This document shows positions 1-64,000 of a stretch of 64,000 bases of DNA, in pieces (position 1 is the first letter of the stretch; every line of letters begins with the position of its first letter). Source of the DNA: Nitrospinales bacterium (GTDB lineage: Bacteria; Nitrospinota; Nitrospinia; Nitrospinales; VA-1); contig OZ253496.1 of assembly GCA_965262115.1 (NCBI GenBank), positions 2,528,001 through 2,592,000 of the forward strand, read 5' to 3'. Made by a program: the position numbers and the translations under genes. Below the pieces are notes generated by a model. It did not search any database. It worked only from the letters and a program-made list of their open reading frames with translations, and had not been told where the DNA came from.

Positions 1-19
1 GTTCATTGGAACCCCCGTT

Positions 20-163
20 TTAGTGAAGTTTTTTCACGTTTGTTGTTTGTCTATTCCATTTTAATGCCATGCGTTTGCCTTTGCGATAGACATTCCAGCC
101 AACGCGGTTTGCGGTATCTCTAAACATCTGTGCTAAAAGTTCATCTACAGTCAAGTTTTTCAT
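20..163 (-). CDS. Small hypothetical protein, 47 aa (MKNLTVDELLAQMFRDTANRVGWNVYRKGKRMALKWNRQTTNVKKLH)
   Basis: Read manually, below the ORF-track cutoff. ATG at 163 preceded by a strong SD (AGGAGGAG), TAA at 20-22, directly downstream of a sigma-54 motif. Confidence 0.6.
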   Translation of the reverse strand: MKNLTVDELLAQMFRDTANRVGWNVYRKGKRMALKWNRQTTNVKKLH

Positions 164-214
164 AACTCCTCCTCTGTCTGAATTTTGACACAGCCACCTT
201 GTTTTATTTACAGG

Positions 215-230
215 GCAATTCGCATGCCAA
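215..230 (-). promoter_or_regulatory. Sigma-54 (RpoN) -24/-12 promoter
   Basis: Minus strand reads TTGGCATGCGAATTGC, matching TGGCAY-N5-TTGC with exact spacing, ~50 nt upstream of the small ORF. Confidence 0.7.
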
Positions 231-290
231 AACCTGCAACTGCCCTCCAGTTGGTACTTTTCAGAAATATTAAATCAGGAATTCGACCCT

Positions 291-698
291 TTATAAAGGG
301 TTAGGCCGGTAGGAGTATTGATGCCCCAACGGATTGTGGGGCTGGGGAGACGATTTCTTTGTCCCTTGGTGCGTAGATAAGTAATCCAAAATTGCTTTTC
401 TCAGGCTTGGTTCCAGATCCCACAAACCTTGCTTTTTTTGCATCCATGTCAATGTTTGATCCCACTGCTTCCGGGGCATGCGGTTTTGTAGAATGATGGC
501 GGTGGAATGGCACGCAGTACAATTCTCAAGAACCTGTTTTCGCCCCGTTCCCGGTGCCAGTCCCTGGTATTGGAAATCTTCACTGAAACCCATATTGGGG
601 ATCGTCCATAATATGGATAAAACCAAAATCAATCGAGCCATTAGCGACTGATTTTTTTGCGGGGAGTTCATAGTTCCTTTGTGGAAAAACCTTTCCAT
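291..698 (-). CDS. Monoheme cytochrome c, SorB-like partner of sulfite dehydrogenase
   Basis: CTACH heme motif, signal-peptide-like segment, immediately downstream of the Mo-enzyme gene. True start may be 671 or later. Confidence 0.8.
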   Translation of the reverse strand: MERFFHKGTMNSPQKNQSLMARLILVLSILWTIPNMGFSEDFQYQGLAPGTGRKQVLENCTACHSTAIILQNRMPRKQWDQTLTWMQKKQGLWDLEPSLRKAILDYLSTHQGTKKSSPQPHNPLGHQYSYRPNPL

Positions 699-704
699 TT
701 TCTT

Positions 705-1953
705 TCAAAGCACGGTGACGGCGACTCGGTGCGTGGCATTGTTCAAATAGCCTTTGGGATTCCATCCCGGCACCACCATGGGTTGCATCACTCCGGCAGT
801 GTCTATGGCTCTTGCCCAAATCTCATAATAGCCTCTTTTCGGAAAACCAAGCATCGTGCTCCAGTTTTGCCAGGCAAAAGGATTGGCCGGAGGAGTCAAC
901 GACGTTTCCCCCCAATTGGCCCCAAAATCGATCGACACATGCACGGTTTTTACGCTACTATCACCTGCCCATGCATGCCCTCGCACCTGAAGAGGTTTCC
1001 CATATTTCCAGTTGAGCCGGGACTTTGGAAAAGTGATCAGTGATTTCACGGGCATCGATTCGATGATCTTCATATCTCTCTTAGGCACATGCGCGCCGGG
1101 AGGTACCGGGTAACGGGGAACCCGGTAGGAATAACCTGTCATCTTGGGTCCGTCATGTTCCCGGTCACGAACGGTAATGTGTTTCAGCCATTTGATGGAG
1201 GTCGATCCGGGCCAGCCTGGTGTGACCACGCGCAGGGGAAACCCATGTAGAGCGGGAAGAGGTCGACCGTTCATTTCCCAGGCGATCAGAGTATGCTCAT
1301 CCATTGCCTTACTGATGGGAGTTCCCCGCGAAATAGGTATTTTGTTAGGATCGCCACTCAAATGCAGGTCGTTTCCATAATAACCCGTGTAGACGGCGGA
1401 GTTCTTCAGTCCCGCAGAACGAAGTACATCGCCCATGCGTACGCCCGTGTAGGTTGGCACAACCCACCGCACCATAGGTCCATTGGTTGCCCTTTGCTGG
1501 AGGATCGTAACCCGCCCTCCCGTTGCCTCCGCATTCGATCTGCAGGGAATAGGTGTATGGCTTGAATCGTTTAAGTTGCTCCAGAGTCAGGACCAGAGGG
1601 TTGTGCACTTCGCCGTCGACGGTGAGCGTCCATCCTTTGGCATCCATTTCATGGGCAGAAGGCGGGACGAGTCCATTATTCCTCACGAAATGCCGGTCAT
1701 TAGGTGTTATCTCGTCATCTAAAAAGTGTGGGAGGGTCTCGGCATTTAATGGCCGATTGTTCAAAATTCTCAATCCGTTCTTCCCCGGAATCGATATGTC
1801 ATCCAGAGGATCTGCGTTAGCGACAGCCATCCACCCGGAATAAGAAGGCCGTAGAAGAGGCAGAGAAAAATCCACTGCGATAGTCAGGGCTGTTAAACCT
1901 CCGTACTTTAAAAATGCTCGGCGAGAAGCGTTTGGTTTTTGGCGATTACTCAT
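705..1953 (-). pseudogene. Sulfite oxidase-family molybdoenzyme (SorA/SoxC-like) split by a +1 frameshift
   Basis: Tat motif SRRAFLK, HFVRNNG and Mo-ligand ECGGNGR in ORF 1345-1953; HGFPLRVVTPGW..SIKWL and WNPKGY in ORF 705-1475. Removing one A at 1454-1455 restores GAVGCATYTGVR. Confidence 0.85.
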
Positions 1954-2186
1954 GGTCTAAAATTTTTCTTTGTAGATTTTTAGATTGGGTTTGTTCAGAT
2001 TGTATCAGTTATCCTTATTTGGGCAAAAGAAACCCAACATGAAAAAGAATATTTTTTGAAATGATTATTTATTACACATCCACTCAAATGGGTTGATTTC
2101 AGTTTTTCCTTCCTCTTCCCGCTAAAGCCCGGTAAAATTCAGCTACTCCAAAACTCTAAATCCTTATCAAGGGGAGTTAAAACTCT

Positions 2187-2978
2187 ATGAAATGTTTTCT
2201 TCAGTTGGTTTTTTTTGCAATGCTAAATCTGGCCACCGTCGCCCACGCCGAGGTTCAAACTCAGGAGATTGAATACACCCAGAACGGCACAACTTTAAAG
2301 GGTTTTCTTGCTCACGACTCAGCTATTAAAGCTAAAAGACCAGGAATCTTGGTCGTCCACGAATGGTGGGGGCATAACGAACATGCAAGAGACCGTGCCC
2401 GCATGTTGGCCGAAATCGGTTACACGGCTTTGGCGGTGGATATGTATGGCAACGGAAAAACAGCCGACCACCCCAAGAAGGCCGGCGAGTTCATGAACGC
2501 CGCTTTCAAGGATTGGGAAACCTCCAAAGACCGGTTCAATAAAGCGAAGGAAGTTCTGCAAGCTCATAAAACTGTTGACCCCGAGCGGATTGGTGCGATC
2601 GGGTTCTGCTTTGGCGGTGCGGTGTCCATTCGCATGGCACGAGGTGGCGCCGATCTGGATGGCATCGTTGCTTTTCACAGTTCCCTGCCTTTGGAACCGG
2701 CGGTTACAAATATGAAGGCGTCCGTCCTGGTCATTAATGGATCGCAGGATTCCTTTCTAAAACCCGAAACGGTGGGTTCTTTTTCCAGTCAAATGATGGC
2801 AGGCAATGTGGATTTTACTTACCTGAACTTACCTGGGGTGAAGCACAGCTTCACCAACAAGCAGGCGGACGAGTTTAGGAAAAAATTTGATATTGGAGCG
2901 CTAGAATATAACAAGCAGGCGGATGAACGGTCCTGGTCGGCAATGCAGAGATTTTTCCAGCGTGTGTTTAATCAGTGA
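2187..2978 (+). CDS. Dienelactone hydrolase family protein, secreted
   Basis: VHEWWG, GFCFGG nucleophile motif, KHSF His; signal peptide. Confidence 0.9.
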   Translation: MKCFLQLVFFAMLNLATVAHAEVQTQEIEYTQNGTTLKGFLAHDSAIKAKRPGILVVHEWWGHNEHARDRARMLAEIGYTALAVDMYGNGKTADHPKKAGEFMNAAFKDWETSKDRFNKAKEVLQAHKTVDPERIGAIGFCFGGAVSIRMARGGADLDGIVAFHSSLPLEPAVTNMKASVLVINGSQDSFLKPETVGSFSSQMMAGNVDFTYLNLPGVKHSFTNKQADEFRKKFDIGALEYNKQADERSWSAMQRFFQRVFNQ

Positions 2979-3637
2979 GTGCATTGCAGATTTCCGTAAA
3001 TGATCAGTCGTTCACTCCTCAGCGGATTTTTTGCATCGGCAAAAATTATGATGAGCATGTGAAAGAACTGGGGGGACAGACGCCCGAGGAACCGGTAGTG
3101 TTTATGAAACCGGTTTCGAGCATTGTTTCTCCCGGTGAAACCCTTTGCATACCTCGCCATGGCGAGCTTTTGCATCATGAAGTGGAAGTGGTGCTTTTGA
3201 TCGGTCGAGAAGGGCGGGATATTTCTAAAGCCGAGGCCTTGTCGTATATTTTCGGCGTTACTTTGGGATTGGATTTAACCCTGCGCGATGTTCAGGGCCG
3301 GTTGAAAAAAGTCGGCCTGCCTTGGGAGCTTTCCAAGGCGTTTGAGCAGAGCGCACCTTTAGGTCACTTCAAGGCTTATGATTCGAATTCTATCGACTTG
3401 GAAAACTTTTCGTTCACCTGTTCGGTCAACGGGAGCCTTCGCCAACAGGGCAACACTTGCGAGATGATTTTCCCCATCAGGAGTTTGATTCATACGTTGA
3501 GCGGGTGGTGGACGTTGCAACCGGGGGATATTATTTTTACTGGCACCCCATCTGGGGTGGGTCCGCTTGAGTCCGGCGACCGGGTTGACATTGAAAGTCC
3601 CGTAACAGGCCCATTTTCCTGGACTCTTTCTCCCTAA
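2975..3637 (+). CDS. Fumarylacetoacetate hydrolase family protein
   Basis: CIGKNYDEH, FMKP, HHEVE, LDLTLRDVQ, PGDIIFTGTPSGVG. Confidence 0.92.
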   Translation: MSALQISVNDQSFTPQRIFCIGKNYDEHVKELGGQTPEEPVVFMKPVSSIVSPGETLCIPRHGELLHHEVEVVLLIGREGRDISKAEALSYIFGVTLGLDLTLRDVQGRLKKVGLPWELSKAFEQSAPLGHFKAYDSNSIDLENFSFTCSVNGSLRQQGNTCEMIFPIRSLIHTLSGWWTLQPGDIIFTGTPSGVGPLESGDRVDIESPVTGPFSWTLSP

Positions 3638-3993
3638 AGAGAACAATTCTCCTTAATACTTTTATCGACTAACTTCTTAAGTCTTAAAAATTCGTCAAGG
3701 ATACGATTTGAAAGAACGGCGTAATCTTTTTTGATATGGCCGTTGGAGAAATATTTGAGAGGTTTCACTCCTTTTTCTTTTAAGAGTATTTTTAATGTTT
3801 AAGGTGGAAGTTTTAGCGCTACTCCAAACTTGCCGCAAGAGATAAAGATATTCCCATTTACATAGCCTGCCACCGCACCAAAACATTTCTTAAACTCAAG
3901 GTTGTGTGTGCTTGATAAGCGGGGGCGGACTTTTTTTAGCAGGCTTTCTAATTGGTCACGGTAAGGATTATCTTTCACTTTATCCATTTCCAA
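3634..3993 (-). pseudogene. TfoX/Sxy N-terminal-domain-like protein with an internal TAA
   Basis: KKCFGAVAGYVNGNIF resembles TfoX_N. After TAA at 3799-3801 the same frame continues TLKILLKEKGVKPLKYFSNGHIKKDYAVL... to TAG at 3634-3636 (119 codons in total). Confidence 0.65.
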
Positions 3994-4004
3994 ATGTTCG
4001 GGAT

Positions 4005-5030
4005 TTAAAATAGATTGTCCTGGTTACCTTGACTCGGTGGGAGTTTGTTGAAATGTTTGTAGGCCAGGGGTGTGGCGACGCGGCCACGCGGGGTGCGCTG
4101 GATGAATCCGCTCTGGATGAGATAGGGTTCCAGCACATCTTCGATGGTGTCTTTTTCTTCGCTGATGGATGCGGCCAGGTTTTCGATGCCGACCGGTCCG
4201 CCGGAATATTTTTCGATCATCGCCAGTATGAGTTTGTGATCCATTTTGTCCAGTCCTTTGCCATCCACTTCCATCATTTCGAGAGCACTGGCGGCGACCT
4301 CGCGGGTGATCATGCCATCGGCTTTCACTTGGGCATAGTCACGCACGCGTCTTAACAGTCGGTTGGCAATTCTGGGTGTGCCGCGCGATCGGCGCGCGAT
4401 TTCATTGGCTCCTTCGGGGACGATGGCGATTTCAAGGATTCCGGCCGAACGGGTGAGGATGATTTCCAGTTCCTTCTCGCTGTAATAGTCGAGCCGATGC
4501 ACCACTCCAAACCGATCCCGCAAGGGAGAGGTGAGGAGTCCGGCCCGGGTTGTGGCTCCGACAAGGGTGAAGGGTGGCAGTTCCAATTTGATGGAGCGGG
4601 CGCTTGGTCCCTGGCCGATCATGATATCCAGTTTATAGTCTTCCATCGCCGAGTAGAGAATCTCTTCGATGACGTTCGAGAGTCGGTGGATCTCATCGAT
4701 GAACAGCACATCGCCTTTTTTCAGGTTGGTCAGAAGCGCGGCAAGGTCGCCGGTCTTTTCAATGACCGGACCCGAGGTGCTCTTGATGTTCGCACCCATT
4801 TCAGCCGCGATGATGTTTGCGAGGGTGGTTTTGCCCAGTCCGGGCGGACCGTAAAACAGCACATGGTCGAGGGACTCCTCCCGCATTTGTGCTGCGGATA
4901 TAAAGATGTTGAGATTCTCCTTGATCTTTTCTTGCCCGACATACTCGGTCAGGTGGCTGGGCCTGAGACTGTTATCGAACTGGATTTCTTCGTTGTCCGG
5001 TCCCGAATCTATAAGTCTGTCTTCATCCAT
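4005..5030 (-). CDS. ruvB: Holliday junction branch migration helicase RuvB
   Basis: [42 protein letters not shown]. Confidence 0.98.
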
Positions 5031-5085
5031 TTATTTTTCCTGTGGGTGACACCTGTTCAGGTGATACCTGTTCGTGTGATGCCCA

Positions 5086-5679
5086 CTATAATATATTCAA
5101 ACTTTCTTTAATAAGGTCTTCGAGGCCGACATCCTTGCCGTTTTGGTTATAAATTGTTTTCAGTGCTCTTTCCGCTTCCGGTTTTTTATAGCCCAGGTTG
5201 CAAAGGGCTGAGAGCGCGTCATCATAAAAACCTTCTCTTGGCGTGGTTTCAGGGCGATGGTCCAATTCCAGCGCCAAGTCTGCGAGTTTGTCTTTCATTT
5301 CCAGAGTGAGACGTTCTGCGGTTTTTTTGCCGACACCGGGAATGGTGCTCAGTCTGGCAGCGTCATTGTTCATCACGGCGGACAATAAATCTGCCGGGGA
5401 CATGCCGGACAAGATGCCGAGAGCCAGTTTGGGCCCGACCTTGTTGATGGTGATGAGTTTTTGAAAAATGGTTTGCTCTTCTTCTGTCAGGAAGCCAAAG
5501 AGTTTGAGTTCGTCTTCCCGCACGCGGGTGTGTATCCGGAGTGACACCGTCTGGCCCAGATTGGGCAGGGCGTAATAGGTGGATAGAGGTGTGAAAACCT
5601 GATAGCCCACGCCATTGACATCAACAATGGTGTATTCGGGGGACTTGTAAGTCAGTTGTCCTTTAAGGTGGGCGATCAT
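5086..5679 (-). CDS. ruvA: Holliday junction branch migration protein RuvA
   Basis: MIAHLKG, VNGVGY, HhH motifs VGPKLAL and IPGVGKKTAER; ruv operon. Confidence 0.97.
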   Translation of the reverse strand: MIAHLKGQLTYKSPEYTIVDVNGVGYQVFTPLSTYYALPNLGQTVSLRIHTRVREDELKLFGFLTEEEQTIFQKLITINKVGPKLALGILSGMSPADLLSAVMNNDAARLSTIPGVGKKTAERLTLEMKDKLADLALELDHRPETTPREGFYDDALSALCNLGYKKPEAERALKTIYNQNGKDVGLEDLIKESLNIL

Positions 5680-5686
5680 GTTTTGT

Positions 5687-6187
5687 TTATCCCTTGGCCT
5701 GTTTGATTTTCTGTTGCAGTTCGGCGTTATGAATATGGCAGATGGCGACAGCTAGCGCGTCGGAGGCGTCAAACGGTTCGGGTTTCTCTTTTAGGCGCAG
5801 CAGGGTCGAAACCATGTCGCAGACCTGGTTTTTATCGGCGCGTCCATAACCGACGACCGATTGCTTGACCTCCAGCGGACTGTATTCGGCAACTTCAATA
5901 CCGCAATTGACGGCGGCCAGCAGAGAGACACCGCGGGTTTGCCCGAGTTTTATTACTGTCTTTGCATTGGTGGCGTAGAACAGGTCTTCCACTGCCACCA
6001 CATTGGGCTGGAATTTTTCCATAGCGAGTATCAGTTCGTCATAAATAAGCTTGAGTCGTTCGGGGAAGGATTGTTTTGGCGAAGTGCGCACACTGCTCCA
6101 GTGCACGGCATGCAGGTCGCCTTTGATTTCTTCGACAATGCCGAGCCCGGTGCAGTTACTGCCGGGGTCGATTCCCATGACACGCAT
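5687..6187 (-). CDS. ruvC: Crossover junction endodeoxyribonuclease RuvC
   Basis: GIDPG, AVEDLF, VKQSVVGYGRADK, DASDALAVAICH. Confidence 0.97.
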   Translation of the reverse strand: MRVMGIDPGSNCTGLGIVEEIKGDLHAVHWSSVRTSPKQSFPERLKLIYDELILAMEKFQPNVVAVEDLFYATNAKTVIKLGQTRGVSLLAAVNCGIEVAEYSPLEVKQSVVGYGRADKNQVCDMVSTLLRLKEKPEPFDASDALAVAICHIHNAELQQKIKQAKG

Positions 6188-6247
6188 TTTTTTTAGCCTT
6201 AGTGAAAGGATTAACTATTGGGATGGGCCACCGCTACCTGTATGAGT

Positions 6248-7003
6248 TCAGCTACCCTCTATGATAGCGGCCATGACATCATCCGAGATGTCAAAATTGG
6301 AATAGGCTTTTTGGATGTCGTCGTGGTCTTCCAAAATATCCATCAATTTGAGCAGTGCTTTACCTTTTTTCTCATCAAGGGAAACAGTATTTTGTGGAAT
6401 ACGGGTGATCTCCGCCATTTCCATCGGCACTTTGCCATCTTCGAGAGTTTTGCGCACCGTCTCGAAACTTTCAACACTGGTGATGATCTCGTAGTGATCG
6501 TCGACGGTCTGCATGTCATCAGCACCGGCATCGATGGACAGTTCCATCAGATCGTCTTCGCTTTTTGCTTCGGTCTTAACGGTGATGAGTCCTTTTTTTT
6601 CGAACATCCACCCGACACAGCCATTTTCGCCAAGGTTTCCGCCAGCTTTACCCAGGGCGGCGCGAATTTCGCTGACGGTGCGGTTTTTGTTGTCGGTCAT
6701 CGCTTCCAGAAAGATGGCTGCCCCGCCGGGACCGTATCCTTCATAGGTGTGCTCTTCATAGTGCACGCCTTCCAACTCGCCGGTGCCTTTTTTGATGGCG
6801 CGGGTGATGTTGTCCACTGGCATGTTCTTGCTTTTTGCGATCGAGATGGCGGTTCTAAGTCGTGGGTTGCCATCGGGGTCTCCACCCCCGATGCGTGCGG
6901 CTACAGTGATTTCTTTAATGAGCTTGGTGAAAATTTTTCCGCGTTTGGCGTCGGCAGCACCCTTTTTATGTTTTATACTGGCCCACTTGGAATGACCCGA
7001 CAT
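6248..7003 (-). CDS. yebC: YebC/PmpR family protein
   Basis: [30 protein letters not shown]; canonical position upstream of ruvC. Start set at the MSGH ATG. Confidence 0.96.
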
Positions 7004-7085
7004 ATTCGTTCCTCTATTCAAAAAAATTATAAACTATGAGTAATTTAACATAATCTATGATCGTCTCTCAACTTCGTATGAGTTT

Positions 7086-7742
7086 ATGACCGAGAAAACG
7101 GTAGAAATAAAAATTTCCGGAAAAACCATCCAGGCCAGGGTCGGAGAAACCCTCGTGCATGCCCTTTGGGCGGCGGGAATGGCCGAAAGTGTCAAGGTTG
7201 GTTGCGCCGGAGGGGTCTGCGGGGCCTGCACCGTTACTTTACGTTATTCTGACGGCCAAACAGGAGGCACGGAACTGGCCTGCATGAAACCCGTGGAGGC
7301 CGGGATGGAAGTCTTCCCCTGTCCCGTTGATGCCGATGCCCCTGTGATACCGGTGGCCCAGCCGGAACTTTCCCATCTGCAATCGGCGTTTCCCACGCTA
7401 GACCGGTGTACCAAATGTGGAAGCTGTACCACTGCCTGCCCTATGTCTATCCCGGTGATGGACTCAGTTTTACGCATGCAAAAGGGCGAGTTCCAAGCGG
7501 TGGCGGAAGATTTTACCACCTGCATCCATTGCGGGCTCTGCCGGTTCGTGTGCGAAGACAAAGTCAAACCACATAATATGGGACTCTGGATACGCCGCTC
7601 TCTCGGCATGAGCCGGGATATTGCGATAGAAAAAACCGAGGTCAGTGTTGAACAGGAGTGGAAATATCTGCTGGATGAAAGCAGCGAACAGAGGCTTCAA
7701 AGAGCCCGACAATTTCGTAAGTCAGGGAGGATTGAGCCATGA
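7086..7742 (+). CDS. Iron-sulfur subunit (2Fe-2S plus 2x4Fe-4S), FrdB/SdhB-like
   Basis: GCAGGVCGAC..C, CTKCGSCTTACP, CIHCGLCRFVC; ATGA overlap with the flavoprotein gene. Confidence 0.85.
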   Translation: MTEKTVEIKISGKTIQARVGETLVHALWAAGMAESVKVGCAGGVCGACTVTLRYSDGQTGGTELACMKPVEAGMEVFPCPVDADAPVIPVAQPELSHLQSAFPTLDRCTKCGSCTTACPMSIPVMDSVLRMQKGEFQAVAEDFTTCIHCGLCRFVCEDKVKPHNMGLWIRRSLGMSRDIAIEKTEVSVEQEWKYLLDESSEQRLQRARQFRKSGRIEP

Positions 7743-9394
7743 TGGAATGGGCGAAAGAGTCTCTGGAAAAGCTTGAAAGTTAGCGTCCGGCCCGGCTCAA
7801 TCAGTCCGCGCCCATTCCTGACTCAGCCCAGGCAGAGGAACTTCTCAAACAATACCATCCGGATTACCTGGGCCACGAGAGGCAGGTGACCGTTGGCCCC
7901 AACGCCGGGGACCAGAAATTTCCTTTAGAGCTTGCCCAATTATTGGAGGGCGACAGTCCTATCGAGTCGGGCTACGTTCCCAACCCTGAGATAGAAACCG
8001 ATGTTTTAATCATAGGAGGCGGCGGAGCCGGGGCGGCCGCGGCCCTGACCCTGGAAGGGTCAGGACTCACTGTTCATCTGGCCACCAAACTCAGGCTGGG
8101 CGATTCCAACACGGTGATGGCCGAAGGGGGTATTCAGTCTGCCCTCGGTCCTGACGACTCACCAAGGCGGCATTTTGCCGATGCCCTGGTCGGTGGGCAC
8201 GGCAAAAATGATCCGGACCTGTTGCGGATTCTTTGTGAACAGGGTCCCGAAAGCATTCGCTGGCTCAGTCAGCTTGGTTGTCTGTTTGATCAGAATGAGG
8301 ACGGACAGTTTCGCTTGCGCGGTGGCGGCGGGACTTCGGTGCCGCGCGTTTTAGCCTGCCGGGATTACACGGGTCTTGAAATTATGCGAGTGTTGAAAGA
8401 CGCGGTGCGCCTGACCAGCACCCGGTTACTGGAAGAACATGTGGCGATGGAACTGGTCGATGATGGCATGGGCCGGGTGACCGGCGCCATTTTATTTGAC
8501 CGCAATGCGGGAAGACCGGTCTGCGTTTCGGCGCGGACAGTGATTCTGGCTACTGGTGGCAGCGGACAGCTTCGCTTGCAGGGATTCCCCACCAGCAACC
8601 ATGTCGGTGCGACCGGTGATGGTCTGGTGCTTGCCTACCGACAGGGGTGCCGACTTGTTAATCTGGACAGTTATCAGTATCATCCTTCAGGCGCCTGCTA
8701 CCCGGAAGCCCTGGCCGGGCAGTTGGTGACTGAGGCGATCCGGTCGACCGGAGCCCAGGTGGTCAATGCCGAAGGCGTGCACTTTATTGACGAGATGGCT
8801 TACCGCGATGTGCTGGCCGGGGCCATCATCAAGGAAATTGCCGAAGGAAGAGGCGTGAAAACTCCGCATGGCAAATCAGGAGTGTGGCTCGATACCCCGA
8901 TGGTTGATTTGAAAAAAGGGGAGGGGACACTGGCTCGCCAGTTTCCCGGATTTATACACCGTTTTGAGCGTTATGATATTGACCCGGCGAAAACACCGAT
9001 TCTGATTTATCCCACACTGCATTATCAGAACGGTGGCATTCGGGTGGATTCGGAATGCAGGACCGATATCGGCGGGCTCTGGGCCGCGGGAGAAGTGACC
9101 GGCGGATTGCACGGTAAAAACCGCCTCATGGGAAACTCATTGCTGGATATCACCGTGTTCGGCCGGAGGTCGGCCCAATCGGTTCTCGACAATATTCCTG
9201 AACGGGGAGTTGTGACTCTCACCAACCTGCAACGGTTTCGTGCAGAACGAGCGAAGATAGAAAGTGAAACGGTATCTCCTAAATTTTTTCCATAGGCTTC
9301 GGGGATGAAACTGACCACAGCCAAAGTAGAAGAGAAGCCGGAGAAGGAAACCAACTCCAGTAGTTTTGAGCCGCCGAACCCCTTTAACTTTTAA
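7739..9394 (+). pseudogene. Fumarate reductase/Sdh-type flavoprotein with two in-frame TAG codons (intact core 7886-9295)
   Basis: GGGGAG, QYHPS, PTLHYQNGG, GLHGKNRLMGNSL. ATG at 7739 is in frame; TAG at 7781-7783 and 9293-9295; frame then stays open to TAA at 9392-9394, 8 nt before the next gene. Confidence 0.7.
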
Positions 9395-9402
9395 CCGTTC
9401 TT

Positions 9403-9972
9403 ATGATGGATTTCCTTTTCACCGCAGATGGACTCAAAATTTTCGTCTTCCTGGCAGTGGTACTCGCTCTGGTTTATGCCTGGCGAAGCAGGCAACATCG
9501 GCTAGCCGGAGATCCCCAGGTTGTGAAGGATCAGCTCAACCGGTTGGGAGCCGACTACACCGTCTTGTCTGATGTGGTGCTATCCGCCGAGTTGGGAATG
9601 ATGGATGTGAGTCATGTGGTGGTTTCGCCTTATGGAGTGTTTGTTCTGACTGTCAAAACCGAAGCGGGAAAAGTGACGGGACGGGAAGGGGATCGGGAGT
9701 GGAACATCAAATCGGCTAAGGATGTTTTGTATAACCCGTTATGGGAAAACCGCAAGCATGTCAATGCCTTGGAACAAGTCATCGGTTCGGTCTACTTCGT
9801 CCCCACCGTGGTGTTTACCCGGGCGATGTTAAAGGGAGAGTTTGGCATTCATGTTGTCCGACTTAAGGAATTGATCCCTTATATCGAGAAAAGCAAAACA
9901 CCCCGCTTGTCATCGGACAAGCGGGATGAAATAATACAAAAACTCCGCCGACCAGAGGTCGGCGGCAACTAG
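9403..9972 (+). CDS. Membrane-anchored NERD (nuclease-related domain) protein
   Basis: N-terminal TM helix; DVSHVVVSPYGVFVLTVK and YNPLWENRKH resemble NERD motifs, with usual catalytic D/E substituted. Confidence 0.75.
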   Translation: MMDFLFTADGLKIFVFLAVVLALVYAWRSRQHRLAGDPQVVKDQLNRLGADYTVLSDVVLSAELGMMDVSHVVVSPYGVFVLTVKTEAGKVTGREGDREWNIKSAKDVLYNPLWENRKHVNALEQVIGSVYFVPTVVFTRAMLKGEFGIHVVRLKELIPYIEKSKTPRLSSDKRDEIIQKLRRPEVGGN

Positions 9973-10103
9973 CCTTGACTGTATCTGGCTAGAAAAGAGT
10001 TATCTCGGCTTAAATTGAGCAAGTGTTCGTCGAGGACGTTTGCCTGCAATCGAGAGCCATTGCAAGTTTACCTCGTTGGGGCACGAAATTGATGTTGAAG
10101 ATA

Positions 10104-10301
10104 TCACGCCTGGGCGGTGGTGTCTATATTGTTTGCCTGTGCCTGAAGGTATAGAGTGCTCTATGGCTTCCACGGCGGGCTGAATGAGAGAAACGGTCGC
10201 TTCACCTTCCTGTTTTTGGACATCTTGCGCTGTTTTTAAGGCCGTGGCATGAAACTGCGCGCTCACTCCTTGAGTTGCTCCGAAGTATTCACTGGTGTCA
10301 T
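10104..10301 (-). pseudogene. Probable YjfB-like small protein with compensating -1/+1 frameshifts
   Basis: Middle segment ALKTAQDVQKQEGEATVSLI; ATG at 10301 and C-terminal NNIDTTAQA* lie in another frame. The reconstructed ~65 aa product resembles YjfB-type proteins. Confidence 0.4.
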
Positions 10302-10581
10302 AATGCGATTCCTTTCAAATAAGGTTACCCCCTATAGGGCTTACCGGCAGAAAGTTGAGAAACTTTAGTGAAAAATAAATTTTTATTTTACTAAAAAACA
10401 ATGGTTTTGCGGTGTATTCCCCGATTGCAGGGCGAATCTTATAAAGCTTTGCGTTTTTATAGACTCGTTGCAGTCAAAATATTGAAAATGATAAATTCAG
10501 GCAGGTATTTTTTCGAAAAACGGAATAAATGCATTACAATGGCACTCATTCGTAGAATTAGAACTGGATGCAGGAGCAAAG

Positions 10582-11139
10582 ATGAAAAGGTTAATGATTT
10601 TGGCTGTAGCTTTATTGGGGTTTTCGGTTATGTTGAGCGGGTCTTCTTTGGCGGTATCCAAAGAGTACCTGTTTCCACCATCCACCTATAAACCCTCTTG
10701 TGATACTTCTAAAACAACGGTTTGTACGATAGAAATCTGGCTGGCCCACAAACATAAAAAGCAGAAGAAGGAGATTCGGGGTTTTTTGAAAGCCAAGACT
10801 ATTAAAGTATTGAACCACACTATCCAGTTCTGGAGGCCTAAAGGAGGGCACCCCCCGACAAATATTGCCATTGGCAGTGCTGTGAGCGCGGAAGACGCGC
10901 GCATGGTGATTGATTTTGCCTTGAAATATAACGATCGCGTGGACCTTCTGGTTTTGCGTCCGCTTAATCCGCCAAATTATGTAGCAATAGCCACTTCGGC
11001 CTGGGACGAACTATCGCAAATCCCCATCAATCCGGAGGATCTTGAAAAGTTGCGAGACCCAAAACTGACTACCGAAGAGTTCCATTCCCTTTACTATGAA
11101 CTCACCAATGAAGGGAACGTCCAGAATAAATTCTACTAA
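10582..11139 (+). CDS. Secreted hypothetical protein
   Basis: 185 aa, SD AGGAG, Sec signal MKRLMILAVALLGF. Confidence 0.8.
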   Translation: MKRLMILAVALLGFSVMLSGSSLAVSKEYLFPPSTYKPSCDTSKTTVCTIEIWLAHKHKKQKKEIRGFLKAKTIKVLNHTIQFWRPKGGHPPTNIAIGSAVSAEDARMVIDFALKYNDRVDLLVLRPLNPPNYVAIATSAWDELSQIPINPEDLEKLRDPKLTTEEFHSLYYELTNEGNVQNKFY

Positions 11140-11172
11140 CCCTCTACCGAGGGAGGCGATTGGCTCTACGCC

Positions 11173-11224
11173 TTCGGCGGTCGCGTTAGCGTCACCGCCC
11201 CATTGCCACCGGCGGCTACGCCGG
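11173..11224. repeat. Dispersed hairpin repeats
   Basis: TTCGGCGGTCGCGTTAGCGTCACCGCCCCATT recurs at 47854-47885; GCCACCGGCGGCTACGCCGG is a near reverse complement of 14097-14115 and 30691-30709. Confidence 0.75.
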
Positions 11225-11303
11225 GGGTTTGACAAACCGGGTCGGATTTGATAGAAGCTAAGCCTTTGAATTATAAAAAATTTTACTTTGTAGGAATGTG
11301 CCC

Positions 11304-11618
11304 ATGCTTGATTTAGCATTTGCCATGGCCCCTTCGCCAGATGGAGCGGGTCCAGGGGGAGGAAGTTTGCTGGCGTTGTTGCCGCCGATGATCATGATGT
11401 TCATGATCTTCTACTTTGTGCTCATCCGTCCCCAAAAGAAAAAACAGGATGAAGCACGTAAAATGATCGATGAATTGAAAGAGGGAGACACGGTTGTGAC
11501 CTTGAGCGGCATTCATGGAACCGTTAAGAAACTGAAAGAAGATACGATCATGCTGCAAATTGCCGACAATGTCAGGATCAGGATCAACCGCTCTTCCATC
11601 GGCACTAAAAAAGATTAA
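11304..11618 (+). CDS. yajC: Preprotein translocase subunit YajC
   Basis: FYFVLIRPQKKK, LKEGDTVVTLSGIHG; upstream of secD. Confidence 0.95.
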   Translation: MLDLAFAMAPSPDGAGPGGGSLLALLPPMIMMFMIFYFVLIRPQKKKQDEARKMIDELKEGDTVVTLSGIHGTVKKLKEDTIMLQIADNVRIRINRSSIGTKKD

Positions 11619-11641
11619 ATTGAGGCATGAAGTCTTAGACA

Positions 11642-13195
11642 ATGTATAGAGAACTTAAATGGAAATTTCCTTTGATACTCTTCGTAGTGTTGGGTGCGGT
11701 GTGGCTTGCCTATCCCCTGAAGGAAAAAATTTCCCTGGGGCTTGACTTGCAGGGAGGGATGCACCTCTTACTCGAGGTCAAGGTCGAAAAGGCGGTCGAA
11801 GCCAGCTTGGAAAGGTTAGAGGATGATATCAAACGAGGTATTGCCGAAGAAGATTTGGAAGTAGACCGCGTCAGAGCCACCTTTGCAGATCGACGAGTTA
11901 ATGTGCGGATGGTGGATGAACTGGATTTGCCGCCGGTGAAAGAGGTTATGCAAGGATATCATTTTTTCAGTCTGGTCAGTGAGGACTCCGATGGGCTTGG
12001 GCTGGTCTATCAGATGAGCGAGGATCAGGTTAAGCAGATTGAACAAAACGCGGTGAGCCAGGGGTTGGAAACGATCCGCAACCGGGTGGACCAGTTTGGG
12101 GTTTCGGAACCAACCATTCAGTCTCAGGGGGAAAAACGGATTCTGGTGCAGTTGCCTGGCGTGAAAGATCCAGAACGGGCCATCAACCTGATCGGAAAAA
12201 CCGCTCGCCTTGAATTCAAACTGTTGGACGAAGAAAACAGTCTGCAACAGGCGCTTCAAGGAAATGTTCCCGAAGAATCTGAAATTTTGTATCAAAGGGT
12301 AGAAAATAAGGAAACGGGTGGGGTCACCAAGGAGCCTTTCCTTATAAAGAAACGCACGGTTTTGACGGGCGAAACTTTGACGGGCGCAGAGATTCGATTT
12401 GATTCGGATTTTAATGAACCTTATGTCTCTTTGACTTTCAACAGCGTCGGCGCCATGATTTTTCAGCAGGTGACGCGTGAGAACATCAAAAAACGTCTGG
12501 CTATTGTTTTGGACGGCAATGTGTACTCGGCTCCGGTTATTCAGGATGAGATCGTGGGCGGACGGGCGCAGATCACGGGCCAGTTCACTTCAGAAGACGC
12601 GAGAGATCTGGCCATTGTCCTCAGGGCTGGTGCGCTTCCTGCGCCGGTGGTCATTCTCGAAAACAGGACGGTAGGACCCTCGTTGGGCCAGGATTCCATT
12701 AACAAGGGAATCACTTCCATTATTTATGGAGGCATTCTTGTTATCGCATTCATCGTTATTTATTACAAGTTGTCCGGCGTTATCGCGGTGACGGCGTTGT
12801 TCCTCAATATTGTTCTCCTGGCAGGGGCACTGGCTTATTTTGGCGCGGCTTTAACATTGCCGGGTATCGCGGGAATCATTCTCACTGTGGGTATGGCTAT
12901 TGATGCCAACGTGCTGGTGTTTGAGAGAATCCGCGAGGAAATAAAAATTGGCAAAACGGTGAGGGCCGCGATCGAAGCGGGTTTTTCCAAAGCCTTTCGC
13001 ACCATTGTTGACGCGAATATCACCACCTTTATTGCTGCGGTGGTTCTGTTTCAGTTTGGTACAGGCCCGATTAAAGGGTTCGCCATTACTTTATGTATAG
13101 GGATTGCGGCCAGCATGTTCACTGCAGTTTTTGTGAGCCGGGCTATTTTTGACGGGACCATGAGCCAGGTAAAACTGGATAAACTAAGCATCTAA
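11642..13195 (+). CDS. secD: Protein translocase subunit SecD
   Basis: LGLDLQGG, IRNRVDQFGVSEP, VGPSLG, GMAIDANVLVFERIREE. Confidence 0.98.
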   Translation: MYRELKWKFPLILFVVLGAVWLAYPLKEKISLGLDLQGGMHLLLEVKVEKAVEASLERLEDDIKRGIAEEDLEVDRVRATFADRRVNVRMVDELDLPPVKEVMQGYHFFSLVSEDSDGLGLVYQMSEDQVKQIEQNAVSQGLETIRNRVDQFGVSEPTIQSQGEKRILVQLPGVKDPERAINLIGKTARLEFKLLDEENSLQQALQGNVPEESEILYQRVENKETGGVTKEPFLIKKRTVLTGETLTGAEIRFDSDFNEPYVSLTFNSVGAMIFQQVTRENIKKRLAIVLDGNVYSAPVIQDEIVGGRAQITGQFTSEDARDLAIVLRAGALPAPVVILENRTVGPSLGQDSINKGITSIIYGGILVIAFIVIYYKLSGVIAVTALFLNIVLLAGALAYFGAALTLPGIAGIILTVGMAIDANVLVFERIREEIKIGKTVRAAIEAGFSKAFRTIVDANITTFIAAVVLFQFGTGPIKGFAITLCIGIAASMFTAVFVSRAIFDGTMSQVKLDKLSI

Positions 13196-13199
13196 ATAT

Positions 13200-14096
13200 A
13201 TGAGAATCATTAGTAGCGACACCCATTTCGACTTCATGGGTAAAACCAAAATGACCCTGACCATTTCAGGGTTGGTGATCCTGATCGGCTTGGGGTCCAT
13301 TGCCCTGTCCGGCGGGTTGAAGTTTGGCATCGACTTTTCCGGTGGAACCCTGATTCAATTACAGTTTAAAACTCCGCCGGATATAGAAGTGATTCGCGAT
13401 GGGTTGAAGACCATTGGCCTTGGCGAGAGCACGATTCAGGAGTTTGGAACGAAACGCGACATCCTCATTCGTGTACAACGTTCAGAGGAAAAACTGGAGG
13501 AGGTAGGTTCTCAGGTTCGCAACAGTCTGGGTGGAAAATTTAATAAGGCGGATATCACCATCGAAAGGGTCGAAATGGTGGGGCCGAAGGTGGGCCGTGA
13601 CTTGAGAGAAAAAGCCCTTCTTTCCATCTTGTACGCCATCATCGGTATTGTGATTTATATTTCCTGGCGCTTTGAGTTGCAGTATGCCATCGCCGCGATC
13701 ATTGCTCTAATTCATGATGTGCTGGTCACCATGGGCGCGTTTTCAATTTTGGATAAAGAATTCACCCTCGTGATTGTTGCCGCGTTTTTAGCCATCATCG
13801 GTTACTCCCTGAACGATACCATTGTCGTTTTTGACCGCATCCGGGAAAACAATCGCCGAAGAGGAAAAAACACGCTTGTTCAAACTATCAATGCCAGTAT
13901 CAATCAGACATTGAGCCGGACACTGCTCACTTCCGGAACAACGTTGATGGTGGTTATCGCCCTTTTTTTCTTTGGTGGAGAAATCATTCATGATTTTTCT
14001 TTTGCCCTGCTGGTAGGCGTCCTGGTCGGAACCTATTCCTCTATTTTTATCGCCAGCGTGTTTCTGGTTTACTGGGACTCTCGACGGCGAGCGTAA
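13200..14096 (+). CDS. secF: Protein translocase subunit SecF
   Basis: FGIDFSGG, VGPKVG, GYSLNDTIVVFDRIRE. Confidence 0.98.
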   Translation: MRIISSDTHFDFMGKTKMTLTISGLVILIGLGSIALSGGLKFGIDFSGGTLIQLQFKTPPDIEVIRDGLKTIGLGESTIQEFGTKRDILIRVQRSEEKLEEVGSQVRNSLGGKFNKADITIERVEMVGPKVGRDLREKALLSILYAIIGIVIYISWRFELQYAIAAIIALIHDVLVTMGAFSILDKEFTLVIVAAFLAIIGYSLNDTIVVFDRIRENNRRRGKNTLVQTINASINQTLSRTLLTSGTTLMVVIALFFFGGEIIHDFSFALLVGVLVGTYSSIFIASVFLVYWDSRRRA

Positions 14097-14157
14097 CCGG
14101 CGAGCCGCCGGTGGCAGTGTGATAGCTCGTTGAGCCGAGGGTATCGTTCTAGCTATC

Positions 14158-14395
14158 GTGATATTTGTAATATCCCCAACATTAGCCTTCATGCCCGGCA
14201 CGGGTACTTCCCAAGCTTTTACCCTTTCAGGGCGAGACCTTTGCATAAGTCGAAAAATCGAAGAATCGAGATGCTTCGACAAGCTCAGCATGACGATACT
14301 GGGCCATTTTGTCATTCTGAGGAACAAGGTGACGAAGAATCTCGACTTATGCAAAGCTCTCTTTCAGGGCATGAAGGCAAATAAAGAAATATCAC
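14158..14395. repeat. Inverted pair of Z hairpin units, the second interrupted by a MITE
   Basis: GTGATAT..CCTTCATGCCCGGCACGGGTAC (+, 14158-14207) and GTGATAT..CCTTCATGCCCTGAAA[MITE]GGGTA (-, 14219-14395). Confidence 0.7.
14234..14361. mobile_element. MITE copy A (128 bp) carrying two CGTC-type REPs
   Basis: Terminal inverted repeats GAGACCTTTGCATAAGTCGA / TCGACTTATGCAAAGCTCTC; exact 9-bp flanking duplication TTTCAGGGC (14225-14233 and 14362-14370). Confidence 0.85.
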
Positions 14396-14554
14396 ACGTG
14401 CTCCGCAGGGGTAAAACGATATACCCAGTTACCAACCGTTCAGCCTTGATAAGTTTCCCGCCAGTCTGAATTCATCTGTCCGTTGGAATCATTTGCAATC
14501 TTCTTTGAGCCCGTGCTACATTCAGATTTAAGCCTGCTAAAGAGAGTTTAATTA

Positions 14555-15295
14555 ATGAGTGTTTCCCCAAAACTTCAACTTCAGCAACTGATCCTTTTGC
14601 AGAACCTGGATGATGAGATTGGTGGGCATAAAAAACTACTCGCTGAAATTCCTGTTCAGTTAGATGCTGGTCGCGCGGAACTGGAAGATATAAAGAAAAT
14701 CCTTTCAATTGCTAAAGAAGAAATAGACACATTACAAAAAAATCGTAAGGCTATTGAGTCGGAGGTTCAGGGCGAAAATGACCATATGGCGAAAGCCAAG
14801 ACGAAACTAACAGCGGTAAAAACCAACAAGGAATACACCGCTATTCTTGCCGAGGTCGATGCGATTAAGGTAAAGGTTGCCGGGCTGGAAGATAAAGAAC
14901 TGGAAATCATGGAAGCCCTTGAAGAAAAGCAAAAGGAGATTCCGGGAGTCGAAAAAAATTTCAAGGAAGAGGACGCCCGCTTCCAGGAATACAAAACAAA
15001 AAAAGATGGTGAATTGAGCAGGATGAAGCAAGAGTTGGATGTCTTTATCGCCAAGCGTGAGACGCTAATGGAGCAGGTTGATAAAGTGTTAGTGCAACGC
15101 TATGAAAAAGTTGCGAAATCCCGCGAGGGCAGGGCGGTCGCCTTGTTGCAGGAAAATATTTGCCAGGGATGTTTCCAGCAGATTCTACCGCAGATGGTGA
15201 TAGACGTTAAAGTCGGTGAAAAAATCCAGCAATGCTCAAACTGCTTGAGTTTTTTATATTGGGAAGAAATTCCAGAAGCCGCAACGCCGAAGTAA
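14555..15295 (+). CDS. Coiled-coil C4 zinc-ribbon domain protein (COG1579/DUF164-like)
   Basis: LQNLD, KTNKEY, CQGC and CSNC pairs; upstream of rnpB. Confidence 0.9.
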   Translation: MSVSPKLQLQQLILLQNLDDEIGGHKKLLAEIPVQLDAGRAELEDIKKILSIAKEEIDTLQKNRKAIESEVQGENDHMAKAKTKLTAVKTNKEYTAILAEVDAIKVKVAGLEDKELEIMEALEEKQKEIPGVEKNFKEEDARFQEYKTKKDGELSRMKQELDVFIAKRETLMEQVDKVLVQRYEKVAKSREGRAVALLQENICQGCFQQILPQMVIDVKVGEKIQQCSNCLSFLYWEEIPEAATPK

Positions 15296-15662
15296 ACCGG
15301 GTGATCGCTGTTTCGGCTTTATGGCCGGGAGAGAGGAAAGTCCGGGCTCCACAGGGCAGGATACTCCGTAACGCGGAGTGAGGGCGACCTTAAGGAAAGT
15401 GCCACAGAAAATACACGGCCTACCCGGCTCATGTCGGCGGCAAAGGTGAAAAGGCGAGGTAAGAGCTCACCAGTACCGTTGGTGACAGCGGTAGCTTGGT
15501 AAACCCTATCCGGAGCAAGATCAAATAGGAAAGTGCTTGAGGGCGGCCCGTCCGATACTTTCGGGTTGATTGCTTGAGCCTGCTGGCAACAGCAGGCCTA
15601 GATTAATGGTCACCACTTCATGCTTCATGAAGTACAAAACCCGGCTTATGGTTTACTTCGGC
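15286..15662 (+). ncRNA. rnpB: RNase P RNA, type A
   Basis: GAGGAAAGTCCGGGCTCC, GGAAAGTGCCACAGAAA, GGTAAGAGCTCACC, GGTAAACCC, GAGCAAG, ACAAAACCCGGCTTAT; P1 pairing GCCGAAGTAAACC / GGTTTACTTCGGC. Confidence 0.97.
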
Positions 15663-15708
15663 TACCCGGCCTGCTAGGCGCAGGGCCAAAATACAATAGC
15701 TTTTGTTT

Positions 15709-15945
15709 GCTGGCAAAGAGTTGTCTCGGCTTGAAGAGCAGTTGCTGTTTGTCTGTCCTGTGTTGTGCTACGTCACTTGCCTCCATGCCTAGAGGCTGGA
15801 GTCTCGTCATGTGGCTCCGAATTTGGGGTCTGGGAGTGCCACGCTGTGCAGGGCGTTGACGAGCAACACCATTATTGCCAGCAGGGTGATCGGTAGAATG
15901 TAATGGGAAACAGGTGGTCGGCGTAGCTGCTGGGGGCAAATAGCC
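15709..15945. repeat. Degenerate mosaic of dispersed repeats
   Basis: GCTGGCAAAGAGTTGTCTCGGCTTG (related copies at 9988, 51595, 54366, 60945) and TTGCCTCCATG..GGGGGCAAATAG arms (related copies at 54443, 61113). Confidence 0.6.
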
Positions 15946-16022
15946 ATGACTTTCTATGCGTTCCCGTGTGCCCTACAGCTTGCAATAATATTTATGCCAC
16001 GAAGTGTGCTATAAAAGTCATA

Positions 16023-16994
16023 ATGAGTCCTGATCCTTCCCTAAAATTTCGGTGGGTGATTGTTGTTGTTTTGGGGCTGTACTTTATGGCTTCTCCCGCC
16101 TTGGCTGACACGTCTCACGTAACCAATTATTTTTCCACCAACTCGCTATTGAACAAAGACGAGTTCGTTTTCGAGAGCGCAGGTGAAGAACCGCTTTTGG
16201 CCGAAAACAGAACCTATTCCTCAGCTCTAAGAGAAAAAACAGAGCGGAGTAGTTTGCGCGGCAAAATAAAACTGGATAGCAACTACTTCAAAAGTATTTT
16301 CACGGATACCGGTTATTCCCTGACATCTCCCTGGCGCTGGGACAAGTTTGACTGGGCCACCGCTTCCATTATGGCGGGTGTCACCGGAGTATTTTTTGTT
16401 CTGGATGATGAGATCAAGGACGAGGTTCAAGGTAGCCGAAGCTCTACCACCGATGACTTGTCGGATATTTTTGAACCGTTTGACAATGGGGCTATTACCA
16501 TCCCCGTTTTGGCTGGACTTTATCTTTATGGCCGGTTTGGTGAGAATGATAAAATTGAACGAACCGCTTTGCTGGCCACTGAAAGTTTTTTGATCACGGG
16601 GTTGTTCGCTACGGTTTTAGAGGTGAGTATGGGACGGCACCAGCCTTCCAAGGGAAACTCCGCCGATACTTTTGATGGCCCCAGCACGAGCAACAAATCA
16701 TTTCCTTCCGGCCATTCCTCAACCGCCTTTGCCATTGCGACGGTGGTGGCCAGCGAATATGAACATATTCCTTTTATAGCCCCAATTTCCTACGGCATTG
16801 CTGCCATGACGGGTTTTTCTCGAATGAATGATAATAAACATTGGGCGTCAGATGTTGTTTTTGGCGCGGCACTGGGCTACTTCACCTCGAAAACCATCCT
16901 CAAGCTCCACAGCAACAAAAAAGACCGGCACTTCACCATCTATCCCCGCGCTGATCATAGAGGCGGCGGTTTGGTCTTGTCGCCCCGATTTTAA
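16023..16994 (+). CDS. PAP2 family phosphatase, C1 motif degenerate
   Basis: SFPSGHS and SRMNDNKHWASDV are intact; C1 reads EVSMGRHQP instead of K-x6-RP. Confidence 0.85.
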   Translation: MSPDPSLKFRWVIVVVLGLYFMASPALADTSHVTNYFSTNSLLNKDEFVFESAGEEPLLAENRTYSSALREKTERSSLRGKIKLDSNYFKSIFTDTGYSLTSPWRWDKFDWATASIMAGVTGVFFVLDDEIKDEVQGSRSSTTDDLSDIFEPFDNGAITIPVLAGLYLYGRFGENDKIERTALLATESFLITGLFATVLEVSMGRHQPSKGNSADTFDGPSTSNKSFPSGHSSTAFAIATVVASEYEHIPFIAPISYGIAAMTGFSRMNDNKHWASDVVFGAALGYFTSKTILKLHSNKKDRHFTIYPRADHRGGGLVLSPRF

Positions 16995-17031
16995 GACAGA
17001 TCTGGAATGAAGTTTTAATTCGTGACAAGTG

Positions 17032-18645
17032 TCACTGGCTTTCGGCCCAGGCGGCCAGTTTCTCGCGGAAGATTTTCGCGTTATGCCTGACGTCCACCGG
17101 GAATTCCGGATAGAAAAGTATTTTCTTGATGGAGCGTGTGTGCGCAGAGGCGGCTGCGATTCCCAACAATTCTTTTATGAAGGTTTCCTGGTCTTTAGCA
17201 ACTCTATCCGCATTCTCCGATTCTATAATTATAACGGGTTCCCGATTGCGTCCTTTGCCCACCAGCGCGGAGCGCCTGACATCAGGATGCTGGTTGAACA
17301 AGGCTTCGCAGGGAATGGTGAATAGAGTTTCCGAATTGGTGACGACACGATGGCTTTTTCTGCCGCAGAACCAAAGCCGGTTTTGTTCGTCCCATTTGCC
17401 AACATCGCCCATCCTGTGCCAGAAGGTTTCGCCGTCCTGGATTTTTGCCAGACGAGTGACGTCCTCTTGATTGAAATAGGTTTTAGTGACCCAGGGAGAC
17501 TTCACGATAATTTCTCCTGTTTGACCCTTGGGGATTTCCAGATCCTCTCTCCATTTGAGAATAGGTTCCTCTGAAATTCGTATGATTTTTATTTCAACTC
17601 CGGGTACCGGTTTGCCGACGCAGGTTCCTTCGCCTTTTTCTGACTGAGGCCATGTCTCATTGACGATCTCCTGTCTCTCTATGGAAGTGACGGGGAGAGC
17701 TTCGGTGGCTCCATAGGGAGTCAGGACTTTGCAGTCCGGTTGCAAAATGGACTCGAAACGCTTGAGCAAAGTTCCGGAAACGGGAGCACCGGCAATCAGG
17801 ATGCGCCGGAGGGAAGAAAGCTGTACCCCGTTTTTCTGACAATGGCGGCTGACCGTATCCCAAAGGGCCGGGGAACCAAAACTGCTGGTGATGCCATAAT
17901 TCTGGATGGGGTGGATAATGTTTTCAGGGTTCACCTTTGCCGGACGTGTGGAATCCATATCCGGAATCACGCTGGTCATTCCCATTCCTGTACTGAACAA
18001 ACCAAACAGGGGAAACGTGGGTAAATCTTTTTCTCCGGGAAGAATACCGAAGTGCTCGCGTAGAATTCGGGTTTGCTGGTCGAACATGCCATGAGTATAA
18101 AGCACCCCTTTTGCCGGGCCGGTACTACCACTGGTGAATAAAACAGCCGCTTCCTGACCTTCAGGGGTTTCGCCGATCTGGTATTCGGTTTGCCCACTCC
18201 GCTTTACCTGATCCAAGGTGGGGCCACGCCAGAACCATTTTCTTCCAACGGTAACTGAAAGTTGAACCGACTTGAATGGGGTCGGCATCAGGGTTTTTAT
18301 GGCATGCGCTAAAGGAATGGCGATGATTCCCCGGGGCTCGGACTGCTTGATGCAATGCAGAACATTTTTTTTGCCCAGCCCCGGGTCAATCAGGACGGGA
18401 ACCCCTCCGGTTTTGAACAATGCGAAGGTCAGTGTTACAAACTCCATTCCATAAGGAACCATCACCAGAACCCGGTCTCCCTTTTTCATTCCGTAGTGAA
18501 GAAGGCCGGAAGCAATTAGATTGCTCTCCTCTTCCAACTGCTTGAAAGTGATTTGGCTTTTGCTTCGCATTTCAATGATTGCAGATTGGTCTGGCATCTC
18601 TTTTGCCCAATGCGCCAGACTCGCGGAGATATTGCAGGATTTCAT
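17032..18645 (-). CDS. AMP-dependent ligase, OleC-like (olefin beta-lactone synthetase family)
   Basis: FTSGSTGPAKG, DLPTFPLF, FGSPAL, PYGATEALP, WHRMGD, FPVDVRHNAKIFREKL resemble the OleC subfamily. Confidence 0.8.
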   Translation of the reverse strand: MKSCNISASLAHWAKEMPDQSAIIEMRSKSQITFKQLEEESNLIASGLLHYGMKKGDRVLVMVPYGMEFVTLTFALFKTGGVPVLIDPGLGKKNVLHCIKQSEPRGIIAIPLAHAIKTLMPTPFKSVQLSVTVGRKWFWRGPTLDQVKRSGQTEYQIGETPEGQEAAVLFTSGSTGPAKGVLYTHGMFDQQTRILREHFGILPGEKDLPTFPLFGLFSTGMGMTSVIPDMDSTRPAKVNPENIIHPIQNYGITSSFGSPALWDTVSRHCQKNGVQLSSLRRILIAGAPVSGTLLKRFESILQPDCKVLTPYGATEALPVTSIERQEIVNETWPQSEKGEGTCVGKPVPGVEIKIIRISEEPILKWREDLEIPKGQTGEIIVKSPWVTKTYFNQEDVTRLAKIQDGETFWHRMGDVGKWDEQNRLWFCGRKSHRVVTNSETLFTIPCEALFNQHPDVRRSALVGKGRNREPVIIIESENADRVAKDQETFIKELLGIAAASAHTRSIKKILFYPEFPVDVRHNAKIFREKLAAWAESQ

Positions 18646-18651
18646 GGTGGG

Positions 18652-19392
18652 CTAGGGTAAGTCGAGAGCCATCTTGACCAGAGGCAGGGTCACTTTTTTC
18701 TTTTTGATATAAGACTCCTGGTTGATGGTCGTGACCGCATTTTGAATGGAAATAAAATCTCTGGGAATGCGGGACAGCAGAAAATGAATGATGGGTACCG
18801 GCAAGGTCAGGTTGATATCTTTTGCCAGCTTCATAATAATTTTGGCGGTGGCGGCATCATCAATTGGTTTGATTTCTGCCACCATTCCCCACTGAAACCG
18901 CGAGGTCAGGTAACTTTTCATTGCAGAATTTTTGTCAGGAGGCAGACTCGCGGTGAACGCAAGTTTGCCACCCTTTTCCGTAATATGGTTGTAAATATAA
19001 TAAAGCTTTTCCTGTGCTGTCGGGGAGTGAGCAATGCATTCGACATTATCAATGAGAAAAAAATCAACGTTCAAAAGTTGATCAAGAGACTGTTGGGCCT
19101 CGGGTGAGATGCCGTCTCCTATCTTGTCAGAGAAATCATTTCCTTGAATGCAGACAGCGCGCAACCCATTTTCTGCTGCTTGATTGCCTATGGACAGGAG
19201 TAAATGGGTTTTTCCCAGGTTTTTTTGACCGAAAAGATAGAGGACTTGAAAGACAACCGGATTCCCGGAGCAGAATTCCTTCGCCGTCTCAAAAGCGATG
19301 TGTGAACCATCCGAAACCACAAAGTTGGAAAAATTATGCTCCGGATGAGAGGGAAAATTTAAAATTAACTGTTGGCCGGGTTTGTCGGTCAT
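18652..19392 (-). CDS. hda: DnaA regulatory inactivator Hda-like protein
   Basis: QQLILNF clamp-binding-like motif, FSNFV, GKTHLL, LTSRFQWG, VTLPLVK. Confidence 0.8.
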   Translation of the reverse strand: MTDKPGQQLILNFPSHPEHNFSNFVVSDGSHIAFETAKEFCSGNPVVFQVLYLFGQKNLGKTHLLLSIGNQAAENGLRAVCIQGNDFSDKIGDGISPEAQQSLDQLLNVDFFLIDNVECIAHSPTAQEKLYYIYNHITEKGGKLAFTASLPPDKNSAMKSYLTSRFQWGMVAEIKPIDDAATAKIIMKLAKDINLTLPVPIIHFLLSRIPRDFISIQNAVTTINQESYIKKKKVTLPLVKMALDLP

Positions 19393-19403
19393 GGCTTCCC
19401 TGA

Positions 19404-19823
19404 TTACTTCGGGCCGGACTGAATTTCAATATAAGCTCTGCCCAAGGTGGTTTTTATCATCAGGACGCAAACCCAGCCTTCTTTTTCGTAGTTCAGGATT
19501 GTGGTTTCATGTTTGATGGAATTGACCATGCTCCAGCCTTTGTTGATCATTTCGTCCTGGTAAAAGCTGACGACATCCCTCAGGTTACTCCAGCCGGAAT
19601 AGAAAAACCGACCCACCTTGACGGCCCCACTTCCCGACTCATAGACAAAAGATTTTGAATGGTCCCGTTCAAACCCATTGGGGACGGGAATGTCCGAAAA
19701 AGGATAGACCATTTCAGGGGGAGGGGGTGGCGGTGGGGGTGTAGCGGCAGTCATTTCTTCCCACGTCGCGCATCCGGTCAACCAAACGCCAAACAGAAAA
19801 AACAGGAACAGTCGTTTAACCAT
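19404..19823 (-). CDS. Lipoprotein of unknown function
   Basis: Lipobox LTGC, poly-Pro linker, FSDIPVP. Confidence 0.8.
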   Translation of the reverse strand: MVKRLFLFFLFGVWLTGCATWEEMTAATPPPPPPPPEMVYPFSDIPVPNGFERDHSKSFVYESGSGAVKVGRFFYSGWSNLRDVVSFYQDEMINKGWSMVNSIKHETTILNYEKEGWVCVLMIKTTLGRAYIEIQSGPK

Positions 19824-20010
19824 TTATACCTCCTCCAAAATAGACCACCAGTAGCCCTGCCATCATGAGGCAAAAACCGATCACCCTCAGAGTGCCATCG
19901 GGTATTTCTGGAACTTTACGGGCAAAAGCTTTCACCTGCTCCGGGAAACAAAAATAAGGGATTCCTTCAAAGACCATCATTAAACCGATAGCGGACAGGA
20001 ACAGGCTCAT
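19816..20010 (-). CDS. DUF2065 family membrane protein
   Basis: AIGLMMVFEGIPYFCFP..LRVIG pattern, 64 aa. Confidence 0.85.
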   Translation of the reverse strand: MSLFLSAIGLMMVFEGIPYFCFPEQVKAFARKVPEIPDGTLRVIGFCLMMAGLLVVYFGGGING

Positions 20011-20524
20011 GTCCTGGGCCGATTATAAACAGGAAAAAATATTCGCATAATTTTTATTTTGATATTCTCAAATCTCAGGCAGGCCGGAAGATGAGAAAAC
20101 CCTTTCTGTGACCGGTTAGTTCGGTTGGTCGGCTTGAGGAACAGCCATTGCCTGTTACGATTATCTTTTATCTCATAAAGTGAGTCAATACATAATTGGC
20201 GGGAAAAAGGTGTGGAAAAGTTGTAAAGAACGGAAAAAGCATTATATAATCGTCAGGATCGCCTGTTCCTTCAAATGTCCATTTTTGGACTTGGTCCACC
20301 GGCCTTTTGTTGCGGAAACAACCATTCCAGTAAAAAAATGGTTGGATCTTTATGTTTCCGCAGATCGGGATTTTAGATTAATTTTTTTTAACTGAAATAT
20401 TTGTTGCTAAAGTATTAAGCTATATTTAGTTTAACCGCTCTTTTATGAGAGCCTGGGTTGTATTGCCCGAGACTCCTTTTGCAGAATTTTATTTTTGTTA
20501 TTTGTCAAATGAGGATTAGAAAAC

Positions 20525-21991
20525 ATGTTTAGATCTTTTGTCCATCGTGCCCGTGTAACTTCATCGGTTTTTGTGTTTTTACTTGCATTTGGGCTGGTTG
20601 TTTCTCCAGAGACCATTTTTGCGCTAAGCAGTAATACCCAGTCGCTTGCGAGCAATATTTTTGTGGAAATTGCAAAAAAGCAAAACCCTGCTGTGGTTAA
20701 TGTGAGCACCAAGGCGAAGGCGGCACCGCAGAGAAATTTCCCAAGGTCCCGTCCTGGACCAGGGCAGGACCGGTCTCCCGATCCCTTCCGTGATTTTTAT
20801 GACCGTTTCTTTGGCGAGCGTCCGAATCAGCGACCGAAACGGGGTATGGGTTCCGGATTCGTGATCGACAAGGAGGGTCATATCCTGACCAACTATCATG
20901 TGATAGAAGGGGCCGATGAAATTGTGGTGATGCTTGAGGATAATGGAAGTGAAAAAGAATACACCGCTACCCTGATAGGGTCGGACTCAAAAACCGATAT
21001 TGCCTTGATTAAAATCAACCGCGAATCGGGGGACAATAAGGCGTTCCCTTTTCTAAAACTGGGAAGTTCCGAAAACCTTGAGGTGGGGGAATGGGTGGTA
21101 GCCATCGGTAACCCTTTTGGTCTCAGCCACACCGTTACGGTGGGCGTAGTGAGTGCCTTGGGCCGGAGCATTGGTGCCGGCCCCTATGATGAATTCATTC
21201 AGACCGACGCTTCGATCAACCCGGGTAATAGCGGAGGGCCGCTGATAAATCTCGAAGGGGAAGTGATTGGGATCAACACCGCCATCATTTCAGGAAATAC
21301 TGGCGGAAATGTGGGGATCGGATTTGCTATTCCTATTAACATCGCCAAGGGAATTTTAAAAGACCTGAAAGAAACGGGATCGGTAACCCGTGGCTGGTTG
21401 GGGGTCATGATCCAGAAAATCACTCCCGAGTTGGCCAAATCTTTCGGCCTCAACCAAAGTGAGGGGGCTCTTGTTGGCGATGTCATTCCTGATGGTCCTG
21501 CCGCTAAGGCGGGAATACAACGCGGAGATGTTATTATCCGGTTTAACAATCAGCCGGTAAAGAAAATGGAAGATCTTCCCAAAATCGTTGCCGCGACCAC
21601 CCCAGGGCTGAGGGTCGATGTCGAGGTGATTCGTGACAGTTTCCGGAAAATACTCCAAGTAACCATAGAAGTATTGAAAGATTCGCAGGAAACGGTGGTG
21701 GCCAAGGCCGATCCTCTGGGCCTCCAGGTTCAGGATATTAACGAGGAGTTGGCGAAAAACCTGCAATTGCAGAGTGGGGAAGGGGTTCTGGTTTCCGATG
21801 TGACCGCCGGAAATGCTGCGTCAGAAGCGGGTATCCGCCGGGGAGATGTGATTTCGGAAATGAACCGCGCTACAGTCAGAAATATGCAGGACTACCAGAA
21901 TCTGTTGGCCGCCGTCGAAAAGGGCTCGTCCGTCCTGTTTCTGATCAAGCGGGGAGGAAGTACCATATATATTGCTGTCAAAGTTGAGTAG
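20525..21991 (+). CDS. DegQ/DegP-type serine protease with two PDZ domains
   Basis: TNYHV, DIAL, IQTDASINPGNSGGPL. Confidence 0.95.
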   Translation: MFRSFVHRARVTSSVFVFLLAFGLVVSPETIFALSSNTQSLASNIFVEIAKKQNPAVVNVSTKAKAAPQRNFPRSRPGPGQDRSPDPFRDFYDRFFGERPNQRPKRGMGSGFVIDKEGHILTNYHVIEGADEIVVMLEDNGSEKEYTATLIGSDSKTDIALIKINRESGDNKAFPFLKLGSSENLEVGEWVVAIGNPFGLSHTVTVGVVSALGRSIGAGPYDEFIQTDASINPGNSGGPLINLEGEVIGINTAIISGNTGGNVGIGFAIPINIAKGILKDLKETGSVTRGWLGVMIQKITPELAKSFGLNQSEGALVGDVIPDGPAAKAGIQRGDVIIRFNNQPVKKMEDLPKIVAATTPGLRVDVEVIRDSFRKILQVTIEVLKDSQETVVAKADPLGLQVQDINEELAKNLQLQSGEGVLVSDVTAGNAASEAGIRRGDVISEMNRATVRNMQDYQNLLAAVEKGSSVLFLIKRGGSTIYIAVKVE

Positions 21992-22042
21992 AGCATTGTT
22001 TTACCTTCGATTAATTTTTTCACTTTTTCACCCTGTCTAAGC

Positions 22043-25464
<3,422 letters not shown>

Positions 25465-25474
25465 GTCAAACCCT

Positions 25475-26788
25475 TCAGCGGACAGCGGATGAGTGGACTC
25501 GTCGGCGGATTGGCCGTTTCGCGGGTCTTCGACCGTCAGGTTTCCTGGCTCTCGGAGGGGGACCGCGCCGCTTTCGTATCGGAGGCTTGCCTTCCTTTTC
25601 TTCCAGAAACAATTCCTCTTCGGGCCAGGATACGGGGATTTTGTTTTTCAGGTAATCCTCGACCCGTTCCAAATGCTGGGCGAAATCTTCACAGCAAAGT
25701 GTGATGGCGGTGCCCTTGTTTCCTGCTCGTGCGGTTCTGCCTATGCGATGCACATAGTCTTCCGCGTCCTGCGGTAAATCATAATTAATGACATGCGTGA
25801 TATTGTCGATATGCAGTCCTCGCGATGCCACGTCCGTGGCGATGAGGATATCGAGAGCACCTTCCTGAAATTTTTCCAGTACCCGAATTCGGGCCTTCTG
25901 GTGAAGGTCGCCGCTAATTTGTCCGGCGTTAAAGCCGTTGTGGTTCAATTTCCACTCAAGAATCTCGCATTCAATTTTAGTGTTGGAAAAAATCAGAACT
26001 TTTTCCCCGGCCTCTTTTTTCATCAAACCTAAAAGGAGGTTGAATTTTTCATGTTGTCCGACGTGATAGAGTATCTGGGTGACCTCGTCCACCACCGCTT
26101 TTTCCGGCTCGATGGCTACCCTGACCGGATTGTTCATGTGCTCGTAACACAACTCCATAACCCGGTGATTGAGCGTTGCCGAAAATAGCATGGACTGGCG
26201 CTTGTCATAGGGCGAACAGTTGCGGAATAAATAACGCAGGTCGGCAATGAATCCCATATCAAACATGCGGTCGGCTTCGTCCACGACCAGAACTTCCACC
26301 TGTTTCAAACTGAAGAATTTTTGCTTGTAGAAATCGATCAACCGGCCCGGTGTGGCGATCAGGATGTCCACCCCATCCTTGATCTGGTTTATCTGTTTGT
26401 CATAATCCACTCCGCCGATAACACAAACCGTGCGGAACGAGCAATGCTTGCCTAAGAGTAGGGCATCCTTTTCGATTTGCCTTGCCAGTTCGCGGGTCGG
26501 AGCGATGATCAATGCTCGTGGACCGGCTTTTCCTTTAGGCGCGAGTGGTGGAGTGTTTTCTAACAGCCGGGTGAACAGGGTGATCAAAAACGCCGCGGTT
26601 TTTCCCGTTCCGGTCTGTGCTTGCCCTGCCAGGTCCTTGCGCCCAAGAGTGATGGGCAGAGACTTGCTCTGGATCGGTGTGCAGGTTACAAATTTCGCGT
26701 CGCGAATGCCCTTTAAGACTAGTTCTGGCAAGGCCAGAGATTCAAAGGTCAGTAGTTCCAAAAGATGCTCCGGGTGGGCACTTCTCAC
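25475..26788 (-). CDS. DEAD-box RNA helicase, RhlB-like
   Basis: CTPIQ, AQTGTGKT, PTRELA, DEAD, SAT, HRIGRTARAG. Exact start uncertain. Confidence 0.93.
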   Translation of the reverse strand: MRSAHPEHLLELLTFESLALPELVLKGIRDAKFVTCTPIQSKSLPITLGRKDLAGQAQTGTGKTAAFLITLFTRLLENTPPLAPKGKAGPRALIIAPTRELARQIEKDALLLGKHCSFRTVCVIGGVDYDKQINQIKDGVDILIATPGRLIDFYKQKFFSLKQVEVLVVDEADRMFDMGFIADLRYLFRNCSPYDKRQSMLFSATLNHRVMELCYEHMNNPVRVAIEPEKAVVDEVTQILYHVGQHEKFNLLLGLMKKEAGEKVLIFSNTKIECEILEWKLNHNGFNAGQISGDLHQKARIRVLEKFQEGALDILIATDVASRGLHIDNITHVINYDLPQDAEDYVHRIGRTARAGNKGTAITLCCEDFAQHLERVEDYLKNKIPVSWPEEELFLEEKEGKPPIRKRRGPPPRARKPDGRRPAKRPIRRRVHSSAVR

Positions 26789-27159
26789 AGGGACTCTTGA
26801 GAGTTAGAGCCTTAATTTTCAAGTGGTTAAAAATCTTTGTTGAAGATAAAGGTCATTATGAGGGGCTTACCCTTGATTTGCAACTCAAATTTCATTTTTC
26901 TTGACTTTGGAGGGGGGGAAATGTTTAAATTATCCTTCAATTTTGATTCCGGTAGTTACCCAGATTCTAGGCCCGCCTGCACTTGATTTCAAAGAATTTT
27001 CCCTTTGATTTTCAATGGTTTTTGTTTCAGAAGCGGGACGAACCGGAAAATTGGAATAAGGCCGGAAAGTGGGGCAATTGTTATCGTTTTTTATCCGGCC
27101 TTTACCGGATAGGCTCGTTTTAGATGAACCACGGGTTTTTCGCGTTTTGAGGTGAATTT

Positions 27160-28872
27160 GTGATTCAACATGATGTGCTGATTGTGGGTGCCGGTCTCGC
27201 CGGGATGCGTTGTGCCCTGGAAGCCTGTAAGGAGTTGGATGTTGCCGTGTTGACCAAGGTGTATCCTTCCAGATCCCATTCCGGTGCGGCGCAGGGGGGT
27301 ATTGCCGCTTCTTTGGGAAACTCGGAGCCGGACAGTTGGGAAGAGCATATGTACGACACCGTCAAAGGTGGCGACTTTCTCAGCGACCAGGATGCGGTGG
27401 AAGAGTATGTCAAAGCCGCTCCCAGGATTATCTATGAATTAGAGCATATGGGTTGTGTTTTCAGCCGTACGCCGGATGGGAAAATTGCCCAGCGCAGTTT
27501 CGGTGGGCATTCCAAACCGCGCGCCTGTTTTTCTGCCGACCGCACCGGCCATGCCATTCTACATGCCCTGCATGAACAACTCATGAAGAATGCGAAATCC
27601 GTTAAAATTTATAGCGAGTGGTACATGCACTCGCTGGTTGTTGATGGCGATCGTCGTTGTAACGGTGTGGTGGTCAGCAATATCCAGACCGGGGAAGTGG
27701 AAGTGATTCAGGCCAAGGCCGTGGTATTTTGTACCGGGGGATATGGCAGGGTATACAAATTCACTTCCAATGCTTTTGCCAGTACGGCCGATGGAGTCAT
27801 GGCCGCGTTCGATGTAGGGATTCCCCTGGAAGATTTGGAATTTGTCCAATTTCATCCATCGGGTTTGTATCGCCAAGGAATTTTATTTTCTGAAGCAGCG
27901 CGGGGAGAAGGAGCTTATCTCCTTAATGGAAAAGGCGAACGCTTCATGGAACAGTATGCCCCGTCGCGCATGGAACTGGCCCCCCGCGACATCGTAGCTC
28001 GGGCCGAGCAGAGCGAAATGGATGCCGGGCGTGGTGTGAACGGTGAAAACTGTATTCATCTTGACCTGCGCCATTTGGGTGAGGCGCGGATCATGGAACG
28101 TCTGCCGCAAATCAGGCAACTGGGTATCGACTTTTTGGGTGTAGACTGCATCAACGAATGTTTGCCCATTCAGCCTACTGCGCATTATTCGATGGGTGGT
28201 ATCCCGACCGATAAATATTCTCACGTAATTCTTGATGAAAAAGGCACCCGCATGAACGGATTTTTTGCCGCCGGGGAATGCGCCTGTGTCTCCGTTCATG
28301 GTGGTAACCGGCTGGGTACAAATTCCCTTCTGGAAGCAACGGTGTTTGGAGAACGTGCGGGTAAATCCGTACTCGAATATGCCGTGGGCATTGACTACGG
28401 AAACGTCAACGAAGGGCAGGAAAAAGCCCGGGTCCTGAAAAAGTTTGAGGATATTTTTCAAAGAGATGGCTCGGAAAGCTATAACGACATCCGTAATGAG
28501 ATGAAGGATATAATGATGAGCCATTGCGGGGTTTTTCGCGATGAGAAAAAACTCAAAGTCTGTATTGAAACCTTGAAAGGACTGCAGGAAAGGTTCAAAA
28601 ACGGTAGAGTGACCGATAAGGGCAAGCTGTTCAATACAGAAATTTATGAAATTCTGGAATTGGGAAACATGCTAGGGATTTCCCGGCTGATCGCCAATGG
28701 TGCCCTGCAAAGAAAGGAAAGCCGGGGCGGACATTTCCGCACGGATTTTCCGAAACGCGATGACGAAAATTTTCTCCATCATTCAATGACCTACGACTCC
28801 CCAGATGGACTGGTGGTGAAAAAGAAATCGGTCGTGATCACCAAATATCAACCCGCAGAAAGAACTTATTAA
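27160..28872 (+). CDS. sdhA: Succinate dehydrogenase/fumarate reductase flavoprotein subunit
   Basis: [16 protein letters not shown] (covalent FAD His), QFHPS, ELAPRD, HYSMGG, HGGNRLG, ESRGGH. Confidence 0.95.
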
Positions 28873-29813
28873 TGGCGACTTTCAGGATCAAGCGCTTCAA
28901 TCCGGAAAAACAACCAGAACCTTATTTTGAGGACTTCCAACTGGACATCCAACCGGGGATTACCCTTCTGGATTGCATGAACCAGATCAAGTGGACATTG
29001 GATGGAAGTTTTACTTACCGGATGTCCTGCCGCAGTGCCATTTGCGGGTCCTGCGCCGTTAAAGCGAACGGTCACGCCCTGCTGGCTTGCCAACGTCAGG
29101 CCGAACACATTGTCGATAACGACGAGACCATTACGCTAGAACCTTTGGGCAATATGAAGCCGATCAAAGACCTGGTGGTCGACTTCACCCCGTTCTGGGA
29201 CAAGGTCAACAAGGTCAAACCTTATCTGGAACCCAAAGAAGCCCCGCCGGAAAAAGAACGTCCCCAAAGTCAGGAAGAATTTTTGAGGATCGACGATTCA
29301 AGCACCTGCATCATGTGCGGGGCCTGCTATTCCGACTGCAATACCCTCGAGGTGGATGAGAACTTCCTCGGGCCGGCGGCTCTTGCCAAGGCGCAAAGAT
29401 TTGTTGGCGATTCCCGTGACTCCCAAACCTTCGAGCGGGTTAAAGAACTCAGCGAACCGGGCGGCATCTGGGACTGCACCCACTGCGGCGAATGTGTCGA
29501 GCGTTGCCCCAAACCGGCGCGTCCGTTTGACCGCATCAAAGAAATCATGACCGTGGCCCTGGAGCAAGGTGTGCACAACAATAACGGAGCCCGGCACGCA
29601 CTATCCTTTTTTAATTCCGTAAAAAGAAGCGGTAATCTGAATGAGAACAGGATTCCCGTTGAGTCGATGGGATTTTTCAATATTTCCGGATTGTTGAGCC
29701 TGCTTCCTGTCGGGTTGCGCATGTTCTTTAAGGGCAAGGTTCCCCCGATCATTCATCACTCCATTGATGAAGTGGACGATGTTAAACGAATTTTCAAGGA
29801 GTTGGATCAATGA
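28872..29813 (+). CDS. sdhB: Succinate dehydrogenase/fumarate reductase Fe-S subunit
   Basis: [33 protein letters not shown]. Confidence 0.95.
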
Positions 29814-30688
29814 AGTTTGCCTTGTTTACCGGATGTGTTGCCAAAGGGGCAACCCGGGAACTGATGCTTTCCACCACCAAAGCCGCCGAAGGCCTCGGGT
29901 TTGAATTCATAGAAATGAAAAGCGCTTCCTGCTGTGGTGCCGGGGTGGTTTCCGAAAAAAGCCCTCTGCTTGCCGATGCGCTGAACGCGCGTTCGTTTTC
30001 CATCGCCGAAAAACAAGGGCTCGATATCGTCACCATCTGTTCGACCTGCCAGGGCACCTTGAAAAAAACTGAAGCTCAGCTCAATGCAGATGCCGAATAT
30101 AAAAAGAAGGTCAACGACATCCTCGAGGAGGGTGGGCACCAATATAGCGGCAAGACACGGATCAAACATTTCGCCAACATTCTCGCTACTGATGAAGGCA
30201 TGGCGAGGTTGAAGGAACGCATCAAAAGACCCCTGACCGGGTTAAAGGTTGCTGCGTTTTATGGTTGTTATGTCCTGCGTCCTTCAGAAAACTCAGACTT
30301 TGAGAATCCGGATAATCCCACAGGTATGGAAGATATTTTTGCAGCACTGGGCGCAACACCGGTTTATTATCCCAGTCGCATCAAGTGTTGCGGGTTTCCC
30401 ATTGTTATGATGAACAAACCGGCTTCTCTTGATATGTCGGGCAACGCCCTGCTGGAGGCGATCGATCACGGCGCCGATGTTGTGGCGACCGGATGTCCGC
30501 TTTGTCATTTGAGCCTCGATTCTTATCAGCCGGAAATTGAAATTTTGCAAAAGAAAAACAATTCCATCCCCGTTCTGCACCTTCCCCAACTGGTTGCACT
30601 GGCCTTGGACTATTCCCCCAGCGAACTCGGCATGGATAGACACATCGTCTCCACCCTCAAAATCAACCAGATCCTCGCTACCACTTAG
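29810..30688 (+). CDS. HdrB-like CCG-domain anchor subunit (type E Sdh/Frd)
   Basis: FTGC..SCCG..CSTC and YGC..CCG..CPLC; operonic with sdhAB. Confidence 0.88.
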
Positions 30689-30690
30689 TC

Positions 30691-30796
30691 CCGGCGAACC
30701 GCCGGTGGCCGTGATATTCTTCCAAAGCTCTCCGGAGTACTCGTGTCGGTGTTATGTCAAAACTTTAACCTTCATGCCCCGAAGGGGTATGTGATA
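30691..30796. repeat. Hairpin repeat plus Z units
   Basis: CCGGCGAACCGCCGGTGGC, then GTGATATTCTTCC.. and GTGTTATG..CCTTCATGCCCCGAAGGGGTAT|GTGATA. Confidence 0.7.
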
Positions 30797-30895
30797 ATTC
30801 ACCTTAACTATTAAAAAATTTTCTTCATACAAAATGGCACGATGAACCAAAAATGGTTGTAAAGTAAGATAGAGGTAAGAAAATTAAGAATCAGT

Positions 30896-31624
30896 GTGAG
30901 CGATGAACCCGCTGAAATAATACTCTTAAAAATAAAAACTTTAAATAAAGTGGCGAACCGGGAACATATTACACTGCTCAGGAGTTCAGTAGAGAGGTGG
31001 AACATTTGGAGAAAAAGCAATCCAAACATCGAGCCCGATCTGGATCGCGTCGACTTCAATGGCGCTAACCTGAGCAATGCCAACCTCAGAAAAGCTAATT
31101 TCTATATGACCCTACTCAACGGCGCCAATTTGCAGGGCGCGAACCTCACCAAAACCTTCTTCGCCGGTTCGGATTTGCGAGGCGCCAACCTCAACGAAAC
31201 CGATTGCCCGGGAGTGAAGTTCAATGGTGCGGATTTATGCGGATGCTCCTTCAAGAAAGCGAAACTGAGAAAAGTAGATTTCAGTGACCGCGATCTTCGC
31301 GACGTCGACTTCAGTGAAGCCGACCTGAGAAGAGCCGATCTACGAAAGTCTAATCTTGAAAAAGTAAACTTCTTCAAAGCCGATCTTCGTAAGACCTTGC
31401 TCACTGAAGCCAATCTCACAGAGGCGTATCTGTCTTCGGCGTGGTTGCAGGAGACCGACTTACAATGGGCCAACCTCAGCAAGGCTATCTTGCGTTATTC
31501 CGTTAACCTGACCCCCGCCCAGGTCCAATCGGCGAAGATGGACCGCGAAACCAAAGTTCCCCACTACCTGAAGATCCACTGGATTTCTGAAACGGATTTC
31601 CGCTGCGAAAAAAAGACAGGGTAG
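30896..31624 (+). CDS. Pentapeptide repeat protein
   Basis: WNIWR..P.L followed by tandem A(D/N)Lxx repeats. Confidence 0.92.
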   Translation: MSDEPAEIILLKIKTLNKVANREHITLLRSSVERWNIWRKSNPNIEPDLDRVDFNGANLSNANLRKANFYMTLLNGANLQGANLTKTFFAGSDLRGANLNETDCPGVKFNGADLCGCSFKKAKLRKVDFSDRDLRDVDFSEADLRRADLRKSNLEKVNFFKADLRKTLLTEANLTEAYLSSAWLQETDLQWANLSKAILRYSVNLTPAQVQSAKMDRETKVPHYLKIHWISETDFRCEKKTG

Positions 31625-31850
31625 AGAATCTGATGCCGCGACCGCTTTCTTTAACTTCCCTTTGCTAAACCTTAGTCAATAGTTCAGAGTTGCTACCCAG
31701 CAAAAACTGCGGGACATTTGCGGGACTTTTCAAACTAACTCAAGCTTATTCTCAATATGCTGGTGCTTCTTTAAGGTATTAAGAACTAGGTAGGTTATCA
31801 GATAAGCCGCCCAATCATGAGCGGTTAAAGACGCGGGGTTCGCTGGCCTC

Positions 31851-31928
31851 GTAATATTCTTCCTAAACTCTCGTGCCACGGAGGGGTGCTCACGCCGGTG
31901 ATATATAAAAACTTTAGCCTTCATACCC
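31851..31928 (+). repeat. Two degenerate Z units
   Basis: GTAATATTCTTCCTAAACTCTCGTGCCACGGAGGGG matches the reverse complement of 51551-51589; a second unit starts GTGATAT at 31898. Confidence 0.65.
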
Positions 31929-31931
31929 TTT

Positions 31932-32831
31932 CTATGGCAGTTTATTTTGCAGCCCGTTTTTATATGCTAAAACCATAGATTGTGTTCCCTTTAATCCCCC
32001 TTGACCTTGCGGGAAAGTAGTAATGGCAAGTTCGAATAATTTTTGGGCGAGATTGACTCCGGAAAAATTCTCTCGGCCTGAAAGCTCCTCATTGACTAAT
32101 CTCAAATCTTTCAGCATGTCTTTTACTTTAAATCCCGCGGAATAATCCGATTGAATCATTTTGGGACCTAAGTTGGACAAAGCCCATGATCCGGCTGCTC
32201 CAGTACTGCATATTTCAATTACCAAATTTGGGTCAATTTCCTGAATTTCAGCAAGTCGCATTGCTTCAGATAAAGCCACCATGTTAATACCGCAAAGAAT
32301 TTGGTTCACTAATTTAATGGCTTGTCCACTCCCAACCGGACCACAATGATGAATATTTTTTCCTAGAACCTTCAGGAGGGTCAATGAATCTGAAAAATCT
32401 TTATCCGTCCCTCCCACCATAATGGTCAAAGACCCATTCTTTGCACCACTATCTCCTCCGGAAACATGGGCATCCAAAAACCTTAATCCTATTTGCTTTA
32501 ACCTGAGCCCTAAAGATTTTGCCGCCTTGGTGCCAATAGTACTGAAATCGATTATTAAGGAGCCCTTTTTAGCATTCTCAACCACACCCCCCGAACCAAA
32601 AAGAACTTTTTCGACATCCGGCGCATCGGACACACAAATAAAAATGAAATCAACATTGTTAACGGCCTCCTCAATGCTTTTAGTTACTTTGCAACCCGCC
32701 TTTTTGGCGATTTGAATACCGGGGTTAGTAGTCGTTCTGTTCCAAACATTCGTTACCAATCCTGAGCGACCCAGGTTGGCAGCCATAGCCGCACCCATAA
32801 TTCCCATTCCCAAAAAAGCGTGTTTTGGCAT
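31932..32831 (-). CDS. NAD(P)-dependent beta-hydroxyacid dehydrogenase (3-hydroxyisobutyrate DH family)
   Basis: FLGMGIMGAAMA, WNRT, LDAHVSGG, GSGQAIKLVNQ, KDL. Confidence 0.9.
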   Translation of the reverse strand: MPKHAFLGMGIMGAAMAANLGRSGLVTNVWNRTTTNPGIQIAKKAGCKVTKSIEEAVNNVDFIFICVSDAPDVEKVLFGSGGVVENAKKGSLIIDFSTIGTKAAKSLGLRLKQIGLRFLDAHVSGGDSGAKNGSLTIMVGGTDKDFSDSLTLLKVLGKNIHHCGPVGSGQAIKLVNQILCGINMVALSEAMRLAEIQEIDPNLVIEICSTGAAGSWALSNLGPKMIQSDYSAGFKVKDMLKDLRLVNEELSGRENFSGVNLAQKLFELAITTFPQGQGGLKGTQSMVLAYKNGLQNKLP

Positions 32832-33009
32832 AATCTACTTATCCTTCAATTTATTTAAAATTCCCAAATTGCATACTGTGTGAGCGTAGCACTCATTGAG
32901 GTTTTCATCTGTCCATCACGCTTATAAATTTTGACCCACTTGACAAAGCAATCTAAAACCCCAAGATTATAGTGGTCTTTAAAAAAAATTACGGTAAGGA
33001 GTATCAGTC

Positions 33010-33204
33010 ATGAACAAAGATTCCTGGATCGCACTGATAATCGCCAGTATCATCACTATTATAGCAGCAACACCGCTTTACTATTCCCGTGACTATGCCC
33101 GTGGGCCGAAAGGTAAATTTTTGGAAGGTTCGGATACAAAACTGACGGAGCCCATGAAGCGAACAGAAAGAAAAACCGAGCCACTATCAGAGGATACCGA
33201 ATAA
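33010..33204 (+). CDS. Small single-TM hypothetical protein
   Basis: Strong SD (TAAGGAG), one hydrophobic helix. Confidence 0.65.
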   Translation: MNKDSWIALIIASIITIIAATPLYYSRDYARGPKGKFLEGSDTKLTEPMKRTERKTEPLSEDTE

Positions 33205-33251
33205 TAGGTTCCTGAAACAGGATAATAACCAGCTTTTGTTAGTGATCAACT

Positions 33252-33770
33252 ATGAATGAAGAAGAAAAAGTAGTTTCAGAAAAAGAATTGAAACAGGAGG
33301 GAGAAATAGCCCTGTTTGAAGGAAAACCATTCAATGGTGTTTGTATTGATTTCTATGAAAATGGACAGAAATCCTTCGAGGGACATTTCAAAAATGGAAA
33401 AGAAGAGGGTCTTCATACTGAATGGTACGAAAACGGGCAGAAATCCTGCGAAGGACATTTCAACAAAGGAAAAGAAAAGGGTCTTCATACTCAATGGTTT
33501 GAAGATGGGAAGACAGAATTGGAAGGACAATACAAAGATGGTACTGAAGAGGGTCTTCATACTAGTTGGTATGAAAACGGACAGAAAGCAGGTGAAGAAC
33601 ATTATAAAAATGGAAAAGAAGAGGGTCTTACGGTGATTTGGTATAAAAACGGACAAAAAAATATTGAGAAATATTACAAAAACGGAAAAGAAGAAGGACT
33701 TTGGATTGAATGGTCAGAAGAAGGAAAGAAAATATATGAGGGGCATTTCCAAGATGGAAATGAATTATAG
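33252..33770 (+). CDS. MORN-variant repeat protein (YwqK-like)
   Basis: 24-aa repeats of WYENGQK..EG.(F/Y)KNGKEEG. Confidence 0.88.
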   Translation: MNEEEKVVSEKELKQEGEIALFEGKPFNGVCIDFYENGQKSFEGHFKNGKEEGLHTEWYENGQKSCEGHFNKGKEKGLHTQWFEDGKTELEGQYKDGTEEGLHTSWYENGQKAGEEHYKNGKEEGLTVIWYKNGQKNIEKYYKNGKEEGLWIEWSEEGKKIYEGHFQDGNEL

Positions 33771-33975
33771 GAAGGGTTGGATACGTCTGGGAATCGTAGT
33801 TTTTGCCCTATTGGTGTTAGGATTTATAATTCCGTTTTTAAAAATATATAATTTCAGTGCTTTCAATTCAGGCGTTTCTACAATAATTGGGCTGATTGCC
33901 CTTTTATGGCTGATTTATAGCGTCTTCTCGTGGGTTTCCGATGGATTTAAGAAAAAAGGAAGCCCATATGTTTAA
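33760..33975 (+). CDS. Small two-TM hypothetical protein
   Basis: MNYRKGWIRLGIVV..WVSDGFKK; ATG overlaps the end of the MORN gene. Confidence 0.6.
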   Translation: MNYRKGWIRLGIVVFALLVLGFIIPFLKIYNFSAFNSGVSTIIGLIALLWLIYSVFSWVSDGFKKKGSPYV

Positions 33976-34092
33976 TTTGAATGAAGGTGGAAATGCGCAA
34001 AAACAACTTGGAAAAAGGCAACAGGATAAAACAAAAAGTATTTAAAATCCTGGAATGCTAGCTTGAGTTCCTCTGGGAGTTTAACTAATCCG

Positions 34093-34395
34093 CTATATTT
34101 CGAGCACGATTTCATCGTCCTCGACCTTGACCACAAAAGTGCCAAGCTTTGCTTGCGGATTCATCTTGCATTCCCCGTTGGTGACATCGTATTGCCATCC
34201 GTGCAGAGGGCAAGTGATGATGTTTCCCTCCAATTCCCCAGTGCCCAGTGACCCTCCTTTATGCAAACAGGTATCGTCTATGGCAACAAACTTTCCTCCC
34301 ACGTTAAATACGGCAACGCTTTGTCCTTCTACAGTAAAGGTTTTCCCTGTTCCTTCCGCCAATTCCGATTTTTTCGCCAATTTATGAGCCGCCAT
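34093..34395 (-). CDS. Rieske 2Fe-2S ferredoxin
   Basis: CLHKGG and CPLHGWQYD; SD AGGAG. Confidence 0.92.
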   Translation of the reverse strand: MAAHKLAKKSELAEGTGKTFTVEGQSVAVFNVGGKFVAIDDTCLHKGGSLGTGELEGNIITCPLHGWQYDVTNGECKMNPQAKLGTFVVKVEDDEIVLEI

Positions 34396-34643
34396 AATCA
34401 GTTCTCCTATAATAAAAAGCTTTGTAGAACATTTGAAAAGAAAAATAAATGGAAATATATTGTTTATGATTCAATTTTTGCAAGAAAGATTCGCCCCTGC
34501 CTGGAAAACAGTTAAATCGAGATTTCCAAAATGTAAAATCACACCTCGCCACATTGGCTTCTTTCTGCTGTTCTAAGTTTGACAAATAAACATGTCGAAT
34601 TTACCTAGTTATAGAAATCATTAATTTCTAAAAAGGTTACGTG

Positions 34644-34730
34644 ATGCGTTTTGAACAGATGACCATAAAACTGCAGGAAGCTTTTTCTGCCGCCCAGAGG
34701 TTGTGTTCCTCCAAACGCCAGCAGTTTTAA
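34644..34730 (+). pseudogene. 5' remnant resembling the ClpB N-terminus
   Basis: MRFEQMTIKLQEAFSAAQRLCSSKRQQF* resembles ClpB starts; no continuation seen downstream. Confidence 0.6.
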
Positions 34731-35039
34731 TCATTTAATATCATCGAATCCACGCCTGACTTTCTCTCGCCCTGCTGAATGATAAATTCTCCATCGTGGT
34801 AATTCAGAAGAATTCCATTCATACAAAAAAGTTCATGGATTTATTCATCGGTGAAGTCATAAAAAATGGGGAATGTTTGCATCACTTTTTTTTACATCAT
34901 GGTGGTTGGCTCTATAAAAAAAGAATAGGCCGGCAACTAATGCTGATTTAGGAGTTGTCAATGCATTTATACCTTGTAAATATTGAATGCAAATCTATAA
35001 TTCATTAATAGGGTTTTTCAATAGTTTGGAGATGTAAAA

Positions 35040-35411
35040 ATGGATGGGAAGCCAAAGTATAAATTATTGGTTGTGGATGACAACGAGAAACACTGCCAGG
35101 TTGCGAAACGATGCCTGGAGGATTACCGCGAAATTGAAATAGCTCTTGGTGGTGAGAAAGCTATTTCCCAAATATATAATTTTAATCCTGCGGTGGTCCT
35201 TCTGGATGTCAAGATGCCAAGGTTGACCGGGGACGAATTGGTGAAAATGATTAAAGCCTGGAAACCCGAAATTTATGTCATCATAGTTTCTGCCCATCTC
35301 ACCCCGGAAATCGAGAGAGATTGCATGCAGGACGGTGCATCCGATTGCTTTAGCAAACCAATAGATTTTGATTTGCTCCAGAAAACGATCCAGAATTTAC
35401 TGAATTCTTAA
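35040..35411 (+). CDS. Single-domain response regulator (CheY-like)
   Basis: LVVDD, LLDVKMP, VSA, SKP. Confidence 0.92.
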   Translation: MDGKPKYKLLVVDDNEKHCQVAKRCLEDYREIEIALGGEKAISQIYNFNPAVVLLDVKMPRLTGDELVKMIKAWKPEIYVIIVSAHLTPEIERDCMQDGASDCFSKPIDFDLLQKTIQNLLNS

Positions 35412-35584
35412 TGAGATAAATAGCTTTCAGGAAAAAATATCTCCTTCCTCATTGCCATACAGGTTAAGATCGTTCCGTTAATATTTTTAGGAGCGGTGAT
35501 TTCTTAAGTTGTGCCTTCAAAAAACTGCTTAAAACCCAAGCCCCGTCAAGAATCCTGCCAAGCGGATAGTATCTCTACACAACT

Positions 35585-36551
35585 TTATCGTGTTTCTTCG
35601 ACAACAATGAGAAGTTGTCCAGTATGGTCTTCTTCGCCGTCCAGTTTGTTGAGCCTGTAATGACCCGTTGCGCCCAAAAATGACTTAATATTCAGAAGCA
35701 ATTTATCCTTAAATGCAGATTGAACGGGATGGTGTTTCATGCGATACAGGCTGGTGCCCCTGTTGAAATAATTTTTTAATTCATTGATCTGGATGTTTGG
35801 GTCATGATTTTCAAAAATTATAGCGCATGAATTATCAGGAGGCAGTGTTTCTGCTATTGCTTTCAGAACATATAGCTCGTAGCCTTCAACGTCAATCTTG
35901 ATGAGATGGGATGTTATTTAGAAAAAGTTCGTTCAGGTGTGTTTTGGCATCTTTTATTGAGATCTTAATATAGTCATATGCGTTCGAGGGGTCCGTTATA
36001 TTATCTTTGTCTAGAAGAATATCATTGGAGTAGGTGTTTCCTTGTCTTATATATGCGCCGCCATAATTATTTTTGGGGATGGTTAGTTCGAGTTGGTTAT
36101 TGCTCTCCCCAAGGCCAAAGTTGTTGAGTGTTACTTTGTGGTCGATGCCAAATGTGATCTCAATGTTTGTCTGTAAAATTCGATACACTTGCGGATTAGG
36201 TTCATAACAGAATATATTTTCAAAACCGTTTCCAGTAAAACAGGACGTTAATCCAATGTTTGCGCCAATATCCAGCAAGAAATTGTTATACCCATTTATT
36301 CTGTAGGCTGTTATTAGTTCCTCGGTATCGACTTCGTGTCTTCCGAAGACCAGAGGATTCCTTGCTATTACATCCCCTCCTTTTACGAAGAGGTTTGCTG
36401 CGTTTTGCGTGATTTTTTCAAATAAAACACAGTTTTTACGAATTCTCAGGAATTCAAGGTTGGAATATGAATGGTGAAAATCTTCAGCTATCTTTATTCC
36501 GCTTTTCATTTGATTATTCCAGTTAGCGTACTTACGAATTAAGTCAAACAT
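35585..36551 (-). pseudogene. FkbM family methyltransferase, frameshifted
   Basis: LDIGANIG and YEPNP in ORF 35892-36551; LIKIDVEGYE..IIFEN continues in another frame from ~35905 to TAA at 35585-35587. Confidence 0.85.
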
Positions 36552-36801
36552 TCTACTATGTGGACATTGTAATTATCAAGCGAGGTCGTAGGAGTTGTGT
36601 TTGCTGGTGGCATCCGGGTTAAAAGGATGTTTTGCGTGATATTCAGGCTTGAGAGGGCTTGATGACTACTGGAAAAAAAAATTTAGAAAAGGTAAAATGC
36701 AGCCTTTGTTTGACGCCGAGACTGATTAGGTCCAGCCGATTTGGAGTTCTCCAAACAATGATAAATGAATAAACATCCACAATTTGGGGCAGATTGATGG
36801 C

Positions 36802-37720
36802 ATGAAAATTTTAAGAGCCTTCGGGTTTCCATACATAGCTAAAAACCCAAATAGTATTTACATTGGCCTTATTGCCGGGGTTGGTGACCTGGTTTTAGCG
36901 GCACCTTCGATTGTCGCGGTTAAAAATAAATTTCCGAAAGCTAAATTGTGTTTCGGGGTTGGGGGCGGAATTTTCTATGACATCATTGCCAATGATCCCA
37001 ATATTGATGAATTTGACACCCCTATATTTTATTGGCCCCCAACAAAAAATGTTTGGAAAATTTTGGTGCGAAAAAAACTATTCTTCAAAAAGAGCCTTAA
37101 ATATGACCTGGTGATTTTGCTGGATGGCCCCAGTAAAAAGGGGTTGGATAAAGGACAACACTTGATTGATCTTTACGCTGAGAAGTGTGGAATAACTGTG
37201 GAGCGCCGAAGGCCCATTGTTTATCTGAATGAAGAGGATGAGGTGCAGGCAGACGTCATCCTAGAGCAGGCAGGTATTTAAAAAAGGAGAACCCTTTATT
37301 GTCCTGTCTCCTGAAACACGCTTTGCTAAAGCGGCCAAAGAGTGGCCTCGCCAGAACTTTTTGGAATTGGCTGATAAAATCCGCGAAAAGTATTTAACTA
37401 AGATAATTACTTTTGTCTCTCCAAATTCAAACAAGGATTACCCTGGAACCATTACAGTAAAAAATGCACCAACAATCCGTGCTGCTGCCTCGGTTATTGG
37501 TCGTGCTTTTTTGTTTATAGGCTGTGATAATGGGTTGACGCACATTGCTTCATCATTTGATATGAAAATGATTTCTATTCATTTAGGTCACCCCAAAAAA
37601 CGTAGTGAGCCCATTTCTCCAAATGCTACGGTTATTTTTAAGGACTCGTTTCGTGATCCTGAATCGGTCACTGTGGACCAGGTATATGAAGAGGTCGAGA
37701 AGGTTCTGAAGGATCTTTAA
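36802..37720 (+). pseudogene. GT9 (heptosyltransferase-like) glycosyltransferase, frameshifted
   Basis: GVGDLVLAAP..FPKA N-domain. An extra T at ~37279 creates TAA; the shifted frame reads KKGEPFIVLSP..KEWPRQNF..FIGCDNGLTHIA. Confidence 0.85.
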
Positions 37721-37759
37721 AAAGGATTTTATAATTTAAAACCAAAGGATCAGGTCTGC

Positions 37760-39301
37760 TTGGCGACTTCATTCAAAAAACAAATGGTTGTTCTGGTTGT
37801 TGGGGGTGTCGTTTTTATGACACTTCTTGTCATGCCGCCACTTGAGGGTTTAACGCCTGAGGGGCAGCGCATGCTGGCGGTGACCGCCCTCATGGCGGTC
37901 TGGTGGGTCGGCGAGGGTACTTCCCTGGCGGTAACGGCCTTGTTGCCTTTGGTATTGTTCCCCGTGCTCGGCATCCTGCCTAGCAAACAGGTGGCCCCCA
38001 ATTACGCCAACCACCTCATCTTTCTGTTTCTCGGTGGATTCATGATTGCTCTCGCCATGGAGAAATGGAATTTCCATAAACGTCTCGCGTTATGGATCAT
38101 TTTCGCCATTGGGACCCGCCCCCAGCGTCTGGTTTTAGGATTCATGACCGCCACCGCTTTTTTATCGATGTGGACCTCCAACACTGCATCGACCATGATG
38201 ATGTTTCCGGTTGCCATGGCGGTGGTGCGGCAAATTGCTCTAGATGCATCTTTGGATGGCGTGAAAAACTCCGAATCGCAAAAGACTATTGAACAAGGAT
38301 TAGGACTTGTCCTCATGCTGGGTCTGGCTTATTCCGCAAGTATTGGCGGGGTAGGTACCCTCATTGGCACTGCACCTAATATTGTTTTTGCCGGGTTTTA
38401 TAAAACACTATTTCCAGAGAATCCTGAAATAACTTTTTTTAAGTGGATGGTGATGGCGGTTCCAGTGGTGATAGTTTTTATTCCGATCGTGTGGTTGTAT
38501 CTGTGCCGATTCGTGTCCCCCATATCGTTAAAGAACATTTCATCCGGGAGCCATGAAATTATTCAACGGGAACTCAATGAACTGGGTCCCATCAACCGCG
38601 CTGAAAAAACTGTGGCGACCGTGTTTTGTCTCACCGCTTTTTTATGGATATTTCGTCAGCCCATTTCGTTGGGAGAATTTGTGATTCCCGGTTGGTCGGG
38701 ACTGTTTGCCAACCCAAAATACCTGCACGATTCTACCGTGGCTATGGCAATGGGAGTTTTTCTCATGATTCTACCGGTTGATGGGACAAAAGGGCAGGAC
38801 TTAAACGGCAAGCGGGAATACTTCGCGCTTGACTGGAAAACCGTGCAGGAAAAAATTCCCTGGGGTATTTTGCTTTTGTTCGGTGGCGGGTTTGCATTGG
38901 CCGGGGGTTTTGGTGCGACCGGACTCGATACATGGATCGGTGGCAAGCTTACTGGTATTGCGGGGTGGCCTTTATGGTGTGTGGTGCTCAGCATTTGTCT
39001 TGCCATTACTTTTTTAACGGAGTTGACCTCCAACACTGCCACCACCACGATGATCCTTCCTATACTCGGTGTGTCGGCGGTGGCTGCAAATATTCATCCT
39101 CTCTTTTTTATGCTGCCGACAACGCTGGCGGCATCCTTCGCTTTCATGTTACCTGTTGCGACCCCGCCAAATGCCATTGTGTTTGGTAGCGGTTGGGTGA
39201 CGATCCCTCAAATGTCACGAGCTGGTTTTGTTCTCAACTTTGTCGGGGCAGGCATCGTGACCACCACCGTTCTGCTTTTGGTCAATTCCCTGTTTCTATA
39301 G
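37760..39301 (+). CDS. SLC13/DASS sodium-anion symporter
   Basis: SMWTSNTAS, SIGGVGTLIGTAPN, TELTSNTAT, FMLPVATPPNA. Confidence 0.95.
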   Translation: MATSFKKQMVVLVVGGVVFMTLLVMPPLEGLTPEGQRMLAVTALMAVWWVGEGTSLAVTALLPLVLFPVLGILPSKQVAPNYANHLIFLFLGGFMIALAMEKWNFHKRLALWIIFAIGTRPQRLVLGFMTATAFLSMWTSNTASTMMMFPVAMAVVRQIALDASLDGVKNSESQKTIEQGLGLVLMLGLAYSASIGGVGTLIGTAPNIVFAGFYKTLFPENPEITFFKWMVMAVPVVIVFIPIVWLYLCRFVSPISLKNISSGSHEIIQRELNELGPINRAEKTVATVFCLTAFLWIFRQPISLGEFVIPGWSGLFANPKYLHDSTVAMAMGVFLMILPVDGTKGQDLNGKREYFALDWKTVQEKIPWGILLLFGGGFALAGGFGATGLDTWIGGKLTGIAGWPLWCVVLSICLAITFLTELTSNTATTTMILPILGVSAVAANIHPLFFMLPTTLAASFAFMLPVATPPNAIVFGSGWVTIPQMSRAGFVLNFVGAGIVTTTVLLLVNSLFL

Positions 39302-39385
39302 CTTTAAACAGTTATAAAATAATGGGTTATGGTTTATTCCCTTAGGGTGTTGCTTTAAGGCAGGCAAACTGTTATTTAGTGTGTC

Positions 39386-42300
39386 ATGAATCCTGCCAAT
39401 TTCGTACATCTCCATCTCCATACTTCCTATAGCTTACTAGATTCTTCAATCCGCCATTCTGCCCTGTTTGAAAAGGCGGCGGAGTTTGGCATGCCTGCCG
39501 TGGCGATGACCGATCATGGCAATATGTTTGGGGTGGTGGAATTTTATAATGCAGCCCGCAAACATGGCATCAAGCCGATCATCGGGTGCGAAGTGTATGT
39601 TGCGCCTGAGAGCCGCCTTGAGAAAAATTCCAAAGACAATCTTCGCGATGCGTCTTATCACCTCATCCTTCTTTCCGAAAATGAGACGGGTTATAAAAAC
39701 CTTTTAAAACTCGTGACCAAGGGATATCTGGAAGGGTTTTATTACAAGCCGCGCATTGACAAGGAACTGCTTGCAGAATATTCGGAGGGACTGATCGCTC
39801 TGAGTTCTTGTGTTCGCGGTGAAGTCGCCCATAACGTGAACCGGGAGAATGTTCCCCGCGCTATCAAGGTGGCCAGCCAGTATGCAGAGATCATGGGCGG
39901 GGGCAACTTTTTTCTCGAACTGCAGAATCACCAACTGGAAAACCAGGACCGGATCAACAAGGAAATCATCGGTATTGGTAAAAAACTGGACCTCCCGGTG
40001 GTGGCCACCAATAATTGTCATTATATTGACCGGGAAGATTTTCGAGCGCATGAAATTCTACTGTGCTTGCAGACGGGAAAAACCATCAGCGACCCTTACC
40101 GCATGCAGTATCCCAAGGATGAATTCTATTTCAAATCACCTCAAGAGATGATCGCCCTGTTTAAAGAGACTCCCGAGGCGATTGAGAATACTTTGAAAAT
40201 TGCCGAGCGTTGTGAGCTGGAACTGGAATTTGACAAACTAAATTTGCCGGATTACCCGGTTCCGGAATCATATTCTCTTGAGACCTATCTTGAGGAGCGT
40301 TCCCGCGAGGGGTTGACAAAGAGGTTTGAAGAGTTGGAGAAACGCAAGATTGAGTTTGACCGGGAAGTCTATGAAAAAAGGTTGGAGCGGGAACTGGGAA
40401 TCATCAAGAAGATGGGCTATCCCGGTTATTTTCTCATCGTGTGGGACTTCATCCATTACGCCAAGGAAAACGGGATCCCGGTTGGACCCGGTCGGGGTTC
40501 TGCCGCGGGCAGTGTGGTTGCCTACGCCCTGCAAATTACCGATATCGATCCTATGCAATACGATTTGTTGTTCGAGCGGTTCTTGAATCCGGAACGGGTG
40601 AGCATGCCGGATATTGATATCGACTTCTGCATAGATGGGCGCGATGACGTGATCAAATATGTTACCGAGAAATATGGCGGCAACCAGAATGTGACTCAGA
40701 TCATCACTTTTGGCAGCATGAATGCCAAGGGGGTCATCCGCGATGTCGGGCGGGTTCTGGATATGACCTATGGCGAGGTCGACAAGCTGGCGAAACTGGT
40801 TCCCAACAAACTGAATGTCACGCTTAAGGACGCGTTCAAGGAGGAGCCGCAATTTGAAAAACTCCGCAAGGAAAACCCGAAAGTTGCCGAACTATTGGAT
40901 ATCGCCAAAAACCTGGAAGGGCTGGCGCGGCACTGCTCGACCCACGCCGCCGGGGTGGTCATTTCATCGAAAGCTCTGACGGAGTTTTGTCCGCTTTATA
41001 AAGGCAGTAACGACGAGGTGGTGACTCAGTATGCCATGGGCAGTGTGGAAAAACTCGGATTGCTGAAAATGGATTTTCTTGGGTTGAGAACGCTGACGGT
41101 GATCAGTAATGCCCTGAAGATGATCAAACAATCAAAAAATATTGATCTGGATATCGGCGCCATTCCCTTGAATGATCCTGCCACCTACCAGCTTCTTTGC
41201 GATGCGAGAACGCTTGGGATTTTCCAGTTGGAAAGTTCGGGAATGCGCGACCTGCTTAAAAAATTAAAGCCGGACTGTTTTGAGGACATCATCGCTCTTT
41301 TAGCGATGTACCGACCGGGTCCATTGGAAAGCGGCATGGTTGATGATTATGTTAAGCGCAAGCATGGCACGATGGAGGAAAAATATGACCTGCCGCAGTT
41401 GGAGTCCATTCTTAAAGAAACTCACGGAGTCATTCTCTATCAGGAACAGGTGATGAAGATAGCCAGTGTGCTGGCCGGGTTCAGCCTGGGTGATGCCGAC
41501 TTGTTGCGGAGAGCTATGGGCAAAAAGAAACCGGAAGAAATGGCTGCCCAGCGGGAAAAGTTTTTGAAGGGATCACGGGATAAAAATATTAATGAAAAAA
41601 AATCGGAAAAGATTTTTAACCTGATGGAAAAGTTTGCCGGCTATGGGTTCAATAAATCTCACAGCGCGGCGTACGCGCAAATTTCTTACCAGACCGCTTA
41701 CTTGAAAGCTCATTACCAGTTGGAATTTTTTGGTGCCTTGATCACCAGTGATATGGATAACACCGACAAGGTTTTGCGCTATATCCACGACTGCCGTGAA
41801 ATGAAGATCACCGTTCAACCCCCGGATGTGAACCTGAGCCAGCGGGACTTTTCGGTCTGCGAAAATATACTGGTCTTTGGCCTTGGGGCTATTAAAAATG
41901 TCGGGAGCAAAGCCCTCGACAATATTATCGAAGTCAGGCAGGAGTTGGGCCGGTTTACATCACTGGAGCAGTTGTGCGAGAACGTGGATATGCAGTTGGC
42001 CAACAAGCGGGTGTTTGAAAGTTTGATTAAAAGTGGAGCCTGCGATTCTCTGGGCCAGAGCCGGGCTCAAATGATGAATGAGTTGCAAGCTCATATGGAA
42101 CAAGGGCAGGCCAAGCAAAGGGACCGGGAGTTGGGACAGTCCAACATGTTTGATTCGTTTGCGGCCGATGCGGAGGAAGATAAGCCATCTGTCAGAAATG
42201 TGGAGGAGTGGAGCGATGCTGATCGGCTCAGGTTGGAAAAAGAAAGCATCGGGTTTTATATCACCGGTCATCCACTGGATGGGTTTACCCGGGAGCTGTC

Positions 42301-42847
42301 CTGGTTCACGGATGCAACTTCAGCCTCCATCGCAGAAGCTAGAAACGGAAAAACTGTAAGCCTGGCAGGAATCCCGATCAAACATCTTCCCAAAACTACC
42401 CGCAAGGGTGACAAGATGGCGATCATCACCCTTGAGGATTTGCAGGGATCGATAGAGGTTATCCTCTGGCCAGAAATATACAGTCAGGCTCAGTCACTTT
42501 TAATGGATGAAGTGCCGCTTTTGGTAAAGGGTAAGGTGGACTCCGAAGGTAACTTGCCAAAAGTCATCGCCAGCGAGGTCTTTCCGCTTGCCCAGGCGAA
42601 TCAGCATTTTCAGGGCAAGGTCATGATCCATTTCAGGACATTGGGTTTAGAGCGCGAGACCCTTGTAGCGGTGAAGAATATTCTTGCCTCTCACAAAGGC
42701 AACAACGATACCTGCTTACATTTTATCTTTCCGGATGAAAATGAACGTGTGGTCACGGTGGCGGATGAGTTTCGTATTCAACCTTCCGATGATGTGATTG
42801 ATAAGATCGAAGCCCTTCTAGGAGAAGATGCAATTTTGTTTGAATAG
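39386..42847 (+). CDS. dnaE: DNA polymerase III alpha subunit
   Basis: FVHLHLHTSYSLLD, GPGRGSAAGS, MPDIDIDF, KMDFLGL, YGFNKSH; no intein. Confidence 0.98.
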   Translation: MNPANFVHLHLHTSYSLLDSSIRHSALFEKAAEFGMPAVAMTDHGNMFGVVEFYNAARKHGIKPIIGCEVYVAPESRLEKNSKDNLRDASYHLILLSENETGYKNLLKLVTKGYLEGFYYKPRIDKELLAEYSEGLIALSSCVRGEVAHNVNRENVPRAIKVASQYAEIMGGGNFFLELQNHQLENQDRINKEIIGIGKKLDLPVVATNNCHYIDREDFRAHEILLCLQTGKTISDPYRMQYPKDEFYFKSPQEMIALFKETPEAIENTLKIAERCELELEFDKLNLPDYPVPESYSLETYLEERSREGLTKRFEELEKRKIEFDREVYEKRLERELGIIKKMGYPGYFLIVWDFIHYAKENGIPVGPGRGSAAGSVVAYALQITDIDPMQYDLLFERFLNPERVSMPDIDIDFCIDGRDDVIKYVTEKYGGNQNVTQIITFGSMNAKGVIRDVGRVLDMTYGEVDKLAKLVPNKLNVTLKDAFKEEPQFEKLRKENPKVAELLDIAKNLEGLARHCSTHAAGVVISSKALTEFCPLYKGSNDEVVTQYAMGSVEKLGLLKMDFLGLRTLTVISNALKMIKQSKNIDLDIGAIPLNDPATYQLLCDARTLGIFQLESSGMRDLLKKLKPDCFEDIIALLAMYRPGPLESGMVDDYVKRKHGTMEEKYDLPQLESILKETHGVILYQEQVMKIASVLAGFSLGDADLLRRAMGKKKPEEMAAQREKFLKGSRDKNINEKKSEKIFNLMEKFAGYGFNKSHSAAYAQISYQTAYLKAHYQLEFFGALITSDMDNTDKVLRYIHDCREMKITVQPPDVNLSQRDFSVCENILVFGLGAIKNVGSKALDNIIEVRQELGRFTSLEQLCENVDMQLANKRVFESLIKSGACDSLGQSRAQMMNELQAHMEQGQAKQRDRELGQSNMFDSFAADAEEDKPSVRNVEEWSDADRLRLEKESIGFYITGHPLDGFTRELSWFTDATSASIAEARNGKTVSLAGIPIKHLPKTTRKGDKMAIITLEDLQGSIEVILWPEIYSQAQSLLMDEVPLLVKGKVDSEGNLPKVIASEVFPLAQANQHFQGKVMIHFRTLGLERETLVAVKNILASHKGNNDTCLHFIFPDENERVVTVADEFRIQPSDDVIDKIEALLGEDAILFE

Positions 42848-42960
42848 CGGGAATGAGCCACGAAAAGAGCCCGAAACACATCGTGAGTTAGTCCCGGGTT
42901 TGTGCGATAATGCCCTCTCGTTTCAAACCCTGAAATTTTTGCGAAATTAGCTGAGAAAAT

Positions 42961-44271
42961 ATGGAAGTCAAAGAATTCGCCTTACGATATTTTAAGGATG
43001 TGCTGGCCAACGGCTTGATGGTGGTGACGGTGGAGATGCCGCATATTCACACCATGGAAGTGTCGATGTTTGTCCGGGCCGGTTTACGATTTGAAAATGA
43101 AAAGAATAATGGAATCTCCCATTTTCTGGAACATATGATGTTCCGGGGAAACCGGAAATACCACAACTCGATCTCCCTGAATATGGAATTCGAAAATATT
43201 GGTCGGGACCTTCGTGCCTCCACCCTTGGGGAATACACGCAATACGGGTTCAGTCCGCATACCTCGCAGTTAGATAAGGGAATGGAAATTTTCTCGGAGT
43301 TTTTTTATTCCCCGACGTTTCCGGAGATTGAACTGGAACGCGGAATCATTATCGAGGAATACTATGAAGAACTCAACGAAGAGGGCGTGAATGTAGACAT
43401 TAACAACCAGGCGTGCAAACTGCTTTATCCTGAAACACCAATATCATGGCCCACCATTGGGACGGAAGAGACTATTAAAGCGATTACGGTGGAAATGTTG
43501 AAGGACTATTACAACGCCCATTATGTTCCTGGAAACATGATTCTGGCAATTTCGGGACCGGTTGAGCACGACCTTAATCTTTCGCTGGCAGAAAAATATT
43601 TTTCCAATTTATCTAACGGTGTGGCGCCGATTTCAAAAAATCATTTTATCGGAAGTATCCCCGACGAGCAGGCCCGGCCCCAGTTTCTTTTTCAGCAGGA
43701 TTCTGACAGCCAGATCGAACTGCAAATATGTTTTCGTTCCTGTTCTTACAATCATGAAGATTTTCTGACAATGGGATTAATCAGCCGAATCTTTGACGAT
43801 GGCTTTACCTCCCGATTGCAGAGAGTGCTCAGAGAAGAACGAGGCCTGGTTTATTCAGTCGAATGCCGTGCAACGAGTATGTCGGACATTGGCACGATGG
43901 ACTTTGATGTAACGGTGCGGCCGGAGAAACTCATTGAAGTGACCCAAGTCCTGCTTGAGGAAATTAAAACTTTTGCCAGCCAGGGGCCCACTGATTATGA
44001 AGTGGCGCATGTAAAAAAACGTTATATGTTTGACCTGGATTCGGAATTGGATGATCCTTACAAGCAGGTGGTGCGCTATGCTTTCCCACACCTTTACTCG
44101 GAAGAACTCTCCGTGGAAGAAGAACGAAACCAGATTCAGATGATCTCGAAAGAAAAAATCATTGATGTTGCCCGAAAGACTTTTGTCCCGGAAGTGCTGA
44201 ACCTGATTCTGGTCGGTCCTTATACCCACGAATTAAAAGACGACCTCGAAAAACTGATCCAGAACTATTAA
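42961..44271 (+). CDS. M16 family zinc peptidase
   Basis: HFLEH inverted zincin motif, SRL..LREERGLVYSV. Confidence 0.92.
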   Translation: MEVKEFALRYFKDVLANGLMVVTVEMPHIHTMEVSMFVRAGLRFENEKNNGISHFLEHMMFRGNRKYHNSISLNMEFENIGRDLRASTLGEYTQYGFSPHTSQLDKGMEIFSEFFYSPTFPEIELERGIIIEEYYEELNEEGVNVDINNQACKLLYPETPISWPTIGTEETIKAITVEMLKDYYNAHYVPGNMILAISGPVEHDLNLSLAEKYFSNLSNGVAPISKNHFIGSIPDEQARPQFLFQQDSDSQIELQICFRSCSYNHEDFLTMGLISRIFDDGFTSRLQRVLREERGLVYSVECRATSMSDIGTMDFDVTVRPEKLIEVTQVLLEEIKTFASQGPTDYEVAHVKKRYMFDLDSELDDPYKQVVRYAFPHLYSEELSVEEERNQIQMISKEKIIDVARKTFVPEVLNLILVGPYTHELKDDLEKLIQNY

Positions 44272-44275
44272 TTTC

Positions 44276-45055
44276 ATGATTCAAAAAAAAATGAAGCCAT
44301 TCGGCTTGTGGACTGTGCTATTGGCGCTGTTTCTCTCTGCCTGTGGCGCAAATATTGAGGATTGTTTGCAGGATGGAAGTTGTGGTCCCGCCATACAGGT
44401 GGCCAGCCATGACGGGAGCTTGCCGGTGGATCCTTATGATTCTTTTTGGGATGCAGGGCCTGTTGCGGTCGAGGTTGAACTCGGGCCGCAAATGATCACC
44501 AATCCGAAATGGCCAAATCCTTCGACGAAGGAGGTTACCGTGCGTGCTGTTAAAAATTCCAGCGGCATAGCTATCATGCTGGAGTGGAGTGATCCAACTC
44601 GTGATAGCAACTTTGACCACTCTGCGTTATATGTTGATCGGGCGGCGGTGATGTTTCCGATCGTTGCCGAGAAGGAGGCCCCGCTGATCACCATGGGCGA
44701 ATCGGGAAAGCCTGTCAACATCTGGCAATGGAAGGCAGTGGGTGGAGAGAGAGGGCAACCGGGAGTGAGGGACAATCCTGATTCCGGGCTCACTTACCAG
44801 ACCATTGAGGATTTAAACGCGGAGGGATACAGCACCCTGACCGATCAGAACCAGCAGGATGTAAAAGGCTTCGCGGTGTGGAAAAGTAATAAATGGCGTC
44901 TTGTTTTCCATCGATCGTTAACCAATGACAACGCCAATGATGTTCAGTTTAGGCAGTCGGTCTTAATGGCCATCGCGGTTTGGAACGGTTCTAATAAAGA
45001 ATTGAATGGGCAAAAGGGAATTGCCGGCTGGTTGCTTTTGAGGATGTCATCCTGA
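44276..45055 (+). CDS. Lipoprotein with ethylbenzene-dehydrogenase gamma (DMSO reductase type II heme b) domain
   Basis: Lipobox LSAC; LEWSD, DRAAVMFP, ITMG, VNIWQWKA, AVWNG..GQK. Confidence 0.8.
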   Translation: MIQKKMKPFGLWTVLLALFLSACGANIEDCLQDGSCGPAIQVASHDGSLPVDPYDSFWDAGPVAVEVELGPQMITNPKWPNPSTKEVTVRAVKNSSGIAIMLEWSDPTRDSNFDHSALYVDRAAVMFPIVAEKEAPLITMGESGKPVNIWQWKAVGGERGQPGVRDNPDSGLTYQTIEDLNAEGYSTLTDQNQQDVKGFAVWKSNKWRLVFHRSLTNDNANDVQFRQSVLMAIAVWNGSNKELNGQKGIAGWLLLRMSS

Positions 45056-45119
45056 GTTTGTTATGTTCTTCCTAAATATTCATGGCCCGAAGGGACACAT
45101 TGAAGGATCTGGTTTTTCT

Positions 45120-45155
45120 CGTCTTTGCGAGGCGGCGAAGCCAACGAAGCAATCC
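45120..45155 (+). repeat. CGTC-type REP upstream of the GIY-YIG gene
   Basis: CGTC-TTTGCGAG-GCGGCGAAGCCAA-CGAAGCAA-TCC. Confidence 0.8.
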
Positions 45156-45199
45156 AGTTGTTAAGTTTACCGTTGCAACGAGCCTGACCTGCAACCGAG

Positions 45200-45538
45200 A
45201 TGAAAAGAAAACGACCTGCAGTTTATATTATGACCAATAAACCCAACGGAACCCTCTATACTGGCGTGACGAGTGATCTGGTAAAGCGCGTTTATGACCA
45301 TAAAAATGGGGCTGTTCCGGGTTTTACTAAAACCTGTGGTTGTAAGCGGCTGGTCTACTTTGAACTCTGTGATAGCATGGGTAATGCTATTTCCCGAGAG
45401 AAACAGATAAAGTCCGGTTCCAGAGATAGGAAAATAGCGTTAATTGAAAACATGAATCCGAAGTGGCAGGATCTTTATAGCGAATTCTATGATTGTCGTT
45501 GCGAGGAGCCAATGGCGACGAAGCAATCCAGGTTGTGA
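45200..45538 (+). CDS. Small stand-alone GIY-YIG nuclease
   Basis: AVYIM..TLYTGVTSDLVKRVYDHK, LVYFE, AISREKQIK, NPKWQDL. The last ~14 codons are REP-derived. Confidence 0.92.
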   Translation: MKRKRPAVYIMTNKPNGTLYTGVTSDLVKRVYDHKNGAVPGFTKTCGCKRLVYFELCDSMGNAISREKQIKSGSRDRKIALIENMNPKWQDLYSEFYDCRCEEPMATKQSRL

Positions 45539-45703
45539 GGTTTTGTATAGAGAATCCTCCGATGACGAAGTCGTGATAATTCCTCATTAGCCTTTGTGCC
45601 CTGTAAGAGCAAACCCATAGAACCTGGATCGCCACGCTCGGTTCCCTCGCTCGCGATGACGATTCTGTGGGTTTGGCTGTCACCCTGAGCCAAGTCGAAG
45701 GGC
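45494..45703. repeat. Three CGTC-type REPs and a Z unit downstream of the GIY-YIG gene
   Basis: REPs at 45494-45529 (+), 45626-45661 (-) and 45678-45703 (+); degenerate Z at 45573-45611. Confidence 0.8.
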
Positions 45704-45845
45704 TTCGGGTTGCTTCCTCAACCAAATCCCCACCCTCACACAGTATCCCTTGTGATATAGTTCTGATCGGAGAATTTGTTGAGGCATTTAAATAGGTTTT
45801 CTAACTTGTAGTCAAGGAGAGATTTGATCCCTTGACTAAAGGATT

Positions 45846-46566
45846 ATGAAAAAACATTACATAATTGATGAGATTAAGCGGACTGCTAGAGAGAACGGAG
45901 GCAAGCCACTCGGTAAAATGAAATTTGCCAAGATAACAGGGATACAAAATCATAATTGGCTTGGAAAATATTGGGCAAGGTGGGGGGATGCTGTTAAAGA
46001 AGCGGGATATGAACCTAATAAGCTCCAGGGTTTATTATCTGATGATTTTCTAATTGAAAAAATTATTCCTTTTATAAAAGAACTTGGTAAATTCCCTGTA
46101 GCCGAGGAATTAAGAATGAGAGCAAGACACGTTAAGGATTTTCCAAGTCAAAGTGTTTTTTGTCGGGTTGGAAAGAAGCCAATGTTGGCCAAAAAGATAA
46201 TTGAATATTGTGAAAAGAAAGGTGAATTAGAGGAAGTAATAAATATATGCAGACCAATTTTAGTTGTAGATGAACTTGAATCAGATATTCCGGGCAAGTC
46301 TGAACCCGCTGACGGGTTTGTGTACCTCATCAAATCAGGGAGGTACTACAAAATTGGAAAAACTTATGATGTCGGAAGAAGAAAATATGACATAAAACTT
46401 CAGCTTCCAGAAGAAATCAAAGAGGTACAATGTAATACGCACCGATGACCCTAATGGGATAGAAGCATATTGGCATAACCGGTTTAAGGAGAATAGAAAG
46501 AAAGGTGAATGGTTTGTCCTTACCTCTGATGATGTCAAAGTTTTTAAAAAAAGAAAATTTATGTAG
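45846..46566 (+). pseudogene. T5orf172/MUG113-type GIY-YIG protein with N-terminal helical repeats, frameshifted
   Basis: GFVYLIKSGRYYKIGKT. Removing one A at ~46429 gives [28 protein letters not shown] ending at TAG 46564-46566. Confidence 0.8.
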
Positions 46567-46690
46567 TATTTATTCTTAATGGATGTCATATAGAGTGGTT
46601 TAGTTGCATGGTTCAACCCTCGCCTCCAAATACATTTTCTCGTGCAAATTGCGGGTTAACTGTTTGCTCATGCACAGGTGGGTTAGTGCG

Positions 46691-47638
46691 TTAGTGGTTA
46701 GCCACTTCTGCGCCGGATTGTTTTTCCAGGTTGGCGTGAAATTTTTTCCAGGGGGCTTGCAAGGCGGGAACAAGCTTTTCCTTCAATTCATCCGGGACGT
46801 AGTTGATTTTATCCGCCGGCCAGTCTTCCACATTCCGCACATCCAGGTTTTCTTTTCCGTAAGGGATTTGCAGGGCCTCTTCGAATCCATAAACCAAAGC
46901 GCTTGAATAAACCTTGTGATATTGCTCTTCAATTTCTTCTTCTGAATGCATTCCCTTAACAAGCTGTTCAAACAGCTCCTTGATGATGGGCGCGGCGTGT
47001 TCAATGAAATCTGGGGTCAAGGCGGAGTGCAGTGTGAAGTAGGTGATGAGCACATCCTGCAGCAGAAACTTTAGCTCCGAACTTTCTTTTTTGGGTGGGC
47101 GGGTGTTGATATTCAAAAGTTCCTTGAGGACTTTAATATTGCGGATCATGTCGTAGATGATCGACTCTTCCCAGGTTGCCTCATTCCACACGAAAAAGGC
47201 CCGCACGAAATTGGCTTTTTTCCTGGTGTCCCACATTTGCAGGGCAGTGGTGGGCCGCTCCTTGTTAGAGTAGGGGATGGCCTCTCCCCAACGCGGGTCC
47301 ACCAGGTTCAATCCATAGCGTTTAAAAGTAGTGCAAAATGTTTGCTGATAGATTTCCATCAAGCATTCAAAGTTTTCCACGCTGTTCAGAGGGCTGTTCT
47401 GCGGCAGGTTGACGATGGAATACAGGCGCACGACATTTGTTCTGGCTTGCCCGTCGTCCTGGGCAACCATATAGGAACCGCCCCACATGCCAGCTGTAAT
47501 GGGAACACTGATTTTATGCTGTTGCTTCATTTGTTGGGAAACAGAATCTCCAATGACCTTTAAAAGATTATGAAAATAATAAAGGTTTATTCGATTGTCT
47601 TTGGGATAAAGGTGCCCCGGAAGGATTTTATATTGCAT
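46691..47638 (-). CDS. Hypothetical protein, 315 aa
   Basis: Long ORF with protein-like composition; no family recognised. Confidence 0.8.
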   Translation of the reverse strand: MQYKILPGHLYPKDNRINLYYFHNLLKVIGDSVSQQMKQQHKISVPITAGMWGGSYMVAQDDGQARTNVVRLYSIVNLPQNSPLNSVENFECLMEIYQQTFCTTFKRYGLNLVDPRWGEAIPYSNKERPTTALQMWDTRKKANFVRAFFVWNEATWEESIIYDMIRNIKVLKELLNINTRPPKKESSELKFLLQDVLITYFTLHSALTPDFIEHAAPIIKELFEQLVKGMHSEEEIEEQYHKVYSSALVYGFEEALQIPYGKENLDVRNVEDWPADKINYVPDELKEKLVPALQAPWKKFHANLEKQSGAEVANH

Positions 47639-47718
47639 AACCTATAAATGATCAGGATTGAATCAAAAGAAAAAGCCAAATCTCGCCCTCCTATGAAGGG
47701 AGGCGGGATTGGGTAGCA

Positions 47719-47885
47719 AGCAAGGGCTCATCAAGCTGCCGATACCTGTTGCTAAACAGAGAAAGCCATTGCACGCTGGTTCCACGCCGAGTGGTCACTA
47801 ACCGTGATGGCAATAAGCATTAATTCATTAACCGTGAGCACAGTTGCCATGCTTTCGGCGGTCGCGTGAGCGTCACCGCCGCATT
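47719..47885. repeat. Mosaic dispersed repeat
   Basis: AGCAAGGGCTCA..GCTGGTTCCACGCCGAGTGGT parallels 54741-54814; 47854-47885 matches 11173-11204. Confidence 0.65.
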
Positions 47886-47904
47886 ACCTGCGGCCGTTCG
47901 GCCG

Positions 47905-49587
47905 CTAGTCGGTGACTGCACCTTTGCTGGCAGAGCCGACAAGTTTTGCGTATTTAGCCAATACACCCGATTGATATTTTATCTCTGGCGCGACGAACTC
48001 TTTTCTTCTTTGTTCAAGCTCTTCGTCGGACAATTTTACGTTTAGCTGGTTGCGTTCGATATCGATGATAATGGTATCGTTGTCTTTGATGAGAGCCAGC
48101 GCTCCACCCAGTTGAGCCTCGGGTGCGATATGTCCAACAACGATTCCATAGGTTCCTCCGGAAAACCGGCCATCGGTGATGAGTGCGACTTTATCACCCA
48201 GGCCTTTACCTACAATAGCAGAGGTAGGTGCCAGCATTTCTCGCATGCCGGGTCCGCCTTGCGGGCCTTCAAAACGAATAACCACGATATCGCCTGCTTG
48301 AACACGGTTATCGAGAATGGCATCCAGGCATTCCTCTTCTGAATTGAAGACACGCGCCGGGCCGGTGAAGTTCTGGGCTTTAACACCCAAAATTTTTGCG
48401 ACCGACCCTTCCTGGCAGAGGTTGCCCCTGAGAATGACTAAATGGCCTTCTGTCGATTTTGGCCGATCCAGCGGCAGAATGACATCCTGATCTTTTCTGG
48501 GTTGGTCGGGGACATCCTTCAGGTTTTCAGCGATTGTTTTTCCGGTCACGGTCAGGCAGTCGCCATGCAGGAGCCCGGCGTTCAACATCATCTTCATCAC
48601 TTGCGGAATGCCACCGGCATGGTGCAGGTCGATGGCAACATATTTTCCTGACGGTTTCATATCGCAAAAGACGGGAACCTTTTTCCGAATTACTTCAAAA
48701 TCATCTATGGACAACTGAACTCCAGCGGAGTGGGCGATAGCCAGGAGATGTAAAACTGCATTGGTGGAGCCGCCGACAGCCATAACGATCGCGATGGCAT
48801 TTTCGAAGGCCTCCCGTGTCATGATGTCTTGAGGAAGGATATTTTTCTCGATCGTATTTAAAAGAGCTTTCGCACTTTGCCCGGTGCTGATTTCCTTATC
48901 CTTGTCTTCATTGGCCATGGTGGAACTGTGGGGCAGGCTCATGCCCATAGCTTCAAAGGCGGAAGACATTGTGTTAGCGGTAAACATCCCCCCGCAAGAG
49001 CCAAAACCCGGGCAGGCATTTTTTTCGATATCAGTGAGTTCATTCTGGTCAATGGTGCCGGCGCCAAACTGTCCCACCGCTTCAAATACACTGACAACGG
49101 TCAGATCGCTGCCATCGAGGTGACCGGGCTTGATAGTGCCGCCATAAACAAAGAGTCCGGGAATATTCAATCGTGCCATGGCAATCATCGCTCCCGGCAT
49201 GTTTTTATCGCAACCGCCTATGCAAAGGACTGCGTCCATGCTGGCGCCGCGGCAAACGGTCTCTATGGAGTCGGCAATCACCTCGCGGCTGACCAGAGAG
49301 CATTTCATTCCTTCTGTTCCCATGGAGATACCATCACTGACCGTGATGGTTCCGAACATCTGTGGCATGCCGCCACTTTTTCGGATTTGGGCCGAAGCGA
49401 TGTCGGCCAGTTTGCCTAGTCCTGCGTTACAAGGAGTGATTTTGCTCTGCCCATTGGCGATTCCAATGATGGGTTTGTCGAAATCTTCATCCGTGAACCC
49501 TAACGCTCTCAGCATGGCGCGGCTGGGGGCTCGCCGGTCCCCCTGTGTGATAGATCGGCTTTTTATGTTCAGAGGTTGGGGTGTCAT
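47905..49587 (-). CDS. ilvD: Dihydroxy-acid dehydratase
   Basis: [50 protein letters not shown]. Confidence 0.98.
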
Positions 49588-49659
49588 CTTTATTTCCTGA
49601 TGGTGTCTTTTATTAATAGAGCTTACTGCTCTGTTTTATTCAACGCTTATAGAGCGGGA

Positions 49660-51291
49660 CTATATTTCCGGCGCTGAAATGGCATTGACGGTGGGACGGC
49701 AAAAATAGCCGTCTTCATTTTGAGAATACGCTATGGCGTAGTATACAGGATTTGCAGCTACTTGTAAAATGGCTTGCGAACCGGATATCTCAATTTCATG
49801 ATCGAAGGGAATGACCGGTGTTTTTCGGTCTTTTTTCCAGGTTTTGCCTGGGGATTTTGGGGACAAAATTTCAGGCAGGCGAAACGACCTTTGGGCATAG
49901 AGATAGTCGAGCTTCAGGAGATCCTGCTCCATAGAAGTGGGAGCCTGATAAAATGTGTCCCGGAAAATGCGGTAATGCTCATCCAGAAAAACAGGGTTCA
50001 TCAATAGTCCGCGAGCATCATGATGTTCCAGCAAGCGGTTGAACAGGGTTACGGGGTCCATTTTTCCGAGTAGGTAGTGGATGGAAAAACGGAATCGCTT
50101 GGAATTGTAATAGCGGTCGAAAATATCTTCGAATTGTTTCAAATACAAAACTTCTTCGGCCGATAGATTTCGGTGCGAGATCAGTTCATAAGGGGGAGTG
50201 GATTGGTAACGGTAGTGTTCCTTCTCTATAAGGTTGTTGATGGGAGCACCGGGAAGAAATTTCAGAAAACCCAATTGTAATTCGTGGGGTCTCAGCGCCA
50301 TCACCCGGGAGAAAGATTGCCGGATATCTTCCAGGCTTTCTCCGGGCAGTCCGAATATCAGGTCGCAGTGAAAATGAATGCGGTCTTGATCCACCAACTG
50401 TTTAATGGTCTCAAAAAGTTTTTCGTTGTTCTGTTTTCTTTGAATGGTCTCCTGAACCGGCTCTGTGGTTGTTTGAATGCCGATTTCAAATTGAAACATT
50501 CCTGGGGGCACTGTTTTCAGAAAATCCAGAACTTCGGAAGTTAAAATATCTCCCACCACCTCAAAATGAAATTCGTTGCCTTTGAATTGAGTCAACCACT
50601 GCATCAGCTTTTTCATGCGTCCGGGTTTTAGGTTGAACGTACGGTCGACGAATTTAATTTTTTGAATGCCAGCGGTTACAAGTTCTTTAATCTGGCTCTG
50701 GATGATTTTTTCATCGAAGTAGCGCACCGTTTTGTCCAACGCCGATAAACAGAACGAACAAAGGTAAGGGCATCCTCTGGATGTTTCAAAATACACGATT
50801 CGGTTTTTCAGGTGCGGGAAATCTTCTTTCAGGTAAGCGGGGATGAGTTCTGGCAGATCGGTGCCATAGGTCCGCCAGCGTGTAAGTACCTTCTCGGAGG
50901 GGGTCTTCTCTTGGCAGGTCAATTCCAGAAACTCCAGCCATTTTTTTTCTCCCTCGCCGGAAATTACCTGGAAGGGCAGGGAATTGTCTTTTTCAAACGA
51001 TACCTCCGGTCCTCCCAGGGCAATTTTAAGGTGGGGCATTTGTTTTTGCAGGCGCTCGATCAACTCCAGGCTCTGGCTCCGGTTCCAGATATAAATGCCA
51101 ACGCCCAATACCTCAGGCTTAAGTTTCTGAATCTCTGCGGCAATTTTCCAGACCGGCTGGTTGATGACAAACTCCCGGATCCATACATTCTGATAGCCTG
51201 CATTTCGGCTGGCGTTTCTCAGATATCTTAAACTCAGCGAAGAGTGAATGAATTTTGCGTTGAGCGTTATGAGTCCAATAGAACGTTTCAC
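49660..51291 (-). CDS. B12-binding radical SAM protein (DUF4080-type C-terminus)
   Basis: NAKFIHSSL, YIWN, GGPEVS, SRGCPYLCSFC, VDRTFN, FEIGIQT. Confidence 0.9.
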   Translation of the reverse strand: MKRSIGLITLNAKFIHSSLSLRYLRNASRNAGYQNVWIREFVINQPVWKIAAEIQKLKPEVLGVGIYIWNRSQSLELIERLQKQMPHLKIALGGPEVSFEKDNSLPFQVISGEGEKKWLEFLELTCQEKTPSEKVLTRWRTYGTDLPELIPAYLKEDFPHLKNRIVYFETSRGCPYLCSFCLSALDKTVRYFDEKIIQSQIKELVTAGIQKIKFVDRTFNLKPGRMKKLMQWLTQFKGNEFHFEVVGDILTSEVLDFLKTVPPGMFQFEIGIQTTTEPVQETIQRKQNNEKLFETIKQLVDQDRIHFHCDLIFGLPGESLEDIRQSFSRVMALRPHELQLGFLKFLPGAPINNLIEKEHYRYQSTPPYELISHRNLSAEEVLYLKQFEDIFDRYYNSKRFRFSIHYLLGKMDPVTLFNRLLEHHDARGLLMNPVFLDEHYRIFRDTFYQAPTSMEQDLLKLDYLYAQRSFRLPEILSPKSPGKTWKKDRKTPVIPFDHEIEISGSQAILQVAANPVYYAIAYSQNEDGYFCRPTVNAISAPEI

Positions 51292-51351
51292 ATCCGGCCC
51301 CTGTCCTGTGTTGAGAATATTACAACATCATACCACTCGGCCCTCTGGCGA

Positions 51352-51519
51352 GAGACCTTTGCATAAGTCAAAAAATCGAAGAATCGAGATGCTTCGAGAT
51401 ACCCCTGCGGGGCAAGAATTCAAAGGTCAAATATCACTAGCTCAGCATGACAATACTGGGCCATTTTGTCATTCTGAGGAGCTATTGCAACGAAGAATCT
51501 TGGGTTATGCAAAGCTCTC
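51352..51519. mobile_element. MITE copy B with one inserted Z unit
   Basis: Same TIRs and interior as copy A plus a 39-bp insert (51399-51437); flanks CTCTGGCGA / TCTGGCGA. Confidence 0.85.
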
Positions 51520-51689
51520 TCTGGCGAGGGAGGCAAATATCGATCATTTTATATCCCTCCGGGGCACGAAAGTTTAGGAAGAATATCACGTCAGGCTGGT
51601 AAAGAGTTTTCTCGGTTTAGGTGGTCGTGTGTTATGTCCCCTCGCTAGCCTTCATGCTCTGGTGGGGTATCAGCGTTACCGCCACATTG

Positions 51690-52517
51690 TCATCGGCCAC
51701 TGGCCGATTGGCAGGTTTTGCAGAAAAAAGTGGAGCGGCCTGAATGAATCAGGCGGGATATGGGGGTTTTGCATTTTGCACAAGGTTTGCCCTCTTTGCC
51801 GTAAACAGACAGTTTCACCGCATAATATCCTGCCGAACCGTTGGGGTCGAAGAAATTGCGTAAGGTGGTTCCTCCTGCGGAAATGCTGTCTTCCAGGGTG
51901 GAACTTATGCAGGAGATGAGCCGGTCCCATTCTGTGAGGGTGATTCTCCCGGCTTTCCGTTTAGGGTTAATGCCCGCCAGGTATAAGGATTCGCAGGCGT
52001 AAATGTTGCCGATTCCAGCGATGCGCCGCGCATCCATGATGAAGGTTTTGATGGGCGACCGGCAGTTTTTGGCGCGGTTTTTTAAGGCCGTGGCGTTGGT
52101 TTCCGGTGCGAAGGGATCCGGTCCCATTTTATCCAGTAAAGGGTGTTTTCCGTTTTCTGGAACCCAGAGTATGCAGCCAAAACGCCTCGGGTCGATAAAG
52201 TGCAGAAAGGTTTCGGGGCCGAACTGGAAAATAGCGTGCGTGTGTTTTTCCCGCGGGTTCATCGAGGTCTGCAGGGCAACACGTCCGCTCATACCCAGGT
52301 GCCAGAGCATCGCCCCTTTGGGAACTTTCAGGAGCAGGTATTTTCCGTTGCGTTGGATTTGGGATACTATCTGGTTCTCGAAATGTTTACGCAAAGTGGT
52401 CTGGGGAATGGGAAAGCGGATGTCTTTGCGGTAGAACTTTAGGGCGGTGCAGGTTTTGTTGACGATAAGAGGAAGAAGTACCCGTCTCAGGGTTTCGACT
52501 TCAGGAAGTTCGGGCAT
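51690..52517 (-). CDS. mutM: Formamidopyrimidine-DNA glycosylase
   Basis: MPELPEVE start, HLGMSG, DPRRFG, GIGNIYACE, C-terminal CAKC/CKTC finger. Confidence 0.97.
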   Translation of the reverse strand: MPELPEVETLRRVLLPLIVNKTCTALKFYRKDIRFPIPQTTLRKHFENQIVSQIQRNGKYLLLKVPKGAMLWHLGMSGRVALQTSMNPREKHTHAIFQFGPETFLHFIDPRRFGCILWVPENGKHPLLDKMGPDPFAPETNATALKNRAKNCRSPIKTFIMDARRIAGIGNIYACESLYLAGINPKRKAGRITLTEWDRLISCISSTLEDSISAGGTTLRNFFDPNGSAGYYAVKLSVYGKEGKPCAKCKTPISRLIHSGRSTFFCKTCQSASGR

Positions 52518-52561
52518 GGGTGTAAATGAGGGCCTTGCAAAAATAGCGCAGGGCAAACATA

Positions 52562-53176
52562 TTATTCCTCACCCTCAACATTTTCTTCTTTTGGAGTTGG
52601 CGTCTCTTTACCGGGTTTTTTGGCGGTCACTACTTTTGCAGAACGAAGAATCCGCCCATTCAAAATATAGCCTTTGGAATATTCCTGCATGACGGTGTTT
52701 TCGTCATGCTCTGCAGATTCCATCTGGGTCATGACCTCATGCAGGCTTGGGTCAAAAGGTTTTCCCATAGCTTCAATCGGTTCCACCTTCTGGTTTTTGA
52801 GAAACGTGGTGAATTGTTTCTGAATCATTTCCACGCCGTCCTTTAAAGTCTGCAGGGAGGCATTGGGGGCGTTCAAGGCTCTCTCCAGATTGTCGTCAAT
52901 TTGCACCAACTCTTTCAGGAGTCGCTCGTTGGCAAACTGAACGGCATCTGCCTTTTCCTTGACCAATCGTTTGCGGAAATTTTCAAGATCGGCTTTTTCC
53001 CTCAGGAAATCATTTTTTTGTTCGGCAAGTTCCAGATCTTTTTTCTTTAATTGTTCCTGCAGCTCTTCGATAGGGTCTTTGGCCTCTTCGGTAGGAGCGT
53101 CTTCCTCAGGATCGAGGACTTCTGGATCCAGAACTTCCGGATTTTCTTCTTGTGTTGATTTTTCTTTAGATGTCAC
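52562..53176 (-). CDS. grpE: Nucleotide exchange factor GrpE
   Basis: ADLENFRKR, DNLERAL, FDPSLHE, KGY..RILRSAKV. Confidence 0.96.
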   Translation of the reverse strand: MTSKEKSTQEENPEVLDPEVLDPEEDAPTEEAKDPIEELQEQLKKKDLELAEQKNDFLREKADLENFRKRLVKEKADAVQFANERLLKELVQIDDNLERALNAPNASLQTLKDGVEMIQKQFTTFLKNQKVEPIEAMGKPFDPSLHEVMTQMESAEHDENTVMQEYSKGYILNGRILRSAKVVTAKKPGKETPTPKEENVEGEE

Positions 53177-53180
53177 CTTT

Positions 53181-54242
53181 TCAAACTCCCTGATTTTCAG
53201 AAATTAACTTGGAAACCATTTTTGCAGTATGGTTCACAATAGAAATAATACGTTTGTAGTCCATTCTTTTGGAACCGAAAACAGCCAGTGTGCCAAAATT
53301 GTTTTGCCTCAACTGATAATTTTGCGCGATCAAACTGCAGTCCCCCATTTCTTCCTGCAGGTTTTCCTCGCCGATCAATATGGTCATTCCATCATGGTGC
53401 AGACAAAGGTCGAGCAAGTTGATCAACTTGGTTTTCTCTTCAAGCGTCACCAGAAGAGCTTTGATTTTGCTGATATCTTTGGTGAACTCAGGTTGGTCGA
53501 GAAAATTTAAGGAGCCTTCCACAATCAGTTCGTTATCTTCCTTTTGTTCCGCAAACAGGGCCGAGGAAAGGGCATGGGCTTTTCTGGCAAGGTTATTATA
53601 GTGTTCCTTTTCAAGCTTCAACCGTTTCAGCAATTCCCGTCGGATCCACTGGATCGGTTTTCCACTGAACTCACTATTCAGGTAATTAGAAATAGAGGTC
53701 AGTTGATCCTGGGTCATATCAGAATCAATGGGCAGCACTTTGTTTTGCAGAATGCCTTGTTCGGAGAAGAAGACGGCCAACGCCGCCTGAGGGCCCACTT
53801 TGGTAAATTCAATATGTTTGAAACAAGCGCTCGAAAAACTGGGCAGCATGACCAGCCCTGTTTGCTGGGAAACTGTAGACAGGTTTTCGCAGGCTTGCTC
53901 AAGCAGTCCTTGAAGATTTTGTTTGCCGAGTGGGTATTCTAGCTCATGGGTGTCCGACAGCACTTCGGCTTTCATTAAAAAGCTTTGCGGACGCAGGAGG
54001 TGGTTCACATAAAACCGGTAGCCTTTATCCGTGGGAATCCGACCCGCTGACGTATGCGGTTGGCTTAGAAAACCCTTTTCCTCTAAATCTGCCATCACGT
54101 TTCGGAGCGTGGCGGGACTGAGGTGTTCAGGGTGAATCTTGGCCACGGTGCGAGAACCCACCGGCTCGGCGGACTCGATATATTTATCGATGACCGCTAA
54201 AAGAACGACTTTGCTTCTTTCATCTAATAAAGATGAGTTCAT
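53181..54242 (-). CDS. hrcA: Heat-inducible transcription repressor HrcA
   Basis: EPVGS, SPATLRNVMADLE, QPHTSAGRIPTDKGYRFYV, RMDY. Confidence 0.97.
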   Translation of the reverse strand: MNSSLLDERSKVVLLAVIDKYIESAEPVGSRTVAKIHPEHLSPATLRNVMADLEEKGFLSQPHTSAGRIPTDKGYRFYVNHLLRPQSFLMKAEVLSDTHELEYPLGKQNLQGLLEQACENLSTVSQQTGLVMLPSFSSACFKHIEFTKVGPQAALAVFFSEQGILQNKVLPIDSDMTQDQLTSISNYLNSEFSGKPIQWIRRELLKRLKLEKEHYNNLARKAHALSSALFAEQKEDNELIVEGSLNFLDQPEFTKDISKIKALLVTLEEKTKLINLLDLCLHHDGMTILIGEENLQEEMGDCSLIAQNYQLRQNNFGTLAVFGSKRMDYKRIISIVNHTAKMVSKLISENQGV

Positions 54243-54290
54243 GGCATCAGGCGATGTTGAAAGGTTTTCGGAATCCTATCCACTCCAGCT

Positions 54291-54319
54291 AAACTATCAA
54301 TCAACAAAAATTTTGTCAA
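54291..54319 (-). promoter_or_regulatory. Sigma-70-type promoter for hrcA-grpE-mutM
   Basis: TTGACA-N17-TAGTTT, ~50 nt upstream of hrcA. Confidence 0.55.
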
Positions 54320-54365
54320 TATTTACCCACCCACTGCGTGGGTCTCATTGCAATAGCGTTAATAG

Positions 54366-54777
54366 GCTAGCAACGGGTTCTCTCGGCTTGTTATGACCCT
54401 CCTCAGCTCTCATACCCCGGAAGGGGTATAACGACTTGCCAGTTGCCTCCATGGCTAGCGGCCCTCTGGCGAGAGACCTTTGCATAACCCCGAGATTACC
54501 CCTGCGGGGCGCGAAGTTTAAGAAAAAATATCACGTCTTCGTCACGTTGTTCCTCAGAATGACAAAACAGCCCTTTATTGTCATGCTGAGCTAGTGATAT
54601 TTGACCTTTGAATTCATGCCCCGTAGGGGTATGTGATATCCTCTTCATTAAACTTCATGCCCCGTAGGGGTATCTCGAAGCATCTCGCTTTTCTGCTTTA
54701 TCGACTTACGCAAAGGTCTCCTCTGGCGAGGGAGGCAATGAGCAAGGGCTCACTAAGCCGAGAACCGGGTTGCTAGC
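54366..54777. repeat. Multi-layer nested repeat cluster
   Basis: Outer inverted pair 54366-54390 / 54754-54777; inner TTGCCTCC..GGAGGCAA element; MITE C; Z units. Confidence 0.75.
54473..54720. mobile_element. MITE copy C (inverted relative to A/B) with three inserted Z units
   Basis: Ends GAGACCTTTGCATAA / TTACGCAAAGGTCTC; exact 9-bp duplication CTCTGGCGA (54464-54472 and 54721-54729). Confidence 0.85.
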
Positions 54778-54816
54778 AGTAAAAGGTTGTTGTGCTGGCT
54801 CCACGCCTAGTGGTGG

Positions 54817-55722
54817 CTACGCCGGTTTCAGGTCTTTGGCTTTTTCCACGATCTGAGTTCCAATACCTTCCTCAGTAAAAATTTCCAGTAACAGGGCGTG
54901 CCGAACACGGCCGTCAATAATGTGGGTTTTGTGCACTCCGGACTTGAGAGCTTCCAGGCAACAATTGACTTTTGGCAGCATTCCATTGCGAATGACCTTG
55001 CTTCGGATCATATAAGAAGCCAGTTTTCGGGTAAGGCCGGATTGCAGTTTCCCGGATTTATTTTTGACTCCCTCGGTATCGGTCATTAAAACCAGTTTTT
55101 CCGCTTTCAGGGCTGAGGCGATTTGAGCGGCGACAAAGTCGGCGTTGATATTGAGTGTTTCCCCATTCTCCCCTTTGCCGATCGGTGCGATAACGGGGAT
55201 GAATTCATTCTGATCCAGGGTTTCCAGAATCCGCGGATTCACTTTAGTGATCTCGCCGACCAGTCCCAGGTCAATAATTTCCGGGCGATCTGTCTCCGGC
55301 GAATGCTTCACCCTTTTATGTCGTTTTGCCAGAATCAGGTCGCCGTCTTTGCCAGTGATGCCTACTGCACTGCCCCCCTGATGGTTGATCAGGGAAACAA
55401 TTTCCTTATTCACTTTTCCTCCAAGCACCATTTCCACCACGTCGATGGTTTCCTTGTTGGTGACACGTTGCCCTTCGACAAATTGCGATTTAATTCCCAG
55501 TGCCTTGAGAGTTTTGTCGATCTGCGGACCGCCACCGTGAACCACGACCGGGTTGATGCCGATGTATTTCATCATGACGATATCGAGGGCAAAGTTTTTC
55601 TTGAGATCGTCCGAAACCATGGCATTGCCACCGTATTTAATGACGATGGTTTTACTGTAGAAGCTCTTGATGTAAGGCAGAGCTTCTAAAAGGATTTCTG
55701 CTTTATGGATGAGTTTTTTCAT
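54817..55722 (-). CDS. argB: Acetylglutamate kinase
   Basis: EALPYI, VIKYGGNAM, VHGGGPQI, NINAD, GMLPKV. Confidence 0.97.
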   Translation of the reverse strand: MKKLIHKAEILLEALPYIKSFYSKTIVIKYGGNAMVSDDLKKNFALDIVMMKYIGINPVVVHGGGPQIDKTLKALGIKSQFVEGQRVTNKETIDVVEMVLGGKVNKEIVSLINHQGGSAVGITGKDGDLILAKRHKRVKHSPETDRPEIIDLGLVGEITKVNPRILETLDQNEFIPVIAPIGKGENGETLNINADFVAAQIASALKAEKLVLMTDTEGVKNKSGKLQSGLTRKLASYMIRSKVIRNGMLPKVNCCLEALKSGVHKTHIIDGRVRHALLLEIFTEEGIGTQIVEKAKDLKPA

Positions 55723-55749
55723 GGATAGTTTGTCTGCGGAGATTTTCCG

Positions 55750-57162
55750 CTAAAGGATGTAACGGCTCAGGTCTTCGTCTTGAATAATATCTTTCAGTTT
55801 TTCCTGGATATATTTGGCATCAATCGTTATATTTTTTTCTTCCATATCTGGTGCATTGAAAGAGATCTCTTCGAGAAACTTTTCCATGATGGTTTGCAGT
55901 CGCCGGGCACCGATGTTTTCCGTGCGCTGGTTAACCAGGGCGGACATTTCAGCAATCTGGTCGATGGCATCTTCCAGAAAACTCAGGTTGATCTGTTCCG
56001 TTTTCAGCAAGGCGGTGTATTGCTTGACCAAAGCGTTGTCGGGCTCTGTGAGAATGCGGGCAAAATCATCTTTAGTCAGGGAATCCAGTTCAACACGGAT
56101 AGGAAAACGGCCCTGAAATTCCGGGATCAGGTCCGAGGGCTTGGCGGAGTGAAACGCTCCCGCCGCAATGAAAAGGATGTGGTCGGTTTTCACGATGCCG
56201 TACTTGGTGTTCACCGACGAACCTTCAACGATAGGCAGAAGGTCACGTTGTACCCCTTCGCGCGAGACATCGGGTCCGCTGGTTCCACCCGACTGGCGGC
56301 CGATGATTTTGTCTACTTCATCGATGAAAATGATTCCATTTTGCTCGACACGCTTTAAGGTTTCCTGAATCACTATGTCCTGGTCGAGTAATTTTTCTGC
56401 TTCTTCCTGACAAAGAACCTTGAAAGCATCCGGAACCTTCAATTTTTTATTTTTGGTTTTCTGCGGCATGAGGGAGCCGAGCATGTCCTTAATGTTGTTG
56501 CCCATCTCCTCCATTCCGGCTCCGGAGTTCAGGTCAATGATTGAAGGGGTTTTATCCCGCACTTGGATTTCGACTTCACGATCATCGAGCTTGCCTTCCT
56601 TTAGCATCTGAGCAAACTTTTCACGAGTCTGCTCGTAATGCAGTTTGCCGTTTGTGTCGAGATTAAAGCCGGGTTTCCCCTGCAGTCCTGCGGGTGGAGG
56701 AAGAAGCAAATCCAGAAGCCTTTCTATGGCCTGCTCGTGGGCCTGTTCGCGAAAGGTGGTTTCCATTTCTTCTTTAACCATATTTTTCGATAATTCAACC
56801 AGATCCCGGACCATGGACTCGACATCGCGCCCGACATAACCTACTTCGGTGTATTTGGAAGCTTCGACTTTGATGAAAGGAGACTTGGAAAGCTTTGCCA
56901 GCCGCCGCGCGATTTCGGTCTTTCCTACTCCTGTCGGGCCGATCATGAGAATATTTTTGGGGCCTACTTCATCGCGAAGAGAGTCGGGAAGTTGTAGCCG
57001 ACGCCAGCGATTGCGCAGGGCAATGCCCACCGCTCGCTTGGCGTTGGTTTGCCCGACGATAAACTTGTCCAGTTCCTCAACAATTTGTTTTGGAGTCAAT
57101 GACGCCATGAACGTATCGTTAGTTTTCTGGGGTGTGGGTTCGGTTATTGCTGCATCATTCAT
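55750..57162 (-). CDS. hslU: ATP-dependent protease ATPase subunit HslU
   Basis: [46 protein letters not shown]. Confidence 0.98.
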
Positions 57163-57165
57163 GAA

Positions 57166-57693
57166 CTACAATTCCTCAATCGTTATATTAGAGTTGGTAT
57201 AAATGCAGATCGTCTCGGTGATCTTCATCGCTTCTTCGACGATTTGCCGTGCCGAAAGATCACTGTGTTGCACCAGTGCTTTGGCGGCGGCGGATGCGAA
57301 CATGCCCCCGGAACCGATCGCCAACACCCCGTCATCGGGTTCGATCACGTCCCCCGTTCCAGAAAGCAGGAGGGAGTGTTCCTTATCGATCACAATCAGC
57401 ATGGCCTCAAGCCGCCTCAGCATTTTATCAGTGCGCCAGTCTTTTGCCAGTTCCACTGCCGAGCGGGGCAGGTTGCCTTGGAACTTTTCAAGTTTTTCCT
57501 CAAACCGGGTAAACAGTGAAAACGCGTCTGCGGTGGACCCTGCAAAACCGCCAACCACATTATCGTGGTACATACGCCGGACCTTGCTGGCGGAATGTTT
57601 CATGATTGTGTTGCCCAGAGTGACCTGCCCGTCACCGCCGATGACGACCTGGCCCTTGTGGCGAACAGCGAGTATTGTGGTTGCGTGCATCAT
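57166..57693 (-). CDS. hslV: ATP-dependent protease subunit HslV
   Basis: [29 protein letters not shown]. Confidence 0.98.
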
Positions 57694-57737
57694 ATCGAAG
57701 TATTGTACTGGTATCAGGAAAAAAATGGAGGTTAATA

Positions 57738-58667
57738 TTATTCCAGCGCGGGTTTTTCTTTGGCGCGAGGATGTGCCTTGTCATAGGTTTCGGACAATCG
57801 ATCGAGCGTCAAATGCGTGTATTTTTGGGTGGTGGACAGGCTGGAATGACCCAACAATTCCTGAATGGACCGCAAATCTGCTCCGCCCTCCAATAGGTGG
57901 GTGGCAAAAGAATGCCGGATCGAATGAGGAGAAACCCCGCCGGCGAAGTTCCCCTGCTTGATATATTTTTCCACCACTTTACGCACTCCTCTTACAGTGA
58001 TAGCGGCTCCGCGATAATTCAAAAACAGTTGCTCCGTGCCAGGGCCAAGTTTGCGAACTTTATCCATTCGGGCGTTGAGATAGCTTTTCAGCACCTCAAC
58101 ACAAGGGCGTCCCATCGGCAGAAGACGTTCCTTGCCGCCTTTTCCCAGCACTTTGACCATGCGGGAGTCCAGGTTGATGTCCTCAAGGGTCAGCCCAACC
58201 AGTTCGCTGATACGCAGGCCGCAGCTGTAAAACAGTTCCAGCAGAGCCCGGTCGCGGACCACCAGGAACTCTTCGCCCGCGGGCAATTGCAAAAGGCGGA
58301 ACATTTCATCAACGGAAAAATAGGTCGGCAGTTTGTTCTGCATACGGGGAGCGGACACGGTTTTGGCGACATTGGTCTTTAAATATCCTTCACGACACAG
58401 GAACCGGAAAAACGAACTCAATGTGGAAAGCTTGCGTCGCATGGTGGTGCCTGAATAATTCTTCTCATAGAGATGACCCATGAATGAGCGTATCGCCAAC
58501 CGGTCTATTTTTTTGATTTGAATGGAGCGGGACTCAACAGCATGGCCGGATTGGATCAAAAATTCCTGAAACTGGGCGATATCATTGAGATAACCCTCCA
58601 GCGTGTTGGGAGAAGCATTTTTCTCCACCAGCAGGTAATTTTTGAATTCTGTTATGGCCTTTTCCAC
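57738..58667 (-). CDS. xerC: Tyrosine recombinase XerC
   Basis: [39 protein letters not shown]; chromosomal xerC-hslV-hslU context. Confidence 0.9.
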
Positions 58668-58832
58668 TTAATAACCCTTTATTTATCAATAGTATCAAAA
58701 TACCCGACCGCAGGGGGGAAGTCAAGTTGTGCCAGGTGATGTTTACTATTTGAAACTGTCAGGAATTGAGTTCATAATCCTTATAAACACATTTTGTCAA
58801 CCGCTGGCCCATAAACGGGTCGCTAAAAATAG

Positions 58833-59408
58833 ATGGTCATTATGTCTGATTTAACGAATCCGGAATTTGAAAGAGAAAGACAGCAAGCCGGCGAGGGATT
58901 CCGCAAGGTGTCCGAAATCCGCCAGAAGCTGGACATCCTTGCAGAACATATGGAGTCCAGGAAAGAGGCACTGGAAGAAGAAATTCAGGAACACCTGCAC
59001 GAGTCGCTGGCCAATGCGCGGGACTCGATGGAACGCATCGAGGAAAACATTGCGCCGAAAGTAGAAAAAGCCATCCGAACAAAGATGGAAGAAATCGACC
59101 GCAAGATGGCTCGCTTGAATGAAGAGGGACTCGAGGCGGTGCGGCTGGAACTGGTGAAGGCTACCCCGGAGATCACCAAAAAAATATTGCAAGATCTCGA
59201 CAAGCTGGTGGCGGAAAACACCAGTTTTGCGAAAATGGAAATTTTGAATGAGATTAGAGAAGAACTTAATAAATCTATTCAGTCAAAAATAGAGCCCATC
59301 AACAAAAAACTGGAAAAGGATTTGCCAGCGTCAAAAACTCTGGCAACTTCCGCGCTGGCCCTGGCGGGTGCGGCTTTAATGGGAGTGATCTGGTTGACAG
59401 TCAGGTGA
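58833..59408 (+). CDS. Coiled-coil protein with C-terminal TM helix
   Basis: E/K-rich helical sequence and hydrophobic tail. Confidence 0.75.
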   Translation: MVIMSDLTNPEFERERQQAGEGFRKVSEIRQKLDILAEHMESRKEALEEEIQEHLHESLANARDSMERIEENIAPKVEKAIRTKMEEIDRKMARLNEEGLEAVRLELVKATPEITKKILQDLDKLVAENTSFAKMEILNEIREELNKSIQSKIEPINKKLEKDLPASKTLATSALALAGAALMGVIWLTVR

Positions 59409-59568
59409 CCAGCCAGAACAGGAAAAAGAAAAGCACGCTGGAAAGAATCACCTGCCAGACGAAATTGAACCCTGGTCCGGTAAAAAGGATCAACACGGAG
59501 CAGACGCAGAGAATGACGAATGCCAGGATTAGCCGGGTGCGTTGTTTTAGGATCGGTTCCGGTTCCAT
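59401..59568 (-). CDS. Small two-TM protein, 55 aa
   Basis: Manual read: MEPEPILKQRTRLILAFVILCVCSVLILFTGPGFNFVWQVILSSVLFFFLFWLVT*; starts 6 nt after the upstream gene's stop. Confidence 0.6.
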   Translation of the reverse strand: MEPEPILKQRTRLILAFVILCVCSVLILFTGPGFNFVWQVILSSVLFFFLFWLVT

Positions 59569-59574
59569 AAATTG

Positions 59575-60075
59575 TTAATCGCTTTTATCTTGCAGAAGCA
59601 GTTTTTTAATATCTTCAAGAGCCAGAATTTCTTCCGCTTCCAATAGCAGATTATCGACCGAAAATCCGCTTTCCAACTTTGCGGGTTCCTCGGGATCAGA
59701 ATCAATGCCCAGCCCGGGTGAAGACTCGAGATAGCTTTTGATTTCGTCCTGGCTGAATGTGTTGAGGATGGCTTTGGAGAAATCGGCCAAGAGAGACTCT
59801 AGATGTTTGACCTGCTCCAAAGGTCTGCTGTAATGCTCCTGAACCGTCAAGGTATAGCTCATCTTCAAGGCGCGCCCACCTTGGTTCAGAGGATGATCTT
59901 CAGACGCATCATCGTCGGAATACAAAAATTGAAGTTTCCGCCTTGCTTTTCTGAGCAGGCTGAAATTTAATCCAAACTTTTCTCCAATCAGGAAAGATAG
60001 GCCTGTATGTGTTCCTGCACGCTCAGCAATTTGTGATGCTTCCCTACAATATTCCTGAACCTGTTCGAGTTCCAT
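59575..60075 (-). CDS. Hypothetical protein
   Basis: 166-aa ORF (GLSFLIGEKF); no family recognised. Confidence 0.75.
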   Translation of the reverse strand: MELEQVQEYCREASQIAERAGTHTGLSFLIGEKFGLNFSLLRKARRKLQFLYSDDDASEDHPLNQGGRALKMSYTLTVQEHYSRPLEQVKHLESLLADFSKAILNTFSQDEIKSYLESSPGLGIDSDPEEPAKLESGFSVDNLLLEAEEILALEDIKKLLLQDKSD

Positions 60076-60254
60076 ATTCCGATTTTAAGTGGTGATTGTC
60101 GACGATGATATTATAGGCGTTAATGTTGACCATTATTCTTGTAATGGCGGCAGAAGTAAACACTTTAATCCCACAAGTGGGTTTTATTCCCCCACTCGGC
60201 GTGTGGCCAATAGGTCGATTCCCCTAAAGCAAACGGGTGTTTTTGCCCAAGGGC

Positions 60255-60884
60255 TTATTTTGCAGTTTGCCGTCCATACATTTTGGCGCATAGATAAGCC
60301 AGGAGCCGGGTTGCGGAGTGCAGGAAGGGCTCATTTCCTTTTACCGGTCGAACGTGGATAAAATGCATACCCGCATCAATGGCCCCGCCATCCGTTACAT
60401 AATTGTCCCCAATCATGCACACCTTGGCAGGGTCTTCCAATTGCAGAAAATCGGTCATGGCGATGTGGAATCCCTGTGGATCAGGTTTGGCGGGCACGTT
60501 GGTGACGACTTTGACCCCCATTTGCTCAAACGCTTGAAACCGGTCTTCCCAGGCATTGGTATAAATGGCTATTTTAAATCCGTTATTTAGCATGGCGCGC
60601 ACATGGTCCAGGATTGACAGTCTGAACTCTCTGGCGTGATGAGGGGCAAGAGTGCCGTCCGCATCGAGAAGAATCCCTTCCACACCTTGTTCCAGAAGCC
60701 GTTCGATGGGAACGTCCTCAAACCTTTTTACTTGCATGATGGTGTCCAAACGGGAAGGACTGAAGGGTAGAGAAAGAAACCGGGAAACTTTAGCCCAGGT
60801 CAGGCGTTCGCGTGGCGGAGAACCTCCGCTGACCAGCGTGACGCTGGACTCAAACTGCAATGGCTTTTTACTGCTATCAATCAT
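60255..60884 (-). CDS. HAD IIIA-type phosphatase (YqeG-like)
   Basis: LLDADGTL, YTNA, AKP, MIGDNYVTD. Start set at ATG 60884 because the longer ORF runs through repeats. Confidence 0.85.
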   Translation of the reverse strand: MIDSSKKPLQFESSVTLVSGGSPPRERLTWAKVSRFLSLPFSPSRLDTIMQVKRFEDVPIERLLEQGVEGILLDADGTLAPHHAREFRLSILDHVRAMLNNGFKIAIYTNAWEDRFQAFEQMGVKVVTNVPAKPDPQGFHIAMTDFLQLEDPAKVCMIGDNYVTDGGAIDAGMHFIHVRPVKGNEPFLHSATRLLAYLCAKMYGRQTAK

Positions 60885-61027
60885 ACTCTCGGCTTTATGG
60901 GCCAGCGTGACGCTGGACTCAGAATGCGATAGTTTTTGCTGGCGAGCAAAGAGTTGTCTCGGCTTGTGATGACCTGCCTCAGCTCTCATGCCCCGGAAGG
61001 GTATAACGAGTTCTTGCTAGTTGTCCA

Positions 61028-61231
61028 CACGGCGAGTGCCGGTGAACCACCGGAGGCAGATAGTAGGAACTTTTTAAGCCGAGATTATTTTCTCTATTCG
61101 GAAGCGCTATGGCTATCTGCCCCCACGGCGAGTGCCGGTGAGCCACTGGAGGCAGATAGTAGGAACTTTTTAAGCCGAGATAATTTTCTCTATTCGGATA
61201 GCGCTATGGCTATCTGCCCCCACGGCGAGTG
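61028..61231. repeat. Tandem 96/97-bp repeat, two units plus start of a third
   Basis: CACGGCGAGTG at 61028, 61124 and 61221; near-identical units; hairpin CTATCTGCC..GGCAGATAG spans the junction. Confidence 0.9.
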
Positions 61232-61416
61232 GCTTGGGGAGAATACCACAGTTTAGCGCAAACCCATTGTCTCTTGGGATAAAGAAAAAAAGGAAGAGTT
61301 TCACACGAGGGAGGCGAATAGCTATCGGAGGGGGTAGAAATGTTTTGCTCTGTCCCTTCGGGGCATGAAGTTTAAGGATGGTGATATCACAGCTGCTACC
61401 CCCGGTTAGTGGGTTG

Positions 61417-61803
61417 CTAGTTGAGTCCAGCGTCACGCTGACCAGTGTTACGCTGGGTATATTTATAGCCACACTCTTTTTGGTTGGAAATTGCAACCAT
61501 ACCATGAGACCGATCTTTCAAAGCTCTGGTTTCCGCTAAATCTGCCACATGGGAATCAGACACGGTTAATATTGCATTCAATATTCCGAGAGGGGGAAAG
61601 GCAAACCCCGCCGCCGAAAGAGCGGCATCTCTCAGGTCCTCCAAAGTTTTTATTTTTCTTTGAGCCCCTTCCAACTCGTTTTCAAGCGTCGAACAGGAGG
61701 CCTGGTCATCCGTGGACTGGGCAATATAAACCTTGCCCGCCGCACACCACGAAACCAAAAAACAAAGAACACCCACAACAAACAAACGTGCACAACGACG
61801 CAT
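61417..61803 (-). CDS. Hypothetical exported protein, possibly decaying lipoprotein
   Basis: Signal-like N-terminus with VSWC at the lipobox position; 3' end runs into repeats. Confidence 0.5.
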   Translation of the reverse strand: MRRCARLFVVGVLCFLVSWCAAGKVYIAQSTDDQASCSTLENELEGAQRKIKTLEDLRDAALSAAGFAFPPLGILNAILTVSDSHVADLAETRALKDRSHGMVAISNQKECGYKYTQRNTGQRDAGLN

Positions 61804-62177
61804 TTCTACTCCCAAACAACTTAATGTCGATAAATTTTAATAAAGAATTTGCCCTGAGAAGCAAACCAACAGATTGAGATTTAGGGCCCTAAAAAGGAGA
61901 AGGTGTGAAAATAACAGGGGATAATAAAGGGGACTTTAAATAACCGATTCTGGCTAATTAAGTATAACTCATTTCTCTTGAATAAGATACAAAAAGCCAC
62001 CAGGCGTGGGGCCAAGTGGCAGTGGCTCTTACTGGATTGTGAAAAGTTACCTTGGCCTGATGAGCGGATGTGTTTTGGTAGGGCTGGAGAAGAACAAGGG
62101 TGTGGCAATGTGGTTGCACGATGCGACCACGATCCTTATATTTATATAAACCCGCATTTTCAATACAGGGGGTTGCC

Positions 62178-62885
62178 ATGCCTACCACAATGCCCGAATC
62201 TATTGCCGACCAGATCATTGCCGACAAAATCAAAGAATGGGAGCAGAAAAAGCAAGAGCTGAAAGCTAAGAAAGATATTGAGGAAATAAAACTCCATCCA
62301 TTTCTGACCATTGCCCGAGATTTCGGGTGCAGGGAAGAGGAAATTATTCCCGACCTTGAAAAGTCTCTGGGATGGAAAGTGTATGGGCGCAACATGCTTG
62401 ACCACTTGGCGCGAAAGGAGAACCTCAGCCGTAGTTTCCTTGAAACCCTGGATGAACATCGGCAGAGTCTCATCGAAAACTGGATCAATTTTTTGATCCA
62501 TTCCGGGTCCATCATGCAAGATGATTACGTGGTAAAGATTTCCCGTCTGGTCAAGGTGATCGTTGCTCAAGAGAACGCCATTTTTCTGGGCCGGTGCATC
62601 AATTTCATCCTCGCAGACAAAAGGGAAGGTCTGCGTATTCGGTTGACGGCTCCGCTCATACAGAGGGTCAAAAATATTTCCCAGATCAGGAAAATCTCTG
62701 AGAAAGAAGCAGAGGATATGATTCAAAAAACCGATCAAGAACGGCGGAGTTTTACCAAACAAAATTTCAACAGAGATTTTGATTCTTACGATGGTTATGA
62801 CCTGGTGTTCAATACAATGAACTTCCCCAGCGAGAAAATAATCAAAACCATCTCCCTGTTTTTAATGCCTGATGGAAGGAGGTGA
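62178..62885 (+). CDS. Cytidylate kinase-like family protein
   Basis: LTIARDFG, AIFLGR, IRLTAP..RV, DQERR, YDLVFNT. Confidence 0.85.
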   Translation: MPTTMPESIADQIIADKIKEWEQKKQELKAKKDIEEIKLHPFLTIARDFGCREEEIIPDLEKSLGWKVYGRNMLDHLARKENLSRSFLETLDEHRQSLIENWINFLIHSGSIMQDDYVVKISRLVKVIVAQENAIFLGRCINFILADKREGLRIRLTAPLIQRVKNISQIRKISEKEAEDMIQKTDQERRSFTKQNFNRDFDSYDGYDLVFNTMNFPSEKIIKTISLFLMPDGRR

Positions 62886-62890
62886 ACAGC

Positions 62891-63028
62891 ATGACAATCT
62901 GTCCCGTCGCCCTTGCGGTCGGATGCGAGAAATGCCCCATGTTCAAATTCTGCCCACTCACTACCGTGCTTGGCGACCAGAAAAAAGAACCGGAAGAAAA
63001 TAAAAAAGAAGAGCCCAGAAAAGAATAA
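62891..63028 (+). CDS. Small Cys-rich protein, 45 aa
   Basis: Manual read: MTICPVALAVGCEKCPMFKFCPLTTVLGDQKKEPEENKKEEPRKE*; SD AGGAGGT; 5 nt after the previous stop. Confidence 0.75.
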   Translation: MTICPVALAVGCEKCPMFKFCPLTTVLGDQKKEPEENKKEEPRKE

Positions 63029-63236
63029 CTGCCCAAGAGTAAAAACAGTTTCAAGCCTACAATTAAAAATACCGCCTCCACAAATAGGTATAGGCTCTTA
63101 ATCACCTGCTATTGAGTCAATCCCTCGTGGGGCTCTTCGTGAAATGTTTTTGGCCTCAACGCCAGGCTTTTCTTGAAGGCTTTTTCCTACAGTTGGTATT
63201 TTTTCATGCTTTTCTATTCAATCCCCAAGTGACACC

Positions 63237-63347
63237 AGTGGTTTGCAAAACTCTTGTTCATTTGAATGACAAAATAGCCTTTTATTGTCATGCTGAGCTT
63301 GTCGAAGCATCTCGCTTTTCTGTTTTATCGACTTATGCAAAGGTTTC
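63237..63347. mobile_element. MITE copy D, internally deleted, no Z insert
   Basis: GAATGACAAAA..TGTCATGCTGAGCTTGTCGAAGCATCTCG..TCGACTTATGCAAAGGTTTC aligns with copy C; left end degenerate. Confidence 0.75.
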
Positions 63348-63381
63348 GCTCTCCTAGTAAATAAACGATAACGACCTTGGT

Positions 63382-63897
63382 TTATTTGCTACTTTTATAA
63401 ACAATCTTTTTTAGCGTTACCTCATCTACCAAAGTTCCACCAATCACAGATGGTAGTAACTTGTCATAAGCCTGGTTGTCTATAAACGGGTTATCTTTGA
63501 ACTGGTAAAACATATCTGCATTTGATTTTGAGTTAGCGTCAATTTGTTGTTCTGTTGAACCAGAAAACGGATTTTTAAGTATTGAATCTACAAATGCGTC
63601 TTTAAAATCAACCGTAAACTTAATTCCGATAATTATTTTGTTTGTGTTATTTTTGAATAAGGGCATATACCGTATTGATTTTTCTTGATACTCCGATGTA
63701 TGGGGCTCTAAAAGTCTTCCCACTACCGAAACGGAAGAATTTAGCTCGGTATTTAGTTTATTTAAAACTTTGTAGGTTCCGTCTGACTTTAAATCAACTT
63801 TCCTGCCATCTTTTAATTCAACTATTTCTGCATATATTAGAGATTGAACCGAGCACAAGATCATAATGATAAAAACGAACATTTTCATTTTATCCAC
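63382..63897 (-). CDS. Secreted hypothetical protein
   Basis: Signal peptide then ELKDGRKVDLKSDGTY; AT-rich. Confidence 0.75.
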   Translation of the reverse strand: MDKMKMFVFIIMILCSVQSLIYAEIVELKDGRKVDLKSDGTYKVLNKLNTELNSSVSVVGRLLEPHTSEYQEKSIRYMPLFKNNTNKIIIGIKFTVDFKDAFVDSILKNPFSGSTEQQIDANSKSNADMFYQFKDNPFIDNQAYDKLLPSVIGGTLVDEVTLKKIVYKSSK

Positions 63898-64000
63898 TCC
63901 TCATTCAAACCAGTTCTTAGTTTTTTTCGGCCATTGTAATGCTGGACTTACTTGACAATAATATTTGTAGCAAGAAGGATTTTTTAACAAACCCCCTTAA

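Follow-up and report, generated by a model that had tools for sequence, protein, structure and literature searches.

A stand-alone gene for a small GIY-YIG nuclease lies among CGTC-type palindromes in the 64,000-nucleotide stretch of Nitrospinales DNA analysed here (the window), and the question this raises is whether enzyme and repeats belong together as a functional pair. The source genome is a single contig of 2.68 Mb, and its nearest named relatives are Nitrospinales and Nitrospina assemblies, with protein identities of 95% and 75–78%. Upstream, an EB_dh-domain gene ends at 45055; downstream, a convergent gene of 315 codons ends at 46691. Between them lie the following features, several of them compared with the orthologous locus L001.

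45045–45112, + strand: class-B CGTC-type hairpin, split by a Z element; absent from L001, with an unsplit look-alike at genome position 2204372.
45059–45097, + strand: degenerate Z unit, copy 1, in the loop of the class-B hairpin; a separate insertion element of ~39 nt.
45120–45157, + strand: class-A hairpin, copy 1: a YGTC tag, then a stem of 5 bp with a GA/GAA internal loop and an inner hairpin, then a CCAG tail.
45200–45538, + strand: gene for an Ssn-type GIY-YIG nuclease of one domain; 96 family-like residues are followed by a tail that stems from a frameshift.
45483–45484, + strand: site of a 1-nt deletion that opens the frame through the downstream repeat, seen by comparison with L001 and sequencing-run contigs.
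45494–45531, + strand: class-A hairpin, copy 2, a match to the class-A pattern, overlapped by the read-through tail.
45564–45618, + strand: putative remnant of a class-A hairpin, its degenerate 3′ half, broken up by Z copy 2, as judged by comparison.
45572–45611, + strand: degenerate Z unit, copy 2, from the Z element search.
45624–45661, − strand: class-A hairpin, copy 3, inverted, a C-G stem variant with a GTG loop; the outermost class-A end.
45678–45706, + strand: degenerate class-B hairpin that lacks the post-stem C; not in L001.

The preliminary description of this DNA had seen four palindromes of a single plan, and their positions hold to within 1–2 nt, but only three are class A and the one at 45678 is a degenerate class B. 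A fifth palindrome, the class-B hairpin at 45045–45112, had been overlooked.

The open reading frame at 45200–45538 (+) encodes 112 residues with one domain, Pfam GIY-YIG (PF01541, E 1.8e-14), and it carries Y9, Y20, R30, H34, E67 and N86, so the original reading of a stand-alone GIY-YIG protein of about 100 residues with its Y/Y/R/E set intact was correct. Pfam returned PF01541 only, and an NCBIfam search with the protein gave nothing above cut-off. The structure model has the GIY-YIG fold, with a pLDDT of 92.6. Searches of the PDB turned up no Ssn structure; the sole solved sequence relative found was 1zg2, of the UPF0213/YhbQ type (E 2e-4), which also ranked first in the fold comparison. 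That type shares the stand-alone GIY-YIG domain, but is only 29% identical to the window protein. The other stand-alone GIY-YIG gene of the genome (L083), which from its look we take to be of the UPF0213/YhbQ type, is 29% identical; it does not group with Ssn and lacks class-A repeats within 300 bp. A promoter and terminator scan stayed at chance level, and Rfam gave nothing meaningful over 44900–46000 (one match at E 3.4).

The precedent for this gene is the Ssn family. Chenal et al. (2025, PMC11893778) describe GIY-YIG proteins of ~95 residues (cd10448) that are associated with NTS/SRM hairpin repeats. According to that paper SsnA, with catalytic residues Y6, Y17 and E64, binds its repeat as ssDNA only, cuts it a few bases upstream, and reduces transformation by DNA bearing the repeat; three further homologues cleave their own repeats, and association of gene and repeat, binding of ssDNA and its cleavage are on record for four homologues. 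The preliminary description had stated that no dedicated enzyme was established for CGTC-type REPs, which this publication contradicts, and it had proposed the GIY-YIG subfamily as the cognate nickase of CGTC repeats, which is right in outline but not new. The core pairing of a GIY-YIG enzyme with CGTC-type repeats is already known, and the locus itself is ordinary because that partner is already in print.

As a stand-in for SsnA we used a 94-aa gene with Y6, Y17 and E64 that lies among eight NTS copies in an N. gonorrhoeae record and is taken as the orthologue of N. meningitidis SsnA. The window protein is 48% identical to it over 89 of its 94 residues without gaps, with Y9, Y20 and E67 in register with Y6, Y17 and E64, and a tblastn search of the window genome with the N. 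gonorrhoeae protein gives E 1.6e-24. Chenal et al. define homologues of SsnA by E<1e-10 over >75% of the length, with an optional stricter filter of 60% identity; the window protein lies inside the first limit and, at 48%, outside the second. Its length of 112 residues (97 in L001) also falls within the size class of Ssn proteins, which are single-domain, shorter than 150 aa and endowed with the catalytic Y/Y/E. In a quick tree of 107 proteins over 96 columns, built without the Neisseria protein, class-A- and SRM-flanked proteins share a branch with an SH-aLRT of 98.

Set beside the Ssn/NTS-SRM systems as the accessible text of PMC11893778 presents them, the locus is alike in its ~95-aa single domain and Y/Y/E spacing, and in having a gene bracketed by oriented YGTC-tagged hairpins with a C-starting tail whose copies are dispersed. 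It differs in the hairpin, where the near-perfect stem of NTS/SRM gives way to an outer stem of 5 bp, a GA/GHR loop and an inner hairpin that varies; in the protein, which reads S-G-S at 72–74 where the Neisseria orthologue reads K-W-N..W; and in scale, with tens of repeat copies here and hundreds there. Our preferred reading, held with considerable confidence, is that an SsnA-homologous stand-alone GIY-YIG gene is bracketed by its own class of CGTC-tagged hairpins, and that its product likely binds these in ssDNA, which it would cleave a few bases away from the tag on the 5′ side.

The tail of the gene bears on whether this particular copy still works. The nuclease frame enters class-A copy 2 because of the 1-nt deletion at 45483–45484; L001, 95% identical, has one extra A at 45483, encodes 97 residues and stops directly 5′ of the repeat. 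Contigs from three of four sequencing runs (two studies; two of these three runs are possibly the assembly's source) carry the deletion form and the fourth run carries the L001 form, so the frameshift is real but recent. That a repeat supplies the last codons of the gene, as first described, is therefore true of the window but is a product of the deletion, and the repeat-encoded tail is outside the nuclease–repeat system. Residue 46 is also a cysteine, whereas 69 of 77 class-A relatives carry a tyrosine there, and elsewhere in the genome a truncated Ssn paralogue (L082, C1:2378945–2379076) consists of the first 46 residues between class-A hairpins, at a site where the relatives G002, G015 and G016 hold a full-length gene. 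In view of the tail, the Y46C change and the truncated paralogue, the window copy may be decaying. It is conceivable, if the less probable case, that the pairing is real in the family while the gene here no longer yields an active enzyme and its repeats are passive intergenic hairpins, and stem-base mismatches in the flanking hairpin copies and the degenerate elements next to them point the same way. Against such a loss of function, the window protein keeps every invariant column of a 108-protein alignment, the frameshift alters only the last two family residues, and the L001 orthologue is full length.

Class-A hairpins follow a plan of YGTC tag, 5-bp stem, an internal loop of GA against GHR, a variable inner hairpin, the second half of the stem and CCAG, with 7–22 nt in the inner part. 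A pattern search yields 36 genomic copies, whereas each of five simulated genomes yields none. Copy 1 ends 42 nt ahead of the nuclease start codon, and the half-hairpin at 45564–45618 was deduced from intact copies at genome positions 829670 and 1899412 in which Z sits within the hairpin. Folded one copy at a time, none of the four palindromes beats its own shuffles (z −0.35 to +1.09). Across 190 distinct copies at homologous loci, retrieved with a pattern that imposed no pairing at stem position 3, that position is T-A in 142, C-G in 41, G-C in three, T-G in one and unpaired in three; it is this covariation, rather than thermodynamic stability, that supports the outer stem. A CGTC or TGTC tag is present in 179 of these 190 copies and in 45 of 45 in the genome, and CCAG is the commonest tail.

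The CGTC REPs provide a second comparison. In Di Nocera 2013 (PMC3733652) the Neisseria dRS3 repeats are CGTC-1 REPs, and the accessible part of that paper reports no transposase for CGTC repeats. Class A resembles CGTC-1 to CGTC-4 as described there in the unpaired CGTC/TGTC tag, the A-T base of the stem, the CCA tail, the inverted dimers and the missing adjoining RAYT. The published stems are of 8–9 bp with 4–5-nt loops, exceptions being noted, whereas that of class A is bulged and in two parts, so that class A has the tag and the CCA tail but not the 8–9-bp stem with a 4–5-nt loop. The published SRM search string has no match in the window and five in the genome, against 7–14 by chance. Class-A strings were not found in the 14 supplement files of PMC11893778, nothing in which therefore points to an assay of a class-A pair. 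As far as sequence can tell, class A is a further common type of hairpin that the published SRM motif does not cover. A literature search, thin in its coverage of subscription papers, brought up no description of the class-A hairpin and no follow-up on Ssn. It could already figure in the literature under a different name, perhaps as the Rickettsia RPE repeats.

The gene and its hairpins are patchily distributed. The nuclease gene is at this site in two of 30 loci around orthologues of the upstream gene, four loci of which have <1 kb of flank, and three close relatives join window position 45039–45042 directly to 46679, so the window carries an insert of 1.64 kb. Genes of the class-A type occur at at least five different sites within the genus, and homologues of 56–68% identity occur across many phyla. 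At bracketed loci, an inverted pair with the tags outermost is the commonest arrangement of the nearest repeats (30 of 49 and 31 of 43). The cassette of hairpin, gene and hairpin has likely moved over time.

All of this also fits a bolder account, which we regard as doubtful: that the nuclease is a RAYT-like mobiliser of the hairpin–gene–hairpin unit, a selfish element that seeds copies of the repeat. This account is compatible with the preferred reading and adds a joining step to it. RAYT REPtrons (TnpA-REP, Y1 HUH, with GTAG REPs or REPINs) are, as far as the sources at hand describe them, alike in having a small nuclease gene flanked by cognate ssDNA hairpins, and gene-less copies of the repeat are likewise spread over the genome. 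No RAYT/Y1 transposase (PF01797) was found in the genome, which is 94% complete, and this counts in favour of the mobiliser account. The window enzyme, however, is of a different fold, GIY-YIG and not Y1 HUH. REPtron chemistry runs through a phosphotyrosine and GIY-YIG chemistry is hydrolytic; GIY-YIG enzymes form no covalent intermediate and cannot rejoin DNA as HUH enzymes do. The insert also includes a second gene, and L001 shares it up to 45640 and then has other cargo. At a second site two of 21 genomes are filled, beginning with a CGTC tag directly behind the upstream gene, and the rest hold unrelated repeats or genes. Comparison of sister genomes bore out patchy presence at several sites but gave no clean junction pair: among 12 loci set against the window genome, and one site in 21 genomes, there was no precise empty site, that is, no filled and empty pair with junctions at the repeat ends. 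These sites are general insertion hot spots; between the EB_dh gene and its convergent neighbour of 315 aa (L084–L113), several relatives carry differing, unrelated genes. Chenal et al. themselves draw the likeness to IS200/RAYT–REP systems and, in the text accessible to us, raise mobility as a hypothesis only (PMC11893778).

The second gene of the insert, at 45846–46566 (+), is nuclease-like too, with an HNH_repeat (PF18780) and a T5orf172/MUG113-type GIY-YIG tail. A frameshift near 46429 splits that tail, and L001 is without the gene.

The preferred reading, that enzyme and hairpins are paired, finds support in other genomes. We sampled the best 80 of 435 related loci with the window protein as query, using the class-A pattern derived from the window genome with its spacer range widened for other loci. 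A class-A hairpin occurs within 300 bp at 67 of these best 80 loci, and 45 loci are flanked by such hairpins on both sides; close to the gene the class-A density reaches 3.7 per kb, compared with 0.07 per kb at distances over 1 kb. Only three of the same 80 match the published SRM string. Hosts of homologous loci include Rickettsia, Bradyrhizobium, Sphingomonas, Gammaproteobacteria, Babeliales and Melainabacteria. Within the window genome, only one of 5,301 ORFs of at least 90 aa has class-A hairpins on both sides, and it is 45200–45538. The enrichment of palindromes around homologues that was envisaged from the start is thus there, as a 50-fold rise in local density.

Within the order, 27 of 61 genomes have a homologue at E<=1e-10. 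All 14 genomes with a class-A-type gene hold class-A repeats, 4–53 each, and matches of at least 59% identity are missing from all 27 repeat-free genomes; these relatives are not independent of one another. Eight relatives with fragmented assemblies have 25–149 class-A repeats and no class-A-type gene that we found, which counts against the preferred reading.

Protein class also goes with hairpin class. We pooled 185 loci: the window query contributed its 80, relatives another 26 once four duplicates were dropped, and a metagenome scan that used an NTS-flanked homologue the remaining 79. Proteins with G73 have class A in 77 of 82 loci and no repeat in five; those with W73 and W77, the W..W form that the Neisseria protein has, are accompanied by SRM in 82 of 87 and by no repeat in five; and those with W73 only have class B in seven of 13, SRM in one and no repeat in five. 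Over the 185 loci the match of motif and class thus has one crossover, with three rows unalignable at the motif, and it stands on a short alignment whose two large protein sets were retrieved with peptide patterns that include the 72–77 motif. On the quick tree the repeat label changes 14 times against 27.8 when shuffled, with none of 200 shuffles as low, so repeat type does go with nuclease phylogeny, as the preliminary description had anticipated, and the match is confounded by kinship: a mere clade marker would give the same picture. In the structure model, residues 72–77 form the turn between the catalytic-Glu helix (60–72) and the next helix (75–85), and they are likely the specificity loop.

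That a generic repair-type GIY-YIG gene merely sits by chance in a hot spot that gathered repeats, as the varied cargo of this site in relatives might suggest, is refuted by the 50-fold local enrichment in unrelated hosts, by the match of protein class to repeat class and by the ORF control, L083 having no such repeat nearby, and it deserves next to no credence.

What is observed, then, is homology to SsnA, the catalytic residues, a gene–repeat association over many phyla, a covarying stem and a near one-to-one match of protein motif and hairpin class. The window protein would most likely act as an endonuclease on ssDNA, specific for the sequence and structure of class-A hairpins. On the model of SsnA its cleavage would be Mg-dependent and strand-specific, about 4 nt upstream of the tag; this distance is expected by analogy from NTS75, which gives a 20-nt product and in which the tag begins at base 25 (PMC11893778). 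The same analogy suggests that the cut would need the tag G and the post-stem C (G26 and C49 in NTS75), which all three class-A copies keep, the post-stem C being missing at 45678. Residues 72–77 may read the stem, in that the bulged stem is matched by small S and G residues and the perfect NTS stem by W..W. In the cell the likely effect would be trimming of repeat-bearing ssDNA, whether incoming DNA or replication or repair intermediates.

A wider synthesis would join these threads, and we think it rather improbable as a whole: Ssn proteins would be co-evolving enzyme–hairpin pairs with a readable code, in which a large S-G-S subclass, spanning Rickettsia and Bradyrhizobium to Nitrospina, targets the bulged hairpin, residues 72–77 set the target, and the cassette is a mobile analogue of RAYT, with a hydrolytic fold, that seeds CGTC repeats, joining being left to host repair. 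Ssn enzymes have been proposed as site-specific ssDNA tools, and class A, together with a six-residue predictor of hairpin class, is a practical addition to them. That class A lies outside the SRM motif suggests that the published association figures are undercounts.

Class B and the Z element complete the picture of the locus. A wider class-B pattern has 76 matches genome-wide, in the window also at 14294, 14311, 51468 and 63287, and class-B repeats outnumber class A in the genome. A search of the genome with the window protein as query found no class-B-type Ssn gene, and a class-B query found no relative among viral contigs. The class-B hairpin at 45045–45112 gives the EB_dh-domain gene its last codons and its TGA (45053–45055); the 3′ end of that gene is replaced by the hairpin (window 45045–45055), and its relatives end otherwise.

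Z is 39–41 nt long, ends in a small hairpin and has 361 copies in the genome at E<0.01. It inserts into CGTC hairpins, into Z itself and in other places. Among full-length copies, removal of Z together with a single upstream base yields an exact empty counterpart for 33 of 149 distinct flank sets, any other offset giving at most three, and Z therefore inserts without target duplication. Z units were first reported on both sides of the gene, and they are there, each within a hairpin, but as a separate element. We considered Z as a component of the Ssn system and rejected it: of its 361 copies just 41 of 228 full-length ones lie in CGTC hairpins by a crude test, and the upstream Z is absent in L001.

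Some further observations touch on the family and its hosts. ComEC and DprA domains occur in the genome and are too widespread to be proof of competence. The records NZ_CP119140.1 and NZ_CP119142.1, of 2.17 Mb and labelled plasmid, resemble whole N. gonorrhoeae chromosomes. The Nitrospinota genomes G007 (L127, L141), G010 (L128, L142) and G048 (L129) have NTS-type Ssn genes, flanked by exact copies of the Neisseria-consensus NTS. In another genome, three Ssn-like matches of equal score at a spacing of 562 bp form a tandem array (G055:C1:634630–636017).
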